A DNA stretch of 64,000 nt from Geosiphon pyriformis uo1 (taxonomy: Eukaryota > Fungi > Glomeromycota): positions 166,389-230,388 of the forward strand of contig JAAOMT010000678.1 of NCBI GenBank assembly GCA_016748015.1, written 5' to 3'. Position 1 is the stretch's first letter; each line of letters begins with the position of its first letter. Made by a program: the position numbers and the translations under genes. Shown here in pieces: positions 1 through 64,000 of the stretch. The notes below the pieces were generated by a model. It searched no databases and was not told the origin of the DNA. It saw nothing but the letters and a program-made list of their open reading frames with translations.

Positions 1-121
1 ACCATACACATAGAGCAAATCTCCTTAATAGCTGAATCTGTACCGTATTTTTATGAAATACCTTTCTCGACAAATAATAGATGTAAATAAAATAAATTTT
101 ATTTTTTAGATCTTTTGGGAT

Positions 122-219
122 ATTGTTGAGATATCTTAACAATGCATATGTCAAAATCTATTATCTGTGATATTCTATCGATTTTTGCATTTTCACATTA
201 TAATTCACTTAACATTGTT
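122..219. promoter_or_regulatory. Candidate HMG-box binding motifs upstream of the CaaX peptide gene
   Basis: Near-palindrome ATTGTT-gagatatctt-AACAAT(G) at 122-144 and CATTGTT at 213-219. AACAAT/ATTGTT is the core bound by SOX/MATA-type HMG boxes. Short AT-rich motifs can occur by chance. Confidence 0.3.
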
Positions 220-256
220 TCGCATACATGTACTAGATGTTAAGATGATTTTTTGC

Positions 257-263
257 TATAAAA
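257..263 (+). promoter_or_regulatory. TATA box
   Basis: TATAAAA ~100 nt upstream of the ATG at 365, followed by an A-rich leader. Confidence 0.5.
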
Positions 264-364
264 CTAGTGGTACTTTTCCAATTTAATTTTTCAATTCAAC
301 CAAACTAATAAAGAGAAAAAAAGCAAAGCAGTAACATTCAAAATAAATCAAATAATTTGAAAAT

Positions 365-496
365 ATGCAACCAACTACCAACAATCAATCCTCCTTTAAT
401 CCTCTCACGATTATCGCTCCTGGTAACGGCTCTATTAAAGGACCTACCGGTGACCCAGACGATGGTAGCGGCACCGGTCAATGTTCAATTATGTAA
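365..496 (+). CDS. Putative a-factor-like lipopeptide pheromone precursor (43 aa, C-terminal CaaX = CSIM)
   Basis: Manual translation MQPTTNNQSSFNPLTIIAPGNGSIKGPTGDPDDGSGTGQCSIM*. Single Cys four residues from the end, no signal peptide, A at -3. GC- and CpG-rich relative to the flanks. TATA upstream, AATAAA at 825-830. Confidence 0.72.
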   Translation: MQPTTNNQSSFNPLTIIAPGNGSIKGPTGDPDDGSGTGQCSIM

Positions 497-3048
497 AGTT
501 GAATATTATTCGCATTAATAACTATCATAATCACCAATTTATAATGAACCGAAATTTATGGCTATTACCTCTGGTTCATACTTTTTTGAGAGGAACTTTC
601 GGATTTTACCCAAATTAATTTAATGCTAAATTTGAACTTTTACATGATTATCTAGTCTTTAATAATGATAAAGTTATTAGACTATTTACAACTAGAGTAC
701 ATCTATATAGATATTATTTTAATCTGGTTTATATATTAGCATTAGGGCAATGTTGTTACTAAATCATTTATTACTGTTATATTCGACTTGCTTTTAAATA
801 ATGACATTAGTTTTATAAATGTTTAATAAAATCTTTCTAGTAATGAACTTCGTGAAGAAAGAAAACCTTAAGAATTATAATATTTTTCCTGACCAACGAG
901 AATTTTTGTTTTGAGCATTGATTGAGTAAAAAATGGTGAAGCAAGATATTCATTATAATTTTTATAATATTTGTTTTTTATCTGTAATTGATTGATTAAT
1001 TCACAAACTGACCAAAAATAATGACATGAGTAGCTTCAACTTTAATTGAAAATTTATTATTTAAAAAGATTCTTTAAATCAAAAGAAATTGGAAGAGACT
1101 CGCTAGAATCTGAATTAAGCCTCAAATTAAAGCACAGAAGTAAATCCTATATTGTTGTTACCGGTAAATCTGACTAGGTTCAAACTATAATGCTATTATT
1201 AAATAAATCTTTTGGACTCTAGTTTTATTATTATTTTAAGTTAGGCTGGCAAGGATTAATTTGCTCTTACAACCTATACGGTGAAGAATTTTTTTTATAT
1301 AAAATATTCTCACTCAAAATTTATGGACTTACTAATATTTCAGAACTTGGACATTAATACACTTCGTGAAAATTACATTCTAAGCTTCTGTATACTAACT
1401 TTCTTTAAGTAAATTTTTTTGTGCATATATCAAAATTTGTAGTGGGTTTCAAATTAGTCATCTCAAAATAGGGATTAATTTCTGTAAGTACCCTTTAACT
1501 AATGTATTTAAATATATATACGATATCTGAAAAAGTATTTGCGAAGTGGTTAAAGATTTTGGTTTTTATATCTATTCCTTTATTCATTAGCAAAACATTT
1601 GTTATACTTTTTTATTGCTAGTAATATAGTAAACAGCATTAATTTAAATGTAGCGCAATACTACAAAGCCATAAAAGAGTTGAATAGAAAAACATATATA
1701 ATTAGTGAATTATGGAACCCATTATTAAGCTTAAGAAATTTGGGTTTAAAGTTTGATATAAAAATTTTAAAAGTTAGTTTTATTTAGATAATATTTATAA
1801 GTATATTTAATAATATAAACAAAATCTAAGTTTTGACCAATTTGTTATGTTATTTTTAATAAAAAATTTAATTTATTACAATATATACTATAAAATTTTA
1901 GTTATTTGGATGTAATATTGACTAAGAAAAAAAAGCATTAATTAATTAATTCTATTTTGGGTTGTGTAAAAATATTTAAAAATTGACATTAATTTTGTCA
2001 AATGTTAATACATTAATCAAAGTTATTAAAAATACACTTTGTTGTAATAATTAATTTCTTAAATATTATAAAGAATAAAATTTTTGAAATTATGCTAAGA
2101 ATTCTATATTTGTTTAACTTTTTGTAAATGATTAGCTATTAGTTTTATTTTAGAATAATTTAATGCAAATTAATATAACTTACTGCAAGCTTTTTACAAA
2201 AAGACAAATCTTGTAAGTAGAATAATAATTTTTTTTATATTGTAAAAAATCTGGTCATGTTGTTTAATAATGTTTTATAAAAACAATTATAAAATTTAAC
2301 AACTTTACTAAAAAAATAATCGATGTTAAACACATAAAAACTGTATATTTGAATGTTTTAGTTTTTGTAACTAATATTCAATATTTTTTTAACATAGTAA
2401 GTTAAGTTTTTACTATAATTTCAAAGCAAGTTTTTGTTTTAGTATTAAGTTCAAAATTTGTTAACAATTTGGTGTTAGATCTCTAATCTTGTCAAATGTT
2501 TTGTAGTAATTCAGTTCTCAAAAAAAGTTGTTGCTTAGCATCCAGTTTTGTCTTTAACTTAAGTTATATTTTTAAGATTTGAACTGCCAAGTTTAATTCT
2601 GGTATGTTATAAAAGCACTTATTGATTTAGGTATTATTTTTTGTTTAATTAATTAAAAAAATAGCTTTCTATATTATTAAAAATTAATAATAAATATTTT
2701 ATTATTTTAGGAAATATTAGTTAAAACCTAATGAATAATTTTTATTATTCCTGGACATTAAAAAAAAATATTTTTAATATATTAAAATCTATATTATGCT
2801 ATTATTCTTGGATTATTTTGGCTGCAACTGCCAAAAGAAGGACTTGTTCAAAGTTATATTGTGTGAAGCCAAACAAACATATTTTTAGAAAAACTGAGCA
2901 TATCTTAGCCGAGATTAGTAAGACCATAAAAAAGTACATCCATTTAGTCACAAATTTTTTTGTATCAAAATCTCAATTTAAATTGATTTTGGACCAGGAA
3001 TTTTCCTTTTTCATGTCACTATTGATTTATTCGAAATTCTCATTCCTC

Positions 3049-4369
3049 ATGTGGACACTCCTAATTTTTTTTTGGACATCTAATGTATTACATTCTTCAA
3101 CGTTCGCAAACTCACTTTTGTCCTATCCGAGATTTCAGCAGGTCCAAATTTTGTCGTCAAATCAGCAAATCAAGGTTCATTTCAAAGTATGAATTTAAAT
3201 TCGTATAATTATAATTGGATTAACGGGAGAAATTCCATAAATTCACGCTCATTCCAGCATCCGCATAAAAAATTAGTGTCTCTTATGTATCTTGAAGAAT
3301 TTATTAAAGAAACTTTAATAATGACTGCTGCATCTAGTGTCGCTTTTTGTAAAAAGACTTCTATATTGAGTGGCCGTCAAATTACAGGTAAGATATATTA
3401 TTGTTAGAAAAATAATAAGAAGAGATATTCATTTCAAAGTGAACATGATCAATTCTATTTAGTTCATCCCTTGGTTCAATCAAATTCACTATATACAATT
3501 TTTGGTTTCTCTGGTAAATCAATTGGTTAAAATTTTATTATAAACAATTTATTTCAAAGATAAGCTTAAAAAAAAAATTTTCACATTCAGAATTGACTAA
3601 ATATTAATGGGAAAATTGAGAACCAAAGTTTTATAACTTTCCAAATAGACAATCTAATACCCAATAAATTAGTTCTTGTGGATGAAGAATGGCAAAATAA
3701 TTTCTTTTCAATAAAAGGCTTTCTTTTTGAGGTTATTGAGAGTTTCCTCAAAGATATAGAACCAATAAAAAAAATTTACAATCTACATTACAGGATGGGG
3801 TGTAGGTAGTGGTATGTTGAAAGTATTTCATTTTTTTAATTTTAAAAAATTCAAGTTTTAAAATACATCTTATGTTTTATAGCACATGCAACTATTGCCG
3901 CCCTTATATAGAAAATCGAAATTTATTTAAAGGATCAAAAAAGCCCTATAAATCGCTTTCAATTTTCTAATTGTTAAGTAAAGGCGATAACACGTTCCAC
4001 ATTTTCTTAATCGTGAAAATGGAACAAATATTTTTAGAACACCACGAATTGGAATTTTGAATTACTTGGTCAGACTGTAACTATTTTGATTATGTAGAAG
4101 TATCCCAGTGTCATGGATTTTATCATGATAACTCTACAGCATCGAAACAAGATAGAATTTTAGATGGAACATTATTTCCGTATGATGGGATTTCCGGAGA
4201 GAATATCGTTGGTAGGAACATTTGAAAAAAAAATTCCATTAATTTTGACCATTAATCTTTATACATATAAACAAAGGGATGCAGCGCTGGGGAATCGATT
4301 GATAATTTACCAGGGAATATCATACATTCTGGTCCATATATTGGAATAATTATGAATGAATGTCATTGA
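3049..4369 (+). pseudogene. Secreted lipase class 3-like pseudogene (multi-exon)
   Basis: Signal-peptide-like MWTLLIFFW... and several GT-AG introns. Elbow-like IYITGWGVGS|AHATIAAL (cf. GHSLGGA) at 3781-3905, then HVPHF, HHELEF*I and C-terminal HSGPYIGIIMNECH*. In-frame stops at 3909 and 4058 plus a frameshift. Confidence 0.6.
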
Positions 4370-4414
4370 CATACTCTGAGTCAAGATTTGCTATTTTTAA
4401 ATTTTTCTGGTCAT

Positions 4415-4415
<1 letters not shown>

Positions 4416-4450
<35 letters not shown>
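4416..4450. repeat. (AAT)n microsatellite
   Basis: About 11 AAT units seen directly. Confidence 0.9.
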
Positions 4451-4687
4451 TTTTTTTTGGTCACAAAAATTAAAATTTTGAAAGCTCTTTAAGTGATATA
4501 CCATTAAAAAAATATTCATTTTAAATCACAAATTTTAAATTTACTTAATATTAAACTAAAAACTAATAAATCTATATATACATAATTTGTAAGTATACAG
4601 AAGTGAATTATTTTAAATTCATTTTTGTGTTTAAAAAGCCAGTATTTCCAAAATATTTTCTTAATTAGTAATTGCTAATTTAAAATA

Positions 4688-6072
4688 CAGTCAGTCTTCC
4701 ATAAAAGAACCCTCGATAAAAGAACAATCTCTTACAAAGAACATTTTTTTATAGAACCAATTGATTAATTAACAATATTCCCTTTATATAAGAATAATCT
4801 ATAAAGGAACAAGAACATAATTTTATTAAACATTTATTCGAAATTTACCTTCATATAAGAACAAATATCACGTGCTAAATGTTAATTGGGAATTGGGAAC
4901 ATATTGAATTGATTTCATCCTAACTTTCTTTTAAATCGATTTACTCTTTTTAATCTTGTCTGTTTTCACGTACAGCCACTTAGCCCTTATTCAGACTTGC
5001 TAAAACCAAATCTAATATTATCGTTATAGGCACATTTTCTAACAGACTTGCTAAATTATCACAATGTCGGAACCTTTATTCAAAAAATAAAAACAAGCAG
5101 CAGTTAATGATGCTCTTCGTAAAGAAATTTGTCGATATTCCAAAAATTACTATGGCACGAAACATGATAATATTGCAGCTTACTTCAATCATAAATATCC
5201 AAAGAGCATGCAAAGTGGTTGAATATTGAAATTAATGAAATCTCTGAAAGATCTATTCGACACAAAAGCATTAAATTTCCATTATTAGACCAAGCTTTAA
5301 GTTATTGGGTAGAACAAGTAACTGCAGCTACTATCGAATTCAATGATCAACTAATTAAAGAGAAAGGAAAAGAATTTGCTAAACTTCTTGGTATGCACAA
5401 AAATGAAATGCAATTCTCAAATGGATGGGTTCAAAAATTCAAAAAACGAAACCAGTTACGTGTTTACCGATTTCATGGTGAAGCAAGAAGTGTATCAACT
5501 GAAAGTTTACCAGAAGAACGAAGAAAATTAACAACCATTATATCCGAATTTGATCCTGCTGACATATATAATGCCGATAAAACAGAATTATTTTTTCGTA
5601 TGGAACCAAATCAAACACTTGCAAAATGTTGAAATGCAGGAAAAAAATTGGTATATTATATTTACTAATTGTTATTGTTATATATTATTGTTATATTAAA
5701 TTAATTGGGTTTTTTATAGGATAAATCTTGGATTACAATTTTTCTTGCTACAAATTCAATTCCAAAGCATGGATGCGCTCAAATATATGGAAAGCATGGC
5801 TCAAATATATAAATAAAGGCTTTCGAATTCAAAATTGACATATATTACTTTTGGTTGATAATGCAACTTCTCATCATACTCAAATCGGGGAAGATTCATT
5901 CCAATTGACCAATATTACTTTGAACTATTTTCCTCCAAATACTATATCACATCTTCAACCAATTGATGCTGGTATTATCAAATCTTTCAAAGGCAAATAT
6001 AAGCACTTATATTGTCAACATATTTTACATCAATTTGAACAAAAAATTAATATTAAACAGTTAAGTAATATA
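4688..6072 (+). mobile_element. pogo/Tigger-like DNA transposon, 5' part (degenerate transposase)
   Basis: TA|CAGT terminus with subterminal ATAAAAGAAC-type repeats. CENP-B HTH (LDQALSYW...FSNGWVQKFKKR) and DDE_1 motifs YNADKT, VDNATSH, PPNTISHLQPIDAGII. Intron ~5651-5719; in-frame stops. Confidence 0.88.
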
Positions 6073-6815
6073 TTTCTTTTAGCATATTTATAAGAATTTT
6101 TTTGATAACTACAGCCTGATCTGAATGCATTTTTTGTCTTTTAAGATTGCTGTTTACAACAATGCCTTTTTCTCTAACCAATACTATAGCCTTTTTTATG
6201 TTCTCCTCAAATATAAATATAGATCTGATAATTTTTTCAAATTTTAAGAGAGTAGTAGCCCTTCCCAAAACCATTAACTATTGAAAAAATTTTCTAATAA
6301 CTTAAGTCTTTGCTGTTGCTGATTTATCTTCCATTGCTGAAAGATTAATGTCCAAAACAAAGAATTTTCTAACAGGTATTTCTATCTGAGTTTTGGTAAG
6401 TTTCAGATCAATCCATTTTCTGTCCAAAGAAATAGAGAAGCAGGAGAAAAGAAAAACCTTATTATTATCCATATTATAATTGAAAGAACCAATTAGGAAA
6501 TCAACAACAGCATTATTATTATTTTATTTGGTTTTAAGAGTATTTATCTTAAAATTAAACTGTTTATCATCTTTATTGCTAGCTCCATAGCTAGCATCAC
6601 CACTCAGAAAAACTATCTTAGGAGCATTTTCATCTATATTCATCTTAGCAAACTGACCAACAATGTATTTTGGTCCACCAAAGCTCAAATCTGCTTTGTT
6701 ACCTAAATGCTTTACTTTGCCAAAGAAAGCTTTTTGCTTCTGGACCAAGGCTTCTACTGACTAAATCTAATGCCAAAACTTTGGCCAACCTTTTTCTAAC
6801 TGTAGAATCACTCAT
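6073..6815 (-). mobile_element. LINE-B ORF1, 5' part (inside the inversion)
   Basis: GRATTLLKFEKIIRSIF...DQAVVIKKIL aligns with intact ORF1 GGASTPSKFLEIIRSSF...NQEVIIKEIP (42707-44626). Confidence 0.8.
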
Positions 6816-7313
6816 AGTGGCAATTAATTTAATTTAAGAGAAAGAACTCGATTTGCAATTCATAGGTAACTGAATTTGTATCAAAGAATTTTTCATGATG
6901 AAATTCTCCAGTGAAAATGAAAATAATATTCTCGAATTTGAACAAAGATACAAATAAAATCATTTCCAAACCATTTTTCTAGAAAACCTTCGAATTTAAT
7001 TTTTTGATTATCACTCGTGAGCTCCTACGAAAAAGTCATAGAATAAAAACTTCAACATTAAACTATATATGTATGTTCGAGTTCTTGTCTTTATTATATC
7101 TAACCATGCTTAATCAGTTAATCAAATCAATGCTACTGGGATGAAAGTCTCCTTTATTTATTCTTTTTTGAAAGGTGACAATTTTTCGTGTGGTTATGAT
7201 ATCATTCAATTCGGTTTTTGATCTTAATGATTGAAATCTTTTAAAATCAATTTTCTCATCAATTTCACCTAAAAAATATATAGTTCACTTTGAAATTGAA
7301 CAGCTTTTGCGCA

Positions 7314-8569
7314 ATGGAGAAGGATAATTTTGAAACGGTAAGAATTAGTGTAATCAATAGCACTTCTTATCTAACTACCAACCTCTATTTCTCATATCAT
7401 CATCATCATCATCAATTTAACTCTCAAGATACAAGCAGAAATAGATTTTCTTCGTGAAGCTCTTGAACAGAAAGCAGTTCAGGCTGATATATTGTTTGGC
7501 GAACTGTTTAATCTTCGAGCTAAGTATGATCAACAATGTCGTGAGATTGCTGTATTACATTTGGATTGTCTCGAATTACGCGAGAAATTACTCCAGCAGC
7601 AGAAGGTATCAAGAGGTTTCATGTTATTCTTATGGGTGTTGAGCAAATTTATTTTAAACGATAAATCTCTGGTAAAACAAATTAAGAAGTCGGATTCTAA
7701 TTTGCTTATCCAAAAACCGGCTATTCTCGAAAGAACTTTGGTAAGGAAGTTTTAGTTTTTTGTGTGGAAAAGTGGCTTATGGGTTCATACTAATACTTAT
7801 TCATAAACTTACAAACATTTTGTTGATTCAATTCAAAGCTCAGCGTTGATAAAAAGGTAGATTTAAATTTCTATTAAAATTATCGATTTTTTCCCAATAT
7901 TCATAATATTTTAATTCATGCGTTGCAGGGGTTTTCACCTCAAAAGATCGTAAGCTTCTGTTTTTACAATATATGATTTATCGGTGAAATTAAGAAGTGA
8001 AATTAAAGGCCTTCAATCAATATGAAAATCTCATCTAAAAGTCACCAAATAGTCGTATAATTCGCCCATGTCTCATAAAACCTCAGATTGGGAGCATGAA
8101 CAAGCCTGATCAAAAAACCATCAAAAGGTATGCAAATGAAGTCTCCGTTTCTTGCGAAAATTGATCCAAACCTCCCAAATTTACTTTTTTAATCCATATT
8201 TTTAGAATAAAACTTTCACCAAGACCTGAAACACACGATTATTTTCGAAAATTTCCTTCAAGCACTTCCAATATACACAGTATCAACGGCTCAAAACCAA
8301 CCATAATCTCCTCAGGTGTATCATTGAATCGTCCAACGGTAAAAGTTCTTCGAGGAAATGCTGCTATTAGCAGCAGCCATATACCTGTATTACCACCAAA
8401 ATTTTTGTCACAAAAAAATAAACTAGTTGAAACTAATGATAACTCATATGATGAAGCCAAAAGTGAAAAGCCATCCTCGAGCTCAACTAGTGCTGATGAG
8501 AATGAGAAGACGTATGTCGCACATTGTTCCAGTCCTGAGGCTCAATTGGATTATGGCGATGATGAGTAA
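7314..8569 (+). CDS. Hypothetical protein (~247 aa), N-terminal coiled coil and S/P/K-rich tail; 7 exons
   Basis: Phase-compatible GT-AG model: 7314-7337, 7429-7605, 7687-7740, 7839-7856, 7929-7949, 8042-8127, 8206-8569. Begins MEKDNFETIQAEIDFLREALEQK and ends AQLDYGDDE*. CpG retained. Intron 7606-7686 is in-frame and uncertain. Confidence 0.65.
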
Positions 8570-9811
8570 AGAAAACAAGGTTGACCAAGTTTCTAGTTCA
8601 AATATTATTAATTTTACTGAATGAACTAATGAAACTGGAATCCATTTTTCCTACGGCGGCTAAAAGCCTCGGATTTTTAACCAATAAAAAAGAGTTTTCA
8701 TGTCATTATTTCTTTCAAAAATTTTTATATTCATATTTCTGCCTTTTGGCATTCAAATTCAGCCTCTTTCAATTATAAAAAATGCCATTGATGATTCAAA
8801 AACATCTTTCAATTCCAAAAAATTATCATATTTAAAAAAGATTCCATTAAATCAACTTTAAAAAATATTAAACTTCTCCGAGAATAAACAAAATAAATTA
8901 GGTTTATTGTATGATATTCTCATTGATAATACCTAATAATAATCTGTCAAATAAATATACGGCACCAATTAATCATATGGATTTACTAATTTCTTTATTC
9001 CGAAAACAGAAAACCATAGAATTTTTAACATTTATAATTATTTTTGCCTTTGGAAGTTCAAATTTATGTTTCCAACTAGCAGTAATTTCAAAGAATATTT
9101 TAATATTTATCTGAAATGAAAACTCTGAATTTCAAGAGTCAAACAAGGAATTAATTGTTATTAATATAATTTTCTTTCTCTCTGTGGATTATCATGTTGT
9201 AAATTTGATCACAACAGAATACGAGATATGATAAATATATCAATTTTAAAATTAATACTTAAAATCAATTCAAAATGATATATTTATTTATTTTTCGAAT
9301 TAATGTAGAGTATATGAAAAACATCACCTTCAGTTATAAATTTCATACCATTGTATTATTGAGGCTCTTAATGAAAGGATTAACATTTATTATTATTATA
9401 AACACCCCAAAATTCAGACCAAGTAAAAAATACATTTTTTTTTTATAAAGCAATCAGCATTATAAAAATCAACATACTAACTAAATGTAATTTCCACTTA
9501 CCATAACCATCACCAATAAATACCGATCTGCAAAATAAAAATCTGGGCCCAGTCATTAATACCATGTCCTGGTAATAAATATTTTGACAATTTTGCGTAC
9601 AATATATCTAGTATTTTCAAATAAATGTTTTTGTATTGCAAGTGTTGGCGATTTTAATTAAGCAATCAAAAAAATATATATTTATCATAATATATTTTTA
9701 CCAGCCAGAAAAACAGCAACAAAATAATAATAATAATAATTATTATTATTATTAAATTATTATGTATTTTTTAAACCATTTATTTTTATTAAAATTAATG
9801 CAAATCATATA

Positions 9812-10550
9812 CAGTTAGACCTCTATAAAAGGATACAGTTGGGACATGCAAATTATGTTCTATTTTAGAGGTGTTTTATTATAGAGTTTTATAATTATTA
9901 TCAATAAACTATATTTATTTATTAAAACAATCAATTATTATTATTATTATTATTATTATTAAAATATTGATTAATTGTTACCTGTTTTTTAGAATTTTTC
10001 TTCATTTTTTCGTATTTATATAATTTTTTTCTAAGTAAATTTTGGTTTTCTATACTAAAATTTTTTTCTGTTAATTGCTCTTCAAATCTAATTACCTTTT
10101 TTAATGCTTTATATGCTTTTGTAATTATAATTATAGCAGATAGAGATTCTAATTCTTTTTCTGAGTCATTAATTGTATTGGTTTCAATTTGAGCATCAGT
10201 TAAAACCATATCTACAATTTTATTATCATCAAAAATATTTTTAGTTGCCAATAATTCATCAACTGCTATAGTATAATCTTCGAGATTTTTGACCAATTGT
10301 TGTGCATTTGATGGTAAATTGTTGAATATATTCATAGCAATTAATGTTTCGGATTTTTGAATTTCTAATTCTTGATTATAGAAAAAAATATTCGTTTTTT
10401 GCCAACAGTTTTGAATTGTAATAAGTGTTATTTGAAACTATAATTGAACAACATAATCAATTGCTTGTTTTATGTTTAATTTATTTTTAAAAAATAAATT
10501 AATATTAGATAAAATTATATAATATATAATAATAACAATACTGTATATAT
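9812..10550 (-). mobile_element. pogo/Tigger-like transposon, 3' part (inverted)
   Basis: Minus-strand LNIKQAIDYVV...ITIQNCWQKTNI plus the C-terminal ORF 9931-10335 (KQVTINQYF). The TA|CAGT terminus at 9812 matches the 4688 terminus at 17 of 23 nt. Confidence 0.8.
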
Positions 10551-11486
10551 TAATTATTGTTGCAGTATCTAAGTTTGGTTAGATAGTTTCAATCCAATTA
10601 TAATTAATTGAGCTGTAACAAAAAACTATGATAAAGTTTGCTGAATTGAGTCAAGCTGATTAGTTAACATTAAAATAGTCATTTCTAATCTGGAAAAATT
10701 CAGTGTGTATAGCCAAAACTATTGAAATTGTAATATTTAGATGTTAAAAAATTGATCCAAAGTGCTTTTATTTATTTTGTTTATGAGAATAACTGCTTAT
10801 AATTTTGGTATTTTGTTGAAAAAAACTGATAAAAAAATTTGTGTCATTAATTGTTTATTTAAAACTGGTAATAAAGTTTGTTATATAGTAGTTGGTTTTG
10901 ATTTAAAGAAAAATTTGAATTCTGTCTTTTACACAAAGTTAATTTTTGGTGATGTAAGACTTTTTTAGACTAGACTGAACTTGGTTTGTTGTAAAAAATA
11001 TGAATATTTTGAACATTTTGCTTTAAAATATAATATATTAAATATATCTATCTCTTAATTTTCAAAGATGTATAAAAAATTTATTTTAAAAATTAATTAC
11101 CTTTAACTGGCCAAATTATATGCTAAGAAAAGTGTTTTTATCTCTTGTTTTACTGTTTTTGATAATAAATTATGGATTTAAGTAGTTTACTAACTTTTAT
11201 TTTTAATAATACTTGCTTAAATTTTGGTTCAAAGTTGTCTCTTTTAAATAATTTATGTTTTAATAAAATTTTTTCTGCTTTATAAGATAATTCATTTATT
11301 AATACTTGGCTGGTCTTTTTAAAGTATTCTTTAGAATTTTTGGTTAATTAAATATTTAATATAATACAAAGACTAAACAATATAAATTTGATGTCTTTAA
11401 TATCTGTTTCTTAATTTTTTTTTAACTATTTTTATATTATTGAGTATAAGTTTAGATTTAAATATGGCTTTAAATAATTTATAAAT
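10551..11486 (+). mobile_element. LINE-B ORF1, middle part (degenerate)
   Basis: IIVAVSKFG, ORF 10762-10968 homologous to the second RRM-like region of ORF1, and a decayed CCHC knuckle. Confidence 0.75.
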
Positions 11487-12720
11487 TTTATTTATTTATT
11501 TATTTATTTTTAATTAATGCATTTATTAAGTAAAACCCAACTATTATCTAGTACATAAAACCAAACTAAATGGCTCAAACTAAATGGCTCAAACTAAATG
11601 CAACTGATATATTTATTATATGTGATTAGCCACTTAGACCAGACTAAACAATACTATATACCTATATTAATATTTACATTACTATTTAGACTAGAAAAAA
11701 AAAGACATGGCTTATAATAGCCAAAACTAACAACAAAAAACTCAATAACACCAAGCATCTTAACCACATTATCTGATAGCATTGGCACCAAACTATATGA
11801 CAAATCTAATACTACACCACTATCTTTAATTAAGCCAGCTTTTTCCATATCAATTCTGAACTTAAATTTTGCCAGCCAAGTCTTAAAATAATACAACTTT
11901 ACCAAATATCTCATAAAATTAACAACAGTAAAGATGGTCTCTTTTTTGTCATCAAAAATTCCAATAGTTTTCACACACCAATCTTTTAGTACAAATTTTT
12001 TACATACAATTACATAAGTCCTGACATCTAATGAACAACAAGAAAGCATCTATAAAACAGCAGAAAAAGACAAATCATGAGCATTCACCAAAGTAACCCA
12101 TTGTGTAAATATCTTAGCCAAAATCTCTATCCAAATACCAACATTCTGAACACAAATAAAAATGTAATTTGATAGTTCCATATTACTACACAACAAACAC
12201 AGCACACTAAAATAATCTTTATCATACAGCCTTTTCCTAATAACTACTGGTAACTATCTATGCACTGTTTTTATCAGGTATATACAAAAATTAGATGACT
12301 TCTGATTAATAAAACCAGTAAGCATGTGTGAATTAAAGTGCCAGACTTTTGCAGTAATATTCTAATTTATATCCTTAATCAATGCATTAGAAACTAAATT
12401 ATAGTCAGGACCAGCCTCTTAATGAATATAACAAACAGATCTAAAAACATTTTTGATAAAATGGTGGGTATTACCAAATACAATAGTGTCTTCAGTCATC
12501 AAAAAATATTACTATATTCTCATTGGCAAAGAAAAAGAAGAACCAGCAGCCACACCAGTAGCAGCATCCACTTTCACATTATCACAAATTCCAGAATAAC
12601 TTTTAATCTTAAGCCAACTTATTATAAGATCCTTATTCTTAATTAAATTAAAAATGTCTTTTTTCAATCCAGCATTAATTATAAAAATTTGGTGCAGCAA
12701 AAAACATTTCAGACACATAT

Positions 12721-13543
12721 TGTTACTCATAAAAAGAAAACAGATATAGAAAATAACAGACCAATAAAAGAATAATATTTAGCATATGAGCACATTGCTT
12801 AACAATGTAGAGCAATGTCAGAAAACATGACATATTGTTCAACAATGTGGAGCAATATTAGAAAATTAGAGCACATCACTCAGCAATGTGAGCATTGCTT
12901 AAGAAATTATAGCACATTGTTCGGAAATATGAGCAATCTTATAGAACATCAATTATGTATATATAGTAGTAGCATTAAAAGTAGAAAAAGCAGAATCCTT
13001 TAGTTAGAAATCTTTTATTTACAAATATTGAATAAATAAATTATTTATCATCCAAATCTACTCTTCACTATCAATACTCCATGTTGATAGCAATTGATAC
13101 TTAACCACACTAGAACAATAGCTTGATTATGACTATTGACGGATACTAACTTGCGCATTATCTTGGCTCATTTTTTTATGTCATTTCTTTTATTTTTTTG
13201 TCTTAATTGTTATTATTACTAACTCTATTGAGGATTAATGCATGGGGTACTGATGTCAGAATATAACACTGGTAAAAAACCCAGAAATAAGAGTAGGACA
13301 CTCAATTGAGATTAGCTTACTAAGAGAAACACCAGTTATTATGCTAAAAAAAAAATTGACAAAACTGCAGTTTCGAAGCTACGGATAAAACTATTACCAC
13401 TGAATCTCTGTTCATTATACAAAAAACTCCACAACAAAACCTTTGGATAACACACCTTTAGATTCTATCATTGACAACAGCTTTAAGCACCAAGTTATGG
13501 GTTTGTTATTTACTCTAACAACCAACAAAGTTCACCTGTAATA
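12721..13543 (+). repeat. Gypsy-1 5' LTR
   Basis: TGTTA...TAATA (decayed TAACA); direct repeat of 22023-22889. Confidence 0.93.
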
Positions 13544-13545
13544 TT

Positions 13546-13561
13546 TGGTGCTCCCTATGAG
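13546..13561 (+). other. Primer binding site TGGTGCTCC...
   Basis: Immediately after the 5' LTR and complementary to a tRNA 3' end ...GAGCACCA. TGGTGCT also follows LTRs at 30456, 34045 and (minus) 56433. Confidence 0.85.
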
Positions 13562-16500
13562 ATATAATCTTACAGAGAACCAGCATTAACAAATAAATCA
13601 ACAGTGGCAGAATCAAAAAGTATAGGAGCAAACCATTTAGGATTCGCAAAATCCTTATTTCAACACTACTGTCAACACTTGGAATTGAACTACAATCAGA
13701 TATCAGCAGAATCAGCCTTCAATTTCTATGTCAATGAAAGAATTGCCTATTTGTTAGGAACACCAATAAACACTAAATCAGCAAGAGAAACTTTTTATCA
13801 TGAATTAATCCAAAACACCAGCTTACCAACAAATTATAACTTCGCATCCATCATCACTAAGATTAATAAGGAAATTGAACATTACATACAACAAAGCTAT
13901 CCAATTACTTATGCAAGTAAAGGCAAAAAAAAATTACAAACACTGGCAGTAACATCTCAACAGATCCAACCACCCACTTGGAAGAAACACAGAATTAAAT
14001 TACCTATAAATTCATCATATCATTATACTCCTAGAAATGCCATCAATATTGCATCAACAGGTGTGTTTACATTAAACATGACATCAACATTTGAACAATT
14101 TCTATTCCAAAGTAAACAAAGAAAAGAAAATCTATTAGGACTATATGGCGTGTACTTTGAGGGATTCAAATTGAAATCACCAATGTCATCAGAAGTTCGA
14201 TCACCACCACCTCAACCAGATTTCAGAATTACTGATCCGTGAGAATCAACCGAATTGGAAAAAAAACAAAAAGAAGAAGAGAAAAAAGAATCTGAAGATC
14301 AAGAATTCACTTACCAGAACTTAATTACTAAGAACCTGAATATAAAAACCCCAAATTTTCAGACTCAGCAAGATCAAAATCTAGAAAATCCAGAAATTGA
14401 AACTCTACCAAATTAGAACAACCAAAACTCCGACTTAATTAATCAACAAAACTTATCTTTGAATATTGTCATCAATCAGCCACCAATTGAACCAATTATC
14501 GAACTGATTTAACAGTAGCAAATACTTTTTCAACAGCCACCACTACAGCAACTTATCTAGCAACCAGTTTAGCAACCACAACAACCACTTCAACCACCAA
14601 TACAACAACAGTAACCGATCGCGCCAATGGCTTTTGCACTAATCGCAAAACTTGGGAAGTTTACCAGCAAAGAGGATAATGCTCAAGCATGGATCAATGA
14701 CATTGCCAAAGCTATCACTGCAAACAATTGGGATGACACAAGAACAATGCAAGTCATCCCATATTTCCTAAAGAATATCGCTGACTCATGGTATCATAGC
14801 TTGGCCCAAAAACCCCAAAATTTTAATGCATTTAAAACAGAATTCCTAAGATATTTCAGTGATAATAACAGCATCAACTGCCTGGCAAGTACTTTTACCA
14901 CCCTAAAACAAGGGGACACAGAAGCAGTCACCACCTACTTGGGATGCTTCCACAGAAATCTGTGCCAAATTCAAGCTATCCAAGCTAATTACTTTACAGC
15001 ACCACAAATCTTAAATCAGTTCATTAGAGGCTTATGCAGCAGCATACTTCAACAAGTACATCCAATGCATCCAGTAGACCTTCTTACTGCAGTTACTTAT
15101 GCTAGAGATTTTGAAACTGCTGAGTTAGAAGCCAACCATGCCCAAGCTGTAAATTTAGTAATGAATAGATTATCTGACTTAGATTCTAAACTGAAACAAT
15201 TTAGTGATTCCATTAATCAAAAATTAGAGGGATACTTAGCTGACAATTGCCCAATTTATTAGCCTCCTTAACAATATAATAATCAGGGAAACACGAATCG
15301 TTTCCAAAATTAGTCATGTCTATTATCATCAACAAATCAGCCATGGCAACAAGAAACGCAAATTTGCCACAACTGTGGTAAACAAGATTACTTTAGAGCT
15401 GATTGCTGTGCTTATAGTAACCCACAATCAGGAAATCAATATTGGAATCCTAATTGCTGGTTCCCAACTCCGAATTATTACTCAAATCAAAATCAATATT
15501 AATCTACTTATCTGTCAATGATGCCGCTACCAATTTATCAAACACCAGTATATCAACCTTAAATATATCAACCACAGCCACCTGTAATATATTAACCATA
15601 GTCACAAATAGTCTATCAACTACAACAATCAATTCAAATACTGTCACAAAATTCAGCTACAATAACATCTGGAAACTCCAGATCCAAAGTAACCCAAAAC
15701 TGGAGATTAGTGATGGTGGTTTACCAACTGATCTCCAGTTTAACAAATCAACCATCAGGATTATGCCAGTGGAATTCAGGAACTGGATATAACCAAAACC
15801 CGAGTTCCCAAAACTACTTAAGTCTTCTGGTTATCCCAGAAGATACGGCATCCAGCAAACAAGAAACCAACCAGAAGCCACTTATCCGCAACATTCCATC
15901 AGCTGCTAGCACCAAAGATGAATCACTTGTTGCCATATTCCTATTTGAACTTAAGAAAATTACATCAGTTCTATTGTTCAGTGGAGCCACTCTGGACACC
16001 AAACCAATAACCACAATGTATACTGATGCCAAAGTTAATGGTCAATATATCAAACTGATCCTGAATAGTGGATCAGCTGGCAACATCATCACCAAACAAC
16101 TCATAGATCAATTAGGTCACTGAGTTGACAGAGCTGCCAGCACAAAGATCATCACAGCTGATAGAGCAACCAAAACTTTTATTGGTAAGATTGATGACTT
16201 TCCTTTTGAAGTCAACAACATCATAGTCCCTATCAAAGTTCTGGTAATAGAAGCCACTCAATACCAAGCACTAGTTGATAATAACTGGCTCACTAAGACA
16301 AATGCTATTCTTGATTGGACAATGCAAAAGCTCCAACTCAGCCAAAATGGCCAACATACACACATACTAGCCATGTGTGGCCACTTCAAGACCATCAACA
16401 CATCAACATCACTTATTGAGTTTGAAAAAGAAGAGGAAAAACCTACCTGGGAAGCCTATCAAGTCTCGTGAGCTGACGATAACTACAATGAACTACTGCT

Positions 16501-17619
16501 AATACTCTCCTGGGATGACAACAATAATGAAAAAAAAAACAAAGAGAAGAACATACCTGGAGAACCACCATCAATGCTTGAACCAACAACAACCAAAGCA
16601 AGTTGCTACCAACAATAAGCTGGGAGGAAAAAGAAAAAGGGAAAGAAAAAGAAGAAAACATACCTGGAGAAATCGAACCAACAGAAAACACAACCAAAGG
16701 ATGAACAAATTCATACTCCATTCGCCAGTCACTACCACAACCACTATTTATTCTACTTAAATGCAAAGTTTGTGGAAAGAAACTCTTATTTATAAGAGCA
16801 TGGATTGCACTAGACAAAGACTACTGGACGCAAACACATTATTACTGCAAACTGTGCCATTGTGAATGCTATGAATATCCAAAGCACCAAGACAAGTGGG
16901 ACAACAAATCATGTCTTACTTGTAGTAAACAGCTACTTGATGAAGGAATGTGGAACAACATTTCTGGTCGAGGAGGAATATACAACACTTTATGCTAGTA
17001 CACAATTTTCATCAGTGACTAAGTGAGTCATGGCATATTTATAACAACAGCTTGGCATAGAGCAATTAACCAATTGAATGACTACTCACATAACAAGGAC
17101 GAGATCTGACAAATGACAAATGCCAAAGTCCAAGAAGTCATGCTCAGTGAAATTCTGGAAATTAAAAACAATCTGCTTAAACAGGTTGACATCATCCTTA
17201 TTCCAAATTCAGACACTTTTCTCAACATAGAAACTAATCCAAAAGACTTCTATGAGCATTACCAAAACTTGGCATCCACAAAAAGGAGCAGAAACAGTGG
17301 CTAGCATAGCTAAACACTCAACTATGTGACTACTGTTTGATTCCATATGACTTTCAATATTGTAATAAGTGTGACCTTATTTACAACCCACCGATCTGCA
17401 TGATCTACATGATCCCAGAAGAAAATAAACCAATCAGCAGCTGCACATCAGAATCAGAATCAATTTTCAATCCCAATTCAAACTCCAACAATGATGATGA
17501 CAAAAACACTGGTTCCAGCTTCATTCAATATGGCAATAAAAATAACAGTAATTTGGACTCAGATCCAAACTTCAAAACATTTATAATGCTCCTTGACCTC
17601 ACCAAGAAGCAAGAACTAA

Positions 17620-18045
17620 AGTGGTTCAGTGACAATAATAAAGGTATGATGCCAGAGTGTGTGCATGATACTGATACAGAGTTTGATCTAAGATATTCTA
17701 GAAAAAATGCCATCAAATTGGAACCACATTTGCACACTTACATTGATCTGAAAATAGCACTGGAAATTTCAGCAACCACAATGGTTTAACTAGCATCTAG
17801 GAGTAGTCTAGCAAAAAGAGGAATCAACATCAGAGGAGGAATAATTGATGCAGAATATGTGGGAAATATTATTGCTATGCTACAAAACAATGCAAAAAAG
17901 GCCTATGTAATAAAGCCAAATGAAAAAATAGCACAGACAATATTCCTGTTTCTGGTCAAAATAGCTCAGTTAGTGTCAATGAAAAACAAGGAAGAATTAG
18001 GGATCACAGCTAAAGGGATACAGAGATTTGGATCAACAGGTAGAA
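17620..18045 (+). pseudogene. Gypsy-1 dUTPase domain (disrupted)
   Basis: DTEFDL, SRSSL, GGIIDAEYVG, EKIAQ and FGSTG motifs; stop at 17787. Confidence 0.85.
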
Positions 18046-19935
18046 TAAATATACCAGTTAATATGGTGGAAGAAGAGATTATTAACAAGAAAGAAATTAT
18101 CTCCACCAGTTAACCAATTTTTATTTTACTATATGACTAGTATATGATAGTCATAGAAAAAAAAGTGAAGGATCAGAACCAGATTTTTGAAGCAGAAGCA
18201 GCACATTGTGAATCAAGAGAAATTGGACTCATCAATCTCCACATACCAGCCAGAAACTATAGCTGCATCAAAATTCCTATTTACAATAACACTAGAAAAA
18301 TTATAGAGATACTAAAAAGAATCATCATAGGACATTTAACTACTAAAATAGAGGACCAACCACCAAATTCTATTTCAGACTTTCCACAGCTTTGTGGATA
18401 TGTTAACATTACATCACAAATAATATATAAACAAAAGAAATGTTATTTGCTCCAACCAGAACAATTAGAACAAATAAACATGGGGAATCTAGACCCACTC
18501 CAACGCATGCAGCTAAAAATGTTGTTCAACAAGTTTAATGACATCTTTGTCAGTAAGAATAAATTCGGCAGAACTGACATTATCCAGCACCAGATTAAAA
18601 CTGGAGATGCTATGCCAATAAAACAATAAGCATACAGAGTACCATCCACTAGCCATGAGATTATTTGTCAAGAAATCAACTGGATGTTCGACAACGGGTT
18701 AATTCAGCCATCAATAAGCTTATGGTCATTACCAGTAGTACTCATTCAGAAAAAGAATAGGAAAATCTACTTTTGTGTGGACTATAGAAAGCTTAATGGA
18801 GTCATGTATGGAGACAGCTATCTAATTCCACAGATTCAGAAATTATTTGATGCTTTTGGGGGAAACAAATGGTTCTTAACATTGGATTTAGATAGTGGTT
18901 ACTGACAAGTAACCATGGCTCCAGTGGACAAAAAAAAAACCACATTTACAACATAGAAAAAAAATTTTGAATTCGAAGTGATGCCATTTGGCTTAACAAA
19001 TGCTCCAGCCACATTCCAGCAGCTAATAGAAATAGTATATACTGGCTTATTGTAGAAATCAGTAGTCGTTTATTTAGATAACACTAATGTGTTCTCCAAA
19101 ACATTCGATGATCATTTGCATCATCTACAACAAGTGTTTGAAAGACTACAACAAGCAGGGCTAAAGTTAAACACTAATAAATGCTTCTTTGGCAAGACAG
19201 AATTAAACGTTTTAGGGCACATAGTAAGCAAAGATGGCATCAAAACAGATCCAAAAAAGATAGAAATAGTCAAAAACTTTCCAGTACCAACCAATATGAC
19301 AGAGTTAAAGTCATTCTTGGGATTTGCAGGCTATTATTGATGCTTTATTAAAAACTTTTCCAAGATAGCCCAACCACTCAATCATCTCCAAACCAAGAAT
19401 GTGAAATACAAATAAACAGAAGCACAACAAGAAACTTTTGATATTCTAAGAAAAAAGCTTATACAAGCTTTAGTACTGATCTATCCAGATCACAATAAAC
19501 TATTTATCATTACCATTGATGCATTAGGCCAAGCATTAGGAGCAGTACTATCACAGAGAGGACCAAATAGAAGAGAACATCTAGTCACATATGCCAGCCG
19601 AGATTTAATTCCAGCTGAAAGAAATTATAGAACACCAGAATTAGAACATTTAACAATTTATTGGACAGTCATAAAATAGAGTGAATACTTGAACCAGAAG
19701 TTTGATGTATACACAGACCACAAAAAATTAACAGCACTTTATAAACAGAAATTTGAAGATGGAAGACAATCAAGATAGAAAATGGCACTATTACTATATA
19801 CTTATACTATACATTATAAAAAGAGAAAAGACAATGGAAATGCCGATGGTTTGTCACAAATGAGACAAATCTAAAAACATCTCAACATAAAAATATAACA
19901 AAACCAGAACAAACCCAATGAAAATATAACAAAAG

Positions 19936-21318
19936 ATGAACATACAAAAATATTAACAACAACAATATTATATAAATACTCAACAGTTCAAGGAGAAATT
20001 ATCTCAAAATGAACAAAATAATATCAAAAAAAAATCAAAACATTTTATCAATTATAAAAATATACTTTACTAGAAAAACAGAAGAAATCCAAATCAACCA
20101 ATAAGAGTCATCACAGAACCAGAGAAAGAAACAATATTATTCAACATGTATTCAGATCTAATAGCAGGACATTTTTATAAAGAAGCAATCATAAAAAGAA
20201 CCAAAAAAAGATACTATTGGCCATTAATATATCCGGATATCATTCAATATGTTCAAAATTGTGATGTTTGTTAGAGAAGAGGTAGAACAAAATCCAGTGA
20301 ATCATTAAGACCAATCAAAGTGGAACAACCATTCAACTGTATTGGAATTGACTTAGTCAGATCATTAACAATCACCAGCAGAGACAACAGATATATTGTA
20401 GTAGTCATGAACTATCTCATAAAATGGCCAGAAGCAAAAGCCATTTAAAAAGCAAATGCAGAATCTATTGCCAAATTTGTCCATCAAAATTTAATTTGTT
20501 GACATGGATGTTCAAAAGAACTATTATCAGATCAGGAAACTTACTTTGTAAACAGAACATTAGCAAAATTAAGCCAAAAATTCGGAATAAAAAGACCATT
20601 ATCATTACCATACCATCCACAAACAAATGGCTTAGTTGAAAGATTTAATAGAACACTGTGTAAAGTAATTGCCAAAATCAGCCAAGAAAATTAGGATGAA
20701 TGGGATTTGTTTATACCATCAATATTATTTGCTTATCGAACAATAAAACAAGATACCACACAAGCAACACCATTTGAATTAGTATATGGTAGAACAGCAA
20801 CATTACCAGTTGAGATAGAGATCAATACATATCCAGCTGAACTAATAACAGAAAATAATTTCCAAGAAACATTGTTGAAAAGAACATATGACTTAATGGA
20901 AACACTAGAAAACAGATGACAAAAAACAGCTGATAATATCCAAAAGGCACAAGAAAAGCAAAAAAAATGACACAATAACCAACTACTAGATAAACTAGTG
21001 GAATTTAAAATTGGAGACAAAGTACTATTACATTGTACCAAAGCAGAAAAACAATGGAGTGAAAAATTTGATCCCAAATGAGATGGACCATTTCACATAG
21101 AAGAAATTCTAGGAAATAGAACTTATAAATTAAGATGAAACAACAAAATCTTAGCCAAAGCAGCACATGGTAATCAATTAAAACCATATCACCAGATAGC
21201 ATTATCATCCACCAATACCATTCCACAGTTGGAAGTACAAAGAATAATAGTTCAACCAGATGAAATTCCACAAGATTTGGAACCAATCATAGTTATTGAA
21301 CCAAACACATTAAATTAA
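19936..21318 (+). pseudogene. Gypsy-1 integrase ORF (disrupted)
   Basis: MNIQKY... then AGHF, YYWP, CDVC, IGIDL, SDQ, HPQTNGLVERFN, AYRT, TPFELVYG and GPF. Confidence 0.85.
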
Positions 21319-22022
21319 ACAACCAAAAGAGGATATAAAGACACAGTACATGCGACAAAAGCAACCAAAAAAAATGGAAATACCAGATCACATTCACACT
21401 ATAGCTCAACAACTGTTTTAGGCACTAAGTCAACAACAGTTAGACATAAAAATTGTCATCAACAACCAAACAATTTGCTATTGAAACACAAAAAAAAAGA
21501 CAAAGAATACACTATATCAATGGCCACCAAAGAATAATAAAAACTGGACAGATAACTTAATAGAAAAAGTGAAAAACACTTTTGAGAAAATACCTATTAT
21601 GGCACCAACAGAAGAGCTTACAAAAGAAAATTAGAAGCAATAAACAGAATGACTTCCAATATCATATTACTACTACCAGTTAGGTCGAAAGTTGAATATT
21701 CAGGAGTTATATATTAACAAATCCAAGAAAATATTCAACCAAGACATGATACAACAAATTAAAAAATTTATCGGAAAGAAAACTAATTCAACATTATATG
21801 TTAAAACAATGTACCGACTACACAACATATTTCAAAACTATTCAGAAATACTGTTATACTCTGACATGAAAACCATAACCATTAACCAATAGAGAAGAAT
21901 AAACAATACACAAGTAGAAAACATGAAAAACAGAGTTGAACAAACAATACTTGAAAAAGAAGTATTAGAATTAATTCAAAATGAAGATTTTGACAGAGCT
22001 CAATATTAAAAAGAGAAAATAA

Positions 22023-22889
22023 TGTTATTCATAAAAAGAAAACAGATATAGAAAATAGCAGACCAATGAGAGAATAGTATTTAGCATATGAGCATATTGC
22101 TTAGCAATGTGAAGCAATGTCAAAAATCATGGCACATTGCTCAGCAATGTAAAGCAATGTCAGAAAACATGGCATATTGCTTAGCAATATAGAGCAATAT
22201 TAGAAAATTAGAGCACATCACTCAGCAATGTAAGCATTGCTCAAGAAATCATAACACATTGCTTAGAAATGTGAACAATCTCATAGAACATCAATTATGT
22301 ATATATAACAGTAGCATTAAAAGTAGAAAAAGCAGAATCCTTTAGTTAGAAATCTCCCATTCACAAATATTGAATAAATAAATTATTTACTATCCAAATT
22401 CACTCTTCACTATCAACACTCTATGTTGATAGCAATTGGTATCTAACCACACTGAAACAATAGCTCTTGATTATGGCTATTGATAGATACTAACTTGCAC
22501 ATTGTTTTGGCTCATTTCTTTATGTTATTTCTTTTATTTTCTTATCTTAATTGTTGTTATTACTAACTTTATTGAGAATTAATGCACAAGGTATTGACAT
22601 CAGGATATAGCACTGGTAAAAGATCCAGAAATAAGGGTAGGACACCCAATTAAGATTAGCTTACCAGAAGAAACACTGGCCATTACACTGAAAAAAAAAT
22701 TAACAAAACTGTGGTTTCGGGAAGCTACAGATAAAACTATTACCACTGAATCTCTGTCTATTATACAAAGAACTCTACAACAAAACCTTTAGATAATACA
22801 CCTTCAGATTCTATCATCAACAATAGCTTCGAGCACCAAGTTATGGGTTTGTTATTTATTCCAACAACCAACAAAGTTCATCTGTAACA
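22023..22889 (+). repeat. Gypsy-1 3' LTR
   Basis: TGTTA...TAACA; longer than the 5' LTR mainly by one extra ~40-nt internal repeat unit. Confidence 0.93.
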
Positions 22890-25800
22890 ACATATATCAA
22901 TAGCAGCCTGGTTGTTGAAATACAAAATCAAAGAGCAGGAAAACAGAACATACTTCAAAGACAAAGCAACAGCCTGTAACTCAGCTATAGTGGAAGATAC
23001 AAGACTGTAAACTTCAACACCAATACTTATATTCAAAGCAAAAAATTATACAGCAGCACCACTAATAATATCAGCAAAGTCAATATTTTTTAATGAACTA
23101 TCTGTGTATATTTCGAACAAACCTGACCAAATTTTATGCAAACTATTCTGTACTTCAGCAAACTCTCTAAAATTCTAAATGTTCAAGCTTACTAATCAGA
23201 TATACATAAGTAAATCAAATGACAAAAAACTCTTATTGTGCAAAAATTTTGATGTAATCTCAAACCAATATGAAACAGAGCCTCTAAGATCCAATTTCTT
23301 CTACTGATAGAAAATTTTCCAATCTATCACACAGTCTTTCTTATTAAAAAGTCTATTATCAAAAACAACTCCAAAATGCTTTAATAAACAAACAAAACTA
23401 AGATACAAAGTTTTCTCAAAAATTGATGATATAAGAAAAACACCAGAACTATAAAAAGCATTAGACAAATTTTTTATTAAAAATAGCTTATTATTCAAAA
23501 AAATTCTAATCACACCAGCCAGAAAATTGTTCACAGAACTAATGAACAATATAACAAAAAACTGTAAAAGATTCAAAGAAGCCTATTTCATGACTTGTAA
23601 ATCAAAGAATCTATAATAAAATAAATGACCAAAAATGCCTGAAGTATTAGAAAATAAGACCATAGCAGCCAGTTTACTTTCCAATTGCATTTGCTTAAAT
23701 GAATTTTAGACTATATTATAATAGATAATACAAAGTCTTATTAGAGAAATTCTATAGTAGACATGCTTTAGATTTAAGGCTTTTTTTGATTATAACATCT
23801 CATTTGTAATACATACTTGGCAAAACAAAACTAAATTGGGTCCTGTAACTAACAATAGGTTGCAGAACAACTGACTCCAATTAGGAAACTGCTTATCCAT
23901 AATAGCTTTTCTGAAAACCACATTAACAAAAAAATAAACATCAAAATAAGTCTTAGCTATATTTGGCTTGGACAATCCTTCAGTTAACAAAAAAATCTTC
24001 AGATATCTGTGCACTTCACTTTTTTTGGCAATCGAAATTGGTTGACTACTAATACTTAAAAAAGCAATCCTAACATTCTAATTAATAGGAACAGCCATAG
24101 TTTTTTCAGTATTAATCGAAATATTATTGATTGAAAAAAATTCACTAGCAATATTCAGAATATGCTGCATAAAGATTTAACAGTTTTTAATTTAAATTGT
24201 ATCATCCACAAATATGCCAACTGCAAAAAAAGAAAACAAACTACCACTGTTTTCAATTTTGCCAGTTTTAGTCACAAACTTAATATCAATTTGATATCTA
24301 TATAAATGTTCATGTCTCTTAATCTTACATAAAAGTGGATCATAAAAAATCCTCCAAAGAAGGGGAAAAAAAACTTCACTTTGGTCCAAACTATTGTGCA
24401 CTTTGTAGTTTTCTAAAAGACCGAAATCTATTATTACTTTATTGATTTTATTACCATATATATTATCAAAAAATTTGATGAACTTATCACATATTTTAAT
24501 CCACCTCAAGCTAGTCTCCAAGTGGTGCCAACCAACCAAGTTATATGCTTTATGCATATCCTATAAAACCAACCAAAGTTTCTGATTTTTTTCTAGTGTA
24601 TTCTTAACTACCAAACCAATCACAAACACAGGAGATTGAATAAACAAATCCTTTAAAACAAAAAAGTTATCATTATGAAGAACACCAAACTTACTGTACA
24701 TAGATAAAATTCTATCAAAAAAAATTTTAGAGAGAATCTTTCTGGCTGTTTTAATTAATGTGATAAGATGAGTGTTTGTAAAAATTTCATTCCAGTCATA
24801 AGATTTAGGGATCATTGAAACCCAAGTTCTTTTTCATAAAACAGAAACACCACTAACTGCCAAGCATGCATTTAACAGCCCTAAAAAGCATCTTATTATT
24901 CCATTCTTATTATGCTTTTATAGTTCATTTGAAATGCCAAACAAGTCCACAGCTTTGCTATTAAGTAGACCATTAACAATCAAGAGCAACTCACTCATAC
25001 TAATTGTACATATTACATCAGAAAAAGTATTATTTCTTACATAATCTAAAAGTGCATATCAGTAAACCTAAAAATCAGGCACTGCTGAAAGCATTTTTCG
25101 CTTTTTTGTCCAATTTTTTATTATCTTATCAATATTGAGCTTTACTTTTTCTGGATTTAAAACCAATTTATCATCTACCACTAAGTAATCCAAAACCACT
25201 TTGCAAAATTGCCAATCTAAAACACTCTTAATTATACTATTTTTATCAAAGCAAAATTTTTTCATGTGTCTTTCAATTGTTTTCTTAATAGATGTCTCCT
25301 CAGCCAACTTCAATTCATACATCTTAGATCTTCTATACTTTTTCCTAATTAGTGATAAATGCTTAAGAATAACTATTAATTTCCTACAATTCTGAATCAT
25401 GTTCATCACTATGAGAGCCTTATCAGCATCCAAAGTCAACTACTTCCTCATAAAATGATTGAAACCAAGAATATCACTTGAGCTTAATCTCTTAACAATT
25501 TTGGCAACTAATAATTCCAGTCCCAGAAACTTAAAAGACTGCATATTTTTTGAACACTGAAAATTACTAAACCAAAGTTTAAAAAATATTTCATTAGCCA
25601 AGTTTACTATTATTCTCTTCAACAACAATCACATAGTATCTAAATCATGATGAGCTTCAGCATCCAGAAACTTATACCTTATCTCTAAAAACTTGGCAGA
25701 AAAGCAATTCTTAAAATATATCTACTTGGCACCATTTGTGTTTTTGATTTTAAAGTTCCAATGATTTTTATTAGCTTGTTTCCACAAACTATTTAGACAA

Positions 25801-28599
25801 ACATCTAAAAGCCCACCCAAGCCAATAAACATTATAACAACTCTGTGATTAATATCAAAAAAAGCAGATACAGAATCAACACTATGATCAGCAACTGCTA
25901 ACAATAAACTTTCACACACAAAAATGTAATCTAAAATCTTTTTAATACTTCTTAAATTGTTTCAAGTTGGGTATTTGGCCAAAAAATGTCCATTAAACGA
26001 ATTAACCAAACCTAGATCCAAACAAAACCTAAAACTTGTACTTTTCTCAGATCTATTTTTATTAAAATCTCTATTCAAGATCACAAAAGTGCTGGAGTTA
26101 ACAGCTTTCACAATAAGAGAATTGACCTCTAAGATCTGTTTAAACCAAATATTAGAAGAACTATCAGCATACAAACCAAGAATTGTAACCAAAAGCTTGT
26201 CTTTAAACAGAAGACACAGTAAAACAACTCAATCAAAAATCTCTTCCATCTTAGAAACATGATGAGCCAAGGAACTGTTTATGATAATAACAACATCAGT
26301 ACCAAGGAAACCAACATCCAATCTAGAAATTAAAACCCAAACTCTATCAAACTTATTTTTTATTTATAGCTTAATAGTAGACTTTAACTTTGTTTCAGTA
26401 ATAAAAAAGACCATATTATCCAAATTACAATGCCAATGAACTATGTCATCCTGTTTTACAGAAACATTAATACCACAAATATTACATGTAGCAAATTTCC
26501 AAACCAAATCACTTATTGAAATAAAAGAAAAGTTAACAAACGTAAACCAGAGCACAAATAATCTAATCTCTCCAACATTAAATTAATTGATATCTCTAAG
26601 ACCACTATTTTTGATTCCAAACCACCCATCTTATCATTTAGAATCTTGAAACTACTTGAGCTGAAATCATTAATCACATTAACAACAACTGAAACAGAGG
26701 GAGCTAATAATACTAACACATCATTTAAAGCCATATCTGAATTCAAATCAGAGGCCAAAAACACAGAAGCAACTAGAAGAGAAGCATAAAAGAAAGGTAC
26801 CAGAAGCATTAATTTAACAAAGCTCAATTTCTTCACAATAGCAGAAATTTGATCTGCCAAAAGCTTTAAAGAGCACTTTAAAGAAGCTAGACAATTAGCC
26901 AAACAAAGATTGTTAAAAGAATTGGAAACCATTAAAATGGGTTCCACATCTGAAGACAAACTAACACCAACAAAAGTCAATAAAACCACATAAAAAAAAG
27001 AGTTACCAGCAATTTGAGCCCAAGTTTTACCACCAAAAAAAACTGGGCAAATGATAGGTACTTGTTTCTTCTTATAAATATTGGTCAAGCATACTTAATC
27101 CTGAGAAATCACCACCCACTTATCACAACCACCAGAATTCTTACCCACTAAACAATTATCAAAAACATAACCAAACTGTTTACACTAAGCACAACAGACC
27201 AGAAAGAAACCAGCTTAATGCAAATTCACATTCTTGAACACTGAAGTAGAACCAATAGCAGCCAATTTGAATGCTTCACTTTTAAAACACATTACTACAC
27301 ACTTATCACAAATATATGAGCTGGAATTATGACCAATAAAACAAGTTTTTTTATCATATAATTCCAACAAATCTGAAAGATCATGAGCTGTGGTTCTAAT
27401 TAGAAGAGTATATAACAAAGTTCAATGATAATTCTTAAACACCCATAATTGTTTATCATTGGTAGCCAAAGCTGATCATTTAGAAACAACAGTACTGGCA
27501 ACTTTCAATGATTCAAATTTAACTAAAACTTTTTACCAAAGACCAATTAATTGTATCTTAATTGAAATTATCTTACCAAATTTGGAGAACACCAATTTTA
27601 CTGCCAATTTGGAAAAATCTACTGGGATTTTTTTGATGATCATATTTTAATCTGAGCAGTTGTTTGGTTTCCTAATTATATTATTAACCAAGATCTTTGC
27701 ATTAATAGCCAAACTTCTGACTTTAATTAAACTAAATTTCAAAGTAAAAAAGACTTTAATCAATCCAAAAAATTTTGAGAGAGTAGATGCCCTCCCAAAA
27801 CTATTCACACAATAAAAATTCTTTTTTAACACCATTAATTTATTAACAAAAGACTTGTTATACACAGTTGATAATTCTATATCTAATGCAAATAATTTTC
27901 TCAAGCCAAAATTCTTGACTTTTTTGCTTTGCAATACAACTAATAACAACTTTTTTAAACCAATAAACTTAAACACTAGTAGTACTATTTTGGCATTATT
28001 GTTACTTAAATCTTTAAAAGAAATCACTTTTGGCAGTTTTCCCAAGACAAATGTTTTTGTTTATATTTTTTTCAGAGTTGTGTTATCCACTATATTATCA
28101 GTCTTAGAAGCATTAGAATCTATGTAATTTATCTCTTCGGCTATTAAGTTGTTCATATTTTTAATATTAGATACTTTACTAATACTAGCATCTTTATTTT
28201 TCACTTTGCTATCCCAAGACATCTTGCATTTATTACAGTCAGCTTGTAAAATGTCAACAGATAGAGATTCAGCCAACAAGTTTATTACATTATCAGCAAC
28301 ATTAAGCTTTTTTAATTTTTTGTATAAAAGACTACAAAAGTAAATACTCTTAATATATGCTTTCTTTTTAATGCCAAACCAAATCTCCAACCCAGCCAAA
28401 ACAGAACTAAAACCACCAGCAAAAGAGCCCACTGGATTCATGGCAATAAAAAGGAATATGTTAAAGGAAATGACTACAAAAACTAGAAAAAAAAGAAAAA
28501 AAAAAGTGTATTTTTTTAACAACTTTTAGATCTTTTTTACTTTTTGCTTTAATTGTGGTCATAAAATTAAAGAGATAAAGAGTTTTTTTTTTTTATTTC

Positions 28600-29638
28600 T
28601 TTTTTTTCTATTGACTATACTTAAAATATTAAAGTTAAATTTGAATAGCTCTAAAATTTTAACTATTAAGATAAGTAGCTTGGAATTAAAAATAATTATT
28701 CTTAAAGTTTTTATTAATTTAGTTTTAACAAAATTAGATCAATTGAATTTTGAATTGGGTTTTCTAATATATTTTCTATTTTAATAACTAAATATATTTG
28801 GAAGTTTGTAATATGCAATATTAAAAAAATGAACAATTTGGCTAAATAAAAAAATATTAATAGGTAACACAAAAATTCTGGAAATTTGGTTTTAATATTT
28901 ATTAAGACAAAGTTAAAAAAACAAACTAAGTCTTAAATCAAAACAAGTTTTCAGATTTAAATGTTTTTATTTTTGGTATAAATGCTAATTATTTAGATTC
29001 AAAAGTGGCAATAGTAATTTACAATTTTTTTGCTTAATATGTATACAAAGTTTTTAAAATAATTAGTTATTTTTTTTGATTTGATTACTATTTAAAAATA
29101 GAGTTTCAGTAACAGTTTTAAATTTATATACTGGTGTTTTAACTAGTATATATTTTAATTAAACTGGCAAATTAAATTTATATATTGTCAATACAATTAA
29201 TTTAAGCTCTTATGTGGTATTAGATAGTAAATTAAATAAAAATAGAATAAAACAAATTGTTAGTTTCAAAAAGTGTTTTGATTTAAGTTTGCACAATTTT
29301 TTTTTAAGTAATTCTGTTTTTAAACTTCCAATTTGAAGCAATTTAAAAAGTGTAAAAAAAACTATTAATTATATTCTTGTTAATAAGTATTTTTTAACAA
29401 CTATAATAAGTTAAAAAATTGATAATATATTAGATTTTTTTAATACTGATCATATAGCTGTTATGGTTTTTTTTGGTTTAAGTAAATTTTTAAATAAATG
29501 TTTAAATACAATTCAGAAACAAATTAACAAAAATTGTTAAAAATTTAAGATTAAAGATTCAGATAATTTTAAATGAGTCTGTTTTGAAAAATATATTTCT
29601 GTTAAAATAGCAATAACAATAACTAGATTTGTAAACAT
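28600..29638 (+). mobile_element. LINE-B continuation (ORF1 end and ORF2 endonuclease, highly decayed)
   Basis: NSSKILTIKISSLELK (cf. SSSKVLTAKVGGLETK), IWKFVICN, KTINY and FNTDHIAV. Confidence 0.75.
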
Positions 29639-32600
29639 TATTATTTATAAAAATAGAAATCATAATAGGTAAAAAAAATAGCCAATAAGAAAAAAGTGTA
29701 GTAAAAAGAAGAATTTTAGAATTTTTTTAAGAAATTACAGAATTTTAGAATTCCAGAATTTTTTCAAAGAAATTGAAAAATTTTAAAAAATCTTATATAA
29801 CACAAATTATATATATATAATGAGAGTATTAAAAGCAAAAAAAAACAAAACAGTTAAACAACAATAATTAAAGACAAGTAGTTATTTAATACTTTTTTCT
29901 TTAAAAAATAGTTTTTTATAACTTAAAATAAAATTATATTTATATTAAATAAAAATATTTATTACTATCCAACTCATATTGGTTTCACTTGATTAAGAAA
30001 CATTAATAACTTCTATACTATCAACAATCTATGTTAATAAAATTTGATACTTAATCATATTAAACCAATAGCTTTTGATTATAGTTATTAATAATATACT
30101 AATTTTTTATTTCTTTTCTTATTTTTTCTATTTTTTTTTATTGTGTTTTTTTGTTGTTTACTAATTAATTAAAAGAATTAAGTATTGAGTATTAACATTA
30201 AGGATAGTCTGGTAAAAAATCTATGAAACAAAAATAGAAACTTAAGAATAGCTTATTAAAAAAATATAACTGCTAAAATAAACTAGCCATTATATTAAAA
30301 AAAAAATTTCAGAAAAAAATCATCAACTAAATCTCTGTCTATTATACAAAAAACTTAACTAAAACCTTTAGAAATTATTATTATTAAAAGTTATTAAGTA
30401 CCAAGTTACAGGTTTTTTATTTGTTCTAATATCCTAAATAATCATTTATAATATTTGGTGCTTTCTGTAAAGTATAATTTAATAAAGAAACAACACCAAT
30501 ATCAACTATCTGAAAAAGTGGCAGACCAAGAAATTATAGAAAAAAATCATCTAAGATTTATAAAATTCTTATTTTAATATTACTAAACTTATTTTAAATT
30601 AATAAATAATTATTAGTCAGTAGAATCAGTCTTTAATTTTTATGTAAATAATAAAATTATATACTACTTGGAACCAAAAAAATCTAGAAATTACTGTTAA
30701 AAATTTTTACAATAAGTTACTATAATATACTAGTTTTTCACAAAATTATAGTTTTATTTTAATAATCACAAAAATAAATTGCAAAATCAAAAATTATACC
30801 AAACAGAAATTTTTTATTACTTTTGTTAACAAAAGAAAAGAAAAACTACAAATTCCAGCAGAAATCCCAAAAAAAATACAATTGTCTACTTGAAAAAAAC
30901 CAAAAGTTATTTTATTTATTAATATATCATATTATTACATATTCAAAAACACTATCCAAATAACATTAACAGTTATATTTATGTCAAAAACACTAATATT
31001 ACAAATACTATTATAAAATAACCAGAAAAAAACCAAATTATTAAAAATTTACAACAATTTTTTTGAAAGATTTAAATCATAACTAACAATTTTATTAGAA
31101 TTTTAATTACTATTATCTTAACCAAATTTCGGATTTATTAGTTATAAGCAGATACCAATTTAGAAAAAAAAACAGTAATCAAGAAAATAATAATTAAAAT
31201 CCAATTTCAAATAATCTGGAAATCCAAACTCTAATTGTTCAAACTTAGCCAAATTCAAATAATTCAAACTCAGCTTCTATTCTTCCATAAAATTTATCTT
31301 TAGTTATCCTAATTAATTAACTGCCACTAGTACTAATTGCCATTCAGTAATAATTACAACAATACATACTTGTATCAATAGTTAATATACTAATTGCCAA
31401 ATTAAAAAAATTTATTAATGAAGAAAACAACATCCAAACATGGCTAAATAATATGACAAAAACCATTATAGCTAATAGATAGAACAATATTAAAGCCTTT
31501 TAAAAAAATTTCTATTTTTTATAAAACACAGCTAATTCATAATACCAAAATCTTGTAAACAAATTTCAAGATTTTGACACATTTAAAACCATATTGCTAC
31601 AGTATTTTAATAATAATAATAGCATTAATTGTCTGTTAATTAGCTTTATTACAATTAAGCAAAATAATACTAAAGCAGTTACTACTTATTTGAGATGTTT
31701 TTATTGAAATCTGCATTAAATTTAAGCAATCAATACTGACTACTTTATAGCATTACAGATCTTAAATCAATTTATTTATGGATTATATAGTAATTTATTA
31801 TAATAAGTACACTTAATACATTCAAATACTTTTTAAGATACAATTATATATATCAAAAATTTTAAATTGGCTAAACTCAAAATCAATCACACCCAAACTG
31901 TATATTTAGTAATAAACAAATTATCTAAATTAAATACCAAATTAAAACAATTTGATAAAGCAATTAATCAGAAAATTAAGAAATATTTAGTTAATAATCA
32001 AATAATTTATTAGTCTTATCAATGCCACAACCATTAAAAAACCTCTAATTGATTACAAAATCAGTCATATTTATTATTGTTATTATTAAATTAATTATAG
32101 TAACAAAAGATGTGTATTTGTTACTATTGTAGTAAATAAGGCTATCTAAAAGCAGATTGTTATTTCAGATCTAATAATCTATAATTGAAAAATCAATATA
32201 GAAATTCTAATCACAAATTTCAAATTCTAAACTATTCTAACAATTTGCTATTTCGACAATATTAATATCAGCTATTACTTTTAAATAATACAAAAGCCAA
32301 TATATGTATCTTTAATCTATCAAACTCCAGCATCAGTAATATATTAATTACAATTACAAGTAATTTATTAATTTTAACCAATATTGCCACAAAATTTAGC
32401 CCAAATGTCAACTAAAAATTAAAAACCAAGATTTATTTACATACAACAAAACTGAAAATTAGCAATAATTATATACTAATTAATCTTTAGCTTTTTAAAC
32501 CAATTATCAAAATTATGTCCAAGAAATTTAAAAAATGAATACACCCAAAATCCAAATTTTTAAAGCTATTTAAGTATTCTAATTACAACAACAGACAACT

Positions 32601-35600
32601 TATCTAATAATCTAAAAACTAATTACAATCTATTAACCAACAATATTCTATTAACAATCATCACAGAAGACAAATTACTAACTGTTATCTTTTTATTTGA
32701 ATTGAAAAACCAATCAAAAACCTTATTATTAAATAGAACTACTCTTAATACCAAACTAATTATTGCAATATATATTGATACCAAAATCAATAGCCAATCT
32801 ATCAAACTCATCTTTAATAGTAATTTAGCAGACAGTATTATTACATAACAATTTATGAATTAATTAGGTCACTGAATTAATTGCACTGCCAATGCTAAAA
32901 TTATTATAGCCAATAAAGCAACCAAGACTTACATTGACAAAATCAATAACTTTTTTTTTAAAGTTAATAGCATCATAGCATTTATCAAGATTTTTGTTAT
33001 AGAAGTTACAAAATACTAAACTCTTATTAATAATAATTGATTATTTAGAACCAATACAGTATTCAACTAAAATACTTAAAAGCTCTAGTTAATATTTGAT
33101 AGTTAGCATATTTGAATACCTGTTATTTGTAATTATTTTAAAGCTTTTCCAAAAAAACAGTTAAATAGTGTGTTTTTTAAGCTTTGTATTATTTTTTAAT
33201 ATTGAAATCAGTGAAATTAAAAATTTTTTTTTTTTATAATCCAGTTTTTTGCAAATAACTAAAAGAACTACTACTTTTCTTTTTCACTATTACTTTTTTG
33301 TTAAGAAAAAACAACAGTAAAAACATTTAACATACTAATAAAAACATAAACAAAGCCTAAGTTTAACAAGATTAAAAACATATTAAAAAGATATTAAATA
33401 CATAAAATTATTTAGAAAATGCTTATAATATTTTGGCCAAAATTAACAGTTAACTTAAAAATCTGGAACAAGTTTTCTATATCTTTGGAAAAATAATCTC
33501 TGATCAAAATTATTTTATGAATACTAATTTTTGAGTTTTATTTTTTATTTTAATTTTTTTTGAATTTATTAAAAATAAAGTACTGCTTTACTACAAGTAA
33601 AGAAATATAAATATTTAATATTAGCATAAAATAAAAAAGTATCTTTACAAAAGTCTCAAAGAAAGACATAATTAAAACTATAAAAATATAATAAAAATTC
33701 TCTTTGGAAGACTAGTATAGTAGTAGTTACTAACAGCAATTTTGATAAAAATATTATGTCACATATTAAATCTAATAACAAAAATATTTATTAAAAAAAA
33801 TTATTTAATATTTGCTAGGAAGTTAAAAAAACTTACTAAGCTAACTTTCGGATCTTTAAATAAAAAAATAGTAATAATATATTAAATAAAAATCCAGCAT
33901 AAATCAAAAGTAATAGTTATCAAGACTAATATACTTATTTTTATATCAAAATTAAATAATTTATTATATCATTATTTGATCTAAAAAGCTGTAAAAATAA
34001 TTATAATATGACCACTAAAGAAAAAGAAAAACATCTGTAATATTTGGTGCTCATTTTAAAATTCAATTTTAATTTATTCAAGCTACTTAAATCCTAGCAA
34101 TAATTAATTGTGTAAATTAGTAGATTAAAGTAATAAAATTAATAACAACCACTAATTTTTTTAGCTAAAACTTATATTATCAATTTTAAGAAAGATTGAA
34201 ATTACTTGATAATTGTTTTTTAGCTGAATTAATTTTTAATTACTACATGCATTATTAAATTTAATACCTATTTGAACAAAATTCAGAACTCTAAAAACAA
34301 AAATAAAGCCTATATTAAGAATTAATCTAACATATCATGCTACTTAATTCACAATTATTCTCAATAATTCTAGTATAAATACATCAAAAAATCGAAAAAT
34401 ACATCAGGCAAAATTTTTTATTTATCTTTAATAAAAACAGAGAAAACAACAGTAATCAAGATAATTAACTAAAAATTTTAATACAAACACTCCATCAAAA
34501 AATTGTAAATTAACAGCAAATCTAAATTTTATTATATAAAAAATCTTGGATTATATTACCAAAAACTCTATCCCATTATCTGTTACTGAATAATTAAATT
34601 AATATACTACTAGAAACCATGTTCTTATTTACCACAAAAACAACTACTTAAATATTTAACTATGTCTATATCTTATTTGGAAAAAATCTTTTGAAAAACC
34701 TATTCTAGAAAAATACTTGTTGCAATTTTTAAATCTATTCTCTCTATAACCAAACTTTCAGACTACTTAAGAGCTTGAGTCTGAACTTAAACTGAAATTC
34801 GAATTTAAACATAACCAATAAAACAGAATACCAAAAAAAAAAAGAATTCTCAAGTGAATTAAAACCAAAATTAATAGCTTTCTTTGTTTTAATATTTGTA
34901 AATTATTAAAAAATAATTATCTTTTATATTGTAAAATTAACTAACTTTGCTGAAAAAAAAAGATGCTTATACTTGGATTGAAAAAGCACAAAAAACAATT
35001 CTAGCAAATAATTAGAATAAGGCTCATAATTTTCAGATCTTACTATTCTTTTTAAAAAACACTGCTAACTCTTAATATTAGAATTTAAAATCTTAAATCC
35101 AACACTTTTACATAATTTCAAAATGCATTCCTAAAATATTTCTATAATTTCAACATTATTATCAAACTTCAAAATAAATTCAGTACTATTAAACAACAAT
35201 TTAATGAAACAATAATTAAATATTTCAGTAAATTTAATTATGTCTTATAACAAATTAAAATCATAAAAGACAATTATTACACAGCTTTTCAGATCCTCAA
35301 TTAGTTTATAAAAAAATTAAGAAATAGTATTTTAAAACAAATATGACCACAATACCTGAAAGATTGATCTCAAGCTATTATATTGGTTCAAGATATTGAG
35401 TCAGTTAAAAAAAAAGCTAATCACAATAAAATGGTAAACTTGATAATAAATAATAATAATACTAAAAAACTAGAAAACAAGATTACTTAACTTAAAAAAA
35501 AATTATCTTAGAAAATAAAAGTTATCTTGCTAATACTAGACTCTAAGTATTAAACTAATATCAATCACCACAACAATAAAACCAAACATCTTTTTACAGC

Positions 35601-38600
35601 TATTAAAACCCAAATAAAAACCAACAAAATATACTAATATATTATTATTATCAAAAACACAAACATATTAAAACCAAATATTGGTTATTGCAGTTTTATT
35701 AAAATTTATAAAGAAACAATTTGTAAATTTATCTTTTGGTTATCAATACATAATACTTTAGAATCAATATTTAGTACTAATTTAACAATATTTGTAGCAA
35801 TAATCATTATAGCAATAAGATCTAATTCAGTTATAATGCTTAGTTTTATTACAACAACTATAATAAGCACTAACTTCTAGACCACATCTCTAAAACTTGA
35901 ATTGAAAAAAAAATATTTTCAAATTCAAATTCTTTAGATTAGTCAGCAGCAAATACAATAATACTACAAAACCCAAGTTCAAATAATAATAGACAATACA
36001 AGCATCTATATATTATTAACAAGTATTTTTTAATTTACTTAAACTATAAAATTGGTGTCTTATAAAAATCAAAACATCAGTACTATTAAAAGCTCTATTA
36101 TTAATATTAATAAAAATACCAGCTTAATTCTTTTTACAATTATTACTAATAATAAAATATTAACTGTTATATTTTTTTTGAACTTAAAAAAATAGAATTC
36201 ACTTTTATCATGTTTAACAAAGCCATTTTAAATAAAAATAAACTAATTACTATCATGTACACTAAAATAAAAGCAGATAGTAAACTCATTAAACTGGTCT
36301 TAAAAAATAGATCAACAGAAAACATTATTACCTTTTAATTAATAAACTAATTAGATCATTAAATTGCCAAAAACACCAGTATTTTTATTATTACTATTGA
36401 TAAAACCAAAAAAATGCCAATTAAGAAAATTGATTTTTTTTTTTTTAATAAAATAAAATAATTATTCTTACTAAAATATTAGTTATAAATATCTTAATAC
36501 CAAATATTAGTTAGAAATAATTGGTTAAAAAAAACAAATGTCACTTTGGATTAATTAACTCAAGAATTATAACTAATATATTAAGAACAATACACATGAG
36601 TACTTGCCATGTACAGATATTTTAAAAGAGATTTTTACACAAACAATTCATTTTAGTTTAAATTTAAAGAAACATTGAAAATGAAAATCATTAAAACATA
36701 TAAAATTAAGTAAAATAAAGACAATTATAAAAAACTACTACTTATTCTTAAGTGAATTAATAAAACCTTTAACTTTATATTATCACACCTTTCTTGTTTT
36801 CAATGTTACTGAAATTATCAATCAAGATTACAATGTTCAGTTTGTTAAAAGAAACTATCTTCTATGTAAACTTGTATTACTTTACATAAAGATAACTAAC
36901 AAGCCACTTATTAATATTATAATTAATATTACAAAAAAATATATAGATATCTAAAATAATTGAAAAAATAAAACAAAACTTCTTATATTACATGTAAAAA
37001 AATTTTACTTAATAAATACAATTAGATTAATATGCAATTCAAAGAAGCCACATGTGATTTTAGTTGTTAATACATCATTCTCATTACTAACTAAATAAGA
37101 AAAAAAACTTTCTTTGACATTATTTATAATAGAGTCCTAAATCACATATATTATTATTCATATAATACTAAAAACTATATAATATGACTAAAGCAAGCAT
37201 ATATATTTTTTACCATCATTTTTCTATTGAGAAAAAACAACAGTAGAAATATCTAACACATTAACAAAAACATAAATAAGATTCAAGCTTAACAAGATTA
37301 AAAATATATTAAAAAGATATTAAATACATGAAATTACTTAAAAAATACTTGTATTATCTTGGCCAAAATTAACAATTGATTTAAAAATTCAGAATAAGTT
37401 CTTTATATTTTTGGAAAAATAATCTTTAATTAAGATTATTTTACAAATACTAATTTTTGAATTTTACTTTTTATTTTAATTTTTTTTGAATTTATTAAAA
37501 ATAAAATACTGCTTTATTACAAGTAAAAAAATACAAATATTTAATATTAGTGCAAAATAAAAAAAGTATTTTTATGAGAGCTTTAAGAAAAGACACAATT
37601 AAAAGTATAAAAATATAACAGAAATTCTTCTTGAAAAACTAGTATAGTAGTAGTTACCAATATTGATTTTAATGAAAACATTATGCCATACACCAAATTC
37701 AATAATAAAGACACTTATTAGAAAAAATTACCAATACTTGTTAAGAAGTTAAGAAAACTTATTAAGCTAACTTTCAAATTTTTAAATAAGAGAATAATAG
37801 TAATATATTAAACAAAAGTCTAGCATAAATTAAAAGCAATATTAAACAAGACTAATATACTTATTTTTAGATCAAAATTAGATAATTTATTATATTATTA
37901 TTTAATCTAAAAAGCCATAAAAATTAATTATAATATAATCACTAAAGAAAGTGAAAAACACTTATAATAGCATATTACTGAAAACACTTTAGATATTTAA
38001 AATAACAGAAAAGTAAAACAAAAAATTATGTTTTGTTTGTGAAAAAATACTACTTAATAAAAAAATATAAAATAACATTTTTGGTTATAAAAAAATATGT
38101 AATATCTTATGTTAATATATAATTTTCATAAATAACTAGATAAGCAAAAAAATATTATTTAATACTATATAAAACAAAACTTTTTTACATTTAAACAGTT
38201 ATCTATACAATAAAAACAAGATTTGGAAAATAGTCAGTACAAAATTGAAAACACTTTATTCAGTAAAATATTAACAATTAAAAATAATCTACAAAAATCT
38301 GTTAACACCATTTTTATTTCAAACTCAGACATATTTATTAATATTATAAGTGATTCAAAACTATTTTATAAACACTACTAAGATCTAGAACCTACTAAAA
38401 AGAGCAAAAACAGTATTTAAAAAAATTAAATACTAAACTTTGTTTACAATAACAACAACAACAATAACAATTTAAATTCTAATTCTAACTCCAAAAAATA
38501 TATCATGTTTCTAAATCTTTCAAAAAAACAAGAACTTAAATAGTTTAGCAATAATAATAAAAGTATTATATCAAAATACATACATAATACTAATGTAAAA

Positions 38601-41480
38601 TTTGATTTTAAATATTTTGGAAAAACTGTTATCAGATTAAAACCTTATTCACACACCAGCAGAGATTTGAAAATAACATTAAAAATTCTAACAATGACAA
38701 TAGTACAATTAGCATCTAGATTTAGTTTAGCAAAAAAAAATTAATATTAAAAGAGGAATAATTAATGCAGAATATATAAAAAATATCATTGCAATACTAC
38801 AAAATAAATCAGAAAAAACATATATCATTGAACTAAATAAAAAAATAATATAAACAATATTTTTATTTTTAATAAAAATAGCTTAATTAATATAGGTAAA
38901 AACAAAAAAAAAGTTAAAGATAATAGCAAAAAAGACAAAAAAATTTGAATCCATAAATAAAATAAAGATAAGTCAATATAATAGAAAAAAAAATTATTTT
39001 TATTTATTAATCAATTTTTATTTTATCATATAATTAGTATATATTAGCTATAAAAAGAAAAATAAAGATCAACTCCAGATTTTTGAAGTTACACCTATTA
39101 TTTATAAATCAAAAAAAATTGTTATTACTAATCTTTATATATCAGTCAAAAACCACAAACATATTAAGATTTTAATATATAATATAATTAAAGACTTAAT
39201 AAAAATACTAAGTAAAATTATCATCAGATACTTAAGCACTAAAGTTGAAAATCAAGCACCCACTACTATTTCAGATATTTTATAACTTTGTAAATATGTG
39301 AATCTTATATTATAAACAATTTATGAACAAAAAAAATGTTATTTGCTACAATCAAAATAATTAAAGCAAATATACTTAAGAAATTTAGATCCACTTTAAT
39401 GTATATAACTTAAGCTGCTACTTAACAATTTTATTAATATCTTTGTGAGTAAAAATGAATTTGGCAAAACTGATATTATTTAGCACCAGATTAAAACTGG
39501 AGATATAATATTAATTAAACAAAAAACATACTGAGTATTATCTGCTAACCATAAAATCATTTATTAAAAATTAACTATATATTAAACAATAGATTAATTT
39601 AACTATTAATAAATTCATAATTATTACTAATAGTACTTATTGGAAAAAAATAGAAAAATCCACTTTTGTGTAAATTATAGAAAACTAAACAGTATTATTC
39701 ATAGAAATAGCTATTTAACTTCATAAATTCAAGAATTATTCAATGCTTTTAGAGAAAAAAAATGGTTTTCAACATTAGATTTAAATAGTGGTTACTGACA
39801 AGTAACTATAAATTCAGCCAACAAAAAGAAGACAGTATTTACTACAAAAGAAAGAAACTTTAAATTTAATGTTATGTTTTTTGATTTAACTAATGTTTTA
39901 GCTATCTTTTAATAACTAATGAGAATTATTTATATTAAATTACTATAAAAATCAGTAATAGTTTATTTAAATAATACTAACATATTCTTTAAGACATTTG
40001 ATGACTATTTCTATTATTTTTAACAAGTATTTAAAAGATTAAAAAAAGCCAAATTAAAATTGAATGCTACCAAATACTTTTTTAAAAAAACAGAATTCAA
40101 GTTTTTAAAACACATTATAAGCAAAGATTATATTAAAACAGATTTAAACAAATCAAAATACTTTTTTAAATTGGCTCAACTATTTTACTAGTTCTAAGCA
40201 AAAAACATTAAATATAAATAAACTGAAAATTAACAAAAAACTTTTGACATATTAAGAAGAAAACTTATTTAAATCCTAGTATTAATTTATTTAAATCACA
40301 GCAAATTATTTATTATTATTACCAATATATTCAATTAATTATTAGAGGCAATATTATTACAAAAAAAGCCAATAGACAAGAATATCTAGTAGCATATGCC
40401 AATCCAAATTTGAATTTAGCTGAAAAAAACTAAAAAACTTTAATATTAAAACACTTAATTATCTATTAGACTATTATCAAATAAAAAGAATACTTAAATC
40501 AAAAATTTGATGTGTATATTAATCATAAAGAATTAATATTAATTTAAAAACAAAAATTTAGAAATAATTACTATACAAGATAGAAAATAAAATTAGCACT
40601 ATTTAATTATATAGTATATTATAAAAAAGAAAAAAAAATGAAAATATTAATGACTTGTTATAAATAAGACAAATCTAAAAACATTTCAACTCAAAAATAC
40701 TAACAACTTTAATATTTTATTAATACTCAATAATTTAAAAAAATATTATCTCAAAAAAAACAAAACAACATAAAACAACAATCAAAATATTTTATTATAT
40801 ATTAAAATATAATATATTAGAAAAACAAAAAAAATCTAAACCAATTATTCAAAGTAATTACAGAATTAAAGAAAGAAACAATACTGTTTAACATGCATTT
40901 ATATCCAATAACAAGACATTTTTATAAAGAAACAATCATAGAAAAAACCAAAAAAAGATATTATTGGCCATCAATATATTCAAATATTATTCAATATGTT
41001 TAAAATTGTAATATTTATTAAAAAAGAAAAAAAACAAAATCCAGTAAACCATTAAGACCAATCAAAATGAAACAATCATTTGATCAAATTAGAATTGACT
41101 TAGTCAGATCATTAACTATAATTAGCAAAGGCAATTAATATATAGTAGTAGTCATAAATTATTTTACAAAATAGCTAGAAGCTAAAGCAATTTCAAGAGC
41201 AGACACAAAATTTATAGCTAAATTAATATACCAAAATTTGATTTGTTAACATAAATGTTTAAAAAAATTGTTATTAGACCAAAGAACTTATTTTGTAAAC
41301 AGAACATTAACAAAATTAAGGCAAAAATTTGGAGTTAAGTGATCATTATTATTACTATATTATTCATAAACAAATAACTTAATTGAAAGATTTAACAAAA
41401 TATTATGTAAAATAATAACTAAGATCAACTAAAAAAACCAAAACAAATAGAATTTGTTTATACTATCAGTATTTATATAA
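29639..41480 (+). mobile_element. Gypsy-3: highly decayed, 3'-truncated relative of Gypsy-1, containing Gypsy-4
   Basis: 5' LTR 29639-30453, PBS, gag/protease to ~33150, resuming at 37970 with Cys-rich, dUTPase, RT, RNase H and integrase remnants colinear with Gypsy-1. No 3' LTR seen. Confidence 0.85.
33280..37969 (+). mobile_element. Gypsy-4: internally deleted element (gag-protease only) nested in Gypsy-3
   Basis: ~760-bp direct repeats at ~33280-34042 and ~37207-37969, PBS TGGTGCTC at 34045, decayed gag and protease between them. Left boundary approximate. Confidence 0.75.
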
Positions 41481-41705
41481 TTATTAATTTTTGTAAAATA
41501 TATTAAATAAATATTTATTAAAAAATACAATTAATATTTAATATCAAATTTTAGAAATATTAACATAAAATATAAAATTATATTAATATATTATTTTTTG
41601 TTAACAATATAGACTATTTCTTTATTTTTAGATTTTTTTGTTATTTTTTAAAAAAATAGCAACTAACATATTTATAAAACTGATTTTACATATTAAATTT
41701 TTATT

Positions 41706-42431
41706 TTTTATTTTTTTAATAAGTGAGGTCCAAACACTACCTAGAACTATACATCAATAAAATTATCTAAACTAGGTGTGAATCATGTGCTTAACCACAC
41801 ATGACCAGCCACTCAAGCCAGTCAGGACAACACTACACAACTATATTAACAGAAACCATGTTACCAATACTCGAAAAAAATAAACAAGACTTGCAAAAGC
41901 CAAAAAGGACACCAAAGGCTTCAGTAACTCCAAGCAATTTAATCACACCAGATGACAACTTCGAAACTGAACCAAAAACTGGGATGAAAATAGATCCATC
42001 CACTGGGATCAGGCCATTCTTTTCCATAAAAGCACAATGCTTGGCACAGACCAACCAAATATCATTCCTAAAAGCGGAGCATAGAAAGTGCATAAAATCA
42101 GTAATTTTAACACCAGCAACCTTGGGATTATGGAAGACAATAACAGCCTTCTGAAGCCATTCATTAAAAACAAAACCCTTGTAAAGAGCCGAGGAGACCA
42201 GCAAATCCAAAACACAGGTCAACATCAATTGCAACACAACTGAAAAGGGAAGAGAAAGCCCAGAAAGTGACTTCCAATAAGACATGTAGGATTCCAGAAC
42301 CTGACAATGAGCCAAATCATTAACTACACAAGAAAACACATGATCAGAAACCTCAACCTCACCACAATACAGACACAGGACACTAGGATAATATTTATCA
42401 TAAATGCGCTTCTGAACAGTCACAGAAAGCC
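41706..42431 (-). mobile_element. LINE-C, 5'-truncated copy
   Basis: ORF2 C-terminus with CLYCGEVEVSDHVFSC, 3' UTR, A-rich tail and a 14-bp TSD ATTAAATTTTTATT (41692-41705 and 42432-42445). Confidence 0.9.
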
Positions 42432-42706
42432 ATTAAATTTTTATTAATTTAATTTATTTATTAAAATTAAATTATTTTTTTATTAATTTTATTGTTATAT
42501 AATATTTTTTTTTGTTATTTGTTAATATATTATATTTTATTATAATACTATTCTATTTTATTATCTATTAACATATTAAAACTCTTTCTTTTGTTGATCC
42601 CCCGGTTATAATGAGAGCTTTGAGTTGTCACTGAAATAGCCTTCCTTTTCCCTTTCCTCTTCACCTTTCTCCAGTTATTTCTTCAAACATTCCCCCTTTT
42701 GTTGTT

Positions 42707-44626
42707 ATGGAACTGGTGGACTTTGCTGCTGGTGGTTCTGGGTCCATTTTGGCTGGGTTGGGGACCCAGTCTGGTGTCAAAAATAAGCGCTCGGTTGGTC
42801 CTTATTCTCGCAGTGCGTCCTATAAAAAGCCGAAGAAACCTGTGATGGTTGATGGGTTGGTGGAGTCATCTGCTGGTGTCTCGAACGTTATGGATGAAAG
42901 TGGTGACAGACCTAACATTGGGCGATCGTGGGCTAGCAAAGTCAACAGCAAAGTGGACAGCGTGAGTGGCGTCTCGGACTTGGATAACGTGGAAAACGTT
43001 ATCACTGAGGAAACTTGCTATGCAGAGTTAGATGTTTCGGGTTTGGACGACAACATAAACAATGCCACGCCAAGGAAGACATGTACCCACACCTATGTTC
43101 TGAACAGTAAGCCGCCACCTTTTTTTTTCAACATTCCAAGTAATGGTGAGGATACTTTGCCTCTCCTGAGTCCCAAATTTCATGGATCCAATCGCCTTCT
43201 TCCGATCAGGTTATGTGCACCAGAGAAATGGAATTTTAATTCGTCAAAATCGTTTGCATTAGATATTGAGCTATCTGCCGTTCCTGGCAAAACTAATAAT
43301 AATAAAATAATTAGTTTGAAAAAAAATTTTTATCATATTGATGGGTTTGGGGGAGCCTCAACTCCCTCAAAATTCCTAGAGATCATCAGATCCTCATTTA
43401 CTTCTGAAATTAGTTTAAATAAGGCTAGGGAACTGGCAATCAGTGAGAAAATTTTAGTCAATGATGATCTGAGAAAATCAAATGTCCGTTCAAATCAAGA
43501 AGTGATCATCAAAGAAATTCCAGTGGATTTTCCCAAATCGGCAATTGAGGCAGTGTTTTCCAAGTTTGGCAAGATTATTTCAATCAAAGTACAGCTTATT
43601 GGTCTTTGGCAAAAAGCCCTAGTGGAATATGAATCATCTGAGATGGCTGATTTGGTTGCAGCTAGATGGTCTGTACTTATGGAAAAGGATTCTGTCTGCG
43701 TGGCAAAGGCAAATATTGATAAACAAACATGGATGTCGAGAAATCAGCATCGGGCATTGTTTTACACTCTTCCAGTTGGCACCAATGCTCATGACCTCTC
43801 CAGTTTGTTGGAATCATATGGTGGGAAGACTTGTTATATCGGCCGTAATCCTAGTTTGTATGTTCGTGATAGATGCACTGTAATTTGTTTTGGTGATAAA
43901 GCATCCAAGTTGGCTGCTATTGGTACCGTTCCAGTTTTCAAAAATGTGAGTTTGCGTTGGGCTGGTCTCTCTTTGGCCAGTTGTACTCATTGTAAACAAT
44001 TTGGTCATGTTATGGTCAACTGTTCCTTGGGTGAGTATTCTGGTGTTCGAGGAAGAAGGGTGGTTTCTGAGCAAGATCAGATTTGTTTAGCTGGGATATA
44101 TAAGAAGAAGTCAGCTCCTGTCGCTCGTCCAGTCTCATTTGGTGATAAAACATGGGCCCAGGTTGCTGGTGGCTCTGGCTTGCATTCTGGTTTGGTTTCT
44201 TCTTCAATGGTGACTGTCTCTCCTACCATTTCTTATTTGAATGACTGGCTGGCAATTTTGGAGCACTCTTTGGAGCTTTTGACTAACCGCATTTCTGGCA
44301 TTTTGGCTCGACTGGAATCCATTGATTTGGTTCCTATGACAACCCCTTCTTTGAGCCTTCTTCCTGTTGTTTCTGAAACTTTGTCTTTTGATGTGGTTTC
44401 TGATATGATTTTGGATACTGCTTTGGTCTCGTCTGGTACTCCTCCGTTCGTCTTTTATGATGCTGTTGTTGAGCTTAGCTCTAGTAGTTCCAAAGTTCTC
44501 ACTGCCAAAGTGGGTGGTTTAGAAACAAAATTGATTGCTTTGGAGGCCTCAGTTGGTTTGGTTTTGGATAAGTTAAATATTCTGTGCTCTGGTTCAGGTT
44601 TGTCAGTTCCCCTGTTTTCTCAATGA
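42707..44626 (+). CDS. LINE ORF1 protein (RRM-like domains and CCHC zinc knuckle)
   Basis: Open 639-aa frame; VIIKEIP...FSKFGKI...ALVEY, CTHCKQFGHVMVNC and a C-terminal coiled-coil-like segment. Confidence 0.85.
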   Translation: MELVDFAAGGSGSILAGLGTQSGVKNKRSVGPYSRSASYKKPKKPVMVDGLVESSAGVSNVMDESGDRPNIGRSWASKVNSKVDSVSGVSDLDNVENVITEETCYAELDVSGLDDNINNATPRKTCTHTYVLNSKPPPFFFNIPSNGEDTLPLLSPKFHGSNRLLPIRLCAPEKWNFNSSKSFALDIELSAVPGKTNNNKIISLKKNFYHIDGFGGASTPSKFLEIIRSSFTSEISLNKARELAISEKILVNDDLRKSNVRSNQEVIIKEIPVDFPKSAIEAVFSKFGKIISIKVQLIGLWQKALVEYESSEMADLVAARWSVLMEKDSVCVAKANIDKQTWMSRNQHRALFYTLPVGTNAHDLSSLLESYGGKTCYIGRNPSLYVRDRCTVICFGDKASKLAAIGTVPVFKNVSLRWAGLSLASCTHCKQFGHVMVNCSLGEYSGVRGRRVVSEQDQICLAGIYKKKSAPVARPVSFGDKTWAQVAGGSGLHSGLVSSSMVTVSPTISYLNDWLAILEHSLELLTNRISGILARLESIDLVPMTTPSLSLLPVVSETLSFDVVSDMILDTALVSSGTPPFVFYDAVVELSSSSSKVLTAKVGGLETKLIALEASVGLVLDKLNILCSGSGLSVPLFSQ

Positions 44627-47600
44627 CTCACTTAATTTGGAAAATTGTCATGTGTAATGTAAGAGGTATGAACAATCTTGCAAAACAGGAAGATATTATT
44701 TGTTGGCACAAGGATATGAACAATTTGATTTCTATCATTACCGAGACCAAACTGAAGGGCAAGGTCCATCCATGGATTGCAACTAGGTTTAATGGTGTTC
44801 GAGTCTTTACCTCAGGTCAAGATTCTGGCAATCTGGATTTGGGTGTAGCTATTGTTGTAAACGATTCTCTGGCTTGCCATATGTGTAAGATTTCTGAGGT
44901 GCCTGGTCAGCTACTCTCAATTAAGATGCTTTTTAAGAACAAACTTTTGGTATCAATTTTGGGGCTTTATGCTGATGCTTCTCTAGTGACATGTTTCTCT
45001 CAAGCTGGTAAGGTCAATTCCTTGATAGCTGGGGCTGTGAACGAGTCCTCTTTTGTTGTTTTGGGTGGTGATTTCAACAAAAATGGCTCTCGCAGGTGTG
45101 CTAGTTTTAAGAGGTGTTTGGATTTGGGTTTGGTCAATTCCCTGGTGGGGAATTTATTGGCTAAGTGTCCTACCTGGAAAAATTCAAGGGGTGTTGTCAA
45201 GACTATTGATTACATGTTCATTTCGTCAAATTTGGTCAATGCAATAGTGAACTGAGACATTTTGGATGTTAGTGAGTATTTTGATACTGATCATCAAGCG
45301 GTTTGTGTGTCCGTGGGTTTAGGTGGGCTTTTGGATGTGCATTTGAATTCTCTTCGTAGGCAGGTGAATAGGGATCGATGGAAGTTTAACATTAGGGGTG
45401 CTGATGAGAGTGGATGAGACAATTTTAGGAGTGCCACTTTGGCCAATGCAGCAATGTTCTCAGATAAGTTTGCCACCACTGTAAGATTCTCCAATTTGGA
45501 TGAGATGTGGGATGTCATTCGTGAGGTCATGATGCTTTTGGCAGATGGCATTTTCAAAAAAAAATGGTTCAAGGACTTTGATAGACCTTTTTCCAAGGAA
45601 TCCTCGAAGTTTCACAAATTGGAGCTTTTGGTTTCTAAGGTTTTCAAGGCATTGCGTGAGGGAGATATTGTTGGTTTTTTTTTTTTTATGGATTGTTGGG
45701 CTTCGCTGGACAGTGTTAAGGCTTTAGTCATTCGGGATATGATGAATTCTGGTATGGACTCTGATCATGTCCTTTCTGCTCTCTTGAGCACTCGGAAATC
45801 ATATTGTGCATCTAAGCTTGTTGAGTCTCAGATTGCCAAAAAGGCCAACATTAGATCAGCCATAGATAAAAAGATGGAGAGCTTTGAGATCGATAAAGGT
45901 CATACAATAAAGAGTGTGCTGGAGCGCCCATTTCATAAGGTGGTGCTTAACCACTTGGTTGTTAATGATGAGCTGGTTTTGGAGTCTGATCAGGTTAAGA
46001 GCAAGGTGGACGTGATCATGGAGGAGTGGACTAGGAAGCGTCAGGTGGTCAACAATATGTCAAGCAAATGGTGTCGCCAATATCAGTCTTTGGAGTATGT
46101 TTTTGATGAGGCTTTCTTGGGGGTAATGTGTCTGATTGGTTTTGATGAGTTGTTTGGGGTGGTTTCCATTCTTTCTGATGGCAAAGCTGCTGGTCTGTCG
46201 GGTATCTCAAATGAGCTTTGGAAACATTGTGATAGATCTGTCTTGGAGATGTTGTTGGTGCTTTTGAACTTTTGCTTGGCTGGTGAATCAGTGCCCGGCC
46301 CATAGAAAGAGGCCTGGGTTTCGATGATTCCCAAGCCTTATGAGTGGAAGGGTGTTCTGACAAACACACATCCTATTGCTTTGATCAAAACAGCTCATAA
46401 GATTCTTTCCAAGGTTCTTTCTGATAGGATTTCTACTGCATGCAGCACTTTGAATGTTTTTTATGGGGATAATTTCTCGGTTTTAAAGGGTACGACTACT
46501 CAGTCTCCCATTTTTGCGATTGGTTCAGTAATTAAGGATGCTCTGGAAAAGGACCGTGAACTTTGGCTGGTGTTACAGAATATGAGGAAGGCTTACAATT
46601 CAGTTGGCTGGGAGCATCTTGAGAAAAGTCTGGTTAGGATTAAGATGTGCGGCAAGTTTATTCAGTTCTTTGGTAGTATACATAAGAATCGCACCAATTA
46701 GATGATGACGGATTTCAGTTTGACTGGTAGTTATCGTGTATATGATGGCTTAAATCAGGGTGAAGTTTTTTCCCCCCTTCTGTGGCACATCTTCTATAAT
46801 CCTTTGTTGTGTGAAGTCAAACATCAGAAGAGTGTGTGTGGATATAGGCTTAATTCATACTTTATTTCTAAAAATGGGTGTGCTGAAATTCAGGCTGGAC
46901 GTTCTTCCTTTTTTGCCATTGGTGCTTTTGTTGATGATACTATTTGGGTTGGTAACAGTCAAGCTGCTACTCAGCACATTCTCAATGTTGCCAGTGAATT
47001 CTTTCAGATCAATAATATCTTTATAAACAATACCAAAACAGTGGCCATTCTCATCAATAACAGAGTTAGCAGTCCCTTCCTTTCCATCAGCGGCTCTTCC
47101 ATTTCTGTTGCCAGAAAGGGGGAATCTCATTGGTATCTGGGTATTTTTCTTTCAACTGAGGGTCTTTCGAAGCCGAGTTTGGCTAAGGCACATTTGGATG
47201 TTCACTTTTTTATCAATTTGGTTCTGAGGAAAACTATTTCAGATAAACAATTCCTATATTTGGTATTGGTGGTTTTCCAGCCTATAATCAGTTATCGGAC
47301 ACAATTTAGTTTTATACCAGTTGGTGTTTGTGCCAAGTAGGATGCTTTGGTTCACAAGGGATTGAAGCTTAAATCTGGTCTTCCGCTTGATTTTCCCAGT
47401 GATACGCTGCACCACTCTTTATTTTATGGTTTGAAATCTTTCTCGCAGGTACAGTCTGAATGTAAGGTGGCCTTTCTCATCAGTTTTGTGAACTCTGGTG
47501 AGATCTTGGGTTGCTTATTTTCTCACCGGTCTCATGACTTGCAAGTTTGGTGTTGGCATCTTATTCATCTGTTAAATTCTCTTGTTTGTGTTAATATCAG

Positions 47601-49311
47601 CACTTCCAACAACTTTTTAGCAGGCTTGGTCTGTATTCTTCTTGACTGCAATTTGTCTTTGGGTGGATCTTTTGTTAGTTCTTTTCAGTCTAGTGGCAGT
47701 ACACCTATGTTTACTGTTTTAGGTGAATCTAAGTTTTCTAAGTTTCTTTCTTCTCTCTGACAGTTTGGCATTGTCTTTGTAGATCAACTTCATAATTGTC
47801 ATGGTGCCATTCTTGACTGGTATACCTTCAAGCGTTGGAAGAGGCTGGACTCCTATGGCCCCATTCCAGAATGATTCAGACTTGCTATTGCATTTCTCAA
47901 TGGTGCTTCTCTCCCTTCTAATGATTGGTTTGTCTCAGATGGTGCTGTTCATTGAGATATTTTTGGTTCTGCTGATTATGCTTCTGTTTGTGGTCATCTT
48001 TCTCAGGTTGTTTCTGGTAGCTTGTCTGTTTATACAGACAGATCTTTGGGAAGTTTGGGTACTGCTGAATGTAGAGCTGGTGCTGCTGTTTTTTTCGAGG
48101 ACATTGGTTTGGGTTTGGGAGTTGGTGTATCGAACTTGATGTCATCCATCTTTGCAGAATTGCAGGCTATTGCATTGGCCATGGAGTGTGTCCCTTCGTC
48201 CTGCTCTGTTCGCGTGTTTTCTAATAGTCAGTCAGCTTTGAGTGCTTGTGAGTCAGAATTGAATCTTGTGTGTCCTGACTTTCACAATCAGTATTGGGTC
48301 GAGCATCAGCATATTGCTAATGTTATTCGTAGTAAAAATTTGAGAGTTCGTTGGCACAAGATCAAAGGTCACTCTGGTGTTTCTAGTAATGAACGTGCTG
48401 ATAAGATTGCTGGTGTTGTCTCTCTTTCCAGTTGGCATTTGCGTCCTCACTTGGATGAACATTTTCTGGTGGCTAATGGTGGTGTGGTTTTGGGCAATTT
48501 GAGATACTTTGTTTGTGATATTTGCCGATCGATTTGTCGTGCATACTGGAAAGTTGGTTCTGGTGCTAAGTTTTTAAGGAATGATTTGCTTTTTAATGTT
48601 GACTGGTTCTGCTCTTCTTTGGTCTGGCATCCTGACTTGCACATGGCCACCAGACCCACCAGCAGGCCCTCGGCTGATGCTCGTACCTATTTCATGAAGG
48701 CTCTGCATCACTGGTTGTCTATTGCTGTGAGAAAGTGTCTTTATAATAAATGTTACCCTAATGTGCTGTGTTTATATTGTGGTAATGTGGAGTCTTCAGA
48801 CCATGTGTTCTTTTGTAAGGTCGATGATTCTGCTCGTAGTCAGATTTTGAATTCTCATGTAGTTTCTTGGAAGGCTCTTACTGGTTTGTCACTCTCTTCG
48901 TTGGTTGTAATGCAGTTTTTGTCATCTTGTGTCTCTGATTTTCCTGTGTTCATGGCTCTATACAAGGGTTTTGTGTTTAATGATTGGTTTTGCGAAGCTG
49001 TTTCTATGTTCTGTGATCCCAAAATTGCAAGATTGGAGGTGGTTAAGTTTGTGTGCTTTCTTAGTCTTGCTTTTAGGAATGGTGTTTGGATGGTTTGTGC
49101 TAAGCATCGTGCTTACATGGAGAAGGCCAAGTTGATTCCATTAGATGGTTCAACACCTGTTTCAGTCTCTGGTTTGGTTTCGGGGTTTTCTGCTGGTGTT
49201 GTCAAGCTGCTTGGCATTGCTGAGGCTGTGGGCGTTTGTTTCAGTTTTTGTAAACTGTGTTTATTTTTTTCTGGTATAGACAGTTCAGTTTCAGTTCGTA
49301 TATCTGTGTAG
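44623..49311 (+). pseudogene. LINE ORF2 (AP endonuclease, RT, RNase H, C-terminal Cys/His motif), interrupted by stops
   Basis: CNVRG, TETK, GGDFN, TIDY, TDH; RKAY, QGEVFSP, FVDD; YTDRS, AELQAI, KGHSG...NERAD; CLYC...DHVFFC. Several in-frame stops. Confidence 0.92.
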
Positions 49312-49345
49312 TGTTGTTCTGATTAGCCCGAGTGGCTGGTCATGT

Positions 49346-50329
49346 TGTTACTGGAGGTTTTTGGTCTCTTTTCTTAAATGTTGTGGATATTTATTTGCTG
49401 TGAATTCACGTTTTCTGGATGTGGTTGAACCTCCAGTAACTGAATTTTTAACTTCAAATTATCTCCTATAATTTGAACTGCTGGGCTTATAAGTGGAATG
49501 GCCAATTCTTTGCCAGTTACTTTATGTAGTTACGTTGTAGTAAACGTCAACTCTTTTCCAGGAATTGCTTGTCTGGAAGCTCACTAAAAATGTGTAGTTA
49601 TTTTGCTGTGAAAATCAACTCTTCTACAGGAATTTTGTCTGTAGGTTACCCTAATGATTATGATAAGAAAATAAAAGAAAATAAAAGAAATGTAAAAAAA
49701 ATAGAATTTTGTCATGAGAAACGTTTTCTATCCAGGCCTGGAGTCACTAACTGTTTACTGAAATTGGTAGCTAATCAATTTCGAGATGTTAGTTGGGTTT
49801 TGGGGATTTTCCAAGTGCAATAATTAAAAAATTTGGTTTTTCGAATTATTTGATATTTATTTCTTTTTTTTGTGTGTATAGGAATGATTCTAAGAGATAA
49901 ATCTAAAGTAAAATACATTTTCTCAAAAAGAGAAGCTCTTCTTTTATACAACTTGTTGTAACACTATTTTATGAACTTGAACTTTGCTATTTCCTACAAT
50001 TTTGCTAAACTAAAGATACATTTCGGCAAACTACAAGTTATTTTGGCAAACTATTAGATTTTTCGGTGAACTATCAATTATTTCGGCGAATTTCTACAAA
50101 TTTCAGCAAACTTCTGAATGTTACATAGTTTGGGGTATTGCATGATTGATCATCGCAATTAGGTTACATTTGTGTTGTGTACAATTTGGGTTATTAATTA
50201 AATGATAATTTCGGACATTTTTTTGCTAATGTAATAAGTGATCATTGAAATGATAATATATGCTAATTAATGATAGGAATTATAAGATAATTTCATGCTA
50301 AATAATATCTCTAATTTTATCTGGTAACA
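49346..50329 (-). repeat. Gypsy-2 3' LTR
   Basis: TGTTA...TAACA termini; direct repeat of 56436-57417. Confidence 0.95.
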
Positions 50330-52614
50330 TAACCTCCTCTTCAAGACTGAGCTCCGTCAAAGTCCAAGTACTGTCTGTTATTTCCAAATAATAATCCAAA
50401 ATTATTGAAGAAATTTGGTCTGAAAATTGTTGAAATTTCAGTTCTGTGAGCTTTCCAATATATTGAATCTTCAAAGGTTGAAAAATTGGGTTTTGCAGTA
50501 TGTTTTCACAGGTGTGAAATAGGTCATAAAGTCTAAGAGCAGCTCTAAGCTTGTAGCGACTGTTTGTTGGTCCAGCTGTTGTCTTGAATTTATTGTGAAG
50601 TTGTTTTTAAATAGCTTCTTTTGTGAGATTTGCTGTTGTAAGTTCCAGTTTTCGTCTGGAGACCAATCTGTTGGAATTGTTAATGTCTCCAAATATTGTT
50701 TGAAATTGTTGTAGTTTTCGGGGTTCATTGTTTGTTGTTTTGATGCTGTTAATTCAAATGAGTGTTGGTTTCGTTTTCTAATCTTGCCTTATTCTTGAGA
50801 GACAATCAACGTTGGTATGGAGTTTTCCTGATTTGTGGTATACAATGTATTGGTAATTAGCTAAAAATTCTGTCCATTGGGTTTGTTTTGCATTCAGCTG
50901 GGTGTTTTTGTTCTGAAGCCATTTAAGTCCAATATTATCAGTGATAATATCGAATTTTTTGGGTCTGAGGTAAAGGTTGAAGTGATGTAAGACCCAGATT
51001 ACTGCTGCGGTTTCTAATTCTGTTGCGGAGTAGTTCTTTTCAGCTGGCTTTAATGTTCTACTAGCATAAGCAATTACTCACTCATTTCTATTGTCATCTA
51101 ACTGTGATAGAATGGCACCAAAGGCAGTATAAGAAGCGTCAGTTGCTAACTGGAATTGGTTGCTGAAATCTGAGTAGGCGAGGATTGGAGCTGTTGTGAG
51201 TTTTTCCTTAAGTATCTCGAAGACATTTTGGTGTTCTTCTGTCCTTTTGTATTTGACATTTTTAGTAGTGAGCTGGTTGAGGGGTTTTGCAATTTCTAAG
51301 AATCTTTTGATGAATTTCCGGTAATAGGATGCTAATCCAATAAATTCTCTTAATTCTGTGGTATTTTGTGGAGTCTTGAAGTTCTTGACAGTACTGATTT
51401 TTCTAGGGTCTGGTTTAATTCCATCTTTACTAACAATGTGACCAAGAAAAGCTAAACTTGTTTTTCTGAAGTAGCATTTTTCAATGTTCAGTTTCAATCC
51501 TGCTTTCCGTAATCGTTGAAAAACTTCTCGTAGGTGAATTAAATGTAGCTCGAAAGATGGTAAATAAACATCAGTGTCATTAAGATAAACTACTACTGAT
51601 TTCCAAAGGAGGCCTTTGTAAACAATATCCATGAGTCTTTGGAATGTTGTTGGTGCATTGCATAATCCGAAAGGCATTATATTGAACTCGTAATTTCCTT
51701 CTTGAGTGGTGAATGCTGTTTTGGGACGGTCTTTGGGGTCCATAGCAACTTACCAGTATTCACTCTCTAAATCTAATGTCAAAAAGTATTTGGACTTTCC
51801 AAGAGCATCCAACATGTTATCAATTCGGGGAAGAAGGTAGGCATCTCCAATAGTAACACTGTTGAGTTGTCAGTAATCAACACAAAATCGTATCTTTCCA
51901 TTTTTTTTTTTAACTAGGACCATGGGTGAGGCCCATGGACTTATTGATGGTTAAATAAGCCCATTGTTAAGCATCCATTGTACTTCTTCTTGGATAAATT
52001 GGTGACTTTCTGGAGCAACTTGGTAGGCTTGTTGTCGCCTGGGTTTGACATCTCCTGTATAGATTTGGTGTTGAACCAAATCAGTTCTTTTTAAGTCATT
52101 GTTGTTTTCGGTGAAGATATCAGCAAATTTTGTAATTAGCTCTTTAAGCTAGGTCTGTTGTTGTGGTTCAAGTTGTCCCATGTTAATTTGAGATAGTTTT
52201 TCTATGACAACATGGTAGTTTTCGGAGTTAGGGTTTGGGTTGATTTTTGGTAGTGAATGTTCAATAATTTCAGGGAAGTCGGGGACTGTTTGGGGTAATT
52301 CTTGTTGAAATATATTACTGTAAATAACTCCAATTTCTAAATTATTTAATAAAATTATGGGGTAATTATTGGAGTTGTAAAAAGTAACTCAGACTTTCTT
52401 TGTTCCTTCTGGAATATAAATGTTTGGGATCGAAATATTATGTTCCAAGCAGACTTGTTCATTGGACTCAAAAATTTGTTGTGTGGTTGTTGGCTTTAGG
52501 CAGGTGTAGATTTCCAGATGTTCTCCAAAGGGTAAGATGGTAATCGGTTGTGGAAGTCTGAGAATCTGGTGGGATTCGTTCTGTGTGTTAAGAGCTATAT
52601 TAACTGGAACTGTG

Positions 52615-53050
52615 AATCGTCCAGTTGAACCAAAACCTTGGGTTCTTCTATTGTTCTTTTCTAATTGCTCTCTTTGATTGACTAGTTGCAAACCCGCAAT
52701 GTTGATTAGGGGTAGATAAATAGCTTGGGCAATTTTTTCAGCATGTTCAATCTTGAATGGTTTGTCAGTTTCATTTTGAAGCATTACTGTTATGTCTCCA
52801 GTATATCCAGCATCGATTATTCCTCCTCTGACATTGATTCTTTTGCTTGTCAGAGAGGACCGGGAGACAATTTGAACCATTGCTTCTGGCAGGATTTCGA
52901 GTGCAATTTTGAGATTAATTTTTGTGAGAGATTTGGGTTTGAGAACAAGAGTATCCTTGCCTGGATATCTTAGGTCATATCCAGCATCAATTTCGTGTGC
53001 TTTTTTGGGTTTTATTTCTTGTCCGTTGTTATTGAAGTATTTAAGTTGTA
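52615..53050 (-). CDS. Gypsy-2 dUTPase domain (part of the disrupted polyprotein)
   Basis: All five trimeric dUTPase motifs are recognisable: AGYDL, SRSSL, GGIIDAGYTG, EKIAQ and QGFGSTG. Confidence 0.9.
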
Positions 53051-56000
53051 AGGCAGGCTGATTTTTGATAAGGTAGATAGGTGTTGTTTCAATTTCTTCT
53101 GTTTCTTCAGGTTCTCCAAATTCAATTTCATTTTCATTATTTTTGCTGGGCAAGAGAATACTAAGAGCATAGCATTCAGGACACTATTGTTCATCACAAG
53201 GCATAATGCATTCTTCACATAGCCTAATGTTCATTTGCTCTAATCGTTGAATTTGAGCTTCTTGGGTCGGATAGGTGTGACTTGCAATTTGGTGGTAGAC
53301 TTCTACTTCATCTTCGTAATTGAATCCAGCTAATTCCATAGTGTATTCAATGTATTCTGCTTCTTTCATTTGACGAACATCTTCTTTGGTAGCTCCATTA
53401 ATTAATGCCATTGCTAGGTCGAAAATCATCTTAGCATCATGAGAGTAGTGATAAAGTTTGTTGAGAGCACTGTTGTATGCTGCATTAAAGGGTGTTCCTC
53501 TTTTTACTTTTTCTGAAATTGATAAAGCATATTGGCAGGTCTGATTGCAGACGCCTCCTCTCATTGCTATATCAATCCAATTGCATTCTTCTAGTAGTAT
53601 ATCTCCACAAGTCAAACAAGGGGTATTGTCCCATTTTCCGCTCCTTTTTATTAGATGGCCCCATCGCTCTCTGTGGCAAGCCTTGCAGTAATAACAAGTA
53701 TGATTCTCATATTCTTTTTCAGATGAAATGCAGGCTCCCATTGACGATAGTTTCTTGTGGCAGTCCTTATATTTAAGGGGAATATAGGGGCGTTGTTTCT
53801 TTGGTTTGGTTTTTGAGTAAGGTATATTCCATCCAGAGGTTTTGGGTTTAGTGTGTGGAGTAAAATGTTCTTGTTCTGTTTCATCGGCCCAGTTGGACAT
53901 TGATCCAAGAGCCATGAATGTTTCGATTATTGGTTTTTCTTCTTCTGGTTCAAATTCAAAAGCCGGGGCTTTTTCAGATCGTTTGTTGAATGTACCACAA
54001 ATGGCAGGTACCCGGGCGTGTTGTCCTTGGTAGGAGATTGTTAACTCTTGTGTTTCCCAATTCAGATTAGCATTGGCTTTTTGAAGCCAATCATTTCTGA
54101 CGAGAGCTTGGTACTGGGGTGCGTCCATTACAAGAACTTTGACTGGAATGGTGATTTCATCAAGAGTGAATGAAAAATTGTCAATTTCTCCTACTGGTGT
54201 CTTTTTCATGCCATTGGCAGTGATGATTACTGTTTGAGCTGGTCGGTCGACATTTCTTTTCAACTGTTGTATTAACTGGTAGGTGATAATGCTTCCAGCG
54301 GATCCACTGTCTAGGATCAAGCGAATTGGCTTTCCTTCTACTTCAGCTTCTGTGTACATTGCAGTGATGGCTTTTTGCTTATTAGCCGCTGCATTGCTAA
54401 GCAAGAATGGTGATTCATTTGCTTCAAATTCAAAAGGAAAGATATCAAAGAGATTGGCATTTTCAGCAATTTGGGCTGGTGGAATAGTGGTGTGATTATG
54501 AGAAGGGTTTGGTTGTTGTTGTGCTGCAGCTCTACCTTCTGAGAGTGCAGTATGGTGAAAATCCTGTTCTTCTGGCATTGTTAAATAACTGGGTTGAGCG
54601 TGGTAGTGGTTGGGTCTTGGTTGAGTGGGATTTTGGAGAACCAATTGGTTGTTCGAACTGATTCTATTTTTGTTCACTTGGTATTGGTTTTGTGGTGTGA
54701 ATTGATTTTGTGTAATCAGTCTTCGAGTAGGTACTTGATAATGTTGTGTGGATGGTTGTTGGTATTGCTGTTGGATTGATTGTGGGGCAGGCTGATAATA
54801 GTTATTTTGGTATTGGGGTCTTGGTGAATAGTAAGCTGGTGGTGATGGTTGATAATAAGATTGCTGTGGTGGAGAGTAACATTGATTACCCCTGTTTTGT
54901 TGGTCTCGCTGTAGCTTTCTGCAATCTCTTTTCCAGTGGCCAGAGATTCCACAGTAATGGCAATTCTGGGACTGGTTATTGGAAAATGATGCAAAGTTAT
55001 TTTGATTTCGTCTTTGGGGTGGTTGATATCTTTGGGGTTGTTGTTGTTATTGTTGGTTGGTAAAATAGTTTTCGACCTTCTTTGTGAGTTGGTTAATTTT
55101 TTCCTCAGCTGCTGAGCTGGTTTCTCCAATTGCCAAATTTACAAGTTTTGTATGATTGGCTTTTTCTATGGCCATTTCGTATCTTTTTGCATGCTGTATG
55201 GCAGAGTTTAAATCTTCTGGCGCGTGTGGGCAAACCTTTTTAATTAGTTTATCCTTTAGACCAGTGATAAATTGATCCAAGATTTGAGCATCAGAATAAT
55301 AATCGTTTGTCTCGAGTTGGTGAATTTGTCTGAGAAGTTTGTTGAATTTTCCAATATAAGTCATAACGGATTCGGAGGGTTCTTGTTTGATATTTCGAAA
55401 ATGATTGCGAAGAGTGATGGAGATATTATTGTCAGTGAACTGTTTAAGGAAGGCTGCTTTGAAAGCATTCCAATCATTGAATGAGGCAGCAAGGTTTTCA
55501 AACCATTCTCCTGCTGTTCTTTTGAGAAAGTAGGGAATTGTTCTCAACATTCTGGCAGCATTCCATCCATTTGCATCTCCAGCTTTAGTAACTTGGTCGA
55601 GCTATTCTTGGGGACTGGTCTCAATATCTTCTCCATTGAATTTAGGGATTTTTGCAATGTATGTTGTCATTTTGTCTTCTTCGTTTTCACTGTTTATTGA
55701 TTCTTCTTTGGTTATTTCAGAGTTGTTTTCTTCATTTGCTGCTGTCTCAGAGTGTTCACTTTGGTTTTCAGCTAGAAAATCAAGGAGATTGGAACTAGTT
55801 TGAAGAAGTTCTTGTTGTCTGATGAGACTTCTAAGTGATGTAAAATCTTCTGGTCTTGTAAATCGATTCAAGGGTGAATTAGTTGTTTGGGCTTGTGCAA
55901 GTGAAGCTGGAAAAGGTGTGATAATAAGTGAAAGTTTTGAGCTGGTTCCTTGTTCAGGTGTTTGTAAATGTTTGAATGATTTTTTGGGAGTATTGGGTGT

Positions 56001-56435
56001 TGTGTGAACAGGTCGGTTATCTTTTTGTCTTTTGTTGTTACTGGTTTCAGGTTCAGATTCGAGTTCAAAGGCAAATTGTGTGTTTGCAGGATATTTTTCT
56101 TCACAGAATCAAATGATATTATAATCAAGTTTCTCAAAATAAGTAGCGCAAGCTTCAGCACTAATGTTTTCTGATTCAGTGTTAGAATAGTGTAGTATGT
56201 TCTCAAGAAGATCTCTTTTAACTGTTATAATGTTATAGTTCCCAAAGAGGTAGTCATTGATTCGATTTTTAATGTATTGAAAAAGTGTTTTCTTGAAAGC
56301 TATGATTCCGTCGCATATTTCAAATTGTTGTTTGTAGTGTGTGTAAATCGATTGATAGTACTCTAAGGTTGTGATGTCTAAGGCGGTCGCCACTTTGAAT
56401 TTGTTGCTGTGTTATTTTTGTGGGAGAGCACCAAA

Positions 56436-57417
56436 TGTTACTGGAGTTTTTGGTCTCTTTTCTTAAATGTTGTGGATATTTATTTGCTGTAAATTCACAT
56501 TTTCTGGATGTGGTTGAACCTCCAGTAACTGAATTTTTAACTTCAAATTATCTCCTATAATTTGAACTGTTGGGCTTATAAATGGAATGACCAATTCCTT
56601 GCCAGTTACTTTATGTAGTTACATTGTAGTAAATGTCAACTCTTTCCCAGGAATTGCTCGTCTAGAAGCTCACTAAAAATGTGTAGTTGCTTTGCTGTGA
56701 AAGTCAACTCTTCTACAGGAATCTCGTCTATAGGTTACCCTAATGATTATGATAAGAAAATAAAAGAAAATAAAAGAAATGTAAAAGAAATAGAATTTTG
56801 TCACAAGAAACGTTTTTTATCCAGACCTGAAGTCACTAACAGTTTACTGAAATTGGTAGCTAATCAATTTCGAGATGTTAGTTGGGTTTTGGGGATTTTC
56901 CAAGTGCAATAATTAAAAAATTTGGTTTTTCGAATTATTTGATATTTATTTCTTTTTTTTGTGTGTATAAGAATAATTCTAAGAGATAAATCTAAAGTAA
57001 GATACATTTTCTCAAAAAAAGAAGCTCTTTTTTTATACAACTTGTTGTAACACTATTTTATGAACTTGAACTTTGCTATTTCCTACAATTTTGCTGAACT
57101 AAAGATATATTTCGGCGAACTACAAGTTATTTTGACGAACTATTAGATTTTTCGGTGAACTATCAATTATTTTGGTGAATTTCTACAAATTTCGGTGAAC
57201 TTCTGAATGTTACATAGTTCAGGGTATTGCATGATTGATCATCACAATTAGGTTACATTTGTGTTGTGTACAATTTGGGTTATTAATTAAATGATAATTT
57301 CAGACATTTTTTTGCTAATGTAATAAGTGATCATTGAAACGATAATATATGCTAATTAAACTAGGAATTATAAGATAATTTCATGCTAAATAATATCTCT
57401 AATTTCATCTGATAACA
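56436..57417 (-). repeat. Gypsy-2 5' LTR
   Basis: Direct repeat of 49346-50329, followed on the minus strand by the PBS. Confidence 0.95.
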
Positions 57418-58073
57418 ATGTGTAGACAATGCATGATTCACGCCTAGTATAGATCATTTCCTTGATGTGTAGCTCTAGGTAGTGTTTGGACCTCACTCAT
57501 AAAATGAAATAAAAAAAAAACATATTATATTTAATTATAATAATATTATAATTAATAAAATAACTATATATATTTTTTTATGTTTTAACAAAATATGATT
57601 CAATTATTATTTAATACAATATATTAAAAAAGTAATCTAAATTAAATATAAATCATGTATTTTTTATATATAATTAATTATTTATATTAATTAAAACACA
57701 AATTAAGCTAAATTAAAAAATTAAAAGAAAATTTAACTTTAAGATTAACAAAGTTTTTAGACAAATTAATTAAAACTTTAGTTATTTTAAAATTTTAATG
57801 TATATTTTTTACAAAAAAAATAATTAAAAAAACTAAAAAACCAATTAATTTAAAAAATTTAGAATTAACTATAGAATTAACAAGAATAATAACCAAAAAT
57901 ATAATAAAAAAACCAATAGTATAAAAGTTTTGACTTAAATAAAAACTTAAAAAATAAAATAAAAACATTTTATAATTTATAAATAAATAATCTAAACTTT
58001 AATACTTATAGCAATAATTAAATATAACAATTATATAAAGTATTAGTTTTAAAATTATAATATTTAAAATTTT

Positions 58074-58157
58074 TAAAAATTTAAAAATTACAACAATAAA
58101 ATATTGCTAACTAAAAATTTAAAAATTACAACAATAAAACATTGCTAACTAAAAATT
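58074..58157. repeat. 38-bp tandem duplication
   Basis: TAAAAATTTAAAAATTACAACAATAAAAYATTGCTAAC x2 plus a partial third unit. Confidence 0.85.
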
Positions 58158-59152
58158 AAGAAAATAAAAAATATAACATGTATAATTACTAATTTAAAAA
58201 ATTAAATTATTGATTTTAAAAACTGTATAGCCAAAAAAAATTAATTAATTTGGTTTTAAAAATATAACAAATTTTTTTTATTTAAATAAGAAAAAAATTT
58301 TAATATTGTTTTTTTTAATTAATACAGACTAATAAACAAAAACAGCAGCAGCAAAAAAAACTTTTTAAATTAAACAATAACATATTATTACAAACCAACA
58401 AATTTTTACTTAATAAAAAAAACTTTACCAAAAATTCCAAAAACATTTTTAATATTATTAAAAAATATATTAAAAAAAAAATTATAAAATACAATAAAAA
58501 AAAAAAAAAGCAAAAGCTATTACAAAAAATTTTATAATCTTAAATATAATTAAAAAAACAGAATTATTAATAGCAATTTTGATAATAATAACCAAAAAAA
58601 TTTTTAAAGCAAAATTTACACAAAATAATTTAATATTGTTTTTTACAGCTAATTTAATTCAATAAAACCAAATAACAAATGAAATAAAAAGTTAACAAAA
58701 GCTAATTTAATCTTAAATATAATATTAAATATGAAAATAAAAACTATCTATTTAAAAAAAAAATTTATTTAATAATTGTTTTTAAAGTATTTTTTAAAAC
58801 AATATTAAAAAACAAAAAAAAATTATTTTAGTTTCTATTTAATTAGTTTAATTTTTAAGATTAGATAATTAATAAGTTAATTAAAAAAAAAATACTTAAA
58901 AATATGTTTTGTTTATACAAATTTGTTAAAAAAAATTATTTTTGGCAATATAACCAGTAATTAATTTTGGTTTATTTTAAAAAACATGTTATTATTGTTA
59001 ATATTTACATTAAAAAAAGACCAATTGTTATTATAAAAATTTTGTCCAAGATTTTATTTAAAATTATAAAAAATTTTAGTGTATTAATAGTAAACAAAAA
59101 CAACTACTGTTATTTTTTGAACTTTTTAGTTTTTTTGATTATTTACAAAATA

Positions 59153-59183
<31 letters not shown>

Positions 59184-61055
59184 AAACAGAAAAAATCAGT
59201 CAGTTAATTGACTTATTATTAAAAACTTTTAAGTTTGTAGAAAGATAAAAACAATATTAAGACTAATTTAAATATGTTTTTTGAAAAAAACTTTAATTAA
59301 AAAAAACTACTAGCCAAAAAAAATGCTTTAACGATTACTAAAAACAGCTTTATACTATTAATATTTAAAGAAAATACTATTAAAATATTTTGTTTAATTA
59401 TCTTTACAATAAAAAACATTTTTTTTTTGAAATTTTATTATTCTTTGTTTTGGTTATAATTATAAAAATAAAGTTTTTTAACTTATTTATAGTTATATAT
59501 ATGTATAAATTAGAATTTAAAATAAAATATTGCAAAATTATTAATATTATTATTTAAGAAAATTTATTAATAAATAAATTTAAGTTAAAAATTAAAAAAA
59601 TAAGTTGATTAATTAAATAATTAATATTCTATATGTAAAAAAAAACATGTACCTATATTTATAAAATAATAAGTTTTATATATTTAATAATAATTGAATT
59701 ATATTTTGTAAACCAATAAAAAATGAAATCTAATTTAATTTTGACAATCTTATTTAAAATATTAAAAGTTTGTATTGAAATTTTAATAATTTATAAAATA
59801 AAATATACATCTAAATTAAATACAGTATAAAAGAATTGGTTTTAAAAATTATTTTAAATACAATAAATAATTACTTAAATTAAAATAAATAAATAAATAT
59901 ATTTCAAATGTTTGTAAAAACAATATTTTTTCTTGTATATTTTTTTAAAGCTTGAAAAAATACTTTTTTTAACAAATTATGAATTTAAATAAATTTACTT
60001 ATTAATATCATTAATTTAATTATTTTTTATTGTATAATGAAGAAAAATATAATTAAAAATTTTAATTGTAGTTTTTGAAATTCTCATAATGGAAATACGT
60101 ATGAAATTTTTGTGTTTAGTATTTAAAATAAATTTACGAGAAAAAATATAAAAAAAATCTTAAAATAAACTTATTTATTTGAGTTTAATAAATTAAGCAT
60201 ATTAGATTATAAAAAAAATTATGTTTATTTTAAAACTAAAAATATTTTAATAATCCAACTTATTTTGAAATTTTGAGAAAAATTTTTTTTTAAATAATGA
60301 AGTAATAAAAATATTTACGGATAGATTACCAAATTATTTAAAAACGTAATGAAAAAAAAACGGTTTGTTGGTTAGCCATGTTTTTGAATTTGAAAACCTC
60401 AAAAGTAACAGCTAAAACATTATAATTTTCCATCTTATTAAATAATCACAACAGTGATTTATGATGGAATATTTTCGTGATGATAAGAACTTTTGATACT
60501 ACGCCACCCGATTAGGAATAATTTGAATGTTCATCCAGTTTGCAAGCTTGCATGCGCGTCAAGTATTTTAATAATTTAGTCTAAAATTAAGAATTCTTAA
60601 CTGAAAGGAGATTATATACAAAGTTACAAATCTGATGTTATTATTCTGTCGTGCTCTTTTTTATGCAGAATTTTATCCTTTGACATTTGTTTTTACAAGA
60701 ATTCTGGCCTAAATAAACATGGATGCCTTGTTCGGTTATTATGACCTCAATTACGAAGAAACCAACCCCAAATATCGTCAGACGTTGAGCCCATAAAGTG
60801 ACGCTTATTGATGCCTTTTTGTACCTTAAACTTATGCGATTTTGGTGAGACACCCTGAATAAAATTATATCGCATCTGATACGAAAAAACTCAGGTGCTC
60901 TGGTTTGCCTGACCTGAACCGTCTGATTGTTCGAGAAAAGGGGACTTTAATCTTCATGCAATATTTTATATCACATCTTAATTCCTTGTGCCAAATCTGT
61001 TCGTCGTATATCAAGAGGCCCTTTTTTGGTTTAACTTCTTGTCCAAAAATATTGA

Positions 61056-64000
61056 TCATACTTCCCCAAATAGACTGATCCCAGGAATTCTATTTAAGTT
61101 GAGTTTAGTGTTGGATTTATTGCCTACCCCTTCTGAAACAGTATTCCCTCTTCTCCGCCCACCACTAACTGGCTTAAAGCTGGCCTTAGTAGAGGAGTCT
61201 TTATCTGACTTTTTAACATCGGTTGGAAGGGAAGGTGGATGTAGTAGTACTTCAATGTCAGGCAACATTGACCTTGGTGAAGATGTTTTGTTGTTTAGAG
61301 GATAATTTGACGGCGTTCCAACCTTGGAATTGGAGTTAAGGAGAGTGGATTCGTCCTTGTCAGAGGTCGCAGGAGCTGGTGATGAAGCATCTCTTGCATT
61401 TGAACTTTCATTTTTTGGATCAATCTCAATCGTCCCTTCACTTTTTCTGATTCCATTCTGTGAATCTTTTCCTCGGTTGATCAGCCCTTTATCCTTTTGT
61501 TTCCCTTTTTGTCTCAACTCTTCCCCAACCTTTTTCCACCTTCTCCAACCATCAAAATCAATTAAAATTTGCATACAGCCCCATTCTTTGATTTTCTTTT
61601 TTAACCATATTAAGCTCACTGGCTTTGTCAGAAAATCATTGCATCCAGCTGTCAATGCATTTTGTCTGTCTGAAGGTAGTGATGAGGCGGTCAAGGCTAC
61701 TATGATGACAGGAGAGCGAATTATAGGAGTCGTAGGTGGACTTTCTATGAATGACATATCTTGGGGCGTGGATAAAGGTGTGGATGCGATAGATGATGAA
61801 GCAGATAATGACGGTGAATTCAACGATACCGTGGATGGAGTTGAAGGTAATAATCCGATTTTTTGCGTCTTCTCAAGTCGTCTTATTTCTTTCGTGGCTT
61901 CAATACCATCCATAACAGGAAGTTGAATGTCCATCTGGAAAAATCAAATATTTTAGCCCAAGTATTATGTAATCTTTAGCAAAAGCAAAAAATTAAAAAA
62001 TTTCATCTATTTTCATATAAGCTACGTTACGCAATTTTTCTCTTAGCATCCCTTATCCGTGAACAAAATTTGAAGCCTCCCAGATTTCTGACTACCATTC
62101 CAAAAAGCTCGAATACGGGCTGAATTTGTCAACTCAGAAGATTTGTTTCACCCATGACCGCGAACTTGAACCCCTTCATGATAATTCAGAGATCGGGGAA
62201 GCTCAAATTTTGTTCAAAAATGCAAAAAACTTGATCCCGAAAGGAATTATTATTATTATAATGCCCGTTTTCAACTCGTTTTTGTGGGATGTTATTAAAA
62301 TTCCAGTTCTACGAAAATCGATTGATTTAAACTCTACTCTTGAACGGTTTCTTACCAAAATCAAATGGAAACCCCCTTGTTTCCACTTATCGACAGCCTC
62401 TGCACCATTGCTCGCACATTCATATTTGATTTTATTTTTACGCATGAACCCTGATAAGATCGCCTGATTGATAGGATTATCTTTGATAATAGATTTCCAT
62501 CAAAATTAAACCTTGTCAACTTTATTTAGAAAACAAAGACTTTTTTCACAACTGACCTTCCACAATTAACACATTTATCGGCGGTATTACATCTTCCAAA
62601 TTTCCTGTTGACGATTTGCTTGTCTTGTTGATTTTGCCCGTTGGTTTTGTCATAGGAGAGGTGGCTGTGAGTCTCCTGGTGTTTGAGCCTGACGGTGTGC
62701 TCGATTGTTGAATTGGTAAAGGGGGTGATTGTAAAATTGGTGAATTATCCAACTTTGATGGTGTTGTTTGTTCATTTACAGCATTTGGTAATTCTGTACC
62801 AGATCCTGCTATAATTCTAGGGGATGATACTAAACCCGTTGAATTATTAGAAATTCTAGGGGAAAATTGACTGCCTCCTCCTAATTGACTATTAAAAGCA
62901 GTATTTATAGCGGTACTTAAAGCCACTTCGTTGGATTTATGACGACTATCTTGTGAAGATTTGGATTTTGGTATGACGAGCAATCCGCCACCAGGGCCGC
63001 TTCTTGGGCTTAAAGGGCTTCCTACAGTAGTGGAAGGACGCGAAATAACGTTTGACCCGACCGAAGAGCTAGCTGAGCTTGATCTTAAAACAGTATTTTC
63101 TGATGTGAAATAAGAATTCCCGGTTGTGGTCTCTTTTAAGCTTTCATGATCCAATGAGTTGCTTTCAGAGTCCGCATGATATTCATTAGCAGGTCCAATG
63201 GTGTATTGCTGACCGGGACTCATAGGAGATGTAGCGATAGGCATATATACAGAATCGACTACAATCTTGTTACTAGCTGTATGTAAGGCGGTCAAAAATC
63301 TTCGTGGACCTGCTGGTTTGGGAATGACGAGAACCTGTGGTAATGGAAAAGATCCGGTTGTTGTTGGTGAAAAAATTACTTGAACAGCGTCTTTGACAGA
63401 TTTATAATTCGCTAATGATGTAAAATGAATCACGGCAGCTGTTTGCTGCGGCAAGTTGGGGGTTTGTTGACGCTTGCTGCGACCACGTGCATTTAACATA
63501 GAAGCAATTCCACCTTGAAAAGGTGAATTTCGAAGTTGTGTGAGTTGCTCTTTTAATGTCTCAACATCATCGTCAATAATAATGAATGTAGGGGGTGTAT
63601 GTGATATAATTTCATTTGAATGATCTTCAAAACTTTCCGGCTCTCTTGATGATGATAATGATGATGATCGTGGCGGTAAACGAGGTAGATTAACAGGCGA
63701 TCCAAAATTTGAACTGACGGATGTAGTTTCGGATCGAGGTGTTTCCAATTCTTCCCCACCAATCGGAATATGCGATATATCGGTACTCCAGATTGTTAAA
63801 TAAGAGGTTAGATGTTTAGCAAAAAAGCTATTCGTCATCGTATGCAATGCAACTTTAAGTCCTCGTAAACTTTGTGAAAATCTATTTAGGTCTTCAATGG
63901 ATGGTTCACCGGAAATTCTCAGATGTGGAAAACGTTTAAGAGTTTCTTCGTTTATATTCGGAACTTTTGATTGTTCAAGAGGTGGGCCAACCATTAACTC
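61056..64000 (-). CDS. SSK1: SSK1/Mcs4-like two-component response regulator, 3' part (5' end outside the window)
   Basis: Exons 64000-62557, 62480-62356 and 61934-61056 splice in frame to a receiver domain: PPINVLIVE|DNPINQAIL...NGAEAVDKWKQGGFHLIL|MDIQLPVMDGIEATKEIR...IIVALTAS...GCNDFLTKPV...EWGCMQILIDFDGW. The tail is typical of fungal Ssk1. An alternative last exon from 60854 is possible. Confidence 0.88.

Follow-up and report, generated by a model that had tools for sequence, protein, structure and literature searches.

A multigene family of candidate a-factor-type lipopeptide pheromone precursors in Geosiphon pyriformis and Ambispora

The analysed window, a stretch of 64,000 nucleotides from the genome of Geosiphon pyriformis (Glomeromycotina, Archaeosporales, Geosiphonaceae), carries close to its start a short open reading frame on the forward strand (Table 1). 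A first-pass annotation made from the letters alone had proposed that this ORF encodes an a-factor-like pheromone precursor of 43 aa ending in Cys-Ser-Ile-Met-stop, and that the host is a Glomeromycotina-like fungus outside the Dikarya. The taxonomy of G. pyriformis agrees with the second proposal, and the ORF listing of the window bears out the first as far as the frame is concerned: an ATG opens 43 codons, the last four encode Cys-Ser-Ile-Met, and TAA follows directly. An in-frame TAA also lies four codons 5' of the ATG, the open frame in the six-frame search of the genome being 46 aa. The ORF had further been described as a GC/CpG-rich island. It is indeed richer in GC than its flanks (46% versus 24-25%), but not in CpG, of which 7 are observed against 6.6 expected from composition. 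The N-terminus (MQPTTNNQSS) is polar, and the highest 9-residue Kyte-Doolittle mean anywhere in the precursor is 1.2. By this simple hydropathy test, used in place of a dedicated predictor, the precursor appears to have no hydrophobic core of the signal-peptide kind, as is the case for a-factor-type precursors.

Table 1. Features of the candidate pheromone-precursor gene, in positions of the window
Feature	Position	Strand	Remarks
Palindrome TATTGTT-N10-AACAATG, two inverted HMG-box/SOX-type sites	121..144	+	Conserved promoter element
Third HMG-type site ATTGTTTC	214..221	+	Kept in at least 85% of aligned copies
TATA box CTATAAAA	256..263	+	About 105 nt 5' of the ATG; unchanged in almost all of the 33 copies
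Putative transcription start region CAATTCAACC	292-301	+	Conserved block in the 33-copy alignment; start itself putative
A-rich 5' leader ending AAATCAAATAAtTTgAAaATATG	to 364, within 292..364	+	Conserved block in the 33-copy alignment
Precursor ORF, 43 codons and stop	365..496	+	pN/pS about 0.02-0.04; stop straight after CSIM in 33 of 33 copies
Probable N-terminal pro-region, codons 1-21, MQPTTN...PGN	365..427	+	Holds all amino acid variation of the 31 near-identical copies
Probable mature region GSIKGPTGDPDDGSGTGQC, codons 22-40	428..484	+	Codons 21-43: pN = 0, pS = 0.39
CaaX box CSIM	482..493	+	Invariant in 33 Geosiphon copies
3' untranslated region, conserved in patches (e.g. 719-752)	497..765	+	Blocks kept to about +400

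The ORF is one of many. A six-frame search of the 128-Mb Geosiphon genome gave 37-38 matches to the peptide, among them 33 intact 43-codon copies, which are present as 29 distinct DNA sequences and encode almost one protein. About five others (4-5) are decayed, with frameshifts, stops or truncations, and show what becomes of a copy without selection. Contig C729 holds two arrays of 5 and 6 copies, C578 holds 5, and C551 holds 8 (six intact copies with the standard mature peptide, the divergent copy L034 and a decayed one). Three copies, including that of the window, lie on C622 and two on C657, with single copies elsewhere. An inverted duplicate of the window's copy, 1.1 kb long and 99.5% identical to it, lies at C622:160960, and some neighbours within arrays share a longer tandem unit of 2-3.5 kb at 73-98% identity. 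Pheromone genes usually number 1-4, and the count of 33, far above this, speaks against a pheromone function.

In an alignment of the 33 loci, column identity peaks on the ORF, at 0.84-0.96, and conservation between copies tails off over roughly 260 nt on its upstream side and 400 nt on its downstream side. The copies are compact genes free of introns, each preceded by a conserved promoter of its own. The TATA box and good start context that the first-pass annotation had noticed are both conserved across copies, as CTATAAAA and as AAAATATG, the latter closing the A-rich leader. Further upstream, at about -190 to -320, 25 of the 33 copies carry an inverted pair ATTGTT-N8-16-AACAAT, with a spacer of N10 in 21 of these 25 and of N11 in three. 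The density of ATTGTT/AACAAT upstream of the copies is 3.7 per 300 bp, compared with 0.4-0.8 in the background. The palindrome YATTGTT-N10-AACAATG is specific to the family in the Geosiphon genome: this strict 24-nt pattern has 14 matches, each upstream of a family copy, and the reversed control has none. AACAATG is the consensus of SOX/MATA-HMG-type proteins. We infer from these predicted sites that an HMG protein acts on the palindrome, and MATA-HMG/SOX-type factors would probably drive transcription through it.

The pattern of substitutions between copies was evaluated for 31 of them, leaving out the two divergent single copies, L034 and L035. In this set, third codon positions account for 32 of the 39 variable sites, with a mean pS of 0.38 (maximum 0.73) and a mean pN of 0.008. 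All amino acid replacements are confined to residues 7, 10, 15, 16 and 18, and across codons 21-43 pN is exactly 0 while pS is 0.39. Because these codons show no amino acid change at such a high pS, the peptide is under strong purifying selection, and gene conversion cannot account for its identity since synonymous divergence is high. It is above all the C-terminal 23 residues and the Cys-aaX-stop ending that are held by this selection. When all 33 copies are considered, the stop after CSIM is TAA in 31 and TGA in two. Of the two copies set aside, L035 has four changes in its C-terminal part, and L034 is also more divergent.

When 1.84 billion representative proteins were scanned in full with HMMER and a profile of the family, the matches included, besides Geosiphon models, short proteins from two species of Ambispora, A. 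leptoticha and A. gerdemannii. Ambispora is also placed in the Archaeosporales but in another family, the Ambisporaceae, and the search for conserved CaaX homologues in relatives, suggested with the original call, thus led to two species beyond the Geosiphonaceae. In the contig DNA of A. leptoticha, four genes of 39-43 codons occur on one 18-kb contig; three end in CVIM-stop and one in CIIW-stop, and this last gene bears a deletion and shows relaxed constraint. Two unlinked genes are found in A. gerdemannii, ending in CVIM-stop and CVIV-stop, with mature regions unlike each other. The Cys at -4 and the stop after the CaaX box are kept in all six Ambispora genes, though the aaX residues vary. 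The architecture common to the two genera comprises a start of the form M(Q/K)PTTN-QS-FNP and an invariant Asn (position 21 in Geosiphon), followed by G(S/A)IKGPT, a Gly/Asp/Asn-rich stretch and Q-C-aaX before the stop. The A. leptoticha paralogues are constrained (pS 0.5-0.6, pN 0.02-0.06), and pN between the Geosiphon and Ambispora genera is 0.15-0.2. Each Ambispora promoter has 2-4 ATTGTT/AACAAT sites, and five of the six copies have TATAAA between -114 and -138; in the remaining one, on L048, the sole TATAAA lies near -320.

No homologues outside the Archaeosporales (Glomerales, Diversisporales) were found by HMMER or by word-index search among the 1.84 billion representative proteins, whereas ORFs so tiny are seldom annotated. 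Two entries returned by the protein searches, P0013 and P0019, are unrelated repeat proteins. Metagenomes gave no matches, either in a protein-pattern scan or with a degenerate DNA pattern for IKGPTGDPDDG, and ESM Atlas features yielded no usable match. None of nine members tested had a Pfam match at E<=10, a null result that bears on the naming of the family and not on its mechanism, because known pheromone families are lineage-specific. The missing match to a Pfam pheromone family, and the restriction of homologues to the Archaeosporales among the proteins searched, are points against the pheromone reading.

Several of the partner genes that such a pheromone would need, and which the first-pass annotation had named, were located by profile searches of the Geosiphon genome. 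STE3 (PF02076) has a single locus, C642:334886-335808, where exon 1 scores 1e-43 and profile positions 1-292 are covered in at least two exons, taken separately. Three HMG-box ORFs follow 6-16 kb downstream of STE3 on the same contig. None of the 38 family matches from the six-frame genome search is on this contig, which counts against the pheromone reading. A protein search with STE3 exon 1 returned one fragment of 188 aa, full-length receptors being outside the length limits of that search. The genome also encodes an ICMT (Ste14-type) methyltransferase (98 bits), the N-domain of a Ste24-type protease (156 bits) and prenyltransferase beta subunits at three loci, but CaaX-processing enzymes discriminate weakly because they are housekeeping proteins in eukaryotes. 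ABC_membrane loci are numerous, and a Ste6-type exporter may be among them. Exon-by-exon searches of the genome, at a level that does not prove absence, detected no STE2, no Rce1-like protease and no Axl1/Ste23-type (insulysin, M16A) protease, the last on the basis of two Peptidase_M16 loci and no Peptidase_M16_M match. The failure to detect the Rce1 and Axl1/Ste23 types, of which Axl1 was on the original list of partners, weighs against the pheromone reading; the N-terminal, Axl1/Ste23-type processing step is not conserved in all Dikarya.

On sequence evidence, the ORF at 365-496 is probably, with a probability that we put at roughly two in three, a member of a family of at least 33 genes in Geosiphon, shared with Ambispora, that codes for the precursor to a lipopeptide pheromone of the a-factor type. 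The analysis in this respect supports the interpretation that had been given to the ORF at first sight, and among candidates for the mating-type pheromone still missing from the arbuscular-mycorrhizal (AM) lineage the family is the strongest to date.

Other explanations of the locus begin with the public gene models. About ten Geosiphon copies carry NCBI models ('hypothetical protein G9A89_...') that have the correct ATG and splice the CaaX box away; the ORF had been called unannotated, which holds for its CaaX form, missing from all these models, but not for the copies as such. In the three species, public models begin at the correct ATG or fuse the ORF with a neighbour, and the CaaX box is spliced out. 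If the NCBI models of Geosiphon and Ambispora (50-869 aa), which start at the ATG of the ORF and splice into downstream sequence, were correct, the ORF would be no more than a first or last exon within a longer gene and CaaX would never be a C-terminus. We regard this as very unlikely, given that the appended tails are wholly different between copies and non-conserved, that a stop follows CaaX in 39 of 39 genes from three species with conservation collapsing directly after it, that purifying selection acts on the final four codons just as it does on the others, and that gene predictors disfavour 43-codon single-exon genes. On the 5' side, conservation takes in the ATG, the leader, the TATA box and the in-frame stops upstream, and the coding signal begins with codon 1, which speaks against the last-exon outcome that the original call had named as a refutation. 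The loss of CaaX from the public models thus appears to be an annotation artefact, and it exposes a systematic error whereby predictors remove CaaX by splicing. It might also be thought, since the ORF is multicopy and clustered, belongs to an AT-rich genome with many repeats and shares its 64-kb window with retroelement ORFs, that it arose by chance or travels with a repeat or transposable element and has no function of its own. This idea is effectively refuted by the selection pattern, with a pN/pS of about 0.02-0.04 at a pS of up to 0.7. The common unit, moreover, is just about 0.7 kb long, is centred on the ORF and has neither terminal repeats nor a transposase, decayed copies are found beside intact ones, and homologues exist in another fungal family.

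A functional gene with a genuine CaaX ending could still encode a prenylated small peptide that is neither a STE3 ligand nor a mating pheromone. Such a peptide might remain in the cell as a membrane-anchored micro-protein, or might be exported as a lipopeptide that serves hyphal self-signalling and anastomosis, or signalling with the plant or cyanobacterial partner, by another route. Selection and CaaX, which are established, would be equally in place in this case, STE3 being a presumed receptor; the 33 copies and the hydrophilic, Gly/Asp-rich mature part are atypical; and one dominant mature sequence with one STE3 resembles self-signalling more than two mating types, in a subphylum, the Glomeromycotina, for which a sexual cycle is not known. 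To our knowledge, however, lipopeptide pheromones are the only fungal CaaX precursors of about 40 aa without a signal peptide that have been described, and a different function would leave the STE3 retained in the genome as an orphan. The HMG-type promoter sites, which recall those of Dikarya pheromone genes, and the fit to the a-factor register also favour a pheromone, and mature regions that vary from genus to genus, and from one A. gerdemannii gene to the other, are what would be expected of recognition peptides. With these points on either side, we consider a non-pheromone peptide unlikely.

If the family does encode a pheromone precursor, as we favour, its maturation may be pictured as follows. 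Cys40 is the probable farnesylation site, and its modification is proposed to take place in the cytosol because the precursor has no signal peptide; CSIM and CVIM are both classical farnesyltransferase motifs. Removal of -SIM by Ste24 and methyl-esterification of the cysteine by ICMT would follow, and some 21 N-terminal residues would be lost, perhaps by a cut after Asn21, a residue invariant in both Geosiphon and Ambispora. A cut near this residue is supported by the boundary between variable and invariant positions, and cleavage directly after it is probable by analogy with yeast N21|Y22. The product, a hydrophilic peptide of about 19 residues carrying the farnesyl and methyl-ester groups, could be secreted by a Ste6-like ABC exporter and sensed by the single STE3 receptor, which would signal via the MAPK pathway described in AM fungi, with HMG factors controlling transcription of the precursor genes. 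Two-type mating may not be involved: the assembly has a single receptor and one mature peptide that dominates, and the signal may serve self-recognition or act in an autocrine way (hyphal fusion, homothallic-like). There may be room for specificity classes, given that two Geosiphon copies are divergent and that the two A. gerdemannii peptides differ.

A wider hypothesis joins these elements. The farnesyl-peptide/Ste3 system could predate the split between Dikarya and Glomeromycotina, with MQP-T, N21, IKG and DP as retained homology or processing signals, and the Archaeosporales could use one mature peptide, dozens of HMG-controlled genes and a single STE3 to produce an autocrine or partner-finding signal for hyphal fusion or cryptic sex. 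We offer this as a possible but somewhat doubtful scenario. Were it true, the peptide would be the first defined chemical handle with which mating-like responses of AM fungi could be provoked or studied.

Whether AM fungi have sex is a question decades old, on which meiosis genes, a MAT-like homeodomain locus and many MATA-HMG genes are known to bear. A candidate ligand that can be synthesised, together with a matching single receptor, makes this question experimentally approachable. The family would place lipopeptide pheromones outside the Dikarya, and so large an expansion, to 33 genes or more kept under strict selection at the protein level, is unusual. The anatomy of the gene (HMG palindrome, TATA box, ORF of about 40 codons, CaaX and stop) can be used as a search template in Rhizophagus.

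Among known systems, the a-factor genes MFA1 and MFA2 of Saccharomyces cerevisiae encode precursors of 36-38 aa, compared with 43 aa here, which likewise have no signal peptide and in which an N-terminal extension precedes the mature part and the CaaX box. There are multiple gene copies in both organisms, albeit two in yeast and at least 33 in Geosiphon. The STE3, ICMT and Ste24 components of the yeast a-factor pathway have homologues in the Geosiphon genome, whereas the yeast Axl1/Ste23 and Rce1 types were not detected there, and no match is seen at the Pfam/HMM level. The CaaX box is CSIM in Geosiphon and CVIA in a-factor, and the Cys of this box is 7 residues further on (C40 versus C33). 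The predicted mature peptide has about 19 residues where a-factor has 12, and it is acidic and Gly-rich whereas a-factor is hydrophobic. The length, the Gly/Asp richness and the hydrophilicity of this predicted mature part are unusual for a lipopeptide pheromone and weigh against the pheromone reading.

The a-factor resemblance noted in the first-pass annotation is seen again when the precursor is set against MFA1 without gaps from Met1. M1, Q2, P3, T5, N21, I24, K25, G26, D30 and P31 are shared, ten identities in the same register, for which a shuffle test gives p = 6e-5 when N-anchored and p = 7e-4 in any register, in a comparison that was chosen post hoc. We treat this likeness as suggestive, a lead only. 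Yeast cuts its precursor at T7|A8 and N21|Y22, and the identities border these two sites, which makes shared processing constraints or deep homology possible. Of the MFA1 sequence compared, the mature a-factor dodecapeptide YIIKGVFWDPAC and the positions A8, P10, Y22 and C33 are from the literature (PMC2134810).

Lipopeptide pheromones of other Dikarya offer parallels of a different kind. The CaaX precursors of Ustilago maydis (Mfa1/2), Cryptococcus (MFa/MFalpha), Coprinopsis and Schizophyllum (Phb) and Schizosaccharomyces pombe (M-factor, mfm1-3) have 35-60 aa, a range that includes the Geosiphon precursor, and the genes are multicopy or clustered, as they are in Geosiphon. The receptor repertoire compared in basidiomycetes and S. 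pombe is Ste3-only, and Geosiphon, where no STE2 was found, is similar in this respect. HMG-domain factors (Prf1, Mat2 and Ste11) control the promoters of Dikarya lipopeptide pheromone genes, to which the HMG-type palindrome of Geosiphon forms a parallel. The basidiomycete and S. pombe precursors, however, have no sequence similarity to the Geosiphon peptide. Basidiomycete pheromone genes adjoin the receptor in the P/R mating-type locus, in contrast to the Geosiphon copies, of which none is on the STE3 contig, and the allelic receptor and pheromone classes of basidiomycetes are not visible in the Geosiphon assembly, which has one dominant mature peptide and two divergent single copies.

The terminal tetrapeptides can also be compared with those of prenylated proteins outside pheromone systems. 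Prelamin A (CSIM) and K-Ras4B (CVIM) both undergo farnesylation, and ZMPSTE24, which is the orthologue of Ste24, processes CSIM. Their CaaX tetrapeptides are identical to the CSIM of Geosiphon and the CVIM found in Ambispora, but they are large intracellular proteins that are unrelated to the family beyond these last four residues.

The pathway described in AM fungi concerns the same lineage. STE3, STE6, G-protein and a MAPK cascade were reported in Rhizophagus and Glomus cerebriforme together with 'no peptide pheromone coding genes' (Halary et al. 2013, PMC3834313), and a later study observed no upregulation of pheromone genes (Mateus et al. 2020, PMC7490403). In open full text, including a 2024 paper on the MAT locus and with subscription papers outside the scope, we found no report of a pheromone precursor in the Glomeromycotina. 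The first-pass annotation had known of no peptide-pheromone system described in this lineage; the STE3/STE6 sensing pathway has in fact been known there since 2013 (PMC3834313), and what is new is the candidate for the ligand gene. The single STE3 of Geosiphon fits the described pathway, and the Geosiphon and Ambispora family would supply, so far for the Archaeosporales only, the ligand that this pathway had been without.

The window's candidate pheromone gene has an inverted duplicate 5.7 kb upstream on the same contig (C622:160960-161088, minus strand), within a 1.1-kb copy of window positions 105-1213 that is 99.5% identical, and this duplication is far younger than those that gave rise to the other paralogues. 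A third copy (C622:164778) lies between the two, and about 230 nt past its stop codon the assembly is interrupted by a stretch of N. Five further copies in the Geosiphon genome are decayed (see table), each by frameshift, internal stop, start loss or truncation, in contrast to the 33 intact genes of the same genome.

The two A. gerdemannii genes are unlinked, end in CVIM and CVIV, and differ in their mature regions and possibly in their specificities. The A. leptoticha copy ending in CIIW has a 3-codon deletion and a pN/pS of 0.7 relative to its neighbour. In all the public models of the family (P0001-P0009 and P0015 in Geosiphon; P0014, P0016-P0018, P0020 and P0021 in Ambispora), the 3' end is mis-spliced or the ORF is fused to neighbours, including a Kelch-like or lipase-like gene, and none of these deposited proteins retains the CaaX motif.

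Elsewhere in the window, a single further ATTGTT-N(8-16)-AACAAT inverted pair occurs, at 23526-23550. Its presence is compatible with chance, since two or more such pairs were found in 14 of 100 shuffles. Within the retroelement-like stretch, the large ORFs at 42707-44626 and 45439-46305 had no Pfam match. The SSK1-like gene named in the first-pass annotation corresponds to the ORF with a response-regulator receiver domain; a 482-aa ORF with no Pfam match adjoins it (together 61056-63994, minus strand), and the two probably form one gene.

Features of the window, the Geosiphon genome and Ambispora
Feature	Location	Strand	Basis
Retroelement-like ORFs	window 42707-55550		domains in next two rows
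RNase H	within window 48022-49311	+	Pfam
Aspartyl protease (gag-asp/RVP)	within window 53184-54677	-	Pfam
Receiver domain	in ORF at window 61056-61934	-	
Decayed copy L036	C551:39719-39844		
Decayed copy L037	C700:140157-140261		
Decayed copy L038	C352:322889-322993		
Decayed copy L039	C777:605211-605276		
Decayed copy	C657:993066-993122		
A. gerdemannii gene	L044:8307-8435		
A. gerdemannii gene	L048:10001-10129		
A. leptoticha copy, CIIW ending	L043:14447-14566		
HMG-box ORF near STE3	L046:8404-9579		
HMG-box ORF near STE3	L047:2383-3477		
HMG-box ORF near STE3	L047:5605-6822		

Exon-by-exon searches of the whole Geosiphon genome returned no match for Rce1-like proteins (PF02517), Peptidase_M16_M (insulysin/Ste23/Axl1 type) or STE2, which reflects either real losses or overlooked intron-rich genes. 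After the single STE3 gene come, within 16 kb, a gene for a ferric reductase and the three HMG-box ORFs listed in the table, and this stretch (C642:333001-353000, L046 and L047) may be a mating-related cluster. ABC_membrane matches are densely clustered on both strands of C594:416000-433000, indicating several ABCB-like genes or fragments, and this region is one candidate site for an exporter of the Ste6 type.
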